A stretch of 64,000 nt of DNA from a virus: IMG/VR virus record IMGVR_UViG_3300010885_027635, positions 27,667 through 91,666 of that record, one strand, 5' to 3'. Under the pieces are notes generated by a model that saw only the letters and a list, made by a program, of their open reading frames with translations, was not told where the DNA came from and did not search any database. The translations under genes and the position numbers were made by a program. Shown piece after piece: positions 1-64,000 of this stretch. Position 1 is the first letter of the stretch; the number at the start of each line of letters is the position of its first letter.

Positions 1-12
1 CACTAGGTAATT

Positions 13-657
13 TCATTGATTAGATATCCATACTTTATTACTTTCAGCAAACCAACGTTGCCACACTTGCTCAACATAATCCATGTTGAGTTCTAGCTCA
101 AGTTGTTGATTAATTTGTTCTATATTATCCAAGAATTCTTGTTTTTTAAAAAAATCAGAAAATGGAATGGTTATCCATGGAATATCTACGTGGGTCTCAC
201 GAATACATTCTAGCTCTTGCTGATCTTTGTCCCAATCTATTGTGTATTTTTTAGATTGTTGATTATCTAATAGAAATTTTTTATGTTCGTCGACAACTTG
301 TATATTAATTATTGATTCAAAAAAGTTTTCTCCAAATAGCCCTTGTTCCTTAACATTTCTGTACTCAAATGGGTGCCATTTTTCAATAAACCATAATGGG
401 CTAGTTTCATAGTTAACCCAATCAGTTATACCTAGTACATATCCGTACCGAGTCAGACGTTCATTGTCTTTCCATTTGGATCCATAGCCGCCCCATTGTA
501 AATTCATAGACAATCTATCACTGGCAGAAAATTTGGTTTGATATTCTGTGGCGTCATTACCGCCGGTTCCTGCAATGGTCTTTTCGCTAAGAGTGAGTAC
601 TCGTTGCAAGAAAGAGCCCCCGGTTCCTGGCAAATACAATATTAATGTTTTTAACAT
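13..657 (-). CDS. Sulfotransferase-like (P-loop) protein
   Basis: N-terminal LYLPGTGGSFL resembles the 5'-PSB loop of sulfotransferase-fold proteins; lies in the modification cluster. Confidence 0.4.
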   Translation of the reverse strand: MLKTLILYLPGTGGSFLQRVLTLSEKTIAGTGGNDATEYQTKFSASDRLSMNLQWGGYGSKWKDNERLTRYGYVLGITDWVNYETSPLWFIEKWHPFEYRNVKEQGLFGENFFESIINIQVVDEHKKFLLDNQQSKKYTIDWDKDQQELECIRETHVDIPWITIPFSDFFKKQEFLDNIEQINQQLELELNMDYVEQVWQRWFAESNKVWISNQ

Positions 658-1907
658 AGGGCCTCTAGTTCTGGAATTATATCTAATATATTTTCATTGC
701 GTATAGAATCTAGTTCATTGGTCTTGCTCCAAAACTTAGGAACAAGTGCAGAATTGTCTGTGGCCATTAAGAAGTTAACAGCACTTTCAAAACCCACAGT
801 GGCACGATTAAGCGGATCCAACGGGCGTAACCATTCCAGGTGTTCCTCGTAGGCCAAGCGAATACGTTGTTTGTACTTTATAGGTGCAATATCAATGCGG
901 AAGTGTGCAGGGTCTTGCAAGATGTTTACGTTTAGGTCTTGTGGTTGAATCAACCCTTTGTCTACCCAGGTTCTATGGAATTGAGGCAGGTGTAGTGCGT
1001 TCATAATACTTAATGTAGGACTAATATAAAAGTCTACCTTAGGACATATAGTCATCATTTGTTCACGGTTTCGTTCTACTGTGTCCCAATCTGTACCTCG
1101 ACGTATATACTCCGCACGTGGGCCCATGGCATCTAAACTGGCTCCTACGGCTACACTATCAAACTTACGCCAATAATCAAAAACCACACGGTCTTTAAGT
1201 TTGGTATGTGTAAAGTTAGTATTGTAAATTAAACGCACATCAAAACGCCCGCGACGTTCTAGTTCATCTAGGATGTTGTAGTGTTCGGCCATCATTAGCG
1301 GCTCGCCACCAGCAAAGTATATTTGCTCCACATAGTCTAGGTGTGGAATCAGTTGTTCCCACATGTCTGTTTCGGTACGCCCAGCATAATTTAGGGCCAC
1401 ATTCTGTTCCTTCCATGTACCGCCGGCCAATTTAGCCTGATCTTGATACCAGCTTGAGCTAAAGATATGCCCACAACTTCGACAACTTAAATTACACAGG
1501 TTACTGAAGCGAATATCCCAATAGCTCATTTGAAATTTATCATCGTCGATACGTTTGATATGATGCCCGTGATGTTTGTTGGCACTGCGACGGCCTGAAA
1601 AGAAACCCGACTCTTCTTGCTCGTAACAACGACCACAGGCAGGATTAGGACGTTCGTTCAACATGTCCTCTCTTAGCCCACGCATGGGTGCATCACGATA
1701 AATTGCTTCTAGTGTTTTATGTCTAGTGTTACCCACAGGGTAAGCCATTTCAGCATGACAGCAAGGATATGCTTCCCCGGTTGGGTATGCGTGTAGGTGT
1801 ATCCAAGGGTAGATGCAGAATGTTTTAGAATCTCGTAACAAAAATTTTTCACGCTCTGTTAACTCTACCGGCCTGACTAAATCTGCTGAGTTATACTTGT
1901 ATGTCAT
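651..1907 (-). CDS. Radical SAM protein with N-terminal Twitch/SPASM-like domain
   Basis: CNLSCRSC (CxxxCxxC) and FAGGEPL; N-terminal CIYPW...CC...CGRC auxiliary cluster motif. Confidence 0.9.
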   Translation of the reverse strand: MTYKYNSADLVRPVELTEREKFLLRDSKTFCIYPWIHLHAYPTGEAYPCCHAEMAYPVGNTRHKTLEAIYRDAPMRGLREDMLNERPNPACGRCYEQEESGFFSGRRSANKHHGHHIKRIDDDKFQMSYWDIRFSNLCNLSCRSCGHIFSSSWYQDQAKLAGGTWKEQNVALNYAGRTETDMWEQLIPHLDYVEQIYFAGGEPLMMAEHYNILDELERRGRFDVRLIYNTNFTHTKLKDRVVFDYWRKFDSVAVGASLDAMGPRAEYIRRGTDWDTVERNREQMMTICPKVDFYISPTLSIMNALHLPQFHRTWVDKGLIQPQDLNVNILQDPAHFRIDIAPIKYKQRIRLAYEEHLEWLRPLDPLNRATVGFESAVNFLMATDNSALVPKFWSKTNELDSIRNENILDIIPELEALC

Positions 1908-3228
1908 TGTACCAATCTTTTAATGCAGGAAATGTTTGAGCAAAATCTTTTCCACGACGCTGGTCATACTGTGTAAAAAACTGTTTAAAATCATTGTGCA
2001 ACTTTGGCATGTCAAACGCATCTGAGTGCGGTGTTTTAACTATATCTAAGTAATCAATTAATCTTTGCATGTGGTTAACTTCGTGCTCGTGCAACAATGG
2101 GTTATCGGCATTGGTAGTCAGCCACTGCTCTAACTTTTCCTTGTGACGAGCTCTAATATCATTGGGCAACACCAGCGGACTTTGAAAGCTAGGAAATCTA
2201 AGTATGTTTAAAGTAAAACTAACCTTTTCTCGTCCATGTATCATTTTAAACCATAATATCATGTCAAGGAATTCGGTCAGACTTTCCAAGCACAATGCAT
2301 TAATAGTATTCATTATGTGTACCCCGCGAACACGGTCACTGGTTGCAATACGTTGTACATTGTTGACCCATTGACGATAGTTTAGCCCATCACGGATGTA
2401 TTCTGCTTGTGCCCCTATACTTTCGTTGCTGGTATAGATGTCTACTTCTAATCCTTCTATACTAGACAACAAGCGATCGATATCTACTTCTGCACCTAGG
2501 TTACTGTTGATGGCCAGTCTGGTTTTGCTTTTACCTTGATTGTTTTTAAACCAATCTAACAGCTTCCAGGTCTCACCCGACATCAGCGGCTCACCGCCGG
2601 TGATTCTTAACTCTTGAAGAGTTTTATGTAGATCTGTTTCCCACCATTTAAAGAACGCTTCAACATAGGGATTAGTTTCACCAAACCGGTATAGTTGAGC
2701 CGTATCGTGAGCATGAGTAAAGTGGCCACGCCCATCAGACACCAAGGACTCATAGGCTCCGTTGCGTTGTATGTCGCGAACCCATGTGCTACTGAAAGCA
2801 GGGTTACAATAGCTACAAGCAAATTGGCAAGTGCGGTCAAATGCAATTTCAAGTGTGCGAAGATTGACGTCTTCTTGATGTGGTTGTGTGTATGCTTCAT
2901 TTAGGGCCTCTATAGGGTAAATTCGACTTTTGTATACACGGTCTGAGATAGCATCTCGACCCATGTCTTCGATCTTCCAGCAGTATTCGCAACCCTTGGG
3001 ACGGTTACCCATCTGCATGTTAAGTCGATCTATTTTCTTTTCTACTGTGTTGTGTATGGCACTGGGGCGGGTTCGAATTTCTTCCAGATCAATGGCATGT
3101 GCAGGTGGGTGATGGCAACTGGTTGTTTGTCCTGAGCCCAACCAGATGGTAGCATTATACCATTTGGCCGCACAAAAGCTAGAGCTCAGATTGTCTAAAA
3201 TATTTTGTTTAAAATCTAAATCATTCAT
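1891..3228 (-). CDS. Radical SAM protein with N-terminal Twitch-like domain
   Basis: CQFACSYC and ITGGEPL; N-terminal CAAKW...SCHHP...CEYC. Confidence 0.9.
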   Translation of the reverse strand: MNDLDFKQNILDNLSSSFCAAKWYNATIWLGSGQTTSCHHPPAHAIDLEEIRTRPSAIHNTVEKKIDRLNMQMGNRPKGCEYCWKIEDMGRDAISDRVYKSRIYPIEALNEAYTQPHQEDVNLRTLEIAFDRTCQFACSYCNPAFSSTWVRDIQRNGAYESLVSDGRGHFTHAHDTAQLYRFGETNPYVEAFFKWWETDLHKTLQELRITGGEPLMSGETWKLLDWFKNNQGKSKTRLAINSNLGAEVDIDRLLSSIEGLEVDIYTSNESIGAQAEYIRDGLNYRQWVNNVQRIATSDRVRGVHIMNTINALCLESLTEFLDMILWFKMIHGREKVSFTLNILRFPSFQSPLVLPNDIRARHKEKLEQWLTTNADNPLLHEHEVNHMQRLIDYLDIVKTPHSDAFDMPKLHNDFKQFFTQYDQRRGKDFAQTFPALKDWYNDIQV

Positions 3229-3832
3229 GTTGCCATCTTTCCACGTGTGTTCTTAGCTGTTCTAGTTTTTGATTATAAGAATCTAATTTAGGCATAGCGT
3301 CGTAACGAGACTTGGCCAAGTCTGGCAGGAGTTGTTCATAGCACAACTCAATGTCAAAAAAGCTCTGACAGTCTTTCCAATGTTGTTGATTACGCCAAAG
3401 AGCTTCGGCTGGGCCTATAATGTGCCTGAGTGGTATGTCTATGCTTGGGTTTTTGATAACTGCGTCGGTGTTTTTTTCTTGGTGCCAAACATGGAGATAT
3501 CTAGAAATACCAAAACTCAATGCTTGTGCTGTAAAATCTTCTCGATACAATCCAATGATAAAAGAATCATTGAACAACTGATCCCAGTGCTCTTCTGGTG
3601 GTAAATGGTCCGGCATAATTTTTACTATGGATTGTTTTTTGGATTCAAATTCACCTGTTCTAGCTGATGGGCAATAATGAAAGGCTTCATCTATAGATGG
3701 TAATCCAGTGAGCCGACTCAAAAGATCGCCCAGGGCTGTACTGCCAGTACGATAGTTAGCAATTATCACTATGTTCCACTCTGCTGGAACTTCAAAGCTA
3801 TAGTTAGTAAGTGATATTTTAAAATCATTCAT
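3221..3832 (-). CDS. Sulfotransferase-like protein (Stf0-like)
   Basis: IIANYRTGSTAL PAPS-binding loop, LYRE...QALS and a downstream YEQL motif. Confidence 0.6.
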   Translation of the reverse strand: MNDFKISLTNYSFEVPAEWNIVIIANYRTGSTALGDLLSRLTGLPSIDEAFHYCPSARTGEFESKKQSIVKIMPDHLPPEEHWDQLFNDSFIIGLYREDFTAQALSFGISRYLHVWHQEKNTDAVIKNPSIDIPLRHIIGPAEALWRNQQHWKDCQSFFDIELCYEQLLPDLAKSRYDAMPKLDSYNQKLEQLRTHVERWQHE

Positions 3833-4983
3833 TGATATTTTTTGATAAATTGGCTAAAGCGTTCTGGAAATTCTTTGCGTAATTTGACACTGATTTCCGC
3901 GAGATGTTGCTGATTGTATTTACATATAGTATAACACTCTTTGAGAAAACTTGCAAGGTCTTGTTGGCATAAGTCGTCAACTACTGTTATAATTCTGTTC
4001 ATTCGATCTTGATCATTATCGATCTGATCAAAACTTTCATCAATGATGCCATCAAATGTACGGAAACCCAAATTTCGTATGTCTTGATACCAGCCGCGAC
4101 TAGCGGCACATATCCACGGATGACCCATTGCCAGTGGTTTGGCTATTTTTTCTGTTCTAAAGCTATAAGGGTAATCGTACACAGTTTCGGTTACTACGCT
4201 AAAGTAGGTATCAATATAAGTATCAGCATTGAGGTATATTTCACCCCATTGATTATCAAATAGGTCATTTTTTATAAAGGTACGGTTAGGCGGACCTGCC
4301 CAGGACCACTCCTTGGGATCTCGTTGATCGTTGCAATACCTGTTGACTTCATATCGAGTTGGCAAACTTTGTAAAGGCGTGTTTGTGGCCATGACATTGA
4401 CCTCGCCTTCATAAAAATTAAAATTTCTAACCACAGTAGGTCTACTGTCTAACATGGTCCATAATGATTCTTCAAGCAGGCCGCGACGTTTAAAATGTTC
4501 CCATAGATATTTTCTGTGCGGTCTAGCACGGCCATTTAAAAATAAAAACTTATAGGGCTTGTCAGTTTTACTAAAAATCTCCTCTGTGCGTTTCATTTCG
4601 TCAATGTTTTCATCGTAGTCTAAGATTCTAATTAAAAAATGTTCATGCAACATATACGGATACGGAGCTTCTATGTCGCCTCCACTGATCAATAAAATTT
4701 TATTGTTTAACACTAGCTCTTCAAGTCCTAGCACACGTAGTTGGGCAATTAATGTGCTACTGCCCTCGGCACTGTTGCCAAACACCATAGTGTAATCGGG
4801 GTCTTCTGCCATGCGTTTAAACTTGTCTACATTTTCAACTACCTGTTGCCGGCCCAGCACATACACGCTATCAGGAACGGGTTCATGATCTCCGTAATGA
4901 ACAAATGTTGCTGTAGCGTATGGCAATAATTCTTCATACACTTCACTCATTGTGTCAACAACTAGGTTACGATTGCCGAGCAT
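3829..4983 (-). CDS. Putative glycosyltransferase (GT-B, exostosin/GT10-like C-terminus)
   Basis: FLFLNGRARPHR...SVVTET...TEKIAKPLAMGHPWI...LGFRTFD...DESFD; start taken at MLGNRN (4983) rather than 5010. Confidence 0.55.
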   Translation of the reverse strand: MLGNRNLVVDTMSEVYEELLPYATATFVHYGDHEPVPDSVYVLGRQQVVENVDKFKRMAEDPDYTMVFGNSAEGSSTLIAQLRVLGLEELVLNNKILLISGGDIEAPYPYMLHEHFLIRILDYDENIDEMKRTEEIFSKTDKPYKFLFLNGRARPHRKYLWEHFKRRGLLEESLWTMLDSRPTVVRNFNFYEGEVNVMATNTPLQSLPTRYEVNRYCNDQRDPKEWSWAGPPNRTFIKNDLFDNQWGEIYLNADTYIDTYFSVVTETVYDYPYSFRTEKIAKPLAMGHPWICAASRGWYQDIRNLGFRTFDGIIDESFDQIDNDQDRMNRIITVVDDLCQQDLASFLKECYTICKYNQQHLAEISVKLRKEFPERFSQFIKKYQ

Positions 4984-6382
4984 GGTATTCACATTCTGCC
5001 CACCAGGCACTCATTTCAGGAAATGTCTTTAAAAATTCTGTGCCATGTCTACGATCTGCTTCGCTGAAGAAACGGAAGAAATCAGCTTTGTTACAATTAA
5101 GATATTCTGCATCTAACTTTTGGCCGTCACGCATCCAAGCAATGTCGCGATCCAGTCTGGCTATTTCGTAATCTTTGAATCCTTGGAAGCGTGTGTCTTC
5201 TGTTTCAATTTGACGTAACATCCAGGCCCACAGGTATTCTAGTTGTTCTGCATAGCTTTCCGGTAACAATTGCAGGCTTTGCCAAGTAGGAGTCCTGAGT
5301 ACAGGAGTATCAAACCACACACGTTGATATGTTGTACTGTAGATTTTTCTAAGACCCAGTATGCCTGCAAACAGAGCAGGCAAGCCCGTAACACTGAGAT
5401 TGTTCATGGTCACAATAAAAGTAATACTATTACGTCCGGGTATTTCTGTTAGGAATTGATTGACTCTATCCCACAGCAAGTCCATATCAAGCCCGTGTCT
5501 GATGTATTCAGCCTGCTCGTCCCACGAATCCAAACTAACATACTGCATGAAGTGTTCAATTTTTTCACCTGCACACAGCTCTTTAACATAGACCAAATAT
5601 TTTTGCCATGACTTTTCATCTACACTGAAGTTACTTGTTACATTAAGATGTAAATTGGGTTTGGGATTGGCCAGCACATAGTCAAACACACGATAGGTAT
5701 TTTTGTCCAACAAGGGCTCACCCCCAGTCATGCGGAAGTGTTCTAGTTCTGGATATAGTTGAGGCCACCAAGACCAGAACGCATCTACATAAGGATTGTC
5801 TTCTCTTACAGGAATTGGCCTGCGATTACCAGTGAAGTAACCAGGATCGTTGTGTTGAGTGCTAGTAGGGTAAGCGCCAAACTGATCCACTTCTTGTTGC
5901 CAGCTTGAACTAAATTGAGGACTACAGTAACTACATTTAAGATTGCAAGCATGATTAAAATTAACTTCCACATAACTAGGTACAACATCTTCATCTCCTG
6001 TTGAATTTACTACAACATCAAAGTCTTTGGCGGCCCAGGACTCACCTGACCGATAGTGTCTATCACTTAACTTGCCGTTATCTTCCATGGCCCAACAATA
6101 ACTGCATTCGCCAGGGCGTTCCTGTTTAAGCATAATCTTACGTTGTTCTTTCTTGTACGGAGTATTATGCAGGGCACCGGGGTTATCTTTCAATAAGTCT
6201 GCAGGAATAGCATGTAGTGGCGGATGATAGCAACTGTTGTTAAGCCCTGTAGGCAAGTGTAGACTTACTTGCTTCCATTTGGCCAAGCAGAGTGCCGGAC
6301 CTAGTTTGTCTTTCATTTGTTCTGCATTACTAAGAAATACAGATTTAAAATCGTTGTTGACTTCGTCGCCTTTATTGTTCAC
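4967..6382 (-). CDS. Radical SAM protein with N-terminal Twitch-like domain
   Basis: CNLKCSYC and MTGGEPL; CLAKW...SCYHP...CSYC; paralog of 1891-3228. Confidence 0.9.
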   Translation of the reverse strand: MNNKGDEVNNDFKSVFLSNAEQMKDKLGPALCLAKWKQVSLHLPTGLNNSCYHPPLHAIPADLLKDNPGALHNTPYKKEQRKIMLKQERPGECSYCWAMEDNGKLSDRHYRSGESWAAKDFDVVVNSTGDEDVVPSYVEVNFNHACNLKCSYCSPQFSSSWQQEVDQFGAYPTSTQHNDPGYFTGNRRPIPVREDNPYVDAFWSWWPQLYPELEHFRMTGGEPLLDKNTYRVFDYVLANPKPNLHLNVTSNFSVDEKSWQKYLVYVKELCAGEKIEHFMQYVSLDSWDEQAEYIRHGLDMDLLWDRVNQFLTEIPGRNSITFIVTMNNLSVTGLPALFAGILGLRKIYSTTYQRVWFDTPVLRTPTWQSLQLLPESYAEQLEYLWAWMLRQIETEDTRFQGFKDYEIARLDRDIAWMRDGQKLDAEYLNCNKADFFRFFSEADRRHGTEFLKTFPEMSAWWAECEYHARQS

Positions 6383-7365
6383 GTCTGAAATATCCGGTTG
6401 AAGTCATTGGCCTTTAAGCCTTTAAGTAAATTACGATTATGCTCTAGTTTGGGTAGCATGTTGGTGTACATATCTTCTAGCTCTTTATTTGTGCGTTGGG
6501 CCAGTGTTTGTACTATTGCTATTATAGCACGAACTTGACAATCTGGAGGATCTTCTGAGTAACCTTCGTCCCAGAATTCATCAAATGTTTCAAATCCCAA
6601 ACGTCGTAAATTGCGTATTAGATTCTGCGGGCCTTGTACAATAAACGGTGTACGCATCAGCATGGGTCTCCAGATCTTTTCGTCTACATAAAAAGTTTGT
6701 CCAGAATAAAAACTAAGATTAACCAGTTCTACAAAGAATTGAGGATAGTAGTCTATTATACCCAAATTGGCCGGAACACTGATGGTGTCTTGACAGGCCG
6801 CTAAATCCAATGTCAACGGTCCTGCTGACAAAAGATTGTAGGCTCGATCAATTTCTACTGCCGTAGCACCATTGGCCATAAAAGTTTCAAGTCCTATATG
6901 CTCTTGATGGTATGGCTCAGTCACACAACAATGATAGCTTTGTAATGTTTGATGAACGTGTTCTGCATACAAGTAACTGGCCAGGTGTAATCTATGCTGA
7001 TTGCTGTGTCCTATAAAGTGCCCAAAATGACAAATGTTATCGAACTGTTTAGCTGTGGACAAATCTGTTTTAAAAAGATCTTGTGTGGCTTGTAATTCAT
7101 ACGCTTGGTGCACATGCCGAATTTGATATTCTGCGTGTTGTTCCAAGAAGTTTGCTGTTTCTATTTCAATTGCTTGGCGGGGCCACGACTGTGCCGAGCA
7201 TATACGGTCTAGTAAATCATACAAACCCACGTGTTCAGCACAAGGACCTTCTCCATTTAGGCTAATCCTGACAGGTTGCTCGCATCGAAGCATAGCGGAT
7301 ATAATGTCTATGGCCGCCTGATCTTTGTTCCAAATTTTACCATCTATAGTGATTATTTTTATCAT
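6379..7365 (-). CDS. Putative glycosyltransferase (paralog of 3829-4983)
   Basis: DEKIWRPMLMRTPFIVQG...LRRLGFETFDEFWDEGY; start moved to MIKIIT (7365) to avoid overlap with the divergent gene. Confidence 0.55.
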   Translation of the reverse strand: MIKIITIDGKIWNKDQAAIDIISAMLRCEQPVRISLNGEGPCAEHVGLYDLLDRICSAQSWPRQAIEIETANFLEQHAEYQIRHVHQAYELQATQDLFKTDLSTAKQFDNICHFGHFIGHSNQHRLHLASYLYAEHVHQTLQSYHCCVTEPYHQEHIGLETFMANGATAVEIDRAYNLLSAGPLTLDLAACQDTISVPANLGIIDYYPQFFVELVNLSFYSGQTFYVDEKIWRPMLMRTPFIVQGPQNLIRNLRRLGFETFDEFWDEGYSEDPPDCQVRAIIAIVQTLAQRTNKELEDMYTNMLPKLEHNRNLLKGLKANDFNRIFQT

Positions 7366-7377
7366 GAAATGTGCAAG

Positions 7378-7399
7378 TAAATATTTATAACTGTAAATA
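7378..7399. promoter_or_regulatory. Divergent T4-type late promoters
   Basis: TATAAATA on the minus strand (7382-7389) and TAAATA on the plus strand (7378-7383, 7394-7399) in a 38-bp divergent gap. Confidence 0.55.
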
Positions 7400-7403
7400 C
7401 TAC

Positions 7404-7997
7404 ATGTTTGAAATAGTTCAAGATTTTGAAAAAGCCATTGCTGAGTTTTATGGAGCACCTTACGCGGTAGCTACAGACTGCTGTACCCATGCCATTGAGC
7501 TGAGTTTACGATATCAAAACATAAAATCTGCTACATGCCCTAGCCAAACATATCTATCAATTCCATTTACCCTAATGAAATTGAATTTAGAATGGAGTTT
7601 TGTTGATCAGCCCTGGCAAGATTATTATTATTTGGGTGGTACCAACATTGTTGATGCAGCAGTATACTGGAAAAAAGACGGCTATATTCCGAGAAGCTAT
7701 ATGTGTTTAAGTTTTCAATTTCGCAAACATTTAAATTTAATCAGAGGTGGTGCAATACTGTTAGATGATCCTGTAGCCGCTGCTCAATTGCGTCGAATGA
7801 CCACCGATGGTAGGGACGTCAGCCGACTGTGGAAAGAGCAAGATATTGACACTGTTGGTTATCATTACTACATGCCTATTGAAACTGCAAAATTAGGATT
7901 GGCAAAGTTGCCAGGTGCTATTGCTCAACCAGCCAGACAGTGGACCAGTGACGAGTATCCCAGATTACCCACATTAACGGTGTTTAAGAATGTCTAA
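7404..7997 (+). CDS. Short DegT/DnrJ/EryC1-like PLP-dependent sugar aminotransferase
   Basis: FEKAIAEFYGAPYAVATDCCTHAIEL, DAA, SFQFRKHL (PLP lysine), GGAIL; lacks the C-terminal domain. Confidence 0.75.
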   Translation: MFEIVQDFEKAIAEFYGAPYAVATDCCTHAIELSLRYQNIKSATCPSQTYLSIPFTLMKLNLEWSFVDQPWQDYYYLGGTNIVDAAVYWKKDGYIPRSYMCLSFQFRKHLNLIRGGAILLDDPVAAAQLRRMTTDGRDVSRLWKEQDIDTVGYHYYMPIETAKLGLAKLPGAIAQPARQWTSDEYPRLPTLTVFKNV

Positions 7998-8916
7998 AAT
8001 ATTTAATTCAAAATATCCCATACTTGAAGCTTGTATGAACAAAGGTTCCAGTTTAGAGTTGGCTGTTGCTGTGCACCAAGCTGGTGGATATCCTAGTTTT
8101 TGTAGCTGGACTTATAATCGTCGCTTTGATCTTATGCAAAAAGAAATAGATCAATTTGTTGCTACAACAGGATCAAACTGCGTACATCTTAGCTTTGAGC
8201 TGGACGAATTACCAAATTTTGATATTTGCCATCGCATAGTAAAATCACATGACATTCCCACCATTGAAATTATTTACGGTGCCAGCGATTCTTATCGTGG
8301 GATCAAAAGTCGTTATACTGATATTGATCAAGCTGTACAAGACTGGGTAGGCCCTTTACACGAACACGGTACTCGAGTATTTAAAAGATTATACGAGCCC
8401 ATCGATGCTGATACCATGAAGAAAAATTTTATTGACGGCTTCTGTATCAAAGGCTTAGAATCTGCAGGGTTTGGTGGATATACTCCGGTCCGAGATTTAT
8501 TTTTAAAACAAAAAGAACTCACTCCAACTGCTATGCTGATTCCGTATGGTGGAGTCAGTACCAGTGCCCAAGTTAAAGATTATATAGACCTAGGTGCAGA
8601 AATAATAGCAGTTGGTACGGTACTAGCGTTGAGTGCAGAAAGTACAATTAAATTAGAAACCAAGCTGGCAGCAATCAAAGCCACTAGTAAAGACCTGGTT
8701 GAGTTTAAACACAACACCAGAAAACAAACTGCCTTGGAGTTCGAGCCATACACTGGACACGACGACTATAATCGTACCAAAGGATTGGTCAACGGTATGT
8801 GGAAAAAGAACAGCAACCAAGGGCATGTGTATTTTGGACACGGAATTGACCATGTCACTGAACTACTCACTTGTCAACAGATTATTCAAAATCTAACTGC
8901 GGATCTGTCGAGCTAA
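7990..8916 (+). CDS. Nitronate monooxygenase / FabK-like flavoprotein
   Basis: YPILEACM...LAVAVHQAGG, KGLESAG, YGGV, LGAEIIAVGT...ES. Confidence 0.7.
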   Translation: MSKIFNSKYPILEACMNKGSSLELAVAVHQAGGYPSFCSWTYNRRFDLMQKEIDQFVATTGSNCVHLSFELDELPNFDICHRIVKSHDIPTIEIIYGASDSYRGIKSRYTDIDQAVQDWVGPLHEHGTRVFKRLYEPIDADTMKKNFIDGFCIKGLESAGFGGYTPVRDLFLKQKELTPTAMLIPYGGVSTSAQVKDYIDLGAEIIAVGTVLALSAESTIKLETKLAAIKATSKDLVEFKHNTRKQTALEFEPYTGHDDYNRTKGLVNGMWKKNSNQGHVYFGHGIDHVTELLTCQQIIQNLTADLSS

Positions 8917-9594
8917 CAATTCTGCATAAGCCTGATGCCCTTGGGCAGTTGGGTACTTGTTATCATCCCCCATTAACTCGTTGTTGTTTCTACTGGCAAT
9001 TTGCATCAAGGTATCCTCTTGATAAAACTGAGACCAATCTATTAACTTATACAAATGTTCAAATCGTTTAAACTTGGTATAAGGCCTGCCATATAAAAAC
9101 AAATAAGGTTGATTGGTTGATTTAAAAAACCCTTGTAGGCCAATCATTTTAAGAATGTCAGATTCAAGCGTTTGCTCGTAAGTCACTGCTTGGTGATACT
9201 GTTTAAAAAACTTAGCTACACTGTCTTGTTTATTAGATCTGTAACCTGAATTCATAATCCAGTTTTTAGGAACATAGTCTTGATCGTTAACTGGGTAAAC
9301 AATTTTTTCAGGCCAATCGTTTACGCCGCTTTGATACAAGGAAGTATTTTCAGAATCAGCAAACATGCTGATATCAGTGACTGGCAAACCAGTATGTGTT
9401 GATTCGCACCACATAATTAATACTAAATCATATGATCTTTTGGCCAATTCTGAAATTGTGGCTTCGTATATGTAGGCATTGCCAGATCCGGCTAGGCTTA
9501 AATTAACTAATTCACAATCAAGAATATCTTTAAGATAATAAGGCCAACTTCCGGGGCCTCTTGAGTTGCAGTTGCCGGTTAATAAAATATTCAT
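8893..9594 (-). CDS. SGNH/GDSL-like hydrolase/acyltransferase
   Basis: SWP, NLSLAGSGN and C-terminal D..YPTAQGH..YA; the canonical catalytic His appears to be replaced by Tyr. Confidence 0.55.
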   Translation of the reverse strand: MNILLTGNCNSRGPGSWPYYLKDILDCELVNLSLAGSGNAYIYEATISELAKRSYDLVLIMWCESTHTGLPVTDISMFADSENTSLYQSGVNDWPEKIVYPVNDQDYVPKNWIMNSGYRSNKQDSVAKFFKQYHQAVTYEQTLESDILKMIGLQGFFKSTNQPYLFLYGRPYTKFKRFEHLYKLIDWSQFYQEDTLMQIASRNNNELMGDDNKYPTAQGHQAYAELLARQIRS

Positions 9595-10673
9595 TGATAG
9601 TTTTCATCCATCCAGGTCCTCGACACTTTACCTGGATATTTCAATGGCAATGTATCTACTTGTTTAAGCAAACGTGGTCGGCAATGTTGATTGATGCTGA
9701 CTAGAAAGTTCTGTACTTCTTGTGGATTGCACTCGCCAACGTACAAACATTTAACATAGCTTTTTCCAAATATTGCACATTCTTGCATGTTGGGAAAATG
9801 TTCTGCTAATTGTCGTTCTATGCTGATGGGATTTATTTTGTAACCGTTTACATTGATTTGATCTACATGACGTCCTAGTATACGATAATATCCTGCTGAA
9901 TCTTGTTCAGCTAAATCTCCGGTATCAAACCAGTCGTTTACACATACAGTAGGACCTTTTATCAATAAATGATTGTTATCAATTTTGGCTTCAATGCCAT
10001 CTGGCAATCCCACTGTGCCCATGCGTTGTTCTCCGTGCAAAGGGTTGGTAAAGCAATGACTTATAGCTTCGGTCATGCCAAACGCTTCAATTACTGGCAC
10101 TTCAAACTTGGATCGAAGATGTTGATACAATGCATCTGGCAGTGCGGCGCTGGCAGCACGTATAAATCTCAAACTATCAAGTTCCATTTGCCCAACAACT
10201 TTTAAAATGGCAGGAACTGCTGTGATTAATGTTGGACTAAATTTAGGTAATTGTCTAAGTTCTGGAACTGATAAAAAATTCATTTCGCACCCGGCTCTAA
10301 GTGCAGCCCAATAAAATGCTTGACCGTGTGCATGAGCCAAACTCATTACACTGACATATCGATCGTTGGCTGTCAACTCGTAACTATCGCACATGGTCTT
10401 AGTCAACATGTTCAACTGATCTTGCGAATATCCATAAAACTTACTATCGCCTGTGGTGCCAGACGTGTACATGAATATGCGTTCGTTTTTATAGTTGCCG
10501 CCATCTCTATAATGCTCGCCGTCTGCGGTAATTAATAAACTGTAGTCGGATTTTTCTAATAGATATTGTTTTCGTGCATCAGTGACTGCGGGCTCCACAA
10601 TCATAATACTGTACTCATCAAGATTCTTTATGTAATCTTGCGGATTAGAAACACAAAGTACTGCTCGCTTCAT
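9591..10673 (-). CDS. AMP-binding acyl-CoA synthetase-like enzyme (truncated N-terminus)
   Basis: YTSGTTGDSK, FGMTEA, WFDTGDL, GRHVDQINVNGYKINP, GKVSR. Confidence 0.85.
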   Translation of the reverse strand: MKRAVLCVSNPQDYIKNLDEYSIMIVEPAVTDARKQYLLEKSDYSLLITADGEHYRDGGNYKNERIFMYTSGTTGDSKFYGYSQDQLNMLTKTMCDSYELTANDRYVSVMSLAHAHGQAFYWAALRAGCEMNFLSVPELRQLPKFSPTLITAVPAILKVVGQMELDSLRFIRAASAALPDALYQHLRSKFEVPVIEAFGMTEAISHCFTNPLHGEQRMGTVGLPDGIEAKIDNNHLLIKGPTVCVNDWFDTGDLAEQDSAGYYRILGRHVDQINVNGYKINPISIERQLAEHFPNMQECAIFGKSYVKCLYVGECNPQEVQNFLVSINQHCRPRLLKQVDTLPLKYPGKVSRTWMDENYQ

Positions 10674-11602
10674 CAGTTACTCCGGGATTGATTAATTTCG
10701 TTACGATATTTGTTGCGAAGGTATCGTATGCTTGCAATTCTTTTATTGTAAAAGTCCGTTACTGTGACATTGTCAAATACTGAACTACGCATGTCACTTA
10801 GTTGTTGTATTTCGGCTAGCCCAACACTTTTTGTAGCTTGGTCTAATATTTTTCCAATGCTGACTCTTTTTTCTTCTAACATTGCCTGATTGGACATGAC
10901 AATATTAAACACCGACGGCACATCAATGCCCTGCTCCTTGAGTGTTTTTAACTTTGGGTCCGCTGAATATCTTGTAGGGCAACTCATTGCAATGGCTTTC
11001 ATTTTGGGATTTAATTTTTCAAATTGTTTCACCACAGATATGCGTTCAATTCCAAAATTTATACCATTATTGCCGGCCATATTTACTACTGCATCGTAGT
11101 TTGATTTGAACACAATCAAACGACTAGAAAGTCCATACTTTTCAGCAATGGACATGGCTGTAAGATGTGTCACATTGCCAAACCCGACGGTACCTATTGT
11201 TATTTCTCCTGTGCCTTTCATGCTTGATAGATCGCCTGGGCGTGTGGCTGTTGAAGAAATCACTGCCCAGCATGCATCACCAATACTGTGAACTGGGCGA
11301 TAATCCTCTTCTTTGATTGTACCAGCTTCCAGATTGTCCACAAAAGCTGCATGAATAATTGCTAACCGAGACTGTGGATGCTCATTCATTGTAGTCAATG
11401 CAATTACACCTTGTGCTCCTGGTTTAAGTTCCATTACAAATACGTATTTTTTTTGTTGAACATTGGCACGTTCTAATACCTTTTGAAATGCTACATTGCC
11501 GCCATGTCCAGCACTGTACGGGGAGTATACCGTGATGACTTCTTGTGCCATTGCTGGCAATGCTAAAAATAATAACGCTAAAAATTTAAACACAATTACC
11601 AT
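10673..11602 (-). CDS. Bug/TctC tripartite tricarboxylate transporter substrate-binding protein
   Basis: Signal peptide; PYSAG, ELKPGAQGVIA, GTVGFGNVTHL and TLKEQG motifs of the Bug family. Confidence 0.75.
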   Translation of the reverse strand: MVIVFKFLALLFLALPAMAQEVITVYSPYSAGHGGNVAFQKVLERANVQQKKYVFVMELKPGAQGVIALTTMNEHPQSRLAIIHAAFVDNLEAGTIKEEDYRPVHSIGDACWAVISSTATRPGDLSSMKGTGEITIGTVGFGNVTHLTAMSIAEKYGLSSRLIVFKSNYDAVVNMAGNNGINFGIERISVVKQFEKLNPKMKAIAMSCPTRYSADPKLKTLKEQGIDVPSVFNIVMSNQAMLEEKRVSIGKILDQATKSVGLAEIQQLSDMRSSVFDNVTVTDFYNKRIASIRYLRNKYRNEINQSRSN

Positions 11603-12510
11603 CCTTCCTGCTGTCTAATTACGTCAATCTCTCGGACCATAACACCCAGGTTGTGCCAGTTACTTCTATAATGATGTTTAAAGAATTTGCTTTCTTGTTC
11701 GTCAAGTCTGTTGATTGGCAAGTCTAACTGTGTAACTAAATCCTCGGCTACTCGTCCGGCTAGCAGTTCTGGATCACCAGACTCAACTGTTTGCCATAGA
11801 TCTTCGAGTGCGGCAAAGTCTTGTACTAATCGATAATCCCAATCAGTCAGCATGGTCATGTAGGTGCCCATACGACTGCCAGCTATAGCCCAAATACCGT
11901 GCTCCACATCTCTGCCCACATTGTGCCAGACAGTTAAATGATCTAGATTGCGTTGATGTACACGGTGTTGAAAGTCAGTTAATGTAGGACGGGCACCTTT
12001 GTTCAGGCACATCTTGACACCTTCACGAAATCCGGCACGCCAGGCCTGGAAGGCGGTGGCATTAGGGTATGTTGTACTATAACAATCGTGCATGGCATAG
12101 TAGTTGGGATAGAAACAAAACTCTACATCGTTTTCTGCTGACCCATCTGTGGCTTCGTGTGTACGCATGGCATAGATAAATTCTTTAGACCATACGCTTA
12201 GGCCACCATTGCCGTACATGAGTCCGTTGACGTGATTTTTGGCACGCCAGCGATAAGCACATACTTCGTCAACTTCCAAGGTCAGATTAAAGAACTTAGG
12301 GTCCGGGATATTATCTCCGTCAATAAGCACAAAGCGATCAGTGCCACTTGCATCTGCGGCTGCTTTGTGTGCGGCATCTGATCCCTTGACTCCGTCAACA
12401 CGTACTGCCCATGGCACCATGTTTTTAATCTTAACCCATGTTTCTTCCTTGTTGGGTTCATCGTAGGTCAGATAAACACAATCTAAGTCTGCTATATCAA
12501 TTTGTTTCAT
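11596..12510 (-). CDS. Phage glycosyltransferase (GT-A fold)
   Basis: YDEPN...RVDGVKGSDAAHKAAA...FVLIDGDN (DxD), NGLMYGNGG, AWRAGFREGVK. Confidence 0.65.
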   Translation of the reverse strand: MKQIDIADLDCVYLTYDEPNKEETWVKIKNMVPWAVRVDGVKGSDAAHKAAADASGTDRFVLIDGDNIPDPKFFNLTLEVDEVCAYRWRAKNHVNGLMYGNGGLSVWSKEFIYAMRTHEATDGSAENDVEFCFYPNYYAMHDCYSTTYPNATAFQAWRAGFREGVKMCLNKGARPTLTDFQHRVHQRNLDHLTVWHNVGRDVEHGIWAIAGSRMGTYMTMLTDWDYRLVQDFAALEDLWQTVESGDPELLAGRVAEDLVTQLDLPINRLDEQESKFFKHHYRSNWHNLGVMVREIDVIRQQEGW

Positions 12511-12850
12511 TGGTCTCTAAATTCCATTTGATGTGCGGTTGATCGTCAGCTACAACAATACAAACATCCTTAGGATTGCAACAAATACCATCAACGGTGC
12601 TGGGCACTAGTTTTGTTACTGTTTGTGGCGGAACAATTTGAATAATTTTACCATCAACAACGCAAATGTTTGTGGCTTGTATTTGAAATGTTACTGGATC
12701 AACTTCGATATATTTACCGGGACGATCCTCGTGACTGTATTCTATTGGTCGTCCTTGGTCATCGTAGTACAAACGAAATAGTACTGTTGGCGGAGTCCAC
12801 GGTTCTAAATTATTAAAAATTTCCAAAAAGTTTTGTGTGGTTTCATTCAT
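12497..12850 (-). CDS. Hypothetical protein
   Basis: 117-aa ORF translationally coupled within the operon. Confidence 0.6.
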   Translation of the reverse strand: MNETTQNFLEIFNNLEPWTPPTVLFRLYYDDQGRPIEYSHEDRPGKYIEVDPVTFQIQATNICVVDGKIIQIVPPQTVTKLVPSTVDGICCNPKDVCIVVADDQPHIKWNLETNETN

Positions 12851-13127
12851 CGTTGCTTTTTTGATTGTTACGTTTTTCTTGGATCGTCAGTTTGTCTTCG
12901 CCTTTGCGGGCTCGATTATGTCTGGGATTACCGCAGAGTGTACAATGAGCTTGGCCACAATCCATGGCATGATGTTTGGCCAATCTATGCGGTTGTGCTT
13001 CATCAATACGTTTTGACGCTTCACCAAAGTTCTTGTGAGCTTTAATAATGTTAAGCTGTTTTTTGATTGCCCGCCACGCACGATGCATACGTGTATTGTG
13101 TTTAGTTTTATCTTGATCGTTGCTCAT
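12843..13127 (-). CDS. Small basic protein with CxxxxCxxC putative zinc finger
   Basis: HAMDCGQAHCTLCGNPR; start at MSNDQ (13127) gives a TAATG overlap with the upstream gene. Confidence 0.6.
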   Translation of the reverse strand: MSNDQDKTKHNTRMHRAWRAIKKQLNIIKAHKNFGEASKRIDEAQPHRLAKHHAMDCGQAHCTLCGNPRHNRARKGEDKLTIQEKRNNQKSNDE

Positions 13128-13855
13128 TATATCCTCCAATTTTTAACGTGATAGTGTACAAAGCCTGTCTGTGCTATTGTGTTTATCCTTAATCCAGGAT
13201 TGGTGTTTTCCCAGACTAATTCTTTAGTCCAATCGTTGGTACGAGTGGGCACGATATGTCGTTTCATGTGAACAATCAGAGGTCCAATACCCACAGGCAA
13301 CGTAACTGTTTCTGGACCCATAATCTGTGCGGCCATGGCATACACCACATCAGTTGTTGCCTGTTCGTCTGGAAATTTCAACAAGGTTTTATATTGGTCC
13401 CAATGTTCAAAAATTTGTTTTACCAATTGAAAAAACTCTTGTGCTGTTTTACTCACACGCCAATAGGTTATAGCATTATATACGTCAGGCAAGTTGTTTG
13501 CGTCAAATAATTTACGATAGTATCTTGATTGCCCGGTATTACCATAAAAATCTCTGCAACCTTGGCTTATAACCACGTCACGCTTTTCTAACAGTGTCCA
13601 CCAATGATCAATTGGGCCAGTAGCAATCATGTCTGCTTCCAATTTGATAGTTTGTCTGTAAGGGCTGGTGGCAAAACATTGCCAGTCATTGGCGTAACCT
13701 ACAAGATCACCATGTGGCAACATTTCTCTTGTGAGAATAGTTATGTTGGCTTCTGGATGCCATTGACGTATACTGTCGGCTAGTTGTTCGGCACAAGCCA
13801 CATACACATTGCCAATGGCTGGAATCAAGTAACCACGTTCAGCTGTTATTGGCAA
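13127..13855 (-). CDS. Nucleotide-diphospho-sugar transferase (GT8-like)
   Basis: YVACAEQLADSI, SPYRQTIKLEADM, final HYH. Confidence 0.65.
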   Translation of the reverse strand: MPITAERGYLIPAIGNVYVACAEQLADSIRQWHPEANITILTREMLPHGDLVGYANDWQCFATSPYRQTIKLEADMIATGPIDHWWTLLEKRDVVISQGCRDFYGNTGQSRYYRKLFDANNLPDVYNAITYWRVSKTAQEFFQLVKQIFEHWDQYKTLLKFPDEQATTDVVYAMAAQIMGPETVTLPVGIGPLIVHMKRHIVPTRTNDWTKELVWENTNPGLRINTIAQTGFVHYHVKNWRI

Positions 13856-14594
13856 CGATGGCTCCTAGTTGTTGTTTGCCCATGGCATGAAAGTCTTGTC
13901 GCAATTCAATCCAACGTGGCTTATTATCTGCGGTTAAAAAGTCCACACGATAACGATCCGAGTCTAACTGTGTTAACCGATGGTCTAGAGTTAAACTGGC
14001 CAACGACCAAGGAATATCTGTAGTTTGTAGCGTGTGACCGTTTTCAATGTTTAGTGCTATACTGAGTGCATGATCGTTACGATATGTTGTTCTTGTATTG
14101 GCGTATAAATTTCTATAGTGTGTCCAGTTGTTGCGGATCATGGCCATTGACTCAAATATGGCCTGTGCTTTTTTGCTTCGACGAAATACCATAACTGTGG
14201 CCCACCACATGGGCATGTGATAGTTTCCAAAATAATTTAAGTCTTCAAATGTTTGTAATCCTGTAACATCATATGCCCAACGATGGCATAAAAAATCTTG
14301 ACGGCTGTCTAATAACACTTGTAACTGATTGCTAGCCACCACATAGTCTGCATCCAATACTAAGGTCTGATCAAATGGTGACGCTTGATACACATCCATG
14401 CGATTTAGATTGTGCCATGTTACTGAACCCACATCTGTAAAATGTCTTGTGTTGGTGCTGGGTGCGGTATCGTCAGTTATTATGTGTGTTGGTATGCCAA
14501 GATGACGCTCAATGTTACGGGCTGACCAGTGAGCCATGGCCTCATAGTCGATCTGTTCATTGTTGCGAGCAAAAATTACAGCACCGGTGGTCAT
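13839..14594 (-). CDS. Nucleotide-diphospho-sugar transferase (GT8-like)
   Basis: SPFDQTLVLDADY (DxD), RNDHALSIAL; paralog of 13127-13855. Confidence 0.7.
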   Translation of the reverse strand: MTTGAVIFARNNEQIDYEAMAHWSARNIERHLGIPTHIITDDTAPSTNTRHFTDVGSVTWHNLNRMDVYQASPFDQTLVLDADYVVASNQLQVLLDSRQDFLCHRWAYDVTGLQTFEDLNYFGNYHMPMWWATVMVFRRSKKAQAIFESMAMIRNNWTHYRNLYANTRTTYRNDHALSIALNIENGHTLQTTDIPWSLASLTLDHRLTQLDSDRYRVDFLTADNKPRWIELRQDFHAMGKQQLGAIVANNS

Positions 14595-14896
14595 CTGTTT
14601 TGATTAAGTTCTTCGTATTCTACTAGCCAGGCTGTCATTTGTTCTTGCCAGTGACTGCGTACTTGATCTCGAAACTCGCGAGTTTGTACTCGGATTGGCG
14701 TTTCATACAGGTCAAGTAACACTGAATCAGGGCTGGTACAAGCGGCTAATACAGCCAATAACTCCGGACCTGCTGACCACATTCCACCACTGTGGGCAAA
14801 TGTTAATTTGGCTTGGTATTTTTCTTTAAGCAGGCGTTTGTTTGCGGTATGCTCAAAACGAGCACGACCATGAGAGATTAATTGATCTGGATTCAT
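14591..14896 (-). CDS. Hypothetical protein
   Basis: 101-aa ORF heading the glycosyltransferase operon; ATGA overlap with the next gene. Confidence 0.65.
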   Translation of the reverse strand: MNPDQLISHGRARFEHTANKRLLKEKYQAKLTFAHSGGMWSAGPELLAVLAACTSPDSVLLDLYETPIRVQTREFRDQVRSHWQEQMTAWLVEYEELNQNR

Positions 14897-14902
14897 AGAT
14901 TA

Positions 14903-14931
14903 ATTATACTACAAAAAGCGGACAAGGTAAA
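14903..14931 (-). promoter_or_regulatory. Sigma70-like promoter
   Basis: Minus strand TTTACC-17 nt-TATAAT upstream of 14896. Confidence 0.45.
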
Positions 14932-14949
14932 GCCCCTTGCGGGGCTTTT
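14929..14949 (-). terminator. Intrinsic terminator after the tail fibre genes
   Basis: AAAGCCCC-GCAA-GGGGCTTT stem with a GNRA loop on the minus strand. Confidence 0.7.
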
Positions 14950-14968
14950 GGTAATACTGTTGTTACTG

Positions 14969-15964
14969 TTATGCAAATGCAGCAGTAATGGTTGGAGTAC
15001 CCCAGGTGTTGGTTATATAAGTTGTTTCTGGTGGAATATATGTGACCAAGGTAGTTGGTGCTGTACCAACAATGGTTGTGTTAGGTGATGGAGTATCTGT
15101 ACCACCCGAAATATTATCACTACTACCTGCACCAGAACCACCTGGATCAACCCAGGTTGTACTAAAGGTAATCACTGTAGGTGTAGCACTGTTTACACTG
15201 GCGTTCAGCTGAATGTACTGACCTGTGTATGGTGCGGTGTCAGCAAATTGCTTGTACAATGTCACCGGACTTGTAGTCAATGCAAAAGCACCAGTGGCTG
15301 TGGCCAATGTAGTTGCTCCGCCTGTGCCGCCAATTTTGGTAGTACCAGTGTAAGGCACACTTACAATGTTCTTGCTACCAGCCGATCCAGTCAAGTAAAT
15401 ATCGCCACAAAGAGTAGTAGCCAAGTCGTTCCACTCAGGGTCAGCCAGTGTGCCAGTACTTGACTTGGCCACGTCCCACTTGATTCTACCACCACTGTTG
15501 AAGAAGTTGTTGAATGCAGTATTGTTGGCAAATGTGATAGTGTGTGTGAATGTAATTGTCCAGGCTGTACTGCCACTACCGGTAGCACTAGTTTTTGCTG
15601 TACTTCCTGTCCAGGTACCATATGGTGTGCCGACTGTGAGAGCATTATCACGACTGTTGTAGCAGTTGGTAATGTCTGTGTTAACGTTGGCCAACACTTG
15701 AATAAGGTTGGTAGCAACCGGAGCCGCCCTTGAAGTAATTGAGGTGCCTTGGTGGCTGGCCATGTTGCTGATTTTGTTAACCAGATCTGACCATTTGGTA
15801 GCTGTTACAGTATCACCGGCTGCTACTGTAGTAATGTTACCCTGGCCGTAGCCAGCACCCACTATGGATTGGCCCCAAGTGGCATTGATATTGGCACCTG
15901 ATGTGGTGCTGACAAAACCATTATAGTCTGTGGCTTGTATTAGTCCTGTAGATACGTAAGTCAT
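14969..15964 (-). CDS. Thr/Gly-rich virion (short fibre / baseplate appendage) protein
   Basis: MTY..G.LIQATDYN, GYGQ, FFNSGG.I; sits in the tail module; very Thr-rich. Confidence 0.6.
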   Translation of the reverse strand: MTYVSTGLIQATDYNGFVSTTSGANINATWGQSIVGAGYGQGNITTVAAGDTVTATKWSDLVNKISNMASHQGTSITSRAAPVATNLIQVLANVNTDITNCYNSRDNALTVGTPYGTWTGSTAKTSATGSGSTAWTITFTHTITFANNTAFNNFFNSGGRIKWDVAKSSTGTLADPEWNDLATTLCGDIYLTGSAGSKNIVSVPYTGTTKIGGTGGATTLATATGAFALTTSPVTLYKQFADTAPYTGQYIQLNASVNSATPTVITFSTTWVDPGGSGAGSSDNISGGTDTPSPNTTIVGTAPTTLVTYIPPETTYITNTWGTPTITAAFA

Positions 15965-15976
15965 TGTTGTTTCCTA

Positions 15977-17245
15977 TTATTTAATTGTAACGATGGCTTC
16001 AACGGTGCCTTCGCTGGCGTCTAATTTTGCTGTCAAACTGCGGCCAATAACATTAAACGCAGTGGCTTCTCCTGGCTGTGCTGTACGAGCAAAACCGTTT
16101 CCAGCAGCAACCAATCGGTCACCTTTGGCAATCGATCCAATGACTCTTACAGGAACTCGTCCAGTCATTGCAACTGGGGGATGTGTAGCGTCTGATCCTG
16201 CTTGGCTATTCATTAGATAGGCAGCTCTAGTACTTATTACACCAAACACAGTTTCGCTTAATTCCGTAGTAGAACGGGTAATTTCTGCTGTGCCACCCAG
16301 TTCAACCACGGTACCAGCTTCGTAAATTTCATCAGCAGCAAAGCGTTCTGCCACGTCGGCGTACTGAGCATTAACTTGTGTACCGCTAACAACACCGTTG
16401 GCACCAAAAATAGTCAAACAGGTTGTAGGAACACCACCAATGTTTACACCAAATGTCAAGTTACCACCTGATGTGTTGTTTTTAATTTGTGCTGTTGTGC
16501 CAGAAACGCTGAGTCGCAAATCTTGATCAACCCCAACTGCAAAACCTGTGTCATTTAACACTGCTAGTGTGCCGCTGGTTGTGTCGTTTTCGTCACTGCG
16601 TAGGAACTGTGTGGAGTCTAAACTGTCAAGCAACTGTGAATCTGTTGCTGTGCCTTGGAATAACCAAGTAGCACTGGCTGTAGACATGTTAAGGCCTGGC
16701 TTGACTTGACTGAATCCAGAGATAGCTGGGTTTGGACTCCACGCTGTGGTGTCCTTGCTTAGGATCATTTGAATAACATTATCAATAGTAAATTCAATAA
16801 CGTCGTGTGTAAAGTTTCCAGTGTCTGTTAATGTGGCTGCCTGTACACCAGTACCTGCCACAACTGATGGACCAACGGTTAGCCAAGTGGTGCCGGTCCA
16901 TACTTTCAATAATTGGTTGGTTGTATCATACCACAGGTCGCCAGTTACGTTACCAGTTGGAGCTGTAGAACTTGAAGTGGCAGCACTAATAGTTTTGAAT
17001 GTTGTGCCGTTGTATACTTTTAATAGACTGTTGGTCTGATCCCACCAAAGCTGTCCTTCCAAAGGTGCACCTGGGGGTGTAGTGTTTGACCCGTTTTCTA
17101 ATAGGTGAATAAAGTTTTCATCTAGAAAATCGCCGTAGCCAGCGTAGTTCTTACCGATCAGGGTCATTGAACTGGATGTATTAATTGTACCATCAGGAAT
17201 GGTAGCAAAAATAGTACCGTCAGTTAAGTTAATTGTATATGCCAT
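15977..17245 (-). CDS. Tail fibre-like protein with C-terminal intramolecular chaperone/autoproteolytic domain
   Basis: N-terminal LIGKNYAGYG...ENFIHLLEN, GQLWWD repeats; C-terminal YADVAERF...VFGVIST...MTGRVPV (peptidase G2/IMC-like). Confidence 0.7.
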   Translation of the reverse strand: MAYTINLTDGTIFATIPDGTINTSSSMTLIGKNYAGYGDFLDENFIHLLENGSNTTPPGAPLEGQLWWDQTNSLLKVYNGTTFKTISAATSSSTAPTGNVTGDLWYDTTNQLLKVWTGTTWLTVGPSVVAGTGVQAATLTDTGNFTHDVIEFTIDNVIQMILSKDTTAWSPNPAISGFSQVKPGLNMSTASATWLFQGTATDSQLLDSLDSTQFLRSDENDTTSGTLAVLNDTGFAVGVDQDLRLSVSGTTAQIKNNTSGGNLTFGVNIGGVPTTCLTIFGANGVVSGTQVNAQYADVAERFAADEIYEAGTVVELGGTAEITRSTTELSETVFGVISTRAAYLMNSQAGSDATHPPVAMTGRVPVRVIGSIAKGDRLVAAGNGFARTAQPGEATAFNVIGRSLTAKLDASEGTVEAIVTIK

Positions 17246-17294
17246 TTATGTTACTCCGTCCTTTTATATTTATCGCAAGATAATCTATACATAT

Positions 17295-17900
17295 TTATGC
17301 TGCACTTAGATTAGTTAAAGTCTGTATACGCAGTGTATAGTCTATTTGTATCTGGCGATTTAAGCTCTTTTGTACTGGGTGAAAAATTACATGGGTAATC
17401 AAACGCAGGTCTGCGGCACTACCATTCCAGCTTTTTAATCCTAATTCATCAAATACATATTCGCCATTGAAATTAGTACTGTTATCAAAGGCTTGTTGTC
17501 CAGCAGGTTCGCCATAGTCCAACAAACAAGTTACCAAAATATCAGTATAAACTTTACCAGATGTGTGTAGCACTTCCATTTTGTTGTTGGCAGGGTCTGT
17601 ATCTGCTGCCGCATTGTCATCTACCACTTTGGCGTAGGTTTCGTTGTACAGGTCTGCATTTTGCCCAGTGATATTAGGGGGCAAATATGTAATAACACCA
17701 GTAGGGTCTACACTGCTTCCGCCATTACCAAAGGCCATTTCATAGATGTATCCCAAGTTTCTATCACTCAAGGTTTGTGCCATGGCAATACTAATGTTTT
17801 CATAATGAATTGCGTTCTTTTTATCCACTAGAACTTCGCCAGAGTTGGGATCCGTAATTTTAACAAATCCTTCAATTTTAGCTAAACCTGGTTGAATCAT
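17295..17900 (-). CDS. Conserved virion structural protein (baseplate/fibre junction)
   Basis: KKNAIHYEN, MAFGNGG, FDELGL, THVIFHPVQKSLNR; lies between the baseplate and fibre genes. Confidence 0.6.
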   Translation of the reverse strand: MIQPGLAKIEGFVKITDPNSGEVLVDKKNAIHYENISIAMAQTLSDRNLGYIYEMAFGNGGSSVDPTGVITYLPPNITGQNADLYNETYAKVVDDNAAADTDPANNKMEVLHTSGKVYTDILVTCLLDYGEPAGQQAFDNSTNFNGEYVFDELGLKSWNGSAADLRLITHVIFHPVQKSLNRQIQIDYTLRIQTLTNLSAA

Positions 17901-18040
17901 GCTCTCTTCTCCACAAATTTCTCTTTGGTGTTTGGGTCAAATATCTTTACAAATCCTTCAACACTAATACTTCCAGTTTCATTAGGACGTTTAGCAACAG
18001 GTGTTGTGTTTGGTGCTGATTGTGCGGTATTTTGCGTCAT
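17897..18040 (-). CDS. 47-aa small protein absent from the ORF track
   Basis: MTQNTAQSAPNTTPVAKRPNETGSISVEGFVKIFDPNTKEKFVEKRA; preceded by TAAATA (18045-18050), ATGA overlap with the downstream gene. Confidence 0.7.
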   Translation of the reverse strand: MTQNTAQSAPNTTPVAKRPNETGSISVEGFVKIFDPNTKEKFVEKRA

Positions 18041-18056
18041 GATGTATTTACCTTGC

Positions 18057-21000
18057 TTATTGGCCCCTCAAAAACTGTGCGCACTGATTAACAGTATCTT
18101 GTAACGGAACTCCGTCGCTGGGCTCGCCAATACCAGGATTATACCAAGTTACTCCACGGCGTACCAAAATAGTCACTTCTGCTCCGTTAACCGGAGCAGT
18201 ATCAAATGTTACAGTGCATGGATTATCCGCAGTAATAGTAAATCCAGCTTGCACTCGAATACCAGCAACGTAAACTTCTACAGATTCGTCTCTAATGGTA
18301 CTATCTTCCAACAGCAAATTAATGTCATCAGCTATAAACGTTACAGTACTTCCGTCAGCTAATGTGCTGTTACTTACAATGTAATTTTGAAATTGTACTG
18401 GCAACAAATTGCCACGTCCTAGATCAGTAACCACTGCACCAGTGCTATGCTCTGCAACAGCAGTACCGGCTGTGCCACGTAACAATCCACTAACAGTATT
18501 GTCCACAGTATTTCTTTCGCGGTACATGATACGCTCGCCGTCGACCATGAGCACTCCCCAAATGTTAAGAGCTAAATCTGGTTGGCCCAATGCTGATGCG
18601 TTGTCAACATGAACAACGTTGCTGTTTATAGTCAACGACTGTGTTAAAGTTGTAGAGCTAGATGGTGTGATACGATATGTAGCTTGTACTCCACGCATGT
18701 CCTGGAATATGCGGAAGGCCATGGCTTCTGGAACCACTGTGTCTGTGATTTCTGTAATCATCAATACATCAGCGGCCTGCATGACTCCAGAAGTTAAAAT
18801 TAACTCTTCGCCAACAATGGTAAAATCATAGTTATCAAACAGTCGACGACCGTTTAATGTTACCCAAAGTCGACTAGGATCAGTAATTACACGGCCTAAT
18901 TGTATGTCATTTACGGTAATTTCAGTTCCGGCACTGTAGTCAAACAATCCTGGAGCAGTTTCAAACGGGTCAAGCACAGCTGGGCTATCAAAGTCAGTGG
19001 AATCATATGGTTGTACCACTGTTGCACCTGTGGTGATTGGGCCAACAATAACTTTGGTCAAAATGTTTTGTTGACGTGTGTCATTCCACGTTGTAACAGA
19101 AATACTGTCGCCATTGTTTGGTACAAGACCACTACCTTCAACAAACAAAAGCTGATCGCCATTAACATAACACTGTGTTCCTGCGTTTACACAAATTAAA
19201 ATTCTAGTTCCTATTGCTGGCTCTTGAGCAAACACCACGCGACGTGGATATCCGTTGTAGGGCTCGACTGCAAAATCAACACCAAGCGTCTGAGGAATGT
19301 CATTAAGATACACGTCAACTTGATTATCGGCAATTAGGCTTTGACTAAATCCTAAACGTTCTGGTAATAGATATTCAGTGGAGCCATCACCGTACCACTC
19401 AATTCCTGCAGAAGTTCTTGCACGAACTCCGTTTACAGTTACAATCAAATTGTCAGGATTGGTGTACTCTAAACTGTTATCTAAATTGTAAGCCAGTACG
19501 CCAGTCACGCCGGCAAAGGTTTGAGTCTGTGGGGTACTCCAACTATAATTTGTTGTTACTCCATTAACGGTGGTGGGTCCAATAGCAAATAAACTTATAA
19601 AGTCGGTGACATTGTATACTGTTCCAAAACGAATACGAGTAGAGTTAAATCCTGCGGTAGCATAGGTATAATCAGTAGTTAATACACCATTGACAAAAAT
19701 AGCAAATTCTTGAATTTGGTTGTAGGCCACGGGCACTGTGATGTACTCACCAACATCAGCACCATTGTAGGTCTGTTGGTAAAGCTGGTTACCACCACCC
19801 AATCCATATACTTCAACTGTAACAATGTTTCCAGCACTAACTGATGATAGAATTGTTACAGTTTGATCGGTCCAATCAACTGTATAGTTGTCATCCAATG
19901 TTAATTGTGTGCCAAGAGTTTGATTATAAACTATAATCTGCACAGGATAATCTAAGAGTCCAGCAAAACTTAACACAGTATCGGCTGGATCAAATACAAA
20001 GTTACTAATTTTTTCCGGGAATCCGTGACCGTTGCCTAGCCAATCTGCACCAGGACGAGTATAAATTCTCATGTCCAAAGTATCAAATTCAGCACCTGGA
20101 ATTAATTCTTCTGGTGCATGACTACTGAATACATCAATATAGGCTCCGCCATCCACAACCACAGCATCAGGTTGATTTGGTGGTGCACCATTGTATGCTG
20201 GTGCAGGGTTTGTTCCTAGATAAGGGTCTAAATAATTGCTTTCATAGATGGCATCAAGTATGCCTGGATCGTAAGTAGGAAGTCCTTCTGGGCCATACGA
20301 AATATTATCAAACGGGCTAATGTCGTAATTGCCAACATCAAAGCCGGTGTTTTGATTGAAGTCTGGTGCATCAACTTGTACTCCAGGATAATCAATACCG
20401 TCAATTAACAATGGCAAACTTAGACCGAGCTCGTTGGCTGTAGGTGTGTAGAATCCCATGGTACGATCTACACCACTAAGTGTGTCAGCTGGTACTAAGG
20501 TCCATTGTGCAGGATCAAATGTAGCACTTTCTACACCAGTACTATCGCCGCTGTCTGCTTCCCAAACTCGATTGGCATATCTAACTTGTGTACCATTATC
20601 GTAGTTAACATTGGGTTGCCATTCGTAAATGGTACTTACATATTGATATCTATCGTACTTGATAGTTGTTTTAATACTGCGGATCAAGTCATTGCCCATA
20701 ACAGCAACAGCTCGCACTCCAACGCCATTACCGCCGGCAAATGATATTAATGCTGTACTAATATAACCAGATCCAGGATTATCAACTGTGATTGATACTA
20801 CTTTGCCAGCACTGTTAATCACCGCTGTCATTGTTGCTTGTTCAACACACTCGCCAGTGACTATTACTTCTGGAGCAACAGTATATCCAGCACCGCCATC
20901 CACAATAGTTACACTTTGAATGCTTAACAAATAATTGTTATACCATTGTTTCCAAGGATCCATAGTCCATATTTCAGCATTAGGACCCGCATCACTGATT

Positions 21001-24000
21001 GTATTTTTAACCACGCTGTCTGACAGGGTATATGGATGTCCAGCAGTATCATCTTGTAGCACTGGACTTATAAACTGTGGCTGTGCCAACGCAGAATTCC
21101 AATATGCTGGAACATCAAAGTCTGTTAGCGATCCAGGATAATCGTCTTGTCCGTTGTAAGCAAGATTAAACTCTCTGATTTGCACATGGTAAGGTTTGAC
21201 TTCTTGGATATAATCCAACACAAATGTTTGATTGTCTTGCAAATAAGTTTGATACGGCAACAGCGAACGAATCTTGTGGAACACATCAATAAAGCTGTTT
21301 TTAACCAACCAACTTGGAGTGGTGAATTCACTGTAGATAAAATTAAACACCAACATCAATGCACGATTACGTTCAATAGCCAGGTCATCAATGAATAATT
21401 CTTCATTGATTGCTTGAATAATTTTTCTAGTCTCAATCACTGGTTCTTGATCAAAGTACTGAGCATCAAATACCTCAACACCAAACCCAAAGTTGCCAGC
21501 TGAATAGTTCCATAATTCTTCTTTAAACTGTATGGTACCATCTTGAAGGCCTGCACGTTCCCAGCCAAGGTCGGTTCTTAGATAAATTTCAAATTTTCCT
21601 TGTGCGTTGGCAGTAACCTTAACGCTACTACCCACTGGAGCCGCTTGTAGAGACAAAGTATCTAGGGCTGAATATACTGGTACTTCTGCTATTGGCTGGA
21701 CAGTACTATTGTATCCAGGCAAGTACCAATCAATATGATCCCAATACAGTCTTGTATCATAATTTTGAACGCGAACTAAATTAACTGTTCTTTCTGTAGA
21801 AACAACATCTGAGATTGCTACTTCGTATATGGTCCACAAACCATTTTGTGTGCTAGTAGATTCTACTAGATATAGATATCCCAATGGGACACTGTTTAAG
21901 TTTTGATAGCTGAGTTCTTCAAGATTGGCCACACGTTTATTCCAAACTACAACACCATCAACAGTTGATGTTGGCTGTGGCTCGGAGCTGTTTAGTAAAC
22001 TTAATTTTCTACTTTCAATAATAGGAAACTGTTTCAATACGTTGTTGGCACGACCTAGATAATTTTCCAAGGCCATGAAGCGATCAATAAACATACTTTG
22101 ACGTGGACGGAATTGTACACCATAGCGTTCAGCTGGGCTCAAGAACGGATCCGGAACTACAGCACCAGCGGTGTCGGCACCGCAGAAACTATCTTGTAAT
22201 TTACGATATAATGTAGCACTCAAGAATGCGTCTGGTTTATTTTGTGCAATAAATTCATACTCTGTGTGAATATTTGCGTCGGTTAATTGTCGATCATAAT
22301 CTATGTGCAGTATTGTGTCTGCCGCTGATATGTATTCGAGTCCGTTATAAATGGCCACTGTGCTGGCATTAAGAGCAGCAATGTAGGGGATACCACTGTT
22401 GCGTGGATTTTCAATATATCGAGAAACACCTACAGCACTAAGAGTTTTTCCAGCACCGGTACTGATGGTTGTGATTCCTCGTACCCAGTAATAGTACGTG
22501 GTGGTAAACACATTTTCTTGATTTAAACTGCTCCTCACAGTGTAACTTGTAGTACTTAATGGAGTACCAACACCGGTGTAGCTAAGAGGTGGAACATCAC
22601 TGGCTACCCATTGATAAATGTCAACTCGACTGCCTGGAAAGGTTTGACTCCAGCGACGGCTTGCGTATACAATGTCGTCTTGATTTGGATCAATAAATCT
22701 TACTGTGTCAGTATCCCACCACATTTGACCTACATGTTCAGATCCCCAACTGTTGCCGTTGTTATGAATTGAACCAGTGTTGTAACTGGCTGGATCTACC
22801 GCACCAATATAATCTAAGTTTCTGCGAGCGGCACCAAGAATTTTTCCTTGCAACGGATCAATAAAATCAAAGTATGTCTGGGTCGACGATGTTAATTTAT
22901 CATACATGTACACGCCATTAAGCAGATCAACATCAACCACTGGTTGTTGTTCGTGTATTACTGTCCAGGCCAATTTGCGATCTGGATTATTAAACACATT
23001 GACACGACCATAATTTGTTGTGCTATCGCCAAGGTCGTTGCCCGGGACACCCACCATGAGTCGACCGCTGGTAAAGTTTACTGCAATACCAAATTGATCA
23101 TTGGGCATTAACTCTTCTGCGTAAATCTGCTGACCAAATACAAATTTGCCAGGATTTGTCACTGATGAGGTTGAGCTTGGTAGATAATCGTAGGTATAAA
23201 CTACGCCACTGTTGTTGATTGGGTGGAAGAATGTGGTGCTACGATCGTCAAAATAAGTTTCACCGCCGTCAAAGATTTCAGGTTGGTAAACATTGCCGTT
23301 GGGTGCTCCAACTACCAGGTTAACATTACTAGAATCAATGCTCAAAGCACTACCAAATTGTGCAAAATCAGATGTGCTTGGGCTGACAATTGTTTGTGCG
23401 TAAACAAAAGTATTCCATCCAAGATCATCAAATGCAGATCCAATTACTCCAGGCAATACTGTAAGTTTATTAAAAGCTGTAGCAGATTCTGTATTTTTTA
23501 CGTTTAATGTCATGCGTCCTGACACTACAGTAACTACTGCTCCGGTAATAGGTGCCAACACAAAGAATATTTGTTGTGTGGTGTTGTTGTAGATGTAATC
23601 AGATCCATAATTTTGCAATGTATTGTTAACATATACCACTGTAGTATAACTATCAGCAGCTGAATAAAGGGTTCCTATATCAAATACTTTAGTTGCACCA
23701 TCACCAACAAATTCTGCATTGGCAGCCATTGTGGCTACTACATTAGGTATTCCTGCGGCATTAATAGCAGATATTAACCCTTCAATGTTATTGTTGGGAA
23801 CAACCGGAACTGTTACTTCATAATTGTTAATTCGTATAGTATCGCCAGCAGTTAAAGAAGGATTGGCTACGGTACTGGTTGTAACACCATATACCCGACT
23901 TTGATTTACATTTCTTTGTACGCTACCAGCTTGTGGAAGAACTGAGCTGTCCAACGGTGCACCAACATAAAGACTACAATTGGTTGGACAAAGGTCAATC

Positions 24001-27000
24001 GCCTGGCCAAATGCTGTTTCGTCCAATGGTGCGTTGGCAGTAATCTTTTGAATTTGACTGAATTGATTAGTTGAAACGCTTAATACATCGCCCACTGTTA
24101 CTGTTAAATTGTCAAGTAATGTAATTTCATTGGTATAGAGATTAACATTTACTTGGCCATTAATGAATTGAATTGTCGTAAGTCCGTTGGTATCTGTAAA
24201 TTCGTAAACGTTTAAAAATTGATTGTTTAATGCAACAGATACTGGGCCAGTTACTGATCCTGGCATACTGTAAGTTACCGTATCAACATTGTCAATCAAG
24301 TAATTTAGTATGCTACGGTCAAACGCATATACAGAGCCAGCATGTGCAATAGTTCTTCCATTGGCATCAATTGCAGAATCTCTGTTGCAACCAACTAGTA
24401 CCTGAGCACCATTGGTTGCGGTAGCTAGGCTAACACCAAATCGTGAATCATTGGCAAGACCAGGAACAGAAATTGTATCGCAATATTGCCAGTAAGTATT
24501 TGAAACCACATAAATGTTGGCTCCGGCTGGCGGATTTGTAAGTAAACGTAAATCTGCTGTGGTTGCTGTACTGTCTTCGTTGAATTCGTAATCAATGTGT
24601 GGGCGTTGTAACACGCCATCTATTGTGACTACAAATGAGTAGATGTCCAAAACTGTGTACAGATACGGACTTAATGAAAATACTGCGGTATTACTAATAC
24701 CAGATCCAGTAAAGGTAAATTCTGTTATGGATCCACCAGTCTGAGCGGTTACTGTAATTACCAAATTATTAGCAGGAGCAACACCACCAATTTGTGTTCC
24801 TAGAATGGTCAACTGGTTGCCCACTACATAATTTAATCCACCATCGGTTATTGTAACAGTGTAAACTCCTCGTGTGACATCAACTGTGAATTTTGCATCA
24901 AGTCCGCTGCCGGTGGTTGAATTTTGTTCAACCTCAAAATAAGTTGCAGAATCCAACTGAACTGCTTGGCGGCGAGTTATAGCCAAGCGTTGCCCAGGTG
25001 GTGGTGGTACTGAAAAAACTATATTGTTTTGATTTACTGCATAATCTGTAAATTCGTAAAGCAATTCATTGTTAAGACTTACTGTTAACTGATCTGGTTG
25101 AGTATAATCAATCACCAAAGAATCAGACCAATTAAATGAAGTTGTGATTCCGTTGGTTTGGTAAGTCACATATTGTTCTTCTACATCAACTCGACCATAG
25201 GCATAAACTCTGCCCCCAGCATCAGCATATGGTGCCGATACATACATCCAACGTTCATCTTGGCTTATTGTTACGGCATAGCCAAATCTTGCTGCACCAA
25301 AATTTTGATCTGGGGCAATTAATAATTGTGTTGTACTGTATCCGCCGGTGACTGGTGCTCGGTATATGGTAGCAGCATAGCCTGTGTTATTTCTACTGGC
25401 ACTGGCCCCAGCCACCGCCCAAGTATTTTGTCCAAATTTAACTGCATTACCGTATCCAGTTACATTGGCGGCAGTTAATTCTAATTGTATATCTTGCAGA
25501 TATAGATTGTTAGTGGTATCTCGGATATAGGAATATACTGCACCGGCATCTGTTCCGGTGCCCGGACTGCCTACCAAAGCAGCAGATAAATTTAATGGTT
25601 GAGTCACACTTACGCCATATTGTGAATTGTATACCAATGGATCTGGAGAGAACTCATCAAACCCAGTGAATGGATTTTGTTTTTCTAATACTTCCCAGTG
25701 TCCTGAGCCGTTGTCATCAACATACGCTTTGGCACCAGAAATTAAAGAATTAGAATATGGCAATGATGCTACGTCACTAGCTTGTGACACACGCATGGTC
25801 TGTAGATAAAATACCAATCCACTACCTATTAAGCTGGTTTGGTTGGAGCTTCCAAAGTTAAAGGCAACTGTTATAGATGAAATGCCCGGTACGGCCAGCA
25901 CACGATACACACCGTTTACATTGGCATTAAAATAACGGAAAACTACAAGATCGCCTATAGATAATCCGTGTGGTTGAGAAAATTGTGCAATGCTGGTGCC
26001 ATTTAAATTATCGGTGACTAGTATTAATTGCCCTGGTACACGACTACATCTATATACGTCCCAATCATAGCTGTTAGATTTGGCGGCCCAAATAGTAGTA
26101 CCAACTCCAATGTCGTTGATGTTTGCGGCAATGCTTGTTGGGTCATCAAGACTAAACACTGTTAGGTCTACATCATTGAGATTTACATATCCAGCACTAG
26201 GCAATGCAGTATCGCGGTTGGTTGTATACGTGGTTGGTAAAATATCAGGGCTGGTTAGTTTATAACTTTCACGCCATACATCATCTAATAAAATAGTTTG
26301 ATTGGCCTGACTGGTTTCGCCAGGATTGATTACCTGCACAGTGCAAGGATCTGATCTTAAGTAGGCTTCATTTAATCTTAGTTCAAAGAAACTGCGGTTA
26401 GCATTGGCTCCGTATGTTCCAACCAATACACCCCAGTTTTCAAAAATTTCATAATCACCAGTTTCTTTGCCCAGGTCTGCACGAGTAAACAATTGTGCAG
26501 ATCGTAGTGTACCTTTGGTAGGCAAGAATTGTTGATAAAGATTTACTTGACTGATATCGTCTAGGTTCAAATCAGTCATATACTGGCGTGGGCGGAAACC
26601 TATAAGTCCAAAACTTAATAAATCGTTGTCGCTTTCAAGATTGGCTTGTTGTGTGTCGTAGCTGTTGGCCAATTGATTGGCTTTGTTGGCCAAGTTGGGC
26701 AACAGACCACCTTGTATTTTAGTGTAGTCACTCTTGACCCAGTCATTGTAATCAAATTCTACTTTGGGTTGTACAATAGTTTGTGCTGACCAATAGTTGT
26801 TTTTATAAATTACAATTTCGCCTTTGGTGTATTTTTTGTTTGGCAACCATTCTTTGACATTACTGTTATTATTAAGTATAAAGCCTTGTGCATCTAACAC
26901 ACCATTCCACTCATTGGACGTAGCTGCAACTATACGGATACGACTTTGTCTTGCTGAGGTAGCAGGATCGTACACAAGATCTTGGAATATGCTGACATTG

Positions 27001-30000
27001 TCCAGGACCATCATAGTTTCATAACTGGTAAATTTCAAATGCAAATATGATATAGATTGATTGCTTGCACTAGTCACACTAAATGCATCACCATCACGTT
27101 GTACAATCAAATCTCTAGTAGGAAGAGTGGTGCGATTTTGATCAAGTAAAAGTTGTTCTGGGCTGGTGCTGATAATAGTATCAACTACTGATCCAGCACG
27201 GAATGCCTTGAGTGTAGTAGCACACGGATTTAAATTGATAATAGTGCCAGGCGTCCATCCTTGTTGACTGTAGTATAAAAACTCTGTGGCCATTTGTGTC
27301 CAGTCAAGTTTGTAACCATTTTCATAATCATTGAAAATTAACCCTTGCTTTTCAAGATAAGCACCGTAGCTTAAAATAAAATCAACTACAACAGTATTAT
27401 TAACAAAAGTATATCCATAAGGTATTTGTACTACTGTATCACTATATTGTGCTGGTACTCGAACTGCGGTACCTCCACCGCTGACTGTTTTTAACAATCC
27501 GTTGCTGGCACTAGCAAAAATATTAAAATATGGCGTGGCATTGTTGTATCCGTATACTGCATAACCGCCTGAGACTATTTCAATGATTAACGCACTATAA
27601 ACAATTTCGTTGAATGGCTGATTTTTATACAACAACAATTGATAGTTGTTGTCCGGCAATGTCAAACTACTGTTGGTACTGTTTGGACTTTGACGTTCTA
27701 ATATCACGTCAAGGTATTGTTTGTCTGTGAAACTGGCCATACGATAGCACAAACGCACATCAAGATTGGCCAAATCGTTAGTCAACGCAGTTGTACTGTT
27801 ACGTCCTAATTGACGATTGTAGTCAACGATCCAGTCAATGTAACTGGCCTTGCTGACGCCGTTGCCATATACTTCTATGCCATTGGCATCTAGCCTATAA
27901 CGCCCATTGTAAAGATATTGTTCCAGTTCAAAATCATAACGATATAAATCTCTATCAGCAAACAGGGCAAAGAATTCTGCTGGCTTGGTCAATATCAACA
28001 AACGCATGACCGCAAATGGATAACTGGAACTCATCCACCAACTTGCTTCTACTGGGCCGCCGTCGCCGGCACTCCAACTCTTTTGGAATGCGTTAGAATT
28101 ATAACTGCCAACTACACTATAAAGTGGTGCCAATAACTCGCCTTCTGTGCCAACAGGAATAAGTTTTGTTAGGCCTGGTCTTACATAGTTGGGTTTAATG
28201 TAAGGTGCAATTGGGTCTGCTACCAAGCCAGCCTCTAAGTCGTCCCACAATACCAAGTTATCACTGGTATATGGGGCAGGACCATAGCGTTCTTCCCACC
28301 AGACTGGTTTTTCAGTCAGGCCCAACATCTCCCAGGGAGTTAAATTGGGAGTTAATGTGTCGTAGAAATAACGATAGATGCCACGCCAGGCACCCAATAA
28401 CGGGTCTTCGTTAATTTTGTTGCCAGCGGTGCTGTAATTGTAAGTGAATGGATTATTGGCAATGTAGTCTTGACGTTTATAATCCAGTTTGTTCCATCCA
28501 ACCCAGGTCAAAAAACTTTCACTCAAGATATTATTGATATTTGTTTGAGTGTAATCAGTCTTGCGGAAGAACCCAGGAATTACTTCTTCCGCAGTTAGCG
28601 GTACTGGGTTGCCGTCGTTTTTTAAATTGTCATAGATACGTTTTTCAAATTCTAATAATATTTGATCACGTATGTCAATGCGGCCATTGTTGTATTGATC
28701 TGTAGTGGTGAAAGCAATAGTGATACTGCCATCATGCCCTTGCACAACCAATGCAGGATTCACATAGTCAATGTCATAGAATATTCTTGGCAAATACTTT
28801 GGATACAGTCCTAGTTTAGTAGGAGTATTAGGCACAAAATTGCCGGCGGTATTGCCATACTCATTGATGGTTACAATATCCCCAACATTCAGAGGAACTG
28901 TTATAGTAAGTCTGGGACTATCTGTGGCCACTACATATTCTACATCACGAGTCAATAAAGTTGTGACTGGCTGATTATTAATAGTCCTTGTCAGATATAC
29001 CAGTAATCCAAGATAGTTAGAACTGGTAAAATCATAGGTCTGTACTGTGTTGAATATTGGAGTGCTAATTGGGGTAATAGTGTTGACTGTTTGTGTGTAC
29101 ACCGACCCTGTAGGCAACATGTCGCTCCAATAAAATGGATTAGTATCTGTACGTCCATTGGTAATAGTGGCTATAGCTGAATCTAATATTTCAGCCACAG
29201 TCATGTCTCCATAATCATTACGTACCACAGTGTCTATCAACAAAGATTTAAACTTGATGTACTCTCGGCTGTTGTATTCTAATGCACCAAAAATATCATA
29301 TTCTTTGCTACGCATGAAATAGCCGGCCAAGGTCAACGGACTACTTTGTTGTAGTATTTGTTGACCAAAAGGAACAATGTTGCCCAAGTCTCTGGTGTTG
29401 TTTGGGCCAATAATTGGACCTACAAGTCCAAGCAAATTTTCGCCAACAGTTTCGTAATGTGTGCGAGCTGTGCCTAAAGTAAAGATACTATTGTTGGTAT
29501 TGAGTGGATTATTTTCTAAATTAACAGGAATTTGATAAAATGCTGTTGCACTGACCTGATCACTTAATACCGCTACTTCAATTACATCACCTGGCAACAC
29601 ATAAGTTTTGCTCATGGTAATAGTTGTAGTATCACTAGTGGTGGTGTAGGTATATCGACCTGGGTCTTGGAACTGGCTGTTTACATATAATTGTACAGCT
29701 GGTATTACGTTGTTGGTATTAACCGCTACATCTAATAGCAAAGGACTACCATCGTAAGTAAATTGAAATTGTTGTCTTTGGATACTGCGTGTAGCAGCCG
29801 GTTGCCAGCCAATTTCACTACGATAATCTAGTCTGTTAGAATACTGTCTTACAAATCCACTGCTGACATCAACAGTCTGACCTGTTGATCCTAACACATA
29901 ACCAAAGGTGTCTGTATAAAGATTATTGTCAAAAACAATATCACCAATGTTATCCAGGCTCAAATATCTTAAAGGAAATCCTAGCACAGCGTCTGGACTG

Positions 30001-32762
30001 AGATTGCTGGTTGCGTAACTAAACAGCTTACAACCGCGGAAGGTAGTACTTGGATATGCCGCACGATCGCCAAAACTAACACCGTTGGTGTTGTAAACAT
30101 CAAACAATGGTGCTTGATTGACTGTGGTTTTTTCTTGAGACTCCAACCATTCAACACCGTCGTACCAAAAAGCCTTGCCTTGCAAGGTAACACCACTTAG
30201 GCACACAGTACTTTGATCGTACAACACAGTAGCATCTGGAGCAGGTACCAAGTTAATAATTGGTTGTGGAATCTCAGGTGGTACTGTATCCGGAGTAATA
30301 AATTCTACTTGATAAATTTTATTTCTTACCTGACTGTCAGTGTCAGCAGCAAATATAACCCGACTACCTTGAAGGAGTGAGTATCCGTCAATTGAATATC
30401 CTGTAGTTCCGTTAATAGTACTCAAGGCGTCAGTGGCGGTGAAATCAATGACATCAATTGGTTGTTTACCTTGTGTGCCATACTCGAATAATCGAGTACC
30501 AGCACGATATTCTAAAATAGGACGTCGTGCTCTATAGTTTTGGTCTACAGTTGGTGTCAAGCCGTTGAGTTCTGCGGCGTAAGTTATAACATCAATATGG
30601 AACCAACGATTGGTTCGTGTCCATGCGTTAAGGTCTGGGCTGGCACGATTTATAACCAGATAATCTGGGACCAGAGGTGCGTTCAGCGAAGCATCGTAGT
30701 TGCCAACATCAAACGGTGTTGAGTCGTATGGTATTGTTTGGCTATTGGTATAGGGTTCAGGAGTGACAAAATTTGTTACAGGCAACAGTTGTATAGCTGT
30801 GCCTACTCCTTCAACATAGTATGAATTATTTTGGTAACTGGCCGGCTCAACCTCACCACGAAACTGCACTTTCAATCCATTGGTAAACACCACACCATTA
30901 GGGCTGGTGTAATTTTTTTGACCAACAATATCTTCAATAAACAGTGTAGCTTGTTTGTCTTGATCAATTAATCTAAGTTGTCCAAAAATTTCTGGATCTG
31001 TTCCGTCCTGGTACCATAACAGATTTTTAATTGCAGTCAGCAAAGGAAATTCTTCAAAATATCCTTCGGCATTTTTATACCACTCAGTGGTGGCATATTG
31101 TGCTCCATAAAGAATTTGAAACTTTTCCAAGTTGGCTACAGACAACACACTGTTTAATTTTATATACTTGGATCCGTCGTTAGCTGTCACATATTGTATC
31201 TGCCAGACACTGTAGCGGGCACTTTGCGTAGTAATGTCTGTGGTTTGGTCAAACGGTATGCTATCATACGTGCCTGCCTGACCGTCTTTGGGATCTGGGC
31301 TTCCGCTTACGATAGCATTACTGAGTGTTTCGTACGGTTGATCGTCGTAGGGTTGACCGTTGACGTCGTAACTTTGTGTCACTGATACTTGATTAGGAAC
31401 TGTTCTTGTGATCGGGTCAAACTGCGTGGTTATTTGCCAGCCGCCTGATTCAGTATCGGGTTCTTGATTTAAAAATACAATGGTCTTTCCATTTAATTCG
31501 GTGATGCCATCGATGCCAGTTGGATTGGCTACAAAAAATGGCCCAGGAACAATATTGCCATTGTCGTTGGTAGTAATGAATTGATTATTGATTTCATTAA
31601 ATTTTAATGTGGTGACTAGATCAACAGTGCCAGCTGGCTTGCCAGCAATGTTGCCAATCTTTGATAGACCATAATAAAAATCTTGGGCGGTACTTAGAGG
31701 CACATTAAATGACACAGTGCCAAGATCTTCGCCGTTGTTGATAACTCCTAGTACGTCTCTACTGCTGATATTGGAAGCATAAGGTAACACTCCATTAACT
31801 CCAGGATCAGTTTGAATCCAGAAGCCTGGGCCGGTGCCTGGTGTAGCATCCTCAATTACAAAAGTTCCACGCATATTAAGCTGTGTGGAATTGGCATAAT
31901 ATAACACATCTGGAGCATCTTGTGGCACGGTAAATGTGACAGTTCCAGTGTACGCACCATTGTTAGTAACAGCAGGACTACCATCTGATAGTACACCTTC
32001 ATATAATTCAGTGTTACCTAGTGTGGCTTCTGTTTTGATGTAAAATGCAAACGGGCCGCTCAATGACAGCGTAAAGGTATAGGTATTACCTCGAACCAAA
32101 GTCAGCGTGGGATTAGTTTCGTAGTCAATTACATAGGCACTGGTACCTGAATTTTGTACGCGAAAGTTTATGTCTTCTGTGGCATTTTGTGCAACTTGGA
32201 ACGTGTAATTGCCCCCACGCACCAGAGTTAGTGTTGGGTTGGTTCCAGGAATTCCGCTGAACGTGTATACTCCGTTGGCACGAGTCACAACAAAGTCATC
32301 AGTTAATGGTACCCCAATGGCTCCTACGTCCACAGCCAATGGGCCAGCAGGTTGCCAATAATATTGGCTGTAGTTTATGAACTTATCAAAATCAACAAAT
32401 GGGTCCCAGGTGTAGTATTCACTGCCGTACATACTATCTGGGTTAGTCACATTAGCACCTTGTAATCTCAATGCATCAATGATGCCTGGATAGGTAATTG
32501 CGTCTAATATGGTACCGTTATCATCAGGTTGTAAACTGATAACACCGGGCTCTAATTGATAATCATTGCGAACTTTAGTTGGTTCGATTACATATTTGTC
32601 GGCTGGGTTAACACCAGGGCCAACCTTGCGTCCAACAAAACCTTGTGTCTTACTAAAGTTTGGTTCTTGTACTAGCTGATCTAAAGTGGCGTTGAGGAAC
32701 TGCCGATTGACCGGCGTTTGAAATATTTCTGGCAGGAATTCAACTGTACGAACTCGTGCCAT
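18057..32762 (-). CDS. Giant (4901 aa) baseplate wedge / virion structural protein
   Basis: Directly follows the gp6-like gene; VDFDKFINYSQYYW N-terminus, YIQEVKPYH motif, FG-GAP-like propeller repeats (FG.AV...VGAP), Ig-like repeats. Confidence 0.75.
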   Translation of the reverse strand: MARVRTVEFLPEIFQTPVNRQFLNATLDQLVQEPNFSKTQGFVGRKVGPGVNPADKYVIEPTKVRNDYQLEPGVISLQPDDNGTILDAITYPGIIDALRLQGANVTNPDSMYGSEYYTWDPFVDFDKFINYSQYYWQPAGPLAVDVGAIGVPLTDDFVVTRANGVYTFSGIPGTNPTLTLVRGGNYTFQVAQNATEDINFRVQNSGTSAYVIDYETNPTLTLVRGNTYTFTLSLSGPFAFYIKTEATLGNTELYEGVLSDGSPAVTNNGAYTGTVTFTVPQDAPDVLYYANSTQLNMRGTFVIEDATPGTGPGFWIQTDPGVNGVLPYASNISSRDVLGVINNGEDLGTVSFNVPLSTAQDFYYGLSKIGNIAGKPAGTVDLVTTLKFNEINNQFITTNDNGNIVPGPFFVANPTGIDGITELNGKTIVFLNQEPDTESGGWQITTQFDPITRTVPNQVSVTQSYDVNGQPYDDQPYETLSNAIVSGSPDPKDGQAGTYDSIPFDQTTDITTQSARYSVWQIQYVTANDGSKYIKLNSVLSVANLEKFQILYGAQYATTEWYKNAEGYFEEFPLLTAIKNLLWYQDGTDPEIFGQLRLIDQDKQATLFIEDIVGQKNYTSPNGVVFTNGLKVQFRGEVEPASYQNNSYYVEGVGTAIQLLPVTNFVTPEPYTNSQTIPYDSTPFDVGNYDASLNAPLVPDYLVINRASPDLNAWTRTNRWFHIDVITYAAELNGLTPTVDQNYRARRPILEYRAGTRLFEYGTQGKQPIDVIDFTATDALSTINGTTGYSIDGYSLLQGSRVIFAADTDSQVRNKIYQVEFITPDTVPPEIPQPIINLVPAPDATVLYDQSTVCLSGVTLQGKAFWYDGVEWLESQEKTTVNQAPLFDVYNTNGVSFGDRAAYPSTTFRGCKLFSYATSNLSPDAVLGFPLRYLSLDNIGDIVFDNNLYTDTFGYVLGSTGQTVDVSSGFVRQYSNRLDYRSEIGWQPAATRSIQRQQFQFTYDGSPLLLDVAVNTNNVIPAVQLYVNSQFQDPGRYTYTTTSDTTTITMSKTYVLPGDVIEVAVLSDQVSATAFYQIPVNLENNPLNTNNSIFTLGTARTHYETVGENLLGLVGPIIGPNNTRDLGNIVPFGQQILQQSSPLTLAGYFMRSKEYDIFGALEYNSREYIKFKSLLIDTVVRNDYGDMTVAEILDSAIATITNGRTDTNPFYWSDMLPTGSVYTQTVNTITPISTPIFNTVQTYDFTSSNYLGLLVYLTRTINNQPVTTLLTRDVEYVVATDSPRLTITVPLNVGDIVTINEYGNTAGNFVPNTPTKLGLYPKYLPRIFYDIDYVNPALVVQGHDGSITIAFTTTDQYNNGRIDIRDQILLEFEKRIYDNLKNDGNPVPLTAEEVIPGFFRKTDYTQTNINNILSESFLTWVGWNKLDYKRQDYIANNPFTYNYSTAGNKINEDPLLGAWRGIYRYFYDTLTPNLTPWEMLGLTEKPVWWEERYGPAPYTSDNLVLWDDLEAGLVADPIAPYIKPNYVRPGLTKLIPVGTEGELLAPLYSVVGSYNSNAFQKSWSAGDGGPVEASWWMSSSYPFAVMRLLILTKPAEFFALFADRDLYRYDFELEQYLYNGRYRLDANGIEVYGNGVSKASYIDWIVDYNRQLGRNSTTALTNDLANLDVRLCYRMASFTDKQYLDVILERQSPNSTNSSLTLPDNNYQLLLYKNQPFNEIVYSALIIEIVSGGYAVYGYNNATPYFNIFASASNGLLKTVSGGGTAVRVPAQYSDTVVQIPYGYTFVNNTVVVDFILSYGAYLEKQGLIFNDYENGYKLDWTQMATEFLYYSQQGWTPGTIINLNPCATTLKAFRAGSVVDTIISTSPEQLLLDQNRTTLPTRDLIVQRDGDAFSVTSASNQSISYLHLKFTSYETMMVLDNVSIFQDLVYDPATSARQSRIRIVAATSNEWNGVLDAQGFILNNNSNVKEWLPNKKYTKGEIVIYKNNYWSAQTIVQPKVEFDYNDWVKSDYTKIQGGLLPNLANKANQLANSYDTQQANLESDNDLLSFGLIGFRPRQYMTDLNLDDISQVNLYQQFLPTKGTLRSAQLFTRADLGKETGDYEIFENWGVLVGTYGANANRSFFELRLNEAYLRSDPCTVQVINPGETSQANQTILLDDVWRESYKLTSPDILPTTYTTNRDTALPSAGYVNLNDVDLTVFSLDDPTSIAANINDIGVGTTIWAAKSNSYDWDVYRCSRVPGQLILVTDNLNGTSIAQFSQPHGLSIGDLVVFRYFNANVNGVYRVLAVPGISSITVAFNFGSSNQTSLIGSGLVFYLQTMRVSQASDVASLPYSNSLISGAKAYVDDNGSGHWEVLEKQNPFTGFDEFSPDPLVYNSQYGVSVTQPLNLSAALVGSPGTGTDAGAVYSYIRDTTNNLYLQDIQLELTAANVTGYGNAVKFGQNTWAVAGASASRNNTGYAATIYRAPVTGGYSTTQLLIAPDQNFGAARFGYAVTISQDERWMYVSAPYADAGGRVYAYGRVDVEEQYVTYQTNGITTSFNWSDSLVIDYTQPDQLTVSLNNELLYEFTDYAVNQNNIVFSVPPPPGQRLAITRRQAVQLDSATYFEVEQNSTTGSGLDAKFTVDVTRGVYTVTITDGGLNYVVGNQLTILGTQIGGVAPANNLVITVTAQTGGSITEFTFTGSGISNTAVFSLSPYLYTVLDIYSFVVTIDGVLQRPHIDYEFNEDSTATTADLRLLTNPPAGANIYVVSNTYWQYCDTISVPGLANDSRFGVSLATATNGAQVLVGCNRDSAIDANGRTIAHAGSVYAFDRSILNYLIDNVDTVTYSMPGSVTGPVSVALNNQFLNVYEFTDTNGLTTIQFINGQVNVNLYTNEITLLDNLTVTVGDVLSVSTNQFSQIQKITANAPLDETAFGQAIDLCPTNCSLYVGAPLDSSVLPQAGSVQRNVNQSRVYGVTTSTVANPSLTAGDTIRINNYEVTVPVVPNNNIEGLISAINAAGIPNVVATMAANAEFVGDGATKVFDIGTLYSAADSYTTVVYVNNTLQNYGSDYIYNNTTQQIFFVLAPITGAVVTVVSGRMTLNVKNTESATAFNKLTVLPGVIGSAFDDLGWNTFVYAQTIVSPSTSDFAQFGSALSIDSSNVNLVVGAPNGNVYQPEIFDGGETYFDDRSTTFFHPINNSGVVYTYDYLPSSTSSVTNPGKFVFGQQIYAEELMPNDQFGIAVNFTSGRLMVGVPGNDLGDSTTNYGRVNVFNNPDRKLAWTVIHEQQPVVDVDLLNGVYMYDKLTSSTQTYFDFIDPLQGKILGAARRNLDYIGAVDPASYNTGSIHNNGNSWGSEHVGQMWWDTDTVRFIDPNQDDIVYASRRWSQTFPGSRVDIYQWVASDVPPLSYTGVGTPLSTTSYTVRSSLNQENVFTTTYYYWVRGITTISTGAGKTLSAVGVSRYIENPRNSGIPYIAALNASTVAIYNGLEYISAADTILHIDYDRQLTDANIHTEYEFIAQNKPDAFLSATLYRKLQDSFCGADTAGAVVPDPFLSPAERYGVQFRPRQSMFIDRFMALENYLGRANNVLKQFPIIESRKLSLLNSSEPQPTSTVDGVVVWNKRVANLEELSYQNLNSVPLGYLYLVESTSTQNGLWTIYEVAISDVVSTERTVNLVRVQNYDTRLYWDHIDWYLPGYNSTVQPIAEVPVYSALDTLSLQAAPVGSSVKVTANAQGKFEIYLRTDLGWERAGLQDGTIQFKEELWNYSAGNFGFGVEVFDAQYFDQEPVIETRKIIQAINEELFIDDLAIERNRALMLVFNFIYSEFTTPSWLVKNSFIDVFHKIRSLLPYQTYLQDNQTFVLDYIQEVKPYHVQIREFNLAYNGQDDYPGSLTDFDVPAYWNSALAQPQFISPVLQDDTAGHPYTLSDSVVKNTISDAGPNAEIWTMDPWKQWYNNYLLSIQSVTIVDGGAGYTVAPEVIVTGECVEQATMTAVINSAGKVVSITVDNPGSGYISTALISFAGGNGVGVRAVAVMGNDLIRSIKTTIKYDRYQYVSTIYEWQPNVNYDNGTQVRYANRVWEADSGDSTGVESATFDPAQWTLVPADTLSGVDRTMGFYTPTANELGLSLPLLIDGIDYPGVQVDAPDFNQNTGFDVGNYDISPFDNISYGPEGLPTYDPGILDAIYESNYLDPYLGTNPAPAYNGAPPNQPDAVVVDGGAYIDVFSSHAPEELIPGAEFDTLDMRIYTRPGADWLGNGHGFPEKISNFVFDPADTVLSFAGLLDYPVQIIVYNQTLGTQLTLDDNYTVDWTDQTVTILSSVSAGNIVTVEVYGLGGGNQLYQQTYNGADVGEYITVPVAYNQIQEFAIFVNGVLTTDYTYATAGFNSTRIRFGTVYNVTDFISLFAIGPTTVNGVTTNYSWSTPQTQTFAGVTGVLAYNLDNSLEYTNPDNLIVTVNGVRARTSAGIEWYGDGSTEYLLPERLGFSQSLIADNQVDVYLNDIPQTLGVDFAVEPYNGYPRRVVFAQEPAIGTRILICVNAGTQCYVNGDQLLFVEGSGLVPNNGDSISVTTWNDTRQQNILTKVIVGPITTGATVVQPYDSTDFDSPAVLDPFETAPGLFDYSAGTEITVNDIQLGRVITDPSRLWVTLNGRRLFDNYDFTIVGEELILTSGVMQAADVLMITEITDTVVPEAMAFRIFQDMRGVQATYRITPSSSTTLTQSLTINSNVVHVDNASALGQPDLALNIWGVLMVDGERIMYRERNTVDNTVSGLLRGTAGTAVAEHSTGAVVTDLGRGNLLPVQFQNYIVSNSTLADGSTVTFIADDINLLLEDSTIRDESVEVYVAGIRVQAGFTITADNPCTVTFDTAPVNGAEVTILVRRGVTWYNPGIGEPSDGVPLQDTVNQCAQFLRGQ

Positions 32763-35700
32763 TAAATTACTCCACTACCTGGAGCAGTTCTAATATTAGT
32801 TGAAGTCAATGCTTGAATTACCTCAATGTTATTAACTGTAGCGGCATTGACAAAAATTTGATTAGGAGCACTGCGTATTTCATACAGGTCGCCAAAATAT
32901 TTTTCTGGATTCAATGGAACTAACACTACACTACTTACCACGTCGCCAATCTGTGCATGTATGTATGCGGCCAGTTCACTGAAATAAAATGTGTCGCCGA
33001 AGTCCCACTTGTCAATACTAAAGTAGGCATCCATGTTGGCCACTACTAAATTTTTAATTTCACTGACACTGGCTGTGCTCTGTGCAGATTTAATAACTTT
33101 AATTGTGGCACGTAATTCTTCCGGGGCCTTAGCACCAAACAGTGGCAAGAACTGTACGCTGTTGACAATCACGTTGTCACTAATCATTTTATAATCTTGT
33201 AGGCCTGCATACTCTGTGGTAAGTTGATCAATGGTTGGTGGTGTTGGTTCTACCACAGTGCCTGTGGAGTCTTTGATCCAGTTTTGATAGGCCGTGTAAT
33301 AGGCCAAGGTTATAACATACAGGTCAATGATATTTGTACTGCCTGGATCAAGACGACTGGTCAATGGACTATTATGACGATATTGTGTGTATAAGTCTTG
33401 GCGGCCAACACGGGCTATGAATTGATTGTTGGGTTCTAATACTTTAACACCTGACGAGTTAAGCACCATGGTATAGAATAATCCAGCACTGTAATCAATA
33501 TTTGTAGTGGCACTGGTAGGATTATAAGCGTAGAACACTTGACCAACCAAGTATTCATCTTTAACCAGTTCGATATCATTCAAGGTAGCATATGAACTAT
33601 TAACCACGCCATTTTCAACCAACAGATATCTTTGAAGATTATCAAAGTCCACAGTTTGTTGTAGAAATACCAACTTTAAATTTGGATTGATTGCTGGAGC
33701 CACAATTGTGTTAAAAAAGTCAGGATCATCAGGAACGCCGTCACTGTCAAAATCTTCAAAGCCAACCAAGACCTGGAAGTCATCAACATAGCCATCACTT
33801 TGCACCGGCTGGCCAATAATTTTTAATCGAGTATCACCTTCAAGTGGTGTATTGTTATCTGGTTTGCTGTTGGTTTTTAATACATTGACAAAATCGCTGA
33901 TCACTGTACCATTGCGGCTGTCGTAGATTTTTTGACTGCCAAAGTAAAAGAATCTGTTTTGTAATACACTACCATAGTAGTAGTCTAAGCTACGAGAAAC
34001 TATAGTGTATTTTTGGCCATCAGTCGTGGCTTGTATAAACCAACTGGCGTCAGCATTTGTTCCTGAGGTACTACCAGCATTGGTGGTGCTCCACTGTGCA
34101 TCAACAGCAAGATTACTAGCAGTAATTACATACCAAGTGTATGGGGTTCCTGTTACAGTGCCTGTGCTGTCATAGCCTAGGCCAAAATTTTGATTTAACA
34201 AAATTTGATCAAGAATACTTTGCCTTAGTGTCGTTGAAAAGTCTGTGACAAACAAGGGAATAACTTGGGCGGCAATAGCACCGGTTGGCACATAGTTATT
34301 AAGTACCACTGGGCCTTGACCGTTGGGCAAATTGCCAAGACCTTGTGCTGTTCCGTCAAGATATACCGCAGTTGGGCTAGCCCAGATAACTGTTTTTTCG
34401 TCGGCACGAGTAGGGGTTCCTGCTTTGAGATTGTTGTTTTCGTCAAAGAAATATCCAGCTGGTGGTATAAATTTGACCAAGGAGCCAACCAAAACATATT
34501 TCATATTGTTACTGGCATAGGTGCCAATGCTGACAGGATTGCCTAGACTGTTTTCAAAATATCCTGTGGTCTCGTTGGCCAGTGTAGTACTTTGATTCCA
34601 AGTGTTGTTAAGTACCAAGAGATTTGGTCGAGTGTAATAATTGTAATAAAATTGTTGAGCACCAGCTTTAACCAACAACGGGGTTAACTGATTAATAATC
34701 ACGTCGGTTACGTCATTGGTGGTCAAGTAGGTAAACTGGAACGCTGGTGTATTCACTGCTTGATACAGTGCACCGTCGCTAAAAAATGAATTGGTACTGG
34801 AATATTTGCCTGTGCCGTCAACCAGATCAAGATAACGACTTGTGCCAATTGACGCACGATTTAGTGCTTTGCTTTTTAATATGGAGTTGTAGGCGGTAAA
34901 GGGAAAGTTATTGTAGTCTTCGCCGTTGACCATACGATTCTGTGTATAGTAGCGAGCCGGAGCACGTTGTTTGATCTCATCAATTGTTTCACGTGCCTGG
35001 GCGTTGCTAACAGGTTCTGTGATACCGCAGGTAAAGGTAATGGTTTCAATCTGTCCGGTACGACTTACATAACTGATAGGAATCTGTACACTTTGCATTT
35101 CTTCTGGATTGATAATGTACTGCAATCCATTTGACGCACGGACATAACAACGGAAAATTCCCACTGGAATGGTTGAAAAAACACCGTCGCCAAAGTTCAG
35201 TGTGATTTGATCATTGACACGACTGGATACAGAAAATATTGTTCTTGTGCCCGGTGCCAGCTGTTCAATGGCAGCACCATAAACGCTTTCAACAAAGGTC
35301 CACTCTTTGGCAATGTTGCCTACGTTGTCTAACTGATAGACCCAACGGTCGGTATTGTTGACACCTTCGATGTTGATGTTAACTGTACGGTTGGCCACAC
35401 GCTCTGGCAAGTTAAAATCTTGATTCTGTAGTACGCCTTGCTTGAACAAGAAGAAATAACCAGTGTTGGCTGATGAAAAGCCCAATTCGTCATTGCGGAA
35501 CAAAACATTAAATTGTCCGTTGGGTCTTGGACTAGGTTCGTAAATAAATTCTTTTCCAGTGGCAGTGGCGTTGACTGCTTCAAACGGCATGTTTACACCA
35601 TCAATGGTTGCGGTGTAAGGTATCACTGGCAGGAATCCAGGAATCAAATTAATAGTGTATTCGTCAGTGCGTACACCTAAAATAGTATTTCTTGCACCAG

Positions 35701-36217
35701 GACGACCCACACGTTGAGTGTCTACTAAGCTGGCATTGACAATGGCTGTAAACTGTTCTTGCCAGTCAAAGTTGCTGGGGTCTGCCCAGTTTACTGTAAC
35801 GTTGGCCAGGTTAATGCCGTTGTAGTCAACTACGTTTTCTGTGGTCACTACAGAAAATACTTTGAGATAACCGTGTGATTCGGTGTTGCGTTTGGGAGTG
35901 TAGCTGACCAAGTTGGCCAAGCGTACAACACTGTCTCTACGTTCAGCTGTGTCTAGGTAGTTTTCACGTGTGTTTAAATCTGTACGGAAGGCCAAGGCTT
36001 GACCCATAAATGCCATAACATCAAGCAAGGCAATAAATTCTGAACTTTCAATATAGTCATTGAATGTTTCTGGATAATACAGGCGTAAGTAGTCTACAAA
36101 ACTTTTGCGTAAGGTTTCAAAATCGTAACTTTGAAAGTCAGCTTCGCGATAGGTTTGATAGATTCGTTTCCAATCTTCAACTCCAAATATCGCAGTTTGT
36201 CTAGTAGTCTTGGCCAT
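32762..36217 (-). CDS. gp6: Baseplate wedge subunit (T4 gp6-like, extended)
   Basis: YDFETLR...RENYLDTAERRDSV..LA...Y, FGDG, ETIDEIKQRAP..Y.TQNRMV..EDY. Confidence 0.8.
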   Translation of the reverse strand: MAKTTRQTAIFGVEDWKRIYQTYREADFQSYDFETLRKSFVDYLRLYYPETFNDYIESSEFIALLDVMAFMGQALAFRTDLNTRENYLDTAERRDSVVRLANLVSYTPKRNTESHGYLKVFSVVTTENVVDYNGINLANVTVNWADPSNFDWQEQFTAIVNASLVDTQRVGRPGARNTILGVRTDEYTINLIPGFLPVIPYTATIDGVNMPFEAVNATATGKEFIYEPSPRPNGQFNVLFRNDELGFSSANTGYFFLFKQGVLQNQDFNLPERVANRTVNINIEGVNNTDRWVYQLDNVGNIAKEWTFVESVYGAAIEQLAPGTRTIFSVSSRVNDQITLNFGDGVFSTIPVGIFRCYVRASNGLQYIINPEEMQSVQIPISYVSRTGQIETITFTCGITEPVSNAQARETIDEIKQRAPARYYTQNRMVNGEDYNNFPFTAYNSILKSKALNRASIGTSRYLDLVDGTGKYSSTNSFFSDGALYQAVNTPAFQFTYLTTNDVTDVIINQLTPLLVKAGAQQFYYNYYTRPNLLVLNNTWNQSTTLANETTGYFENSLGNPVSIGTYASNNMKYVLVGSLVKFIPPAGYFFDENNNLKAGTPTRADEKTVIWASPTAVYLDGTAQGLGNLPNGQGPVVLNNYVPTGAIAAQVIPLFVTDFSTTLRQSILDQILLNQNFGLGYDSTGTVTGTPYTWYVITASNLAVDAQWSTTNAGSTSGTNADASWFIQATTDGQKYTIVSRSLDYYYGSVLQNRFFYFGSQKIYDSRNGTVISDFVNVLKTNSKPDNNTPLEGDTRLKIIGQPVQSDGYVDDFQVLVGFEDFDSDGVPDDPDFFNTIVAPAINPNLKLVFLQQTVDFDNLQRYLLVENGVVNSSYATLNDIELVKDEYLVGQVFYAYNPTSATTNIDYSAGLFYTMVLNSSGVKVLEPNNQFIARVGRQDLYTQYRHNSPLTSRLDPGSTNIIDLYVITLAYYTAYQNWIKDSTGTVVEPTPPTIDQLTTEYAGLQDYKMISDNVIVNSVQFLPLFGAKAPEELRATIKVIKSAQSTASVSEIKNLVVANMDAYFSIDKWDFGDTFYFSELAAYIHAQIGDVVSSVVLVPLNPEKYFGDLYEIRSAPNQIFVNAATVNNIEVIQALTSTNIRTAPGSGVI

Positions 36218-36262
36218 GATAATCCTGTGTTCTTGTATTTATGGGATTAATAAACTGGGTAG

Positions 36263-36637
36263 TTAAACATAGCTGGCCTGGCGTTGTTGTTGATCAAAAA
36301 AGATACTCAAACGCTCAGCATCGCTACTAGGAACAGCTTGTATTTCTACTTGAATTAGCATGCCATTTTGTTGTGGGAATATTTCTACTCCGGCAAGATA
36401 TAGTCTGGGATCGCCGCCACATACACGTTGTATTTCTGCGGTAATTTGACGTTCGGTTTCTTGTGTTTGGTTCTCAAACACATAATCCCAGATCACTGTG
36501 CCATAAGCGGGTCTACCTACTAGTTGCCCTTGACGTATGTTGAGAGCATTAAGTAGATCACGTTTAATTAATTCAAAGTCTACAACTGTGAATTTTTTAT
36601 ATTGATTAATTGTATTGAATCCGATAAATGTTGGCAT
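36263..36637 (-). CDS. gp25: Baseplate wedge subunit gp25-like
   Basis: LIKRDLLNALNIRQGQ..GRPAYGT.IWDYVFE...DPR; preceded by TAAATA. Confidence 0.85.
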   Translation of the reverse strand: MPTFIGFNTINQYKKFTVVDFELIKRDLLNALNIRQGQLVGRPAYGTVIWDYVFENQTQETERQITAEIQRVCGGDPRLYLAGVEIFPQQNGMLIQVEIQAVPSSDAERLSIFFDQQQRQASYV

Positions 36638-36655
36638 GACTGTATTTACTCTTTA

Positions 36656-38425
36656 TTAAACTGCGGTAGAATAGCCACTGTCGTCAGAAGATTGCAGTGC
36701 AGTCTCTGCTTGTTGTATGTCCAATCGTTCGGCTACACTAGGCAAACTGGGATATTCATATACCGGCAACGGAATCTTGGCACTGCCAATAAATCGTTTG
36801 GTTGCGGCATCAACTGTTTTGCGATTTACAGTATTGTTGAATCCAGCAGCCACTTGTGTTCCAGAAACTAAATCGCCGCCTCCTCCGCCAAAGCCGCCAA
36901 AGTCGCCAAAGCCGCCAGCAAGATCTCCAAAACTGTTCAGGTCAAAACTACCTAGGTCAAAATTGCCAAAGTTGTCGGCTAAACTAGCAAAGCTACTGCT
37001 AAGATTGTCTGCTAGTCCACTTAGTTGTCCCTGAATATTTGTAAGTTGACCACTAAGCTGTCCTTGAAGATTGGTAAGTTGGCCACTTAGTTGTCCTTGA
37101 ATGGCACCTATGCTAGGAAGGCTGTTAAGACTAGACAATGGATTATTGAAGTTTGTGGCAAACTGACTGGCTTTACCAAGTATGTCCATTGACCCTGTTA
37201 AGTTTCCTAGCGAGCCAGGAACAAGATTTGTTAGGTTACTAGTGATTCCGTTTAGACTACTGCCAAATCCTCCAGTTAAACTCTGCAAGCTGCCAGTGAC
37301 TCCCCCAGCAAGATTAGTTAAACTTCCGCCAACAATGTTATTCAAGCTACCAGTAAGTGCAGAAACATTGCCAAGTCCACCGGCACCGGCCCATAAGGCA
37401 GTGGCGTCGCTACCAAACTTGCTGGCATTGGCAACCAATGCACCAATTTGACCAGTCACTTGGTTTGTTATACCCGTGACGCTGGTGCCAATGCCAGCAA
37501 CATTCAAGTTGGCTAGGCCGCCTAGGCTACTTAATCCAGAAGTCAAGCTGTTTGTAACACCCGATGCAATTGTACTTAAATTAGGTAACTGAAAGGATCC
37601 TGGTCTTGACAACAAGGAAAGAGCTAGACTTCCACCTAATTGTGCCAGAGATGAAAAAGTTTGTAATCCGTTGTTGGTATATATTGTGCCTTGGCTTGTG
37701 GTTGTTTGAGCAGACGGAACTGTACGAATAACTCCGGCGGCTTGTAAAGATTCAAACCCACTTTTCATAAGATCGGTTTGTATATTGTTTTGTAGGGTTT
37801 CATCACCAAGAATGGTATCTAACGATGTTACGCCGCCAAGCCCGGTCCACACACTAGGAGTATTCATTGTGTCTACAAAACTATTTGGATCATCGCTTAG
37901 ATATTTGGCACTGGTTCCAGGCTTGACATATCCGGCTTGTTCAAGTTGGTAGGCGGTAAGTCCGTATTTGCCAATGCCTTTTTCTAAGGTTATTTCATCG
38001 GCAGCCTGATCTACAATGTTAGTAATTTGTGCCAGTAGTTTTTGTACATCGTCACCACTAAGTGGGCCAATTGGATCAGGTACTAGGTCGCCGCCTTTGG
38101 CCAACACTATGTCAGCTTGGTTGATTGGGTTTGTTAATGGTGTATTAACAAGATCTGGAATGCCAGTGACTGTGGGCAATCCTAACACCACAGCAAGGGC
38201 TGTAGAACTTTCTACACCAGCTGTGCCACGTTCAAGACGACTGAGTTCAAATTTTACAGCTTTACTAGCAGCACTGGTCAGCGTTTGTCCTGATTCGTAG
38301 CCAACTAAACTTCCTGAAGCAACTTGTTCATAGAATATTCTATCAGCCTGAGCCTGTGTGGCACCAGTCGGTCCAACGACTCTAAATTTAGCACCTGACG
38401 GGAGAGTATAGTTAAAAATACTCAT
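36656..38425 (-). CDS. Baseplate/tail-associated protein with lysozyme-like segment and Gly/Ser/Leu-rich low-complexity region
   Basis: GIGKYGL...LEQAGYVKPG resembles a lysozyme-like fold; start MSIFNY (38425) overlaps the gp5 stop (ATGA). Confidence 0.5.
   Translation of the reverse strand: MSIFNYTLPSGAKFRVVGPTGATQAQADRIFYEQVASGSLVGYESGQTLTSAASKAVKFELSRLERGTAGVESSTALAVVLGLPTVTGIPDLVNTPLTNPINQADIVLAKGGDLVPDPIGPLSGDDVQKLLAQITNIVDQAADEITLEKGIGKYGLTAYQLEQAGYVKPGTSAKYLSDDPNSFVDTMNTPSVWTGLGGVTSLDTILGDETLQNNIQTDLMKSGFESLQAAGVIRTVPSAQTTTSQGTIYTNNGLQTFSSLAQLGGSLALSLLSRPGSFQLPNLSTIASGVTNSLTSGLSSLGGLANLNVAGIGTSVTGITNQVTGQIGALVANASKFGSDATALWAGAGGLGNVSALTGSLNNIVGGSLTNLAGGVTGSLQSLTGGFGSSLNGITSNLTNLVPGSLGNLTGSMDILGKASQFATNFNNPLSSLNSLPSIGAIQGQLSGQLTNLQGQLSGQLTNIQGQLSGLADNLSSSFASLADNFGNFDLGSFDLNSFGDLAGGFGDFGGFGGGGGDLVSGTQVAAGFNNTVNRKTVDAATKRFIGSAKIPLPVYEYPSLPSVAERLDIQQAETALQSSDDSGYSTAV
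37015..37100 (-). repeat. Degenerate 33-nt tandem repeat (QGQLSGQLTNL x~2.6)
   Basis: QGQLSGQLTNL-QGQLSGQLTNI-QGQLSG in the translation. Confidence 0.75.
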
Positions 38426-39954
38426 TCTTTGGTTATACTCCAATCATCTGGCACAGTGGGCGAATCAGGGCTGGCTGTAGTTTGACCTTTTTGTAAACTT
38501 ACACTGGCTGCTACACCTTGATTATGGTAAGGATACGGTTCGTGCGTTGGTGCACGAGTTACAATACTTTCTAGGCCAGTGGCACTTACGGTCCATCCGG
38601 TGCTGTTATTAAATGTAGTAGATGGCATTTTGGTTTTGGTAATACCCTTGGGTGTTGTTATGTCCCCAGCAGCACCACCATTGAGATTTAACACACCGCC
38701 TTTGAGACTTAGCGTGCTGCCACCATCAAAGGTTCCTGTTGTGCCTTTTAACGCCAAGGCTCCTTTGCTTTTAATGCCTAGTTTACTGCTGGAAAATAAA
38801 GTTAGCTCTTTTTTGCAGGCCACATCCAGGCCACCGTCACTTTGTATAGATGTGCTGGTCTTGCTTTTAATATTAATTGTTTTACCGGCATACATGTTGA
38901 TATCTTCGTCAGCATGTATGTTTACTGTACCTTGTGTTCTTAAGTTAATTGAGTTGGTACTAAACACATCTAGTGTGCCTTCTTGTCCTAGCTCAACCCA
39001 GGTTTGTCCGTTGGCGTGACAAATGTAAAAACAGTTACCGTCGTCGCTCATGGTTATTTGATGTCCTTTGGCAGTTCTAATACGAATCAAATTGTCGTTG
39101 CCTTCTAAATCACCATCGTCCATGACCAGGGTGTGGCCGCCTCTGCGAGCAACTACTTTAAGGCCGGCCAATGTTTGTTTGTTTAAGTTATCTAGTGCTT
39201 TGTCGTCACCTGTGCCACCAAGTCCGCCTTGATAAACTGCACGGCCCGGAGTGCTGATTCCATAACAGTTACTAGGACTTTCACGTTGGCTAGTGCTGCC
39301 AATACTGCCACGCACTGGATCAGCCAATAAGCCTTGTTGGAACAATGCAGCTGCCACAAATGAATGTACAGGTTTTTTCTCGTCAAAGAATCTGGGACTT
39401 TCGTTGGTCTTGGGATTTTTAACAGAATTGTTGATTTCAGTTACTGGCAGTAGTGGAGCATTTGCAGTATAAGTTCCTTGATTTTTATTTTGTACTTCGG
39501 CACGAGATTTGGGCACAGCACCAATAGCTGGAATCATATGATTGATACCGGGTTCAGGTATACAACCAATATAGTAACCTTGATTGGGATCGCCGTTGAC
39601 AAAAAAGCACAACACTCGTGTACCTATGTCGGGTGGTGTAAACCACATGCCATAACTTTGTTGGTTACCTGATAGGTATGTACCTGTGCCGGCACTGCCA
39701 CCCTTGGGTGTGGCTCCGTAAAATGGCGGACAATAACTCACTGTACGCCATAAGGATTGATCTGTTAGATTTTGAGTGCCATCTTTGTTGGTATCGGAAA
39801 ATTCTGCAACCACCACTTGTAAACGTCCGCCACGTGTCTGATCCACATTGTTGACTACTACGCCAACAAACGGACCCATTTCTGTGGGCATGCCCCCACG
39901 ATCAAGTTTGTATCCCTGGGGGCGTCCTCGACTGCGTTGTGTATTCTCTGCCAT
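38422..39954 (-). CDS. gp5: Baseplate central spike, gp5/VgrG-like
   Basis: OB-fold GMWFTPPDIGTRVLCFFVNGD, beta-helix repeats (GHTLVMDDGD, GHQITMSDD), C-terminal PTHEPYPYH; no lysozyme domain. Confidence 0.8.
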   Translation of the reverse strand: MAENTQRSRGRPQGYKLDRGGMPTEMGPFVGVVVNNVDQTRGGRLQVVVAEFSDTNKDGTQNLTDQSLWRTVSYCPPFYGATPKGGSAGTGTYLSGNQQSYGMWFTPPDIGTRVLCFFVNGDPNQGYYIGCIPEPGINHMIPAIGAVPKSRAEVQNKNQGTYTANAPLLPVTEINNSVKNPKTNESPRFFDEKKPVHSFVAAALFQQGLLADPVRGSIGSTSQRESPSNCYGISTPGRAVYQGGLGGTGDDKALDNLNKQTLAGLKVVARRGGHTLVMDDGDLEGNDNLIRIRTAKGHQITMSDDGNCFYICHANGQTWVELGQEGTLDVFSTNSINLRTQGTVNIHADEDINMYAGKTINIKSKTSTSIQSDGGLDVACKKELTLFSSSKLGIKSKGALALKGTTGTFDGGSTLSLKGGVLNLNGGAAGDITTPKGITKTKMPSTTFNNSTGWTVSATGLESIVTRAPTHEPYPYHNQGVAASVSLQKGQTTASPDSPTVPDDWSITKE

Positions 39955-42800
39955 TATGCCTCTCTCGCCATTATTTGTCCATCTTCAATTATACCGCCAT
40001 CTTCTGCATCTCCGCCAGCAGCATCAATTGGCTCAATGTCGCCATCTGATGTAGGGTCTTCGGGTCCTGGATCTATTTCTGGAATATCAAGTTGATTGTT
40101 GGCGTCTTCGGCTAGTGTAAATGTTCCGTCGCCGTTGTCAATCCATTCATCTTCAGTACCGGTTGTTGCTTCATCGATATTGGTCCACTCGCCGGGTGTA
40201 TTTTCAGTAGCAGCCGGGTTAGTAGTATCTCTAGTTCCTGCATTAGATCCAGTGCCAGCAGTGCCCGGTAATGTACCATTGCCAATTCTGCCAGCGGCAT
40301 TATTTACTCCGCCTGTGGCAGTGGGTCTACTTCCCAAGGCCGCATTTTTCTTAGCACCAGTGCCAGGACGACCCGACGCTTGACGATCCTTAAAGGTTTG
40401 ATCTGGCAAGTAAGTTAACAAGACTCCTTTGAGTGTTTGGGTAAACTTACCTCGAGAAAACTCACTCAGGCATTCGGTGGCTTGATACACATAACTTTGT
40501 CTGGTGGCTCCAGGTTTGTTATTACTTTGAAACACGGTATTTCGCACATTTGGATCAATAATACCTGTGGCAAGATTGTAGTCACTGGGAGTATTAATTA
40601 AAATTTCAAACAAAATTTGTTGACTGTCAAAGTTAATGGTGCCGTCGGCCATAAACGGATTAGGATTAAACGTTTTGGCAAATACCGGATTTACATCTCC
40701 TTGCTGAAGCCAGGCTGGATCGCCTATAATCTGCAATGTAGCACTGGCTAAATCACCTGGATTAAACAACGCATCTGTAAAGTTGGCACCAATTTCGTTG
40801 ACATTATTTTTGGCACCTTGATTGCTTTCGTTACTGTTGGGTTGGAAATTGGTTTTAATAGCATCTTGAATTATTGTTCCGCCCAGTTGTCCAGGATTGC
40901 CAGACATCACTGCATGATACAAAGCATTGTAACTTTGTTCATAGCTAAGAACCTGTGTGTTTTCTCCGGTGAACCAATAGTTGTATTCTTTGTGTACTCC
41001 ATTGAATTTGGGTATTTGATAATAGTTGGAGATCAAGTTACTGAGCTTGTAAGGGCTGACCACATACTTGATATCGTAGGCATAGTCATTGCGTTTAGGA
41101 TCATATTTCTTGGGCGTGGCCACCATGTTGATTTTGAAACTGGCCACATTGTTGCCAGGTTTGCCATTGGATTCCAATTTGCCGCTGGGTTGTTCACTGG
41201 CTTTGACAATGGCCTGATCAGTAACATAACTGCTGTTTTGTAGAATCTTGGTTATGAACTGTACAATTTGTGTTCCGGCTACTACACTGAGATTTCTAGT
41301 TTTGTTATCTACACGATTCTTGGCTGGGTCTTTTGCGTCGGCCGCTGTGGCAGGCTTGGACGACCCAGTTTGATTCTTTTCTGGATTCTTGACTTGTATT
41401 GTTGCTTGTTCTAGACTAGGGTTGGCAAATTCTACGCTATAGGTGTCTGCGTAGGTATAAATTCCCTTTTTAACCAACTCTTGTTGAAATTGATTGAGTG
41501 CCGAAAACAATCCTTGACGTATTGTAGGTTTTGGTGAGGGAGCTGAACTGGCCTTGGGTGGTGCAGACGGTGCATTGGCTTCGGCACTGCCTTCGGCTCC
41601 AGGTGCCTCAGATGTTGTGGTGCTTTCTCGTTCATTAGTGGTAGGCACAGCGGTTGCACCAGCAACTGTACGCGACCCTGTGACTTGATCTGCGGCATTG
41701 GTGTCGTTGACTGGTTTTCCAGTTTTTCCATCTACTATTTGTGCCGGGCCGTTGAGGGCTTCTTTTACTGTCATTCCGCCTAGCTCAACATTGTATGGAA
41801 TACTACCACGTACTGCACCAGCTGCAACTTGTGTGCTGACGGCAGTGCCGGTTACTTCATATTCTACAACTTTGTTGGCCACTTTGAATTTAATATCACT
41901 TATGGTAATGGGATAAAATTTTTCAACAAATGCACTGCCAGCACCGGTGCCGTTGAATACTCCAGGCACGCCGCCTTGAACTAATTTTCCAGTATCGTCA
42001 TAGCCATAGAATCTCATGACCAAAAGATAAACAGCTGACGCATAGTTTTTCTTTTTTTCACCGGCACCGCCCAGATACGATTGCACAGCTTTATCAAGAT
42101 TTGGTATTAAGGATATGCCATTGGGTTCTGTAATGGTAAATTTTACATCGTTAACATTGTGTGCGGCATTGGTTCCTTTGCCTGTGATTACGCTTTTAAG
42201 AACAATTTTGTCAATATAATAATCATTGGAAAAATAAGGATTGCGTCCGCCCACTGGGGCACCACCACTTTGAATCAATAACTGACTGCCGGCTATGGTT
42301 TTTTTTGATGACTTCATCAACTGTGTGTAAGCTTCGGGCTTCATCAAGTATAAACTGGCTGCATAGGTATAACTACCGTACTGATCTAATATGTTGGCCT
42401 GTGGTATAATTTTGCCAGTGTTGAACACTCCATCGATTGCAGTTCTGGTGGTGTTTTTAGTTACAGCCCCAGAGTCGTCTCCGGGTGCTCCTACTCCGCC
42501 TTGTGTGGTTGCTCGGCCTGGGGAAAAATTGCCACGGGCATTGGGATTAGAAGGTGGCGTGGCCTGTGTGTCGTTTAATGTTCTAATTGGATCGTTGGTG
42601 CCAACTTCAACATCTTCAGCGGTTATTCTGCCTTCAACATCAATGGGTTCCGGTGCTGGATCATCGGGTGGGTTGCCAGCATAAGCGTCATCACTGCGAG
42701 CCTGTGCTTCTTCAGTAACAACATCTCCAGCACTGTCAACAGGTGCTAGGTCTGGATCGGTTCCGGCTAGGCCAGCAGCATAATCGTAGTCTTCGGCCAT
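39954..42800 (-). CDS. Baseplate hub protein (gp27-like)
   Basis: Between the gp53-like and gp5-like genes; FTITEP.G, YNYWFTG.N, IIGDP.W, F.RGKFTQ.L; acidic disordered termini. Confidence 0.6.
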   Translation of the reverse strand: MAEDYDYAAGLAGTDPDLAPVDSAGDVVTEEAQARSDDAYAGNPPDDPAPEPIDVEGRITAEDVEVGTNDPIRTLNDTQATPPSNPNARGNFSPGRATTQGGVGAPGDDSGAVTKNTTRTAIDGVFNTGKIIPQANILDQYGSYTYAASLYLMKPEAYTQLMKSSKKTIAGSQLLIQSGGAPVGGRNPYFSNDYYIDKIVLKSVITGKGTNAAHNVNDVKFTITEPNGISLIPNLDKAVQSYLGGAGEKKKNYASAVYLLVMRFYGYDDTGKLVQGGVPGVFNGTGAGSAFVEKFYPITISDIKFKVANKVVEYEVTGTAVSTQVAAGAVRGSIPYNVELGGMTVKEALNGPAQIVDGKTGKPVNDTNAADQVTGSRTVAGATAVPTTNERESTTTSEAPGAEGSAEANAPSAPPKASSAPSPKPTIRQGLFSALNQFQQELVKKGIYTYADTYSVEFANPSLEQATIQVKNPEKNQTGSSKPATAADAKDPAKNRVDNKTRNLSVVAGTQIVQFITKILQNSSYVTDQAIVKASEQPSGKLESNGKPGNNVASFKINMVATPKKYDPKRNDYAYDIKYVVSPYKLSNLISNYYQIPKFNGVHKEYNYWFTGENTQVLSYEQSYNALYHAVMSGNPGQLGGTIIQDAIKTNFQPNSNESNQGAKNNVNEIGANFTDALFNPGDLASATLQIIGDPAWLQQGDVNPVFAKTFNPNPFMADGTINFDSQQILFEILINTPSDYNLATGIIDPNVRNTVFQSNNKPGATRQSYVYQATECLSEFSRGKFTQTLKGVLLTYLPDQTFKDRQASGRPGTGAKKNAALGSRPTATGGVNNAAGRIGNGTLPGTAGTGSNAGTRDTTNPAATENTPGEWTNIDEATTGTEDEWIDNGDGTFTLAEDANNQLDIPEIDPGPEDPTSDGDIEPIDAAGGDAEDGGIIEDGQIMAREA

Positions 42801-42801
42801 G

Positions 42802-43104
42802 TTAGAATCCTAGTACTGATCGTAAGGTAGTAATTTTGGGTAGATAAATTGTGGTACCGGCTTTGAAATCCAAAGGTGGTGCTGTTAAGGTGTTGGGATT
42901 GCGTTGATAAAATACCCACCAAAGATTTGGCGTATCATACAAGTCATATGCCAACATATCAGGTCGGTATTGATAAGTCACATTGATTTTAAACAAGCGA
43001 TCGTCGTTTTCTTTGGGTATAGGACGATTGGTCATTACATCCAAGAAAAATTGACTGTATCCTGTAGTAAAGTACGGACTGGTTGAATCGTAAGTGGTGG
43101 CCAT
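42802..43104 (-). CDS. gp53: Baseplate wedge gp53-like (LysM-like)
   Basis: YQYRPDMLAYDLY...LWWVF...G..IYLP. Confidence 0.75.
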   Translation of the reverse strand: MATTYDSTSPYFTTGYSQFFLDVMTNRPIPKENDDRLFKINVTYQYRPDMLAYDLYDTPNLWWVFYQRNPNTLTAPPLDFKAGTTIYLPKITTLRSVLGF

Positions 43105-45461
43105 TACCAGAATCCTCCTTTAATTAAATTGCCATTGGCAAATTCTTTGACGCTAAACTGTTTGCTGACCTGTTGACGGCTTTGTATTGGTAACAATGTG
43201 ATTGAAATTTCCATCTTGGTAGGTACATAGGTTGGACTATTTAATCCCAGTGTAGGTGGTGCTGGAGGATTGTCTATAGCACCTTTGCTGATACCTTGTG
43301 CCAGCAATTGTGCCCATCTGCCCAGGTTGCCGCCACCAGGAATTGATACATCTTGACGGGCTCGCTGATTGGTTAGATTTATTCCTACATTGTTGGGACT
43401 GCCAGCACGTATGTAGTCTACGTCTGTGGGCAAGTTAAGATTGAACTGGCTGACCACGCAAGGATGCTCATTGAATTGATATTGACCAAGTCCAGACAAA
43501 AATACCAGCGGTGGAGGAGCTCCACGCTGTGCATCTTGTCCGTAGAACATTTTGGTCACAGATTTGAAGAAAGTAATCACAGCCAACAAGTAATTGGCTT
43601 CGCCACTGCTTTGTGCTGTAAACGGACACCTAAGGTTAACAGCATCAACATAACTGCCTTTGTAAAAATAACCTTTGTAGTTTGAATGTGTTAGAGTATA
43701 AGGATCATAGTCGGCTTTGTAAGCAGTATCAATTGTGGGCAGGTAAGGAAATAATACACCGTCGGTAATTGACAGTGGTTGCATAATTCCAGGACTAGGT
43801 GATTTGTAAAGATAATTGGCACTGGGTGCTAGTCTTAATCTCACACGCCAGTCGCCGTTATTGACCTGGCGACGTTGGTTTGCTATGGTTTGCTGTTGAC
43901 GTGCTTGGTCTATCAATCCTTGTGTAATTGATGCAGCACCAGCAGCGGCTTCTTGATCAAACAATGATTGAACATTGATTCCACCATCGCCAGCATCAAC
44001 TCCGTTGGCAGCAGCAATAGCATTTAACTGTTCTGGAGTATACTGATTTGGACTACGAGCCACATCTGATGCCGAAACATCAGGGTCAGGAATTGGCACC
44101 AACTCTTGTTCTTCGGCCTGGCTTTCTGGAATGTCTTCAGCAACAGTATATACACCGGGCTCTGTTTCTACAAAATTCCCGCCGGCAGTGGGATCTTGTT
44201 CTGGGTCAACTGGAGGCGGTATTTCTACTAGATCAGTATTGGCTTCAGCGGCGTCAGCAAGGTCTTGATTTAATTGTGCGTTGGCCGCTTCACTGTCATC
44301 GTAAGGTGCTACCGGAACTTGATCTAATTCGCTTAGTGGCACTGGATCTTCAACTGGTGCTTGTGCTTCTGCATCAACAGCAGGATCTACATTATTGGCA
44401 TCAAACTGTACTGAAGTCTCGGGCACTGGATCGGTAACTGGTGCATCTACTACCACAGGAGTGTTGTCATAAAATCCACTGCTTACTTCACTAGGTAATT
44501 CTGGTACTTCAGGATTAATATTAGGATTTACATCTGTTGGGAAAGTATCTACCTCACTAACAGAAACCAACGGTGTTTCATCTAGTGCGGCTGTGGGTGC
44601 AAAGGCAGGACCAGTTTGTACGTCTGCTTCGCTAAAAGATTGTACAAATTGTTCGTAGTAGGCATCACTTAATGGATCAGTTGGTGTAGTCTGTACCGAA
44701 CTAACAGGTACCGGATCAATGGGAGTATAAAAATCTCCGTACTCATTTTGCAACTGAGGAGAGGTGGCAACGGTTTGTACTGAACTGGCAGGTACCGGAT
44801 CAATGGGAGTATAAAAATCTCCGTACTCATTTTGAAATTGTGGGCCTGTTGGTGTTGTTTTTACTGAGCTGGCCGACACAGTAGATGAGGCAGGAGTAAA
44901 AAAATCAGCAATGCTGGCAAATGTATTTCCAATGCTGGTTTGAATACTGCTAAGGCTAGGAAAACTAATATTGCTGACAGCATCAACCAAGGTTGGCTGA
45001 CTCACGCCAATAGCTGGTAATCCCAACCTGGCACGAATAAACGGATCAGTAGGATCTGCTCCACCCAGGGCACTTAACTGTGCTGGCGTTAATCCCGATG
45101 TAGCCGAATTGGTGTTAATTTCAGAAGTTGGAACAGTTCCGCCAAATTTGAGAATCTGCTGTGCTTGCTCCTCTGTGATTGCCCCAGCTTGAAGCTGAGC
45201 AATTACATTTTGTGTAGGTAACGGTGTGTACACATCGCCATATTCATTTAGTTCTTGCCCGACGGAAACTGTGCTGTCTGTTTGAACCGCAGTAGCTGCT
45301 GGGGGCACCGCTGGTGGCGGCACTTCTTGAAGTTGAACAGCTTGTGTTTCAGGAATTGCGTTATTTCCTGACACTACATTGTTAACCCAGATTTTATACT
45401 CAGCATCGGTTATTTCGATAAAAGGGCCAGTGGGGTTATTAGGGTCTGGTATAAATGGCAT
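43104..45461 (-). CDS. Tail tube initiator / gp48-like domain with long acidic Pro-rich N-terminal extension
   Basis: C-terminal DWRVRL, GVLFPYLPTI, HSNY, KSVTKMFYG, GAPPPLVFLSGLG; about 500 aa of low-complexity N-terminus. Confidence 0.6.
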   Translation of the reverse strand: MPFIPDPNNPTGPFIEITDAEYKIWVNNVVSGNNAIPETQAVQLQEVPPPAVPPAATAVQTDSTVSVGQELNEYGDVYTPLPTQNVIAQLQAGAITEEQAQQILKFGGTVPTSEINTNSATSGLTPAQLSALGGADPTDPFIRARLGLPAIGVSQPTLVDAVSNISFPSLSSIQTSIGNTFASIADFFTPASSTVSASSVKTTPTGPQFQNEYGDFYTPIDPVPASSVQTVATSPQLQNEYGDFYTPIDPVPVSSVQTTPTDPLSDAYYEQFVQSFSEADVQTGPAFAPTAALDETPLVSVSEVDTFPTDVNPNINPEVPELPSEVSSGFYDNTPVVVDAPVTDPVPETSVQFDANNVDPAVDAEAQAPVEDPVPLSELDQVPVAPYDDSEAANAQLNQDLADAAEANTDLVEIPPPVDPEQDPTAGGNFVETEPGVYTVAEDIPESQAEEQELVPIPDPDVSASDVARSPNQYTPEQLNAIAAANGVDAGDGGINVQSLFDQEAAAGAASITQGLIDQARQQQTIANQRRQVNNGDWRVRLRLAPSANYLYKSPSPGIMQPLSITDGVLFPYLPTIDTAYKADYDPYTLTHSNYKGYFYKGSYVDAVNLRCPFTAQSSGEANYLLAVITFFKSVTKMFYGQDAQRGAPPPLVFLSGLGQYQFNEHPCVVSQFNLNLPTDVDYIRAGSPNNVGINLTNQRARQDVSIPGGGNLGRWAQLLAQGISKGAIDNPPAPPTLGLNSPTYVPTKMEISITLLPIQSRQQVSKQFSVKEFANGNLIKGGFW
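44705..44834. repeat. Exact 46-bp direct repeat (period 84 nt) inside a CDS
   Basis: CAGGTACCGGATCAATGGGAGTATAAAAATCTCCGTACTCATTTTG at 44705-44750 and 44789-44834. Confidence 0.95.
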
Positions 45462-45479
45462 GGTATTTTTCCTATCATA

Positions 45480-45485
45480 TATTTA
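45480..45485 (-). promoter_or_regulatory. Late promoter for the baseplate operon
   Basis: TAAATA 18 nt upstream of the 45461 start; the same motif precedes 36637, 36217, 18040, 17245, 59609, 61458 and 61788. Confidence 0.65.
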
Positions 45486-45520
45486 CCGGTAAAATAAACC
45501 ACCCAGATTATGATTTCCGG

Positions 45521-45553
45521 TTGACAACTGTGGTTTTTGTGCTACAATAAATA
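45521..45553 (+). promoter_or_regulatory. Sigma70 promoter plus overlapping late motif for gp55
   Basis: TTGACA-16 nt-TACAAT with extended TGn, overlapping TAAATA (45548-45553), followed by AGGAG RBS. Confidence 0.7.
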
Positions 45554-45573
45554 TATTATTAGGAGATTCGTTA

Positions 45574-46485
45574 GTGTCAACTACATCCACAAGAACACCA
45601 GCAAAAACCAATTATCTCAACAACAGAGATATCTTAAAACAAATACACCTTAGCAAAAACACCTACTGTGCATACCTAGATCCTGTAACGGATCACCAGT
45701 ACGACATCATTCTACCCACTGTAGAAAAAATTAATCAGCGTACTATTGCCGAAGCTCGTCGCAACAAAGCAGATCGTTTAAAGCGTGAAGGTGTCATAGT
45801 AGACCCTAAAAAAATTGCCAATACCGACTTGGTATTCCGCATTACCTGTTGGGAACACATACCCATGGCACCCAAAAAAGTGCCCAAAACTGCGGCTAAA
45901 AAGAAAAAAATAGAAGATATTTTTGAACTAGACCTGGCAGAAGAAGATCCCTTGGCTGACCTGTTGGACATTCCTGTGCTGGACGAAAAGCATGTACGCT
46001 TGAACTTTCCGCCGTTTTATCATTATCGATTGGATGAGAACAAACAGCCATTCCAAGTAGGTAAAAGTCACTGGGTTGGCGATTTTGAACATGGAGAATT
46101 CAGCAAGGATCACGGACAAACTACACGCACACTTGCTACCATGTACATGAAGCTGTGCGAACGTTATGCTACTCGTAGCAACTGGAGAGGATACACTTAC
46201 AATGAAGAAATGCGTGGACAAGCCTTGTTGCAGTTAAGTCAAATTGGCTTACAGTTCGATGAGTCAAAAAGTCAAAACCCATTTGCCTATTATACTGCTG
46301 CCATTACCAACAGCTTTACTCGCATTCTCAATTTAGAAAAGAAAAATCAAAACATACGTGACGATGTATTAGAGATGAACGGACTTAATCCTTCATGGAC
46401 TCGACAAAACTCTGGCAAGAAAAATCCCAACTTTGGATCTGTTGTTACAAATATTGACATTGCCGAATATAACGACGAAACTTAA
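45574..46485 (+). CDS. gp55: Late-transcription sigma factor gp55-like
   Basis: NYLNN.D, NWRGYTYNEEM, FDESKSQNPFAYYT..I.NSF.R.L..EKK. Confidence 0.85.
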   Translation: MSTTSTRTPAKTNYLNNRDILKQIHLSKNTYCAYLDPVTDHQYDIILPTVEKINQRTIAEARRNKADRLKREGVIVDPKKIANTDLVFRITCWEHIPMAPKKVPKTAAKKKKIEDIFELDLAEEDPLADLLDIPVLDEKHVRLNFPPFYHYRLDENKQPFQVGKSHWVGDFEHGEFSKDHGQTTRTLATMYMKLCERYATRSNWRGYTYNEEMRGQALLQLSQIGLQFDESKSQNPFAYYTAAITNSFTRILNLEKKNQNIRDDVLEMNGLNPSWTRQNSGKKNPNFGSVVTNIDIAEYNDET

Positions 46486-46489
46486 CCAG

Positions 46490-46511
46490 ATGGGTTGCGA
46501 AACCCATTTTT
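46490..46511 (+). terminator. Intrinsic terminator after gp55
   Basis: ATGGGTT-GCGA-AACCCAT followed by TTTT. Confidence 0.7.
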
Positions 46512-46523
46512 ATAGTGTATACT
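46495..46523 (+). promoter_or_regulatory. Sigma70-like promoter for gp47/gp46
   Basis: TTGCGA-17 nt-TATACT. Confidence 0.55.
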
Positions 46524-46530
46524 CTAGGAT

Positions 46531-47544
46531 ATGAGTCTATTTAAAAAAGTAGCAGTATGTACCGATATCCACTTTGGCCTAAAATCAAATAGCCTACAAC
46601 ACAATCAAGATTGTAGTGATTTTATTGATTGGTTTATTGAAACGGCCCGAGCTAATGGATGCGAAACTGGCATGTTCCTTGGCGATTGGAGCCACCAACG
46701 TGCGGCTATAAACATGCAGACCTTGCAGTACAGTCTGCGTAGTTTAGAAAAGCTGTCAGCGGCATTTGATCGTTTTTATTTTATTCCAGGCAACCACGAT
46801 TTGTATTACCGTGACAAACGAGATATCTACAGTACTGAATGGGCTAAACATATCCCCAACATACAGATTGTCAATGATTGGTTCCAAGACGGCGATGTCA
46901 TAATCGCACCCTGGCTGGTGGGTGATGATCATAAACGTATTCCAAAAATGTCAGCCAAGTACATGTTTGGGCATTTTGAATTGCCACACTTTAAAATGAA
47001 TGCCATGGTAGAAATGCCAGACCACGGCGAAGTCAAGGTAGAAAGTTTTGGCGGTTTTGACAAGGTGTTTAGTGGGCACTTCCATTTACGACAACAGAAA
47101 AAGAATATCAACTACATTGGCAACTGCTTTCCACATAACTATGCCGACGCCGGCGATGCTGATCGTGGCATGATGATACTCGAGTGGGGAAGTGAGCCAG
47201 TGTATCATGCGTGGCCAAGACAACCCATGTATCGTGTGCTTAAATTAAGTCAGGTCATTGATTCGGCACCCAAAATACTTGTACCTAACATGCATGTTCG
47301 TGTAGAATTAGATATTGACATCAGCTACGAAGAAGCTAATTTTATCAAGGACACATTTGTTCGAGATTATAACTTAAAAGAAATGGCCTTGATCCCTGTT
47401 AAAAGTTCAGCTGTAGATTTAGACATGGCACCTGGTGAAGTCAAGTTTGAAAGTGTAGATCAGATTGTAACTGATCAACTAACCAATATTGAAAGTGAAT
47501 TTTACGATCCAAAACTATTGTTAAAGATCTATCAGAACCTATGA
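46531..47544 (+). CDS. gp47: Recombination endonuclease subunit gp47 (Mre11/SbcD-like)
   Basis: DIHFG, LGD, GNHD, GHFE and SGHFH metallophosphoesterase motifs. Confidence 0.9.
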   Translation: MSLFKKVAVCTDIHFGLKSNSLQHNQDCSDFIDWFIETARANGCETGMFLGDWSHQRAAINMQTLQYSLRSLEKLSAAFDRFYFIPGNHDLYYRDKRDIYSTEWAKHIPNIQIVNDWFQDGDVIIAPWLVGDDHKRIPKMSAKYMFGHFELPHFKMNAMVEMPDHGEVKVESFGGFDKVFSGHFHLRQQKKNINYIGNCFPHNYADAGDADRGMMILEWGSEPVYHAWPRQPMYRVLKLSQVIDSAPKILVPNMHVRVELDIDISYEEANFIKDTFVRDYNLKEMALIPVKSSAVDLDMAPGEVKFESVDQIVTDQLTNIESEFYDPKLLLKIYQNL

Positions 47545-49304
47545 TCCATATAAAAAACTTAACCGTAAAGAATTTTATGAGTGTGGGCAATAGCACACAA
47601 GCTATTGACTTTGATCGCAAGGACTTGACATTAGTGTTAGGTGAGAACTTGGATCTAGGCGGTGATGGCAGTCGTAACGGCACAGGTAAAACCACAATTA
47701 TCAATGCTCTCAGCTACAGCCTATACGGACAAGCACTCAGCAATATCCGCAAGGATAACCTTGTAAACAAAACCAACAATAAAAACATGTTGGTCAGTTT
47801 GGATTTCAGTGTGGGTGGCAAAGATTATCGGATTGAACGTGGACGTAAACCCAACGTGCTAAGATTCTTTGTAAACAATCAAGAACAAGTGGTCACAGAT
47901 GAAGCACAAGGTGATTCAAGAGAAACGCAAGATGCTATTGAGCAGACACTAGGCCTAAGTCATGACATGTTCAAACATATCCTGGCACTTAACACCTACA
48001 CAGAACCTTTCCTAAGTCTCAAAGCAAATGATCAACGCACTATCATTGAGCAGTTGTTAGGCATTACCATGTTGAGTGAACGTGCTGACAAGATCAAAGA
48101 ACACAATAGATCCACCAAAGAAGGCATTACACAAGAAGAATTTAGAATTCGGGCTGTTCAAGAAGCCAACAAGCGTATCGAAGAACAGATTGAATCATTG
48201 AAGCGTAGACAAACATTATGGGTCACCAAACATGGCGAAGATATCGCGGAACTTGAGAAAGCCCTCAAGGCGTTACAAAATATACAGATTGAAACAGAGA
48301 TCCAAGCTCACACGGATCACAAGGCATGGGATCAAAAGCGGAAGGATATCAATGAACTATCTGGTCAGATCTCGCGGATCAAATTGGATATTGGTCGGGA
48401 AGAAAAGTTGGCGGCCAAACTATCAAAAGAAATTGAAACGCTTGAAAATCATGAATGTCATACGTGCGGACAGGCCTTCCACGACAGTAAGCACGAACAA
48501 GTTTTGGAAAGCAAGCAGACGGAGTTGGCTACAGCTCGACAGAGTAGCTCGGAATACAGCACCCTGTTATCAGAGTTGGAGACTGCCCACACAGCCTTGG
48601 GCGTGTTAGGTAAACCACCTGTAATGTTTTATGACAAGGAATCAGATGCTATCCAGCATCAAGCTACTTTGAGTAATTTAGAACAACAGATCGCCACCAA
48701 ACACGCAGAAACAGATCCGTATGCAGAACAAATTACGGAAATGCAACAACAGGCCCTTCAGGAGATAACATATGACGCACTTAATGAACTTACTCGCTTA
48801 CAAGAGCATCAAGACTTCTTGCTCAAACTACTCACCAGCAAAGACAGCTTTATCCGTAAAAAGATTATTGAACAAAATCTTAGCTATCTAAATGCTCGAC
48901 TAACGCACTACCTAGATCGTGTAGGCTTGCCACACACAGTAGTGTTCCAAAATGACTTAACTGTCAGCATCGAAGAGCTAGGCCGTGAGCTGGACTTTGA
49001 TAACTTGAGTCGTGGTGAACGTAATAGACTAATCTTAAGTATGAGCTGGGCATTCAGAGATGTGTTTGAAAGCCTATACCAACCTATCAATCTGTTGTTT
49101 ATAGACGAAATGATCGACAACGGGTTGGATACGCAAGGTGTTGAAAATGCTCTAGCCTTGTTAAAACACATGAGCCGCGAACGACACAAATCAATTTGGC
49201 TAGTAAGCCACAGAGACGAGCTGGCTGGACGAGTTGAGAACATTCTTAAAGTAGTCAAAGAAGGTGGATTCACAAGTTACAACACGGATGTAGAAATTGC
49301 GTAG
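47541..49304 (+). CDS. gp46: Recombination ATPase gp46 (Rad50/SbcC-like)
   Basis: Walker A NGTGKTT, coiled coil with CHTC zinc hook, LSRGE signature, FIDE Walker B, VSH. Confidence 0.92.
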   Translation: MIHIKNLTVKNFMSVGNSTQAIDFDRKDLTLVLGENLDLGGDGSRNGTGKTTIINALSYSLYGQALSNIRKDNLVNKTNNKNMLVSLDFSVGGKDYRIERGRKPNVLRFFVNNQEQVVTDEAQGDSRETQDAIEQTLGLSHDMFKHILALNTYTEPFLSLKANDQRTIIEQLLGITMLSERADKIKEHNRSTKEGITQEEFRIRAVQEANKRIEEQIESLKRRQTLWVTKHGEDIAELEKALKALQNIQIETEIQAHTDHKAWDQKRKDINELSGQISRIKLDIGREEKLAAKLSKEIETLENHECHTCGQAFHDSKHEQVLESKQTELATARQSSSEYSTLLSELETAHTALGVLGKPPVMFYDKESDAIQHQATLSNLEQQIATKHAETDPYAEQITEMQQQALQEITYDALNELTRLQEHQDFLLKLLTSKDSFIRKKIIEQNLSYLNARLTHYLDRVGLPHTVVFQNDLTVSIEELGRELDFDNLSRGERNRLILSMSWAFRDVFESLYQPINLLFIDEMIDNGLDTQGVENALALLKHMSRERHKSIWLVSHRDELAGRVENILKVVKEGGFTSYNTDVEIA

Positions 49305-50166
49305 GGTTCGAGTTCTCCATGTTGAGCCTACTGACGTTTGTCAGGCAGCATGTCCCATGTGTGCTAGAGAGACCGATCCGAACTTTAATAAAAGTTCAAA
49401 GCATCATCTACGTGTGGAACATATTCAACAACATTTTACCGATCGAGCAATAGCACGATTAGACAAAATGTTTATGTGTGGCAACTATGGCGATCCTGCT
49501 GCAGGCTACTATACCATGGACATCTACAACTACTTTAGAAAAATCAATCCCAACATTGTGTTAGGCATGAATACCAATGGTGCTGTTCAAAGTACATTTT
49601 TTTGGCATGCCTTGGGCAAGTTATTCAATCAGCCAGAAGATTATTGTGTGTTTAGTATTGACGGTTTAGAGGATACCAATCAGATATATCGTAAAAATGT
49701 AAACTGGGCCAAGCTAATGAGCAACGCTCAAGCATACATTGCCGCTGGCGGAAATGCTCAATGGGACATGCTGGTGTACAAACACAACCAACATCAAGTA
49801 GATGAGTGCGAGCAGTTGGCCCGTGACATGGGATTCAAGTGGTTCCGTGCTAAAGTTAGCAAACGTGGGTTTACTGATCGATTGGAATTTCCTATAGGAT
49901 GGCAACAACCAGCAATCAAACAAGGGCCTATTAAATGTCATGCACTTGATGAAAAAAGTATGTACATTGATGCTCAAGGTCGATTAAGTCCGTGTTGCTG
50001 GATTGGAGCTACTCAACGAGACTTTGTTAAAGATGATTTAAAAACTGTAAAATTGACTTGGAAAACAGATACACCCAATTTGGTGTGCGCAAGTACTTGT
50101 TCTACAAACAAAAATAAAACGGTGTTCCAGGATCAATGGCAACGAGAGGTTGAGTTGAATGTTTAA
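49297..50166 (+). CDS. Radical SAM protein with C-terminal Twitch-like domain
   Basis: CQAACPMC, CGNYGDP, FSIDG; C-terminal C...PCC...CASTC. Confidence 0.88.
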   Translation: MRRVRVLHVEPTDVCQAACPMCARETDPNFNKSSKHHLRVEHIQQHFTDRAIARLDKMFMCGNYGDPAAGYYTMDIYNYFRKINPNIVLGMNTNGAVQSTFFWHALGKLFNQPEDYCVFSIDGLEDTNQIYRKNVNWAKLMSNAQAYIAAGGNAQWDMLVYKHNQHQVDECEQLARDMGFKWFRAKVSKRGFTDRLEFPIGWQQPAIKQGPIKCHALDEKSMYIDAQGRLSPCCWIGATQRDFVKDDLKTVKLTWKTDTPNLVCASTCSTNKNKTVFQDQWQREVELNV

Positions 50167-51853
50167 TTATACAGTGATTGACGAGTATCAATTAGAAATT
50201 ACTAGTTATTGCAATGCTGCTTGCCCGCAGTGCCCTCGTAACGATCACGGTATTGGTATCAATAAAAGAATGCCGTTGTGTCATCTCGATCGTCATGTTA
50301 TAGATCAAACCTTTACACCAGAACTATGTAATAGATTACGACAAGTATTTTTCTGTGGTAGCTATGGTGATCCAATTATGCATCCAGACTTCCTGGACAT
50401 ACTTCGAGACTTTAGATTAAAAAATCCAAAGCTATGGTTATACTTTCATACCAACGGCGGAGTGCATGATCCAGAGTATTGGGCAGAGATTGCACATATA
50501 ATGGCAGGCTATGGACAAATTGATTTTGGCATCGATGGGCTTGAAAACACTTTGCATTTGTATCGAAAAAATGTAAAATACAGCAAGGTTATTGAAAATG
50601 CCAAAGCGTTTATTAACGCAGGTGGACGAGCACAGTGGAATTTTATAGTGTTTGGTCATAACGAAGCCGAAGTTGAAAAAGTAAAACAATTGGGCAATGA
50701 GCTAGGGTTTTTTAATGTATTAATTAGAAAAACTGGAAGATTTTTAAATCATAGGACGTTAGAAGAAATACCGCTGTGGCCGGTTAACAACGGATTTGCA
50801 ATTGAGCCCCCAACAAATCCAGAATATCGCAATCAAAGTATTATGTTTTTGCCCGACTTAAAAAAACAGTATGGCAATATTAAAGAATACTTTAATACTA
50901 CAAAGATCAACTGTGATGCACTGTTAGGAAAAAAGGTAGTTGTTACAGCCGAAGGATTGGTGTTGCCTTGTAATTTTTTTACACATAATTTGTACGATCG
51001 AAGATTCTATGAAGAAGGTGTATTACCAGAATCCAACGAGCTTAGTAAAGTTGACGGAAAAAATCAAGTCAGAACATTTTTAGAATCGTATAATTTAGAT
51101 AGTTTTAATATTAACCTACACAGTCTTGAAGAAATATTTAACAACCCTATGTGGGGAGATTTAGTTGAAAGTTGGAATAAAACATTGGATAACGGACGCT
51201 TGTTTGAGTGTTCGATGACTTGTGGATCAAAATTCACCAAGGTCTGGGATCAAGGAGGAAATAAAAAAATTATGAAATATATGATTACTGGCGGCAACCG
51301 CGGGCTAGGTGCAAAATTTGTTGATCACTTTAACGGAGATAGTTATAGTCGTAGCAATGGTTACGACATTACTAAAGATATAGATAAACTTGCTATAAAA
51401 AGTTTAGACTATGATGTGTTTATAAACAATGCTTTTGATGGGCCATTTCAAGAAGAGTGGGCCAATTTTGGACAGGTTAAGTTGTTATTTGCTGTGGCCG
51501 AACTGTGGTCCAAAGAAAACAAAACAGGATATATTATTAATATTGGCAGTTCAGGAAGTGAAAATACAGTTGCTCCTATTCCTAGCTTTGAAACTTATCG
51601 CGTTAGTAAAACAGCATTAAAAGAACATAGTCGTCAATGGACTCGAGCATTCAAAGAAAATCGAGTGCTATTTAAAACCAGTTTGTTAACTCTGGATCGT
51701 ATAGATACAGAATTGTCTCGTAGTCGTGCAAGCTGGACTGGTAATGGACTTAATACAACAGATATCTGTTCTTACATTGAGCTAATTACTAACACTCAAT
51801 CAAATACATGCATTGAAGAAATTGTATCGTGGGTGAATTTTGAACATAACTAA
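50159..51853 (+). CDS. Radical SAM protein fused to C-terminal short-chain dehydrogenase (SDR)
   Basis: CNAACPQC and CGSYGDP; then MITGGNRGLG, FINNA, INIGS and YRVSK (YxxxK). Confidence 0.85.
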   Translation: MFNYTVIDEYQLEITSYCNAACPQCPRNDHGIGINKRMPLCHLDRHVIDQTFTPELCNRLRQVFFCGSYGDPIMHPDFLDILRDFRLKNPKLWLYFHTNGGVHDPEYWAEIAHIMAGYGQIDFGIDGLENTLHLYRKNVKYSKVIENAKAFINAGGRAQWNFIVFGHNEAEVEKVKQLGNELGFFNVLIRKTGRFLNHRTLEEIPLWPVNNGFAIEPPTNPEYRNQSIMFLPDLKKQYGNIKEYFNTTKINCDALLGKKVVVTAEGLVLPCNFFTHNLYDRRFYEEGVLPESNELSKVDGKNQVRTFLESYNLDSFNINLHSLEEIFNNPMWGDLVESWNKTLDNGRLFECSMTCGSKFTKVWDQGGNKKIMKYMITGGNRGLGAKFVDHFNGDSYSRSNGYDITKDIDKLAIKSLDYDVFINNAFDGPFQEEWANFGQVKLLFAVAELWSKENKTGYIINIGSSGSENTVAPIPSFETYRVSKTALKEHSRQWTRAFKENRVLFKTSLLTLDRIDTELSRSRASWTGNGLNTTDICSYIELITNTQSNTCIEEIVSWVNFEHN

Positions 51854-51859
51854 TAGTCC

Positions 51860-52288
51860 ATGGTATGGTTGTACGAAAACACTCAAATTCAAGAACTACC
51901 CGAAGATTGTGTCGGATTTGTTTATTTGATCACAAATAACATTTCTGGCAGAAAGTATATTGGAAAAAAATTAGCAAAATTTAGTAAAACCTCATACAAA
52001 GTAGTAAAATTAAAGAACGGCAACAAAAAACGCAAGAAAATTAAGAGCAAAATAGATTCAGACTGGCAGCTATACTATGGAAGCAACGATCAACTCAATA
52101 AAGACATTGCAGAGCTAGGCTCAGACAACTTCACAAGAGAAATATTATTTTATTGCAACTCAAAGGCCGCGTGTAGTTACGTAGAAGCTAGAGAACAATT
52201 TAATCATAGAGTATTGGAATCAGACGACTACTATAACGGACAAATAGTGTGCCGTATACACGGTAGTCACATAAAAAACAAAATTTAG
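51860..52288 (+). CDS. Minimal GIY-YIG (Seg-like) nuclease-fold protein
   Basis: GFVYLITN...KYIGKK, YYGS, FTREIL, conserved E (VEAREQ) and YYN; only 142 aa, with no C-terminal DNA-binding domain. Confidence 0.75.
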   Translation: MVWLYENTQIQELPEDCVGFVYLITNNISGRKYIGKKLAKFSKTSYKVVKLKNGNKKRKKIKSKIDSDWQLYYGSNDQLNKDIAELGSDNFTREILFYCNSKAACSYVEAREQFNHRVLESDDYYNGQIVCRIHGSHIKNKI

Positions 52289-52289
52289 A

Positions 52290-52700
52290 TAGGCAGCTTT
52301 ACTGACTCTGCGATAGATGTTTGATCTATCCCCATCGAGGAACGGTGCAATACCCGGTCTAGAACTTTGGGCGTCAAAGGCAATTGCTAACTTAAGGCAA
52401 CAAATGGTTTGGGCAACGTTGAAAAAGATACGACCCATGCTCGTAGGACTTGGATTTATTATCGGGTCACTAGGGTTCCGTTGATATGTGAAGCTTGAGT
52501 AGGGGGTACCGGTCAACCGCCTCCGTGTATGGTGTACATACAATCTCATTATAATAAATGACAGCTACAACTCGGATAATGTAGAAGTCAGTTCACCGTG
52601 CATACGGTGAATTGTGACCGCATAATCTGGATAATGCTAAAGAAAAACAATCATGTGTGAGCTTTAGCGAAACACATAGATTAGCGTAGCTAATCTTTTA
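52290..52700 (+). ncRNA. Putative large structured non-coding RNA (~410 nt)
   Basis: Largest gap without a credible ORF in the window; about 10 hairpins plus long-range helices (52301-07/52586-92; 52352-58/52461-67; 52341-45/52478-82); ends in a terminator; strand inferred from the upstream gene and terminator. Confidence 0.6.
52678..52700 (+). terminator. Intrinsic terminator
   Basis: AGATTAGC-GTA-GCTAATCT followed by TTTA, between convergent transcription units. Confidence 0.65.
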
Positions 52701-52707
52701 ACATCAA

Positions 52708-53040
52708 TCAGAATGTATCAGGCCAATCTCGAAACAAGGCATGTTGAATGTCTCCTGCAACAAACTGATTGAAGCTTTTGTGTTTTGTCTCAAGCTCACC
52801 TTCAAGTGGAGCAACACGTTTAAAAGCCGAGTCCATTTGACCCATATCTTTGAACTCCATCAGTATCATCCATTCAGGCATGTCAGCAATACTACGGAAG
52901 CCCATTTTACATCTAGTAATTCTGTATGATTCCATTTTGCCTTCTGTGATCAAATGCTCAAAGAAACTTTTCATTCCATTGACCCAATCAATGTCCGTGA
53001 TGTCGCCTTCTTTGTTTGCCCAAATTGTATACAGGTCCAT
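52708..53040 (-). CDS. Dimeric alpha/beta-barrel-like protein (DUF6614-like)
   Basis: YRITRCKMGF...PEWMILMEF..M.Q.D.AF, ALFRDWPD; family recalled from pattern only. Confidence 0.5.
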   Translation of the reverse strand: MDLYTIWANKEGDITDIDWVNGMKSFFEHLITEGKMESYRITRCKMGFRSIADMPEWMILMEFKDMGQMDSAFKRVAPLEGELETKHKSFNQFVAGDIQHALFRDWPDTF

Positions 53041-53074
53041 GTTTATCCTTAAATAGTTATATGGGTATATTTAA

Positions 53075-53755
53075 ATGAAAATACAGTTCAATCATAATTT
53101 TGGTCACCAGGAGCAGGGCGAGTGCTTTCACTTTGGATGTGAGTTAGTTGATGTAGCTGACACCGAGTTTGATGCTGCGTTGGATTTTGGGTTTTTGCTT
53201 ACTATTGATCGCGGGCAAATGCGATGGTATCAGAGTCGTAGCACCAGAGTACGCACAACGGATACTGACTACGAGTTGTTGAACAACGCAAAGTTAATTG
53301 CAGATCCAACACCAAGTCAGTTAGTAGAAATGGATCATATCTATACTGCATATTGTTATTATAAAAAATTTAAAAAATATTTTGAAGTTGGTTTTCGACT
53401 TACACAAGATCGAATCATGGCCTATTATCAAAACGATGCCTGGGTAGCATGGGCCAAACTCAGACACTACACACCTAAAGCCATTGAAACTTGTTTGTTT
53501 GTTTGGGATTACAGTCGACCAGCTACCAAGTTGGGCAACACTAGTCTACAGCACGAGATTGCGTGGGCCAAACAATCAGGCTATGAGTTTGTGTATCTTG
53601 GCCCAGGATATGAACGTAGCAGTGTATACAAATCAAACGTACAGGGATTTGAGTGGTGGGATGGAGCAGAGTGGACTGCTGATACAGATCGATACCGTTG
53701 GTTATGCCAACGAGACAGCAAACTTAAATCTGTCTCGGATCTTTACGATGTGTAA
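53075..53755 (+). CDS. Aminoacyl-tRNA-protein transferase-like (ATE1/Bpt-type GNAT)
   Basis: WDY...LGNTSLQHEIAWAKQSGYEFVYLG..Y....YK matches the ATE C-terminal LG....L.EI..A...G..Y.YLGY......YK pattern. Confidence 0.65.
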   Translation: MKIQFNHNFGHQEQGECFHFGCELVDVADTEFDAALDFGFLLTIDRGQMRWYQSRSTRVRTTDTDYELLNNAKLIADPTPSQLVEMDHIYTAYCYYKKFKKYFEVGFRLTQDRIMAYYQNDAWVAWAKLRHYTPKAIETCLFVWDYSRPATKLGNTSLQHEIAWAKQSGYEFVYLGPGYERSSVYKSNVQGFEWWDGAEWTADTDRYRWLCQRDSKLKSVSDLYDV

Positions 53756-54230
53756 ACAAAGCTGTTAGATATTCTTCAGGCCAGGTATCATAAAAGCCCT
53801 TCTTGGCAACAAGTTGGGCTTTTTCATTTAGGTCACTCAGACTTTGCACCAGAGCCAAGGCATAGGTACCTTGATTCATACTAACACCATTGACAATTTC
53901 AGGATCGCCTGGATGATCCTCTAAAGCCAACAAGTTGTTATCCAATAGGTGCACAATGTTTGCAGCCCGTAGACTTTCGCTAAAATGCCGGTATTCCCAA
54001 TATGCAGGATCGTAAGCAAAGATAATAACACTCTTGTTTAATCCACTTTTGGAAATCTCCAGCAAGTCTACATAAGGATCTGTGCCTAACCTGACTTCAA
54101 AGTCTTTATCTAGTCTAGCTTTTCTAGCATACGGGCACGGAGCCCAGTTGCCCAGTGCAGGATGAGGAACTTCTACAAAGTCTACTATCCACTGCTCTAT
54201 TGCTTGTTTTACAGTTGTTAAGTCTAGCAT
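53724..54230 (-). CDS. DUF1415-like protein
   Basis: W...FV.......PCPYA, DHP, LVQ..S.L..A. Confidence 0.45.
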   Translation of the reverse strand: MLDLTTVKQAIEQWIVDFVEVPHPALGNWAPCPYARKARLDKDFEVRLGTDPYVDLLEISKSGLNKSVIIFAYDPAYWEYRHFSESLRAANIVHLLDNNLLALEDHPGDPEIVNGVSMNQGTYALALVQSLSDLNEKAQLVAKKGFYDTWPEEYLTALFTHRKDPRQI

Positions 54231-54418
54231 CAGAAGAAAGGCAATCCAGATTTTTTAGTAGTCTCAAGATTTTCTTTTACGATGTCATCGATAATGCCGC
54301 GTTCGGATCGACTCATCTGCATGGCTTCATCGTATGTTACCCCGCCTCGCATGTACCAACACAATTTTAAAACATCAAGCCGAATGTTGCGTGTTTCTTT
54401 CTCCATGGCTTCGACCAT
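54230..54418 (-). CDS. gp51-like baseplate hub/tail assembly ORF (probably the -1 frameshift extension of the upstream gene)
   Basis: WYMRGGVTYDEAMQMSRSER resembles the gp51/gpT-like 'W...E...M...ER' pattern; frame open upstream to the slippery site. Confidence 0.6.
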   Translation of the reverse strand: MVEAMEKETRNIRLDVLKLCWYMRGGVTYDEAMQMSRSERGIIDDIVKENLETTKKSGLPFF

Positions 54419-54444
54419 AAGGCCGATGCCTTCGGAGTCTAGGA

Positions 54445-55287
54445 CTAGGAGGCGGTTTCGAAAAAATTTGACATGTCAAGAGTAAACTCTTGTTTATACT
54501 CATGCGAGCATTCAGGACAAGTAAGTTGTAGTGGGGGAATATCTGTTTGTGATCTCAGTTCAATTACTTTGTCACGTACTGTTTCAAACACGTTCTTTGG
54601 TGCATTGACCAAAAACTCTTCAATTTGCTTGCCGTCGGTTACCATAGCATCTGAAGTTTTAACTGCGGCAACCGAAGCACTGATACTGCGAATAGTCAAG
54701 TTGGTAATGCGTCTAAATGCATCACCTAGCTGTTTCATTTTTTCTTCTTCGCCGGTGTCGCTGTTGTTGACAATTTGTATAATTTTTGAATCTTCGTACT
54801 GTACACGGCTGATATCGTTGATTTGACGATAGGTTAGTGGCGTAAAGAACATGGTTAAATCACCAATTGACAACGGTTTATCGTAGTCGGGCATTTTTAT
54901 GTTGTCTAACACTGTACGCAGATCAACTGTGACCTGATGAGTGTGGCCACAACTAGGACAAGTAGACGAAATTTCCATTTCGTGTCCGTAACTGGCTAGT
55001 CGAATAGCACACAACAATGCACTAAGATCCACGGCTGTTACTGCCCACGGATCTGCAATAGCTGGCACACAACTGCCAATAACTCCAGCGGTACTTGCAC
55101 CGTTAAACAAGGCGTCTGGCGTTCGATTGGTAATTTCGTCCACAGCAGTCATAGGAAATATTGGAATTTCACCATTGGGCGGCAGTGCTACTGTGCCTGC
55201 AGGATAAAATTTCCCGCCACTGGGCAACCGCAAATGAATTGCTGGTTGTCTAAAGTATTTGCTCAAAGGATTGGTAGTTTGGGTCAT
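54445..55287 (-). CDS. gp26: Baseplate hub assembly protein gp26-like
   Basis: NPLSKYFRQP...LPS.G, PMTAVDE, D...L.AIR.ASYG, CPSC and CPEC, ending D..NFF. Confidence 0.8.
   Translation of the reverse strand: MTQTTNPLSKYFRQPAIHLRLPSGGKFYPAGTVALPPNGEIPIFPMTAVDEITNRTPDALFNGASTAGVIGSCVPAIADPWAVTAVDLSALLCAIRLASYGHEMEISSTCPSCGHTHQVTVDLRTVLDNIKMPDYDKPLSIGDLTMFFTPLTYRQINDISRVQYEDSKIIQIVNNSDTGEEEKMKQLGDAFRRITNLTIRSISASVAAVKTSDAMVTDGKQIEEFLVNAPKNVFETVRDKVIELRSQTDIPPLQLTCPECSHEYKQEFTLDMSNFFETAS
54460..54469 (-). other. Putative -1 programmed ribosomal frameshift site
   Basis: A AAT TTT TTC holds two overlapping X XXY YYZ heptamers in the correct phase; the -1 frame is open into 54418. Confidence 0.65.
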
Positions 55288-55297
55288 TTTTTCACCA

Positions 55298-55318
55298 TAA
55301 GTATTAGTATACTACTTA
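55298..55318. promoter_or_regulatory. Divergent late-type promoters (TAAGTA variant) between gp26 and the tape-measure-like genes
   Basis: TAAGTA on plus (55298-55303) and on minus (55313-55318), forming an imperfect palindrome. Confidence 0.45.
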
Positions 55319-55333
55319 GCGAGCTAAAAACCC

Positions 55334-57523
55334 ATGGCCAATGAAAATGATGAAATAATTGACGGAATGAGCAAATTGCGAGATTCCTTTCAAGGTATTT
55401 CTCGCCAAGCCAAAGATGACGCACAAGGCTTAGATGCTTTTTTAAAAGCCACTGGGCAAGGTGCCGCTGCAGTTACCAAAAGTCTAGGAAGCTGGGCCGC
55501 TGGTGCCAGCAACGGAAAAACCAGTTTTCAAAGTTTGGAAAATGTAGTTGACATAGCCAGCGGTGCGTTGCAAGCTATGGCCAAGACTGTTCCCTACGCA
55601 GGACAAGCTGCAGCTGCGGCTATCGAAGCCACAGGCGAAGCTACCAAATTCTTACTTAAACAAATGGATCAATCCATCAAGGCCTATAATGATGTGGCCA
55701 AAGTTGGTGCCGCCACTGCTGATGGCATCAAAGGAATGCAACGACAATTTATTGCGTCGGGCATGCCGTTGACCAGTTTTACCAAAATAGTAGGCCAAAA
55801 CTCTGTGGCTTTAGCACGTTGGCGTGGCGTCACTGGCGAAGGTGCCGAAGACTTTAGTGACATAGTAGGAAAGTTTACCAAACAAGGTGATGACAGCTTG
55901 CGTATGTTGGGTATGAATGCAGAGCAAATAGGTGAAACCACTGCAGCCTATTTGTCACAGCAAACACGTCTTGGAGAAGCCCAAGGCAAATCCAATCAGC
56001 AACTAGCTGATGGTACCAGAAAGTATGCCATAGAACTAGATCAACTGCAAAAAGTCACAGGCCTGAATCGCAGTGAAATACAAAAGCAACAAGACAAGGC
56101 ATTAAGTGAAAGTCGTTTCAGAGCCAACATACAAGACATGACCGACAAAGGTCAAGGCGAAACTGCACAGAAATTTTTAAGATTATCAACAGCCATGGGC
56201 GATGGTGAACTAGGAAAAGGCATCAGAGATATATTAGGGGGTGCCAATACCAAGGCCGCCAAGGCCCTGATAGCATCCAGTGGTGGTGCTGTTAATGACA
56301 TTATTGATCGAATGAAAAGCGGTCAAATTGATGAAAAGCAAGCACAGGTTGAATTGCAAGCAGCCACTAGAAAAAACATGGACAGCCAACGACAGTACGC
56401 TAAAACAGCAGACAAAAATACTAGTCCGTTTGTTGATCAAGCCGAACTGTCTGATTTTAATAATCGAGATCTTAATAAGGCCTGGGACAAGGCCAAAACA
56501 GCTACAGCAGCTCAAATAGACGGCCAAGACCAATTGACCAAAGACACGGTCAAAGCACAAAAAAATATTGAACGTATGAATATAGAAATCCAAGAGCTGG
56601 GATTTACGTTCATGGACAAAGCAGCACCGGTTGTGAAAAATGTAGCCAAATCCATGGCCGACATGTTCAAATGGGTCAATAAACAGCTAGGTAAAAAAGA
56701 CGACGAGCGGGTTGATCGTGCATTGGTAGCATCTGGGTCAACTGGTACCGGCATGGACATGGGTGGCGGCGAAATCATGGCCGCTCAAGCCGGTGGTAGT
56801 GATGATCAGAAAAAAACACTGGCAGAAAAAATTATACAAGCTGAGTCAGGCGGAAAAAACATAGCCAATCAAAGTGGTGAAGGCGGCAAAGCTACAAGTT
56901 CGGCATTTGGTCTGGCACAGTTTACCAAAGGTACGTTTGAAGGGCTGGCCGGCAAAGCTGGCAAAGAAAATCCTCTGTACGGCAAAACCTGGGATGATTA
57001 TAAATCAGATACTGGTGTACAAAAAGAAGCATTAAATCAGCTAATGGATACTAATCGTCAGTATCTGGAAAAACAAAAGGTAAGCACCTCTGATGCAGCC
57101 ATTTATCTGGCACACTTCTTGGGCCCCAATGGTGCTGTAAAAGTTCTAAGCCAACCAGACTCGGCACCACTAGCTAGCGTAATAAGCCCATCGCAAATGG
57201 AAGCAAACCCTATGCTTCAAAAAATGTCTACAGTAGCAGACATTAAAGAATGGGCAGACAAAAAAATGGGCGGAGGCGGATATGCCAGTGCAGCCGCTGG
57301 TGCTATCCTAAGTGGCCCTATGAGTGGCTATCAACCCAACTCATCCATGGAAGGTATTGATGTCAAACCGTTGACACCAGAAAATTTAAGCAATGCAATG
57401 TCTGGTCAAGCTGGCAACGACAATGAGCTGTACGGGCTACAATTAACACAGCTTGACGCAATGATATCTACTGCTCGTGAGCAGTTATCCTACAAAGAAA
57501 AATTATTAAACTATCGGACTTGA
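55334..57523 (+). CDS. Tape-measure-like protein A with lysozyme/SLT-like domain
   Basis: Long Ala/Gln/Lys-rich helical region; IIQAESGG...SSAFGLAQFTKGTF...YLAHFLGPNGA. Confidence 0.7.
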   Translation: MANENDEIIDGMSKLRDSFQGISRQAKDDAQGLDAFLKATGQGAAAVTKSLGSWAAGASNGKTSFQSLENVVDIASGALQAMAKTVPYAGQAAAAAIEATGEATKFLLKQMDQSIKAYNDVAKVGAATADGIKGMQRQFIASGMPLTSFTKIVGQNSVALARWRGVTGEGAEDFSDIVGKFTKQGDDSLRMLGMNAEQIGETTAAYLSQQTRLGEAQGKSNQQLADGTRKYAIELDQLQKVTGLNRSEIQKQQDKALSESRFRANIQDMTDKGQGETAQKFLRLSTAMGDGELGKGIRDILGGANTKAAKALIASSGGAVNDIIDRMKSGQIDEKQAQVELQAATRKNMDSQRQYAKTADKNTSPFVDQAELSDFNNRDLNKAWDKAKTATAAQIDGQDQLTKDTVKAQKNIERMNIEIQELGFTFMDKAAPVVKNVAKSMADMFKWVNKQLGKKDDERVDRALVASGSTGTGMDMGGGEIMAAQAGGSDDQKKTLAEKIIQAESGGKNIANQSGEGGKATSSAFGLAQFTKGTFEGLAGKAGKENPLYGKTWDDYKSDTGVQKEALNQLMDTNRQYLEKQKVSTSDAAIYLAHFLGPNGAVKVLSQPDSAPLASVISPSQMEANPMLQKMSTVADIKEWADKKMGGGGYASAAAGAILSGPMSGYQPNSSMEGIDVKPLTPENLSNAMSGQAGNDNELYGLQLTQLDAMISTAREQLSYKEKLLNYRT

Positions 57524-57526
57524 TAA

Positions 57527-59572
57527 ATGGCAACTGATAACGAACTACAACAACAAATGGACGAATTGCGTCAAGCTGTACAAGGGCTTGCCTCAGCCAG
57601 CCAAGACGCTGAAAAAGGCCTAGAGGCCTTTGGCAAAGCCACATGGAAAGGCGTCAAGAGTATTGGCCCAGGTCTTGGCAGTCTGGCCAAAACTGTTGGC
57701 GAAGGTGATACCAGCTTCAAGTCCATGAACAAGGTAGTAGACATTGCAGCCAATGCACTAGGTGGCATGGCCAAAGCCATACCGTTTGCTGGTGATGCAC
57801 TGTCGGCTACACTCAAAGCAACTGCCGAAGCAGCCAAGTTCTTGCTGGATCAAATGGATCAAGCAACCAAGTCGTTCAACAGCATGGCGGAAGTGGGTGC
57901 ATTGGGTGCCGATGGCATGCAAGGTGTGTTGGATCAGTCCAACGCAACAGGATTAGCATTAACATCGTGGACCAAGCTGGTACAAACCAATTCAGTAGCC
58001 CTGGCCAGAATGTCGGGCATTGCCGGCGATGGTGCCAAGGTATTTTCTGAAGCAGTTGGCAAATTAACACAAGGTAACGATGACAGTTTGCGTATGTTGG
58101 GTATGAATGCTGACCAGATTGGTGAAACAGTTGGAGCCTTTGCAAGCCAGCAAACCAGACTGGGTCGTAGTCAAAGCATGACAGCAGATCAATTGGCACT
58201 GGGTGCCAAAGAATATGCCATGGAGCTGGACCAATTGCAAAAAGTCACAGGCATGAGCCGAGACGCCATACAAAAACAACAAGATTCTGCCCTAAGCGAA
58301 AGCCGTTTCCGAGCCAACTACGAAGACTTGCTGTCACAAGGCAAAGAAAAAGAAGCCAAAGCATTAATGGCCCTGCAGACCAGCATGAGCAGTTACAGCA
58401 AAGAGCTAGGACAAGGCACAAGGGATTTAGTGTCAGGAGCAGCCAACACCGAAGCAGCCAAGCAGTTGATGAATCAAACCAATGGTGCCGCACAAGACAT
58501 TATTGCTCGTGTCAAATCTGGAGAGATTGATCAAGATCAGGCCGAGCGAGAATTGCAAGCGGCCATGAAGAACAATAAAGAAACCATGCTTCAACATGCC
58601 AAGGTAGTTGACGGCAATAGCGAAGCATATGGCAACGTTGCTGGCTCTATGGATTTTATCAATAGAGATCTAGAAAAAAGTGCAGATAAAGCTAAAACCA
58701 CTAGAGAAGCACAACTGTCTGCACAAGATAAACTGACCAAAGACACCATTGAAGCACAAAAACAAATTGAACGCATGGGCATGGAAGTTCAAAAAATGAC
58801 CATCAAAGCATTGCCATACGCAGCTGCAGCAGTAGAAAAAGTAAGTGGTGCGTTAGCAGGTCTCACAAAATTTATTAACGCAATGATTGGCGGAGAAGAT
58901 ACAGGTGCTGCCGCGGTTGAGCCGGGTTCAACTGGTACTGGTATGGACATGGGTGGTTCAGAAATTATGGCCGCAGCAGGAACCACAGCCAGCCAAAAAG
59001 ATCTAGCCAAAATGGGTCTCAAGATCAAAGAAGGCGACGTGCAAGCATCAGGTGCACAAATCAGCACACAACTGATAGAAATGGCCAAAAAAGTACAGGC
59101 CACAGTTCCAGGTTTTGCCTACTTTAGTGGCTTCAACGACAAGTTCCATCAAGAAAAATCGCCCAGTAGCAGTCACACAACTGGCCGTGCCATGGACTTT
59201 GCCTTAGCGTCACCACCTAGTCCAGAAGAAGGTGAAAAAATTGTGGGCATGCTTAAAAACATGGGTGCAAGTCTGGCCATTGATGAATATAACAATCCCA
59301 GTAGCAAAGCCACAGCTGGACACATACATGCTCAAGTTTCTGCCGCTTCCGGTGCAGTGTTAAGCGGTCCTAGTGGTGGATACTCACCGGGCCTTACCAT
59401 GCACGGTACAGAAGCTATTGTGCCACTTGACACACCCGAAAGTTCTGCTATGAATTTGGGCGGCGGCAATACCGAAATGATGACCATGCAGTTGGCCAAA
59501 CTAGAAGAGCTGGCATCAATTTTCAAAAGTCAGCTGTCGGTAGATCAAAAATTATTACAGTACTCTAGCTAG
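57527..59572 (+). CDS. Tape-measure-like protein B with M15-like (LAS) peptidase domain
   Basis: Paralog of A; SSHTTGRAMDF...GHIH zinc-peptidase motif; C-terminal MHGTEAIVPL. Confidence 0.7.
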   Translation: MATDNELQQQMDELRQAVQGLASASQDAEKGLEAFGKATWKGVKSIGPGLGSLAKTVGEGDTSFKSMNKVVDIAANALGGMAKAIPFAGDALSATLKATAEAAKFLLDQMDQATKSFNSMAEVGALGADGMQGVLDQSNATGLALTSWTKLVQTNSVALARMSGIAGDGAKVFSEAVGKLTQGNDDSLRMLGMNADQIGETVGAFASQQTRLGRSQSMTADQLALGAKEYAMELDQLQKVTGMSRDAIQKQQDSALSESRFRANYEDLLSQGKEKEAKALMALQTSMSSYSKELGQGTRDLVSGAANTEAAKQLMNQTNGAAQDIIARVKSGEIDQDQAERELQAAMKNNKETMLQHAKVVDGNSEAYGNVAGSMDFINRDLEKSADKAKTTREAQLSAQDKLTKDTIEAQKQIERMGMEVQKMTIKALPYAAAAVEKVSGALAGLTKFINAMIGGEDTGAAAVEPGSTGTGMDMGGSEIMAAAGTTASQKDLAKMGLKIKEGDVQASGAQISTQLIEMAKKVQATVPGFAYFSGFNDKFHQEKSPSSSHTTGRAMDFALASPPSPEEGEKIVGMLKNMGASLAIDEYNNPSSKATAGHIHAQVSAASGAVLSGPSGGYSPGLTMHGTEAIVPLDTPESSAMNLGGGNTEMMTMQLAKLEELASIFKSQLSVDQKLLQYSS

Positions 59573-59608
59573 ACTGCGGTAAATATAGCACTACTAAGGA
59601 ATTAGATA

Positions 59609-61450
59609 ATGGCTATAGACAGCGGCCGCAACGGGCGTAATGGGGGTTGGAGAAAGTACTTTAAGGTTGCCAACACCGGCGGACAACTGAGTCCTATTTC
59701 AGGACAAAACCAGTTTGGACTACCTAACTACCCACGCCAAACTGGTGCAGGGTTTGAAAACGGTGGCACAGGCAATGACTTTGCCTTCCGCAACTATGCC
59801 AGCAGACTACCAGAGGTATATTCTGGGCATCCTAATCGTATTGAACGTTATAATCAGTACGAAAACATGGACTGCGATAGTGAAGTAAATGCCTGTTTAG
59901 ACATCATAGCTGAGTTTAGTACTCAGATGAATAACGAAAACGAAACACCGTTTGAAATTAATTTTACAGACAAGCCCACGGACCACGAAGTAGAAATTAT
60001 TAAAAAGCAACTACAGCAGTGGACCAAAATGAACAAGTTGGATCAGCGTATATTCAAACTGTTTCGCAACACCATCAAGTACGGCGACCAAGTATTTGTG
60101 CGTGACCCAGAAACATTTGAAATGATGTGGGTAGACATGGTCAAAGTTGCCCGTGTTATTGTAAACGAAAGCGAAGGCAAGCGTCCTGAGCAGTATATCA
60201 TTCGCGATATTAACCCTAACTTCCAAAACATGAGTGTGGCACAAAAGACTACAAGTGATTACTATGTGAGTCGTGCCACAGGATCTGCAGGACAAAACAA
60301 CTATTCTGCACCCAATGGCGGTGGTGGCGGTGGAGCAGGTGGTGGCGGTGGACAGAGCCGTTTCACACAGGCCATGAACGAAACTTGCATTGATAGTCGT
60401 CACGTGGTACACATTAGCCTAAACGAAGGCTTGGACTTTTTCTGGCCATTTGGACAAAGTATCCTAGAAAACATTTTCAAAGTTTACAAACAAAAAGAAC
60501 TGCTGGAAGATTCAGTATTGATTTATCGTGTACAACGTGCTCCAGAGCGTCGTGTGTTTAAAATTGACGTGGGCGACATGCCAAGCCACATGGCCATGCA
60601 GTTTGTTGAGCGTGTCAAAAACGAAATGCATCAGCGTCGTATTCCTACCACCACAGGTGGTGGTGCCAACATGATGGATGCCAGCTATAATCCACTCAGT
60701 ATCAACGAAGACTTCTTCTTTCCGTTCAACGGTGCCAGTGGCCGCGGCAGTAGTGTAGACACCTTGCAAGGCGGACAAAATCTAGGCGAAATTGACGATT
60801 TAAAATACTTTAACAACAAAATGGCACGTGGTTTGCGTGTGCCAAGTAGCTATTTGCCCACCGGTCCAGACGACTCAAATCTGGCCATGAATGACGGTCG
60901 TGTGGGCACAGCACTCATACAAGAATACCGTTTTAACCAGTACTGCATGCGTTTACAACGCTTGGTCATGCAGAAATTAGATGACGAATTTAAAATGTTC
61001 TTGCGTTGGAGAGGATTTAACATTGACTCTGGCCTGTTTAATGTTACGTTATGTGAGCCACAAAACTTTGCCAGTTACCGTCAAAGTGAGTTGGATACCA
61101 CACGTATCAGTGCATTTACACAGCTAGAACCCTTGCCTTACATGAGTAAACGCTTTATGATGAAGCGTTATTTAGGCCTTAGCGAAGAAGAAATTGTTGA
61201 AAACGAAGCCATGTGGATGGAAGAACGTGATGAACCAGACCTTGAAACTACACAAGGTCAAGATCTACGCTCAATTGGTATTACACCCGCAGGCATGGAA
61301 CAAGACATTGCCACTGGTGAAGAGCTAGCCGGTGCTGAAGGTGGTGCTGAAGCAGGTGCTCCACAAGCTGGCGGAACACCTCCGGCTGCTGGTCAAAGCC
61401 CTGGTGCAGGTGCCGCAGGTGGCGGTGCTCCTCCGATACCTACAATATAA
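59609..61450 (+). CDS. gp20: Portal vertex protein gp20
   Basis: LLEDSVLIYRVQRAPERRVFKIDVG, EDFFFP...RGSSV.TL.GGQNLGEIDDLKYF, L.VP.S. Confidence 0.92.
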   Translation: MAIDSGRNGRNGGWRKYFKVANTGGQLSPISGQNQFGLPNYPRQTGAGFENGGTGNDFAFRNYASRLPEVYSGHPNRIERYNQYENMDCDSEVNACLDIIAEFSTQMNNENETPFEINFTDKPTDHEVEIIKKQLQQWTKMNKLDQRIFKLFRNTIKYGDQVFVRDPETFEMMWVDMVKVARVIVNESEGKRPEQYIIRDINPNFQNMSVAQKTTSDYYVSRATGSAGQNNYSAPNGGGGGGAGGGGGQSRFTQAMNETCIDSRHVVHISLNEGLDFFWPFGQSILENIFKVYKQKELLEDSVLIYRVQRAPERRVFKIDVGDMPSHMAMQFVERVKNEMHQRRIPTTTGGGANMMDASYNPLSINEDFFFPFNGASGRGSSVDTLQGGQNLGEIDDLKYFNNKMARGLRVPSSYLPTGPDDSNLAMNDGRVGTALIQEYRFNQYCMRLQRLVMQKLDDEFKMFLRWRGFNIDSGLFNVTLCEPQNFASYRQSELDTTRISAFTQLEPLPYMSKRFMMKRYLGLSEEEIVENEAMWMEERDEPDLETTQGQDLRSIGITPAGMEQDIATGEELAGAEGGAEAGAPQAGGTPPAAGQSPGAGAAGGGAPPIPTI

Positions 61451-61457
61451 ATACAGC

Positions 61458-61679
61458 ATGATCCTTAACGAACTATACAACCGTAGCCCTGAAGCGTATC
61501 AGGATGTGAGTCAAGACAACAGTCAACCGCAATTGGGCGACCTGCGTAAGACTCGTCTCACTCTACAGCAACTTAGTAAATTACGTCAAATGAATGATGT
61601 GCGTAATTTTGAATACAAAGAAAAACTCAAAAAGGTGCGTCAACAATATGCACCTCCTCCTGCCGCTCCGGCAATGTAG
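61458..61679 (+). CDS. Small head-assembly protein
   Basis: Start MILNEL at 61458 directly after TATAAATA (61446-61453); RKTRLTL.QL.KLR. Confidence 0.65.
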   Translation: MILNELYNRSPEAYQDVSQDNSQPQLGDLRKTRLTLQQLSKLRQMNDVRNFEYKEKLKKVRQQYAPPPAAPAM

Positions 61680-61787
61680 TAAAACTGTAATAAAAACAGT
61701 CAAAAACTAACACTTTTAAACCTTAAAAGTACCTATATTTTGTAATATATGTAAATATATCTACGAGCCATTCTTTAAGGAGAAAAT

Positions 61788-62657
61788 ATGACATCGAAAT
61801 TTGAACAATTGATCGAATACGTGATCAATGATGAAGAGGCAAAAGCCAAAGAACTTTTCCACGATATCGTGGTAGAAAAGTCCCGTGAAATCTACGAAAA
61901 CCTCATGAATGAGGAAGACGAAGAATTAGACGAAGCTGAAGAATTGGACGAAGAGTCTGATGCAGAACGCGACGACCATGCCGAAAAAGCAGGCAAAAAA
62001 GTTGCCAAAGACATCGAGTACGATGAAATGCACGAAGACTTTGGTGGCGATGCTAGCGACGAGTTAATTGACAACGTTGAAGCTGAAGAACAAGGCATGC
62101 AAGAAGAAGAAGAGTCAGATGTTGAATTTGACGATGCAGCCGAAGAAGACGGCGAAGATCTCACACACGACATGGAAAAAGACCATGACGAAGGTGACAT
62201 TGAAGACCGTGTGGTTGACTTAGAAGACAAGTTAGACGAACTCATGGCTGAATTTGAGTCATTGATGGGTGGTGATGAAGGTGGTGATAGTGTATCTGAT
62301 ATCGACGGCGGCGACGCTTTAGAAATGGACGACACAGACACAGCTGAATTTACTGACGAAGAAATGGGCATGATGGAAGCTGTTAGTTTGTCCAAAGTAA
62401 CACCTGCAAAAATGGGTGATGACGGTGCCAATACAAAAAGTGTAGTGCCACAGAATTCTGGTGCAAAAGGCATGGCAGCTAGTCCAGTTAAAATGACTGG
62501 TGACACAGCTCAAGGCCGTCCTGCTCCAAAAACAGGCGAGTTGATTGGTAAAGTACAAAACAGTGTGGGCGGCAACAAAACAATGTCACCAGCTACCAAG
62601 CCAGTAACAGCTCAAGCAAGTGGTGTAAACACAAAAACTCCATTTCCTAAGGCGTAA
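61788..62657 (+). CDS. Highly acidic prohead core/scaffold-like protein
   Basis: Strong AAGGAG RBS, D/E-rich, between portal and protease. Confidence 0.65.
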   Translation: MTSKFEQLIEYVINDEEAKAKELFHDIVVEKSREIYENLMNEEDEELDEAEELDEESDAERDDHAEKAGKKVAKDIEYDEMHEDFGGDASDELIDNVEAEEQGMQEEEESDVEFDDAAEEDGEDLTHDMEKDHDEGDIEDRVVDLEDKLDELMAEFESLMGGDEGGDSVSDIDGGDALEMDDTDTAEFTDEEMGMMEAVSLSKVTPAKMGDDGANTKSVVPQNSGAKGMAASPVKMTGDTAQGRPAPKTGELIGKVQNSVGGNKTMSPATKPVTAQASGVNTKTPFPKA

Positions 62658-62666
62658 TACAGAGAT

Positions 62667-63308
62667 ATGGCTCGATATCTACAAGAACATCTAAGCTTCA
62701 CTCAAGCAAGAGCACAAGTCCTGCTTGAGGAAGCCGCGGATGGCTCTGGTCAGAAAACCATGAAGTTAAAAGGTATCTGCATCGAGGGTGGCGTTCGTAA
62801 CGCCAATGAGCGAGTATATCCTGTTAGTGAAATTGCCAATGCAGTAGACACCATTAACGAACAAATTAAAACTGGTCATTCAGTACTGGGCGAAGTTGAT
62901 CACCCAGATGACTTGAAAATTAATTTGGATCGTGTCAGTCACATGATTGAAAACATGTGGATGGATGGCCCTGCTGGAATGGGCACATTAAAGATACTAC
63001 CTACACCGATGGGCGAACTGGTCAAAACCATGTTGCAATCTGGTGTTAAATTAGGTGTTAGCAGTCGTGGATCAGGTAATGTAAACGACGCTAATGGACA
63101 TGTCAGTGACTTTGAAATAGTCACTGTAGATGTGGTCGCTCAACCGAGTGCTCCAAATGCATACCCAACAGCAATTTACGAAGGCTTGTTAAATCATGCC
63201 GGCGGACAACGCTTGTTGGAAATGTTCAAGGACCCGGCCAAGAGTGGCAAAGCACAGAGCTATGTAAAGAGTGAACTTGTTCGCTTTATACGTGGGCTCA
63301 AAATCTAG
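62667..63308 (+). CDS. gp21: Prohead core protease gp21
   Basis: NANERVYP, GEVDHP, VSH, LPTPMG, LGVSSRGSG, DVVAQPSAPNAYP. Confidence 0.93.
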   Translation: MARYLQEHLSFTQARAQVLLEEAADGSGQKTMKLKGICIEGGVRNANERVYPVSEIANAVDTINEQIKTGHSVLGEVDHPDDLKINLDRVSHMIENMWMDGPAGMGTLKILPTPMGELVKTMLQSGVKLGVSSRGSGNVNDANGHVSDFEIVTVDVVAQPSAPNAYPTAIYEGLLNHAGGQRLLEMFKDPAKSGKAQSYVKSELVRFIRGLKI

Positions 63309-63319
63309 GAGAAATCAGC

Positions 63320-64000
63320 ATGCAGAATGCTATTAAACCGTTACTAGATAGCGAATTGTTAAGTGAAGAAGCTCAGCAAGAAATTACTGAGGCTTGGGAA
63401 TCCAAGTTAAACGAAGCCAAAGAACAAGCTCGTGCAGAACTCCGCGAAGAGTTTGCACAACGCTATGAGCATGATAAGACAGTGATGGTGGAAGCCCTGG
63501 ATCGTATGGTAACAGAAGGTCTACAAGCAGAACTACAACAAGTAGCAGCCGAAAAGCAAGCACTTGCTGAAGATCGCGTTAAGTTTCAAGGCAAGATGAA
63601 AGAGTCAGCTACAAAGTTCAACAACTTTATGGTTACTAAACTTGCTGAAGAAATTGGCGAACTGCGTAAAGACCGCAAGATGCATACAGAAGGTGTTCAG
63701 AAATTAGAATCCTTTGTAGTACATGCACTTGCACGTGAGATTCAAGAATTTGCACAAGACAAACAGGACGTTGTTGAAACTAAAGTTCGTTTGGTGCGTG
63801 AAGCTCGCAAACAGTTAGAAACATTGAAAGGCAAATTTGTTGCTGAATCTGCCAAGAAAATGTCTAACGCTGTTAGCACACACCTCAAGGCTGAACTCAG
63901 TCAGTTACAAGAAGACATCAAAGTTGCTCGTGAGAACAATTTTGGACGTCGTATTTTTGAAGCGTATGCAAGTGAATTTGGTGCAACTCATTTAAATGAG
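63320..64000 (+). CDS. Prohead core scaffold gp22-like (partial, runs off the window)
   Basis: AGGAG RBS, ATG at 63320 (MQNAIKPLLDSELLSEEAQQEITEAWE...), coiled-coil; follows gp21. Confidence 0.75.
   Translation, partial: MQNAIKPLLDSELLSEEAQQEITEAWESKLNEAKEQARAELREEFAQRYEHDKTVMVEALDRMVTEGLQAELQQVAAEKQALAEDRVKFQGKMKESATKFNNFMVTKLAEEIGELRKDRKMHTEGVQKLESFVVHALAREIQEFAQDKQDVVETKVRLVREARKQLETLKGKFVAESAKKMSNAVSTHLKAELSQLQEDIKVARENNFGRRIFEAYASEFGATHLNE

What the first reader, a model, noticed from the sequence alone, without database searches (positions are those of the whole stretch)
51860..52700. Minimal GIY-YIG nuclease followed by a ~410-nt structured RNA: candidate ribonucleoprotein system
Seen in sequence: most genes here overlap or abut, yet the 142-aa GIY-YIG gene is followed directly by about 410 nt without a credible ORF. 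The stretch is full of helices. Hairpins: GATAGAT/ATCTATC (52312-30), CTTTG/CAAAG (52365-79), TTGCT/GGCAA (52384-400), GGGGGT..GGTCAACC..GCCTCC (52502-24), TGTATG/CATACA (52526-42), TCATT/AATGA (52546-61), TTCACCGT/ACGGTGAA (52592-611), ATGTGT/ACACAT (52653-77). Nested long-range pairs: ACCCGGT/ATCGGGT (52352-58/52461-67) inside AACGG/CCGTT. GAGT/ACTC (52497-500/52570-73) closes a multi-way junction. A perfect 7-bp ACTGACT/AGTCAGT helix (52301-07/52586-92) closes a ~290-nt domain, and a terminator ends the region. The protein is a bare catalytic fold with a lysine-rich insertion (KVVKLKNGNKKRKKIKSK). Established: GIY-YIG homing endonucleases such as I-TevI depend on appended DNA-binding domains for specificity. 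Inference: the RNA may supply scaffold or targeting function, giving an RNA-associated nuclease analogous to (not homologous with) the OMEGA systems. It could instead be an independent large phage ncRNA. It does not match the RNase P, tmRNA or group I/II hallmarks I can recognise.
Basis: partly seen in the sequence, partly recalled or inferred. Interest (0 to 1): 0.88.

Follow-up and report, generated by a model that had tools for sequence, protein, structure and literature searches.

The report
Twin-box structured RNA behind phage nuclease gene
The gene-free 410 bases behind a small GIY-YIG nuclease gene of this uncultured giant T4-like lake phage encode a real, pseudoknotted non-coding RNA; it is an uncatalogued front-end variant of the barely studied Polynucleobacter-1 RNA, its job is unknown, and nothing shows that it guides the nuclease.

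Summary
The gap at 52289-52700 (+) encodes a real RNA. On 95 non-redundant relatives, 87 proposed pairs are 94% paired, against 83% in shuffles. 56 pairs change on both sides, and G.U outnumbers A.C 746:96, which fixes the + strand. The fold has 13 helices, a covariation-backed pseudoknot, two hairpins usually capped by GNRA tetraloops, and a terminator. Two 7-nt "twin boxes" (52574-80, 52629-35) are identical to each other in 89/95 sequences across at least 8 variants.

The window RNA has no Rfam match. Its 3' half is shared with sister RNAs whose 5' domain is Rfam RF01718 (Polynucleobacter-1, up to 119 bits). It is therefore a 5'-domain-swapped member of a longer, uncatalogued family.

In phages the RNA sits behind the 142-aa GIY-YIG gene in nearly all of more than 250 loci. 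All of these share one block: gp46-like, GIY, RNA, then baseplate-hub genes.

The RNA also occurs in four freshwater bacterial MAGs (labelled Pseudomonadota) where no SegE-type GIY-YIG was found. Two phage loci have the RNA but no GIY gene. Distant GIY homologues lack the RNA at the loci examined.

I found no guide-like segment and no RNA-protein coevolution. The guided-nuclease idea is unsupported but not excluded.

This scan found the same RNA before on other genomes (seven earlier notes). Function is unknown.

The parts
51860..52288 (+). 142-aa stand-alone GIY-YIG nuclease gene (SegE_GIY-YIG family, phrog_447). It is a catalytic fold plus a lysine-rich beta-hairpin, with no DNA-binding domain.
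   Evidence: Pfam PF19835 E 1.5e-32 over profile positions 1-123. phrog_447 E 3.5e-37. AF2 model pLDDT 82. The four best VIA hits are all GIY-YIG nucleases: I-TevI Z 8.3, PD-T4-3 Z 7.4, UvrC N-terminal domain Z 5.0, T4 EndoII Z 4.8.
52289..52700 (+). The whole structured ncRNA, about 410 nt. It starts at or just after the GIY stop codon and ends at the terminator U-tract.
   Evidence: 76-90% nt identity in about 40 relatives. Alignment A2 of 95 sequences. 94.2% of cells paired against 83.2% in shuffles; covariation score 0.313 against 0.123 (0/500); slid controls at most 0.067. G.U 746 against A.C 96.
52304..52468 (+). Type-1 5' domain. P1 52304-06/52373-75; P2 52312-18/52324-30; P3 52331-34/52368-71; P4 52339-45/52354-60; P5 52384-88/52396-400; P6 52410-13/52434-37 and 52417-21/52429-32; P7 52447-53/52462-68. 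It replaces the RF01718 domain of sister RNAs.
   Evidence: Per-pair counts, for example 52304:52375 GC80/CG14 and 52410:52437 UA49/GC35/CG8. No RF01718 match here or in six type-1 loci.
52469..52495 (+). Linker that is invariant within type 1. It contains the 5' strand of the pseudoknot (GUUGA, 52480-84).
   Evidence: Invariant columns in A2. The pseudoknot helix is 99.5% paired, and 3 of its 5 pairs change on both sides across RNA types.
52496..52548 (+). Three-way junction. P8 52496-99/52545-48; P9 52502-06/52520-24 plus 52510-11/52518-19, whose loop UCAAC (52513-17) is the 3' strand of the pseudoknot; P10 52526-30/52538-42, usually GNRA-capped in relatives.
   Evidence: for example 52529:52539 AU44/GC20/UA16/CG10 and 52502:52524 GC74/AU21. 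Core model R1 scores the window at 93 bits.
52574..52580 (+). Twin box A (GGAUAAU), inside the motif CUC-GGAUAAU-G.
   Evidence: Identical to box B in 89/95 type-1 sequences across at least 8 different 7-mers, and in all 15 type-2 sequences checked.
52591..52612 (+). P11, a conserved 9-bp hairpin between the twin boxes.
   Evidence: 97.5% paired; 52598:52605 GC87/CG8.
52629..52635 (+). Twin box B (GGAUAAU), inside the motif UCU-GGAUAAU-G.
52653..52677 (+). P12 hairpin with a GA/GAA internal loop. Its tip is usually a GNRA tetraloop in relatives.
   Evidence: All 6 outer pairs change on both sides. The motif GAUGAGCG..AGCGAA is kept in type 2 and in the bacterial copies.
52678..52700 (+). P13, an intrinsic-terminator-like hairpin (52678-85/52689-96) followed by UUUU.
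   Evidence: 6 of 7 pairs change on both sides. The U-tract is visible in the sequence. The scan tool listed the same palindromic hairpin, but on the minus strand.

Best explanation
52289-52700 encodes a stand-alone, compactly folded non-coding RNA.

Shown:
- It belongs to a family of about 400-nt RNAs that share a 3' domain. That domain comprises a pseudoknot between a single strand and the P9 loop, a three-way junction, two identical 7-nt boxes flanking a hairpin, a hairpin with a GA-type internal loop, and a terminator.
- The 5' domain comes in at least two interchangeable forms.
- In most relatives the 5' domain is the Rfam Polynucleobacter-1 motif (RF01718). In this window it is a different, uncatalogued domain.

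Inferred:
- The RNA is transcribed by read-through from the GIY-YIG gene, as the last element of the gp46-like/GIY transcription unit, and stops at its own terminator.
- It then acts in trans, independently of the nuclease.
- The two identical boxes most likely bind two copies of one partner. That partner could be a dimeric protein or two identical complementary nucleic-acid sites, as in a decoy or sponge, or the boxes could mediate self-association.
- The nuclease is a syntenic neighbour, not an obligate partner.

The actual function is unknown.
For: - Structure: 87 pairs are 94.2% paired against 83.2% in shuffles. 56 pairs change on both sides. Slid controls collapse.
- Pseudoknot: 99.5% paired, with compensatory changes between RNA types.
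- Strand: G.U 746 against A.C 96.
- Family: the nhmmer profile and model R1 link type 1, type 2/3 and the bacterial copies. RF01718 matches the 5' domain of type 2/3 and the bacterial copies at 46-119 bits, but not the window.
- Independence from GIY: in the MAG contig L310 the RNA sits in a 1.4-kb gap beside Fic/antitoxin and integrase genes. PF19835 finds no match in any of the four RNA-bearing MAGs, while the control G000 rings.
- Two phage loci lack the GIY gene. In L144 a PDDEXK nuclease gene sits in its place.
- Genes are inserted between GIY and the RNA in about 18% of loci.
- No twin-box/protein coevolution beyond clade signal.
- Twin boxes are identical in 89/95 sequences.
- Contigs from four freshwater metatranscriptome libraries cover the GIY gene and the RNA, and one bridges the stop codon at 52193-52441.
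Against: - In phages the adjacency to GIY is close to universal. It holds in about 105 of 119 RNA-seeded loci. Most exceptions are truncated contigs, and about 18 of the 105 carry inserted genes between the two.
- It also holds in 72 of 77 GIY-seeded loci, and in 96 of 96 loci of a third core variant, down to 53% GIY identity. This could reflect function rather than synteny.
- No transcript ends, promoter or expression level were measured. The RNA-library contigs cannot exclude DNA carry-over.
- The partner of the twin boxes is unidentified.
- The bacterial copies are in MAG contigs that may themselves be mobile elements, possibly with an unrecognised nuclease.
Confidence: 0.58

Rival explanations
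1. RNP with the nuclease. The RNA binds the minimal GIY-YIG protein and supplies scaffold or target recognition, perhaps through the twin boxes.
For: The RNA starts at the GIY stop codon and lies on the same strand. The pair is kept in more than 250 phage loci across three RNA subtypes and 53-95% GIY identity. The protein has no DNA-binding domain but carries a lysine-rich hairpin. In L144 a different nuclease (PDDEXK_15) occupies the GIY position. One RNA-library contig bridges the gene and the RNA.
Against: All phage loci share one syntenic block, so the co-occurrence amounts to a single observation. The RNA is present in four MAGs with no PF19835 match. GIY homologues in Melnitz, phiN3 and a cyanophage lack the RNA at those loci. 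Other genes are inserted between the two in about 18% of loci. The boxes are only 7-11 nt long, and no coevolution with the protein was seen. T4 EndoII (136 aa, PDB 2WSH) is, from established knowledge, a GIY-YIG nuclease that works without an extra domain or RNA; it appears among the fold matches at Z 4.8.
Confidence: 0.15
2. Cis-acting 3' element. The structured tail stabilises or regulates the upstream gp46-like/GIY mRNA, or insulates the convergent junction with the baseplate-hub genes.
For: The RNA is always the last element of the + strand unit and faces convergent genes. It ends in a terminator. Weinberg et al. 2010 scored Polynucleobacter-1 as probably cis-regulatory (PMC2864571).
Against: Four hundred nucleotides with a pseudoknot, invariant single strands, GNRA loops and twin boxes is far more than a stabiliser needs. 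The upstream neighbour varies while the RNA stays the same. In the MAG contig the nearest upstream gene with family support is divergent, so no gene is read into the RNA. In phages no + strand gene follows it, so 5'-UTR control is excluded.
Confidence: 0.12
3. Homing-target explanation of the adjacency. The conserved RNA gene is the cleavage or landing site of free-standing nuclease genes, as T4 segB sits in the tRNA cluster (from memory).
For: A phrog_314 homing-endonuclease gene is inserted between GIY and the RNA in L172. A PDDEXK nuclease replaces GIY in L144. The junction is an insertion hot spot.
Against: The GIY gene is nearly fixed in these phages, not sporadic. It lacks a DNA-binding domain and is well conserved, with 85% mean column identity.
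Confidence: 0.05
4. Not an RNA: a small-protein gene, a DNA-level element, or chance structure.
For: A 55-aa ORF lies at 52317-52484. The single-sequence fold is no better than shuffles.
Against: Indels of 1-5 nt occur between close relatives. Compensatory pair changes are massive. The G.U over A.C bias points to RNA on the + strand.
Confidence: 0.01

Closest known systems
Polynucleobacter-1 RNA motif (Rfam RF01718; Weinberg et al. 2010, Genome Biol 11:R31, PMC2864571)
   Same: Sister RNAs at the same position behind the same GIY gene match RF01718 at 74-119 bits. The bacterial copies match at 46 bits. They share with the window the whole 3' domain: pseudoknot, P8-P9 junction, twin boxes, P12 and terminator. 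The habitat also agrees: Burkholderiales and fresh water in the paper, and lake or river samples here.
   Different: The Rfam model covers only a 141-nt 5' domain. The window has a different 5' domain with no RF01718 match, even at E up to 10. The shared 3' domain of about 230 nt is not part of the Rfam model. No function is known for either.
Large ornate phage-borne or mobile-element ncRNAs of unknown function (GOLLD, ROOL, HEARO; from memory)
   Same: Size class, complex fold with a pseudoknot and GNRA loops, location on phages and mobile elements, unknown function.
   Different: No Rfam match to any of them. This RNA is shorter than GOLLD and ROOL. The twin-box feature is not described for them, to my knowledge.
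OMEGA/IscB-TnpB guide RNAs
   Same: A structured RNA directly 3' of a small nuclease gene.
   Different: The nuclease fold differs: GIY-YIG, not RuvC/HNH. There is no variable guide at either end and no transposon ends. The RNA also occurs without the nuclease.
T4 Seg-type free-standing GIY-YIG endonucleases and T4 EndoII
   Same: The protein matches PF19835 and has a GIY-YIG fold. It is a stand-alone protein of about 140 aa, like EndoII.
   Different: It lacks the C-terminal DNA-binding domain of Seg proteins and is nearly fixed rather than sporadic. It shows no sequence match to EndoII, only a fold match at Z 4.8.

Membership tests
Rfam RF01718 Polynucleobacter-1 | Score at or above the 37-bit gathering threshold of the 141-nt covariance model. 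| tested here: not met
   No hit on the whole window at gathering, none at E up to 10 on 51700-52900, and none on L202, which holds the window's RNA. Six other type-1 loci also give no hit.
Extended Polynucleobacter-1 family (long form, defined here) | Shared 3' domain: pseudoknot strand CCGUUG, P8/P9 with GGUAC.GG.CAACCGCC, twin boxes, P12 and terminator. | tested here: met
   Model R1 was built without the bacterial copies. It scores the window at 93 bits, L269 at 59, and L310, L326 and L327 at 41-46. The nhmmer profile of type 1 hits type-2 loci over positions of about 216-432. Those same loci carry RF01718 just upstream.
OMEGA-like RNA-guided nuclease | A variable guide segment at one end of the RNA, with the RNA found only together with its nuclease. 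| tested here: not met
   The 3' end is a covarying terminator hairpin, and the 5' end is a short variable leader running into P1. The RNA is found in MAGs without the nuclease family.
OMEGA-like RNA-guided nuclease | Physical RNA-protein complex and RNA-dependent cleavage. | not testable with these tools
   Needs a pull-down and a nuclease assay.
GIY-YIG nuclease superfamily | GIY-YIG catalytic domain and fold. | tested here: met
   PF19835 E 1.5e-32. The four top structural matches are GIY-YIG nucleases. Motif residues are invariant in 28 homologues.
Seg-type homing endonuclease | An appended DNA-binding domain and a sporadic distribution. | tested here: not met
   The 142 aa equal the domain plus a beta-hairpin. 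The gene is present in nearly all related loci. Longer forms were not searched for.
T4 EndoII (DenA)-like | Specific similarity to PDB 2WSH. | tested here: inconclusive
   No phmmer hit. VIA Z 4.8, rmsd 3.1 over 76 residues, ranking below I-TevI and PD-T4-3.
tRNA / tmRNA | Detected by ARAGORN or by Rfam tmRNA models. | tested here: not met
   No gene found in the window. No Rfam hit.
Intrinsic terminator | A G+C-containing hairpin followed by a U-tract on the RNA strand. | tested here: met
   52678-96 hairpin plus UUUU. The stem covaries.

The most novel reading that the evidence does not exclude
The RNA and the minimal GIY-YIG protein form an RNP. In it, the two identical 7-11-nt boxes base-pair with two identical sites on a target nucleic acid and position a dimeric or tetrameric nuclease. 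This would be an RNA-directed GIY-YIG system, with the bacterial copies served by another, unrecognised partner.
Probability: 0.08. Interest if true: 0.9.

Novelty: new variant of a known kind. Interest (0 to 1): 0.5.

Why it matters
- It shows that the 141-nt Polynucleobacter-1 motif of 2010 is only the front end of a roughly 400-nt pseudoknotted RNA.
- That RNA is very common in uncultured giant T4-like lake phages and also occurs in freshwater bacterial MAGs.
- The front end is exchangeable. This window carries a version that Rfam cannot see.
- The two boxes that always change in step are an unusual, testable clue to a partner that binds twice.
- If that partner turned out to be the neighbouring nuclease, this would be a new kind of RNA-directed enzyme. 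Present evidence points away from that.

Tried and rejected
- Rfam on the window, at gathering and at E up to 10: nothing relevant.
- Single-sequence folding: not better than shuffles.
- ARAGORN: no tRNA or tmRNA.
- blastn of the window region against 50,697 isolate phage records: no match.
- blastn of the bacterial copy against phage and plasmid records: no match.
- Scan of GTDB contigs with a 17-mer core pattern: about 120 hits, nearly all chance. Only L269, L310 and perhaps L303 survived nhmmer.
- A stack search over all column pairs was too noisy to give further long-range helices.
- Looked for a column complementary to the twin boxes: none found. A partial pairing of box A with 52620-27 has mixed support and was left out of the model.
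- Coevolution between the twin boxes and GIY residues: not above clade signal.
- T4 EndoII identity: inconclusive.
- Literature: no paper on this RNA apart from the table entry in PMC2864571.
- The 2023 catalogue of viral structured RNAs (PMC10690425) may list it, but its supplements are not held.
- RNA-library contigs show presence only. They give no transcript ends or levels, and the uncovered flanks prove nothing.
- The inserted ORFs of 258-356 aa between GIY and the RNA have no Pfam or PHROG match.

Full report
**The locus**

The window is part of a 91.7-kb IMG/VR virus record that CheckV rates 27% complete. Related contigs reach 337-347 kb. It is therefore an uncultured giant T4-like phage. 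DNA runs holding the stretch are freshwater and lake metagenomes.

The + strand carries four genes in order:
- a 587-aa ORF (47541-49304) that I read as a gp46/Rad50-like protein, from its Walker-type N-terminus and long coiled coil; its family was not checked
- two radical-SAM genes
- the 142-aa GIY-YIG gene (51860-52288)

A 419-nt stretch with no conserved ORF follows. After it come convergent minus-strand genes: DUF6614, then further on a 62-aa ORF and a 280-aa baseplate-hub protein (phrog_150).

**The protein**

It matches Pfam SegE_GIY-YIG over the whole profile (E 1.5e-32) and phrog_447, a family of about 148 aa misnamed "NAD synthetase".

tblastn finds the family in 254 isolate phage records, with matches covering about 92-98% of the 142-aa query. 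These include cyanophages, Methylophilales phage Melnitz and Sinorhizobium phages.

The AF2 model (pLDDT 82) is a GIY-YIG fold. The lysine-rich stretch forms a long beta-hairpin. The four best structural matches are all GIY-YIG nucleases: I-TevI catalytic domain Z 8.3, PD-T4-3 Z 7.4, UvrC N-terminal domain Z 5.0 and T4 EndoII Z 4.8. Motif residues are invariant in 28 homologues.

**Is the RNA real?**

The single sequence folds no better than shuffles (z -1.45 and -1.24), and Rfam finds nothing. Comparison with relatives settles the question.
- A protein-seeded search gave 80 IMG/VR loci. The gap is 76-90% identical in about 40 of them.
- A scan for an invariant 23-mer gave at least 119 more loci.
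- I aligned 95 sequences that are less than 95% identical to each other (A2).
- On A2 my 87-pair model is 94.2% paired, against 83.2 +/- 0.2% in shuffles.
- 56 pairs change on both sides.
- The covariation score is 0.313 against 0.123 (0 of 500 shuffles reach it). Sliding the partners by 1-3 columns drops it to at most 0.067.
- G.U pairs outnumber A.C pairs 746 to 96, which fixes the + strand.
- Indels of 1-5 nt between close relatives rule out the 55-aa ORF.

**Anatomy, in window coordinates**

- 5' domain: P1-P7 (52304-52468).
- A linker that is invariant within type 1 (52469-95).
- P8 closes a junction that contains P9 and P10.
- The linker strand GUUGA (52480-84) pairs with the P9 loop UCAAC (52513-17).
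- This pseudoknot is invariant within type 1 but changes compensatorily in other types: GUUGU/ACAAC, GUCAU/AUGAC and GUCGG/CCGAC. It is 99.5% paired, and 3 of its 5 pairs change on both sides.
- Then box A, hairpin P11 and box B, followed by an A-rich variable linker.
- P12 has a GA/GAA internal loop.
- P13 is the terminator.
- P10 and P12 are usually capped by GNRA tetraloops in relatives.

Two hairpins and all four long-range pairings do not.

**Twin boxes**

The 7-mers at 52574-80 and 52629-35 are identical to each other in 89 of 95 type-1 sequences. At least eight different 7-mers occur, among them AGAUGAU, GGAUAAU, AGAUAAU, GGAUGAU, AGAUGAA, AGAUCAA, ACAUGAA and GGAUGAG. The boxes are also identical in all 15 type-2 sequences checked and in the bacterial copy (ACAUAAA twice).

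No complementary covarying column was found. Parallel change of this kind points to two sites read by one kind of partner. This is unexplained.

**Family**

An nhmmer profile of A2 hits about 35 further GIY-seeded loci over its 3' half only. Their first roughly 240 nt differ from the window.

Earlier notes of this scan on other genomes named Polynucleobacter-1 as the closest known RNA, and I tested that. RF01718 matches the 5' domain directly behind the GIY stop codon in every type-2 and type-3 locus tried (74-119 bits) and in L057. It does not match this window or six other type-1 loci.

The Rfam model therefore describes only the front end of a longer RNA, and the window carries a swapped front end. 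The only paper that mentions the motif lists it in a table as probably an RNA, probably cis-regulatory, from Burkholderiales and fresh water or estuary (PMC2864571).

**Link to the nuclease**

In phages the link is almost absolute.
- About 105 of 119 RNA-seeded loci have the GIY gene upstream. Roughly 18 of these carry inserted genes in between, and most loci without GIY are truncated contigs.
- 72 of 77 GIY-seeded loci have the RNA by nhmmer. One of the misses, L057, still has the RF01718 domain.
- 96 of 96 loci of a third core variant have the GIY gene, down to 53% GIY identity.

All of these share one syntenic block: gp46-like, optional genes, GIY, RNA, then convergent hub genes. The co-occurrence is therefore not independent evidence of a functional link.

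Observations against an obligate partnership:
- About 18% of loci have other ORFs between GIY and the RNA. One is a phrog_314 homing endonuclease.
- L144 has a PDDEXK_15 nuclease and no GIY gene in 12.8 kb upstream. L160 also lacks GIY.
- GIY homologues in Melnitz, phiN3 and a cyanophage are followed by small ORFs and give no R1 or nhmmer hit at those loci.
- The RNA occurs in a 21-kb contig of a river MAG labelled Pseudomonadota. There it lies in a 1.4-kb gap between DUF6876/DUF6641 genes and Fic/antitoxin and integrase genes.
- Model R1, built without these bacterial copies, scores them at 41-46 bits.
- By blastn the RNA is found in 4 of the 61 related genomes searched. None of the four has a PF19835 match, while the control G000 rings.
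- Twin-box states do not coevolve with GIY residues beyond clade markers.

**Expression**

Contigs from four freshwater metatranscriptome libraries cover the GIY gene and the RNA up to about 52565. One contig bridges 52193-52441. This fits co-transcription. It shows neither transcript ends nor levels, and it does not exclude DNA carry-over.

**Verdict**

The RNA is real. It is an uncatalogued 5'-domain variant of a longer Polynucleobacter-1 family. It most likely works on its own, while being transcribed behind the nuclease gene. The guided-nuclease reading has no positive support but is not excluded. This scan had already found the same RNA on other genomes (seven notes), and their main points were re-tested here and hold.

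Noticed in passing
window 49297-51853: Two adjacent radical-SAM genes lie between the gp46-like gene and the GIY gene. The second is fused to a short-chain-dehydrogenase-like C-terminus. This slot varies among relatives: the genes are present in about 45 of 76 loci.
   Followed up: partly
L144:2296-2805 (-): In one related phage contig a PDDEXK_15 (PF24608) nuclease gene, not the GIY-YIG gene, sits directly upstream of the RNA.
   Followed up: partly
L172:908-1636 (+): A 243-aa phrog_314 homing-endonuclease gene is inserted between the GIY gene and the RNA. Four other ORF families of unknown function (258-356 aa) occupy the same slot in other contigs, and each ends at the same distance from the RNA core.
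   Followed up: partly
L310:3644-3696 (G001:C23): In the bacterial MAG contig the last hairpins of the RNA are repeated about 60 nt downstream at 89% identity. The repeat lies next to Fic/antitoxin and two tyrosine-integrase genes. It could be an att-like duplication of an integrated element.
   Followed up: no
L034, L039, L054, L078 (P10 position): Some type-2 RNAs replace the short P10 region with a 45-60-nt insert made of tandem UAUAG-containing repeats.
   Followed up: no
L330 (RNA about 8230-8650): A lineage with 53-57% GIY identity has a shorter RNA that lacks box A and hairpin P11 and keeps only box B.
   Followed up: no
L336:603-674 (-): A related phage contig also carries a freshwater-2 RNA (RF02980, 55 bits).
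   Followed up: no
window 52556-52581 and 52612-52636: The twin boxes lie in longer look-alike units (AUGAC/GUGAC, then 8-9 nt, then CUC/UCU plus the box). This suggests an internal duplication of box plus hairpin.
   Followed up: partly
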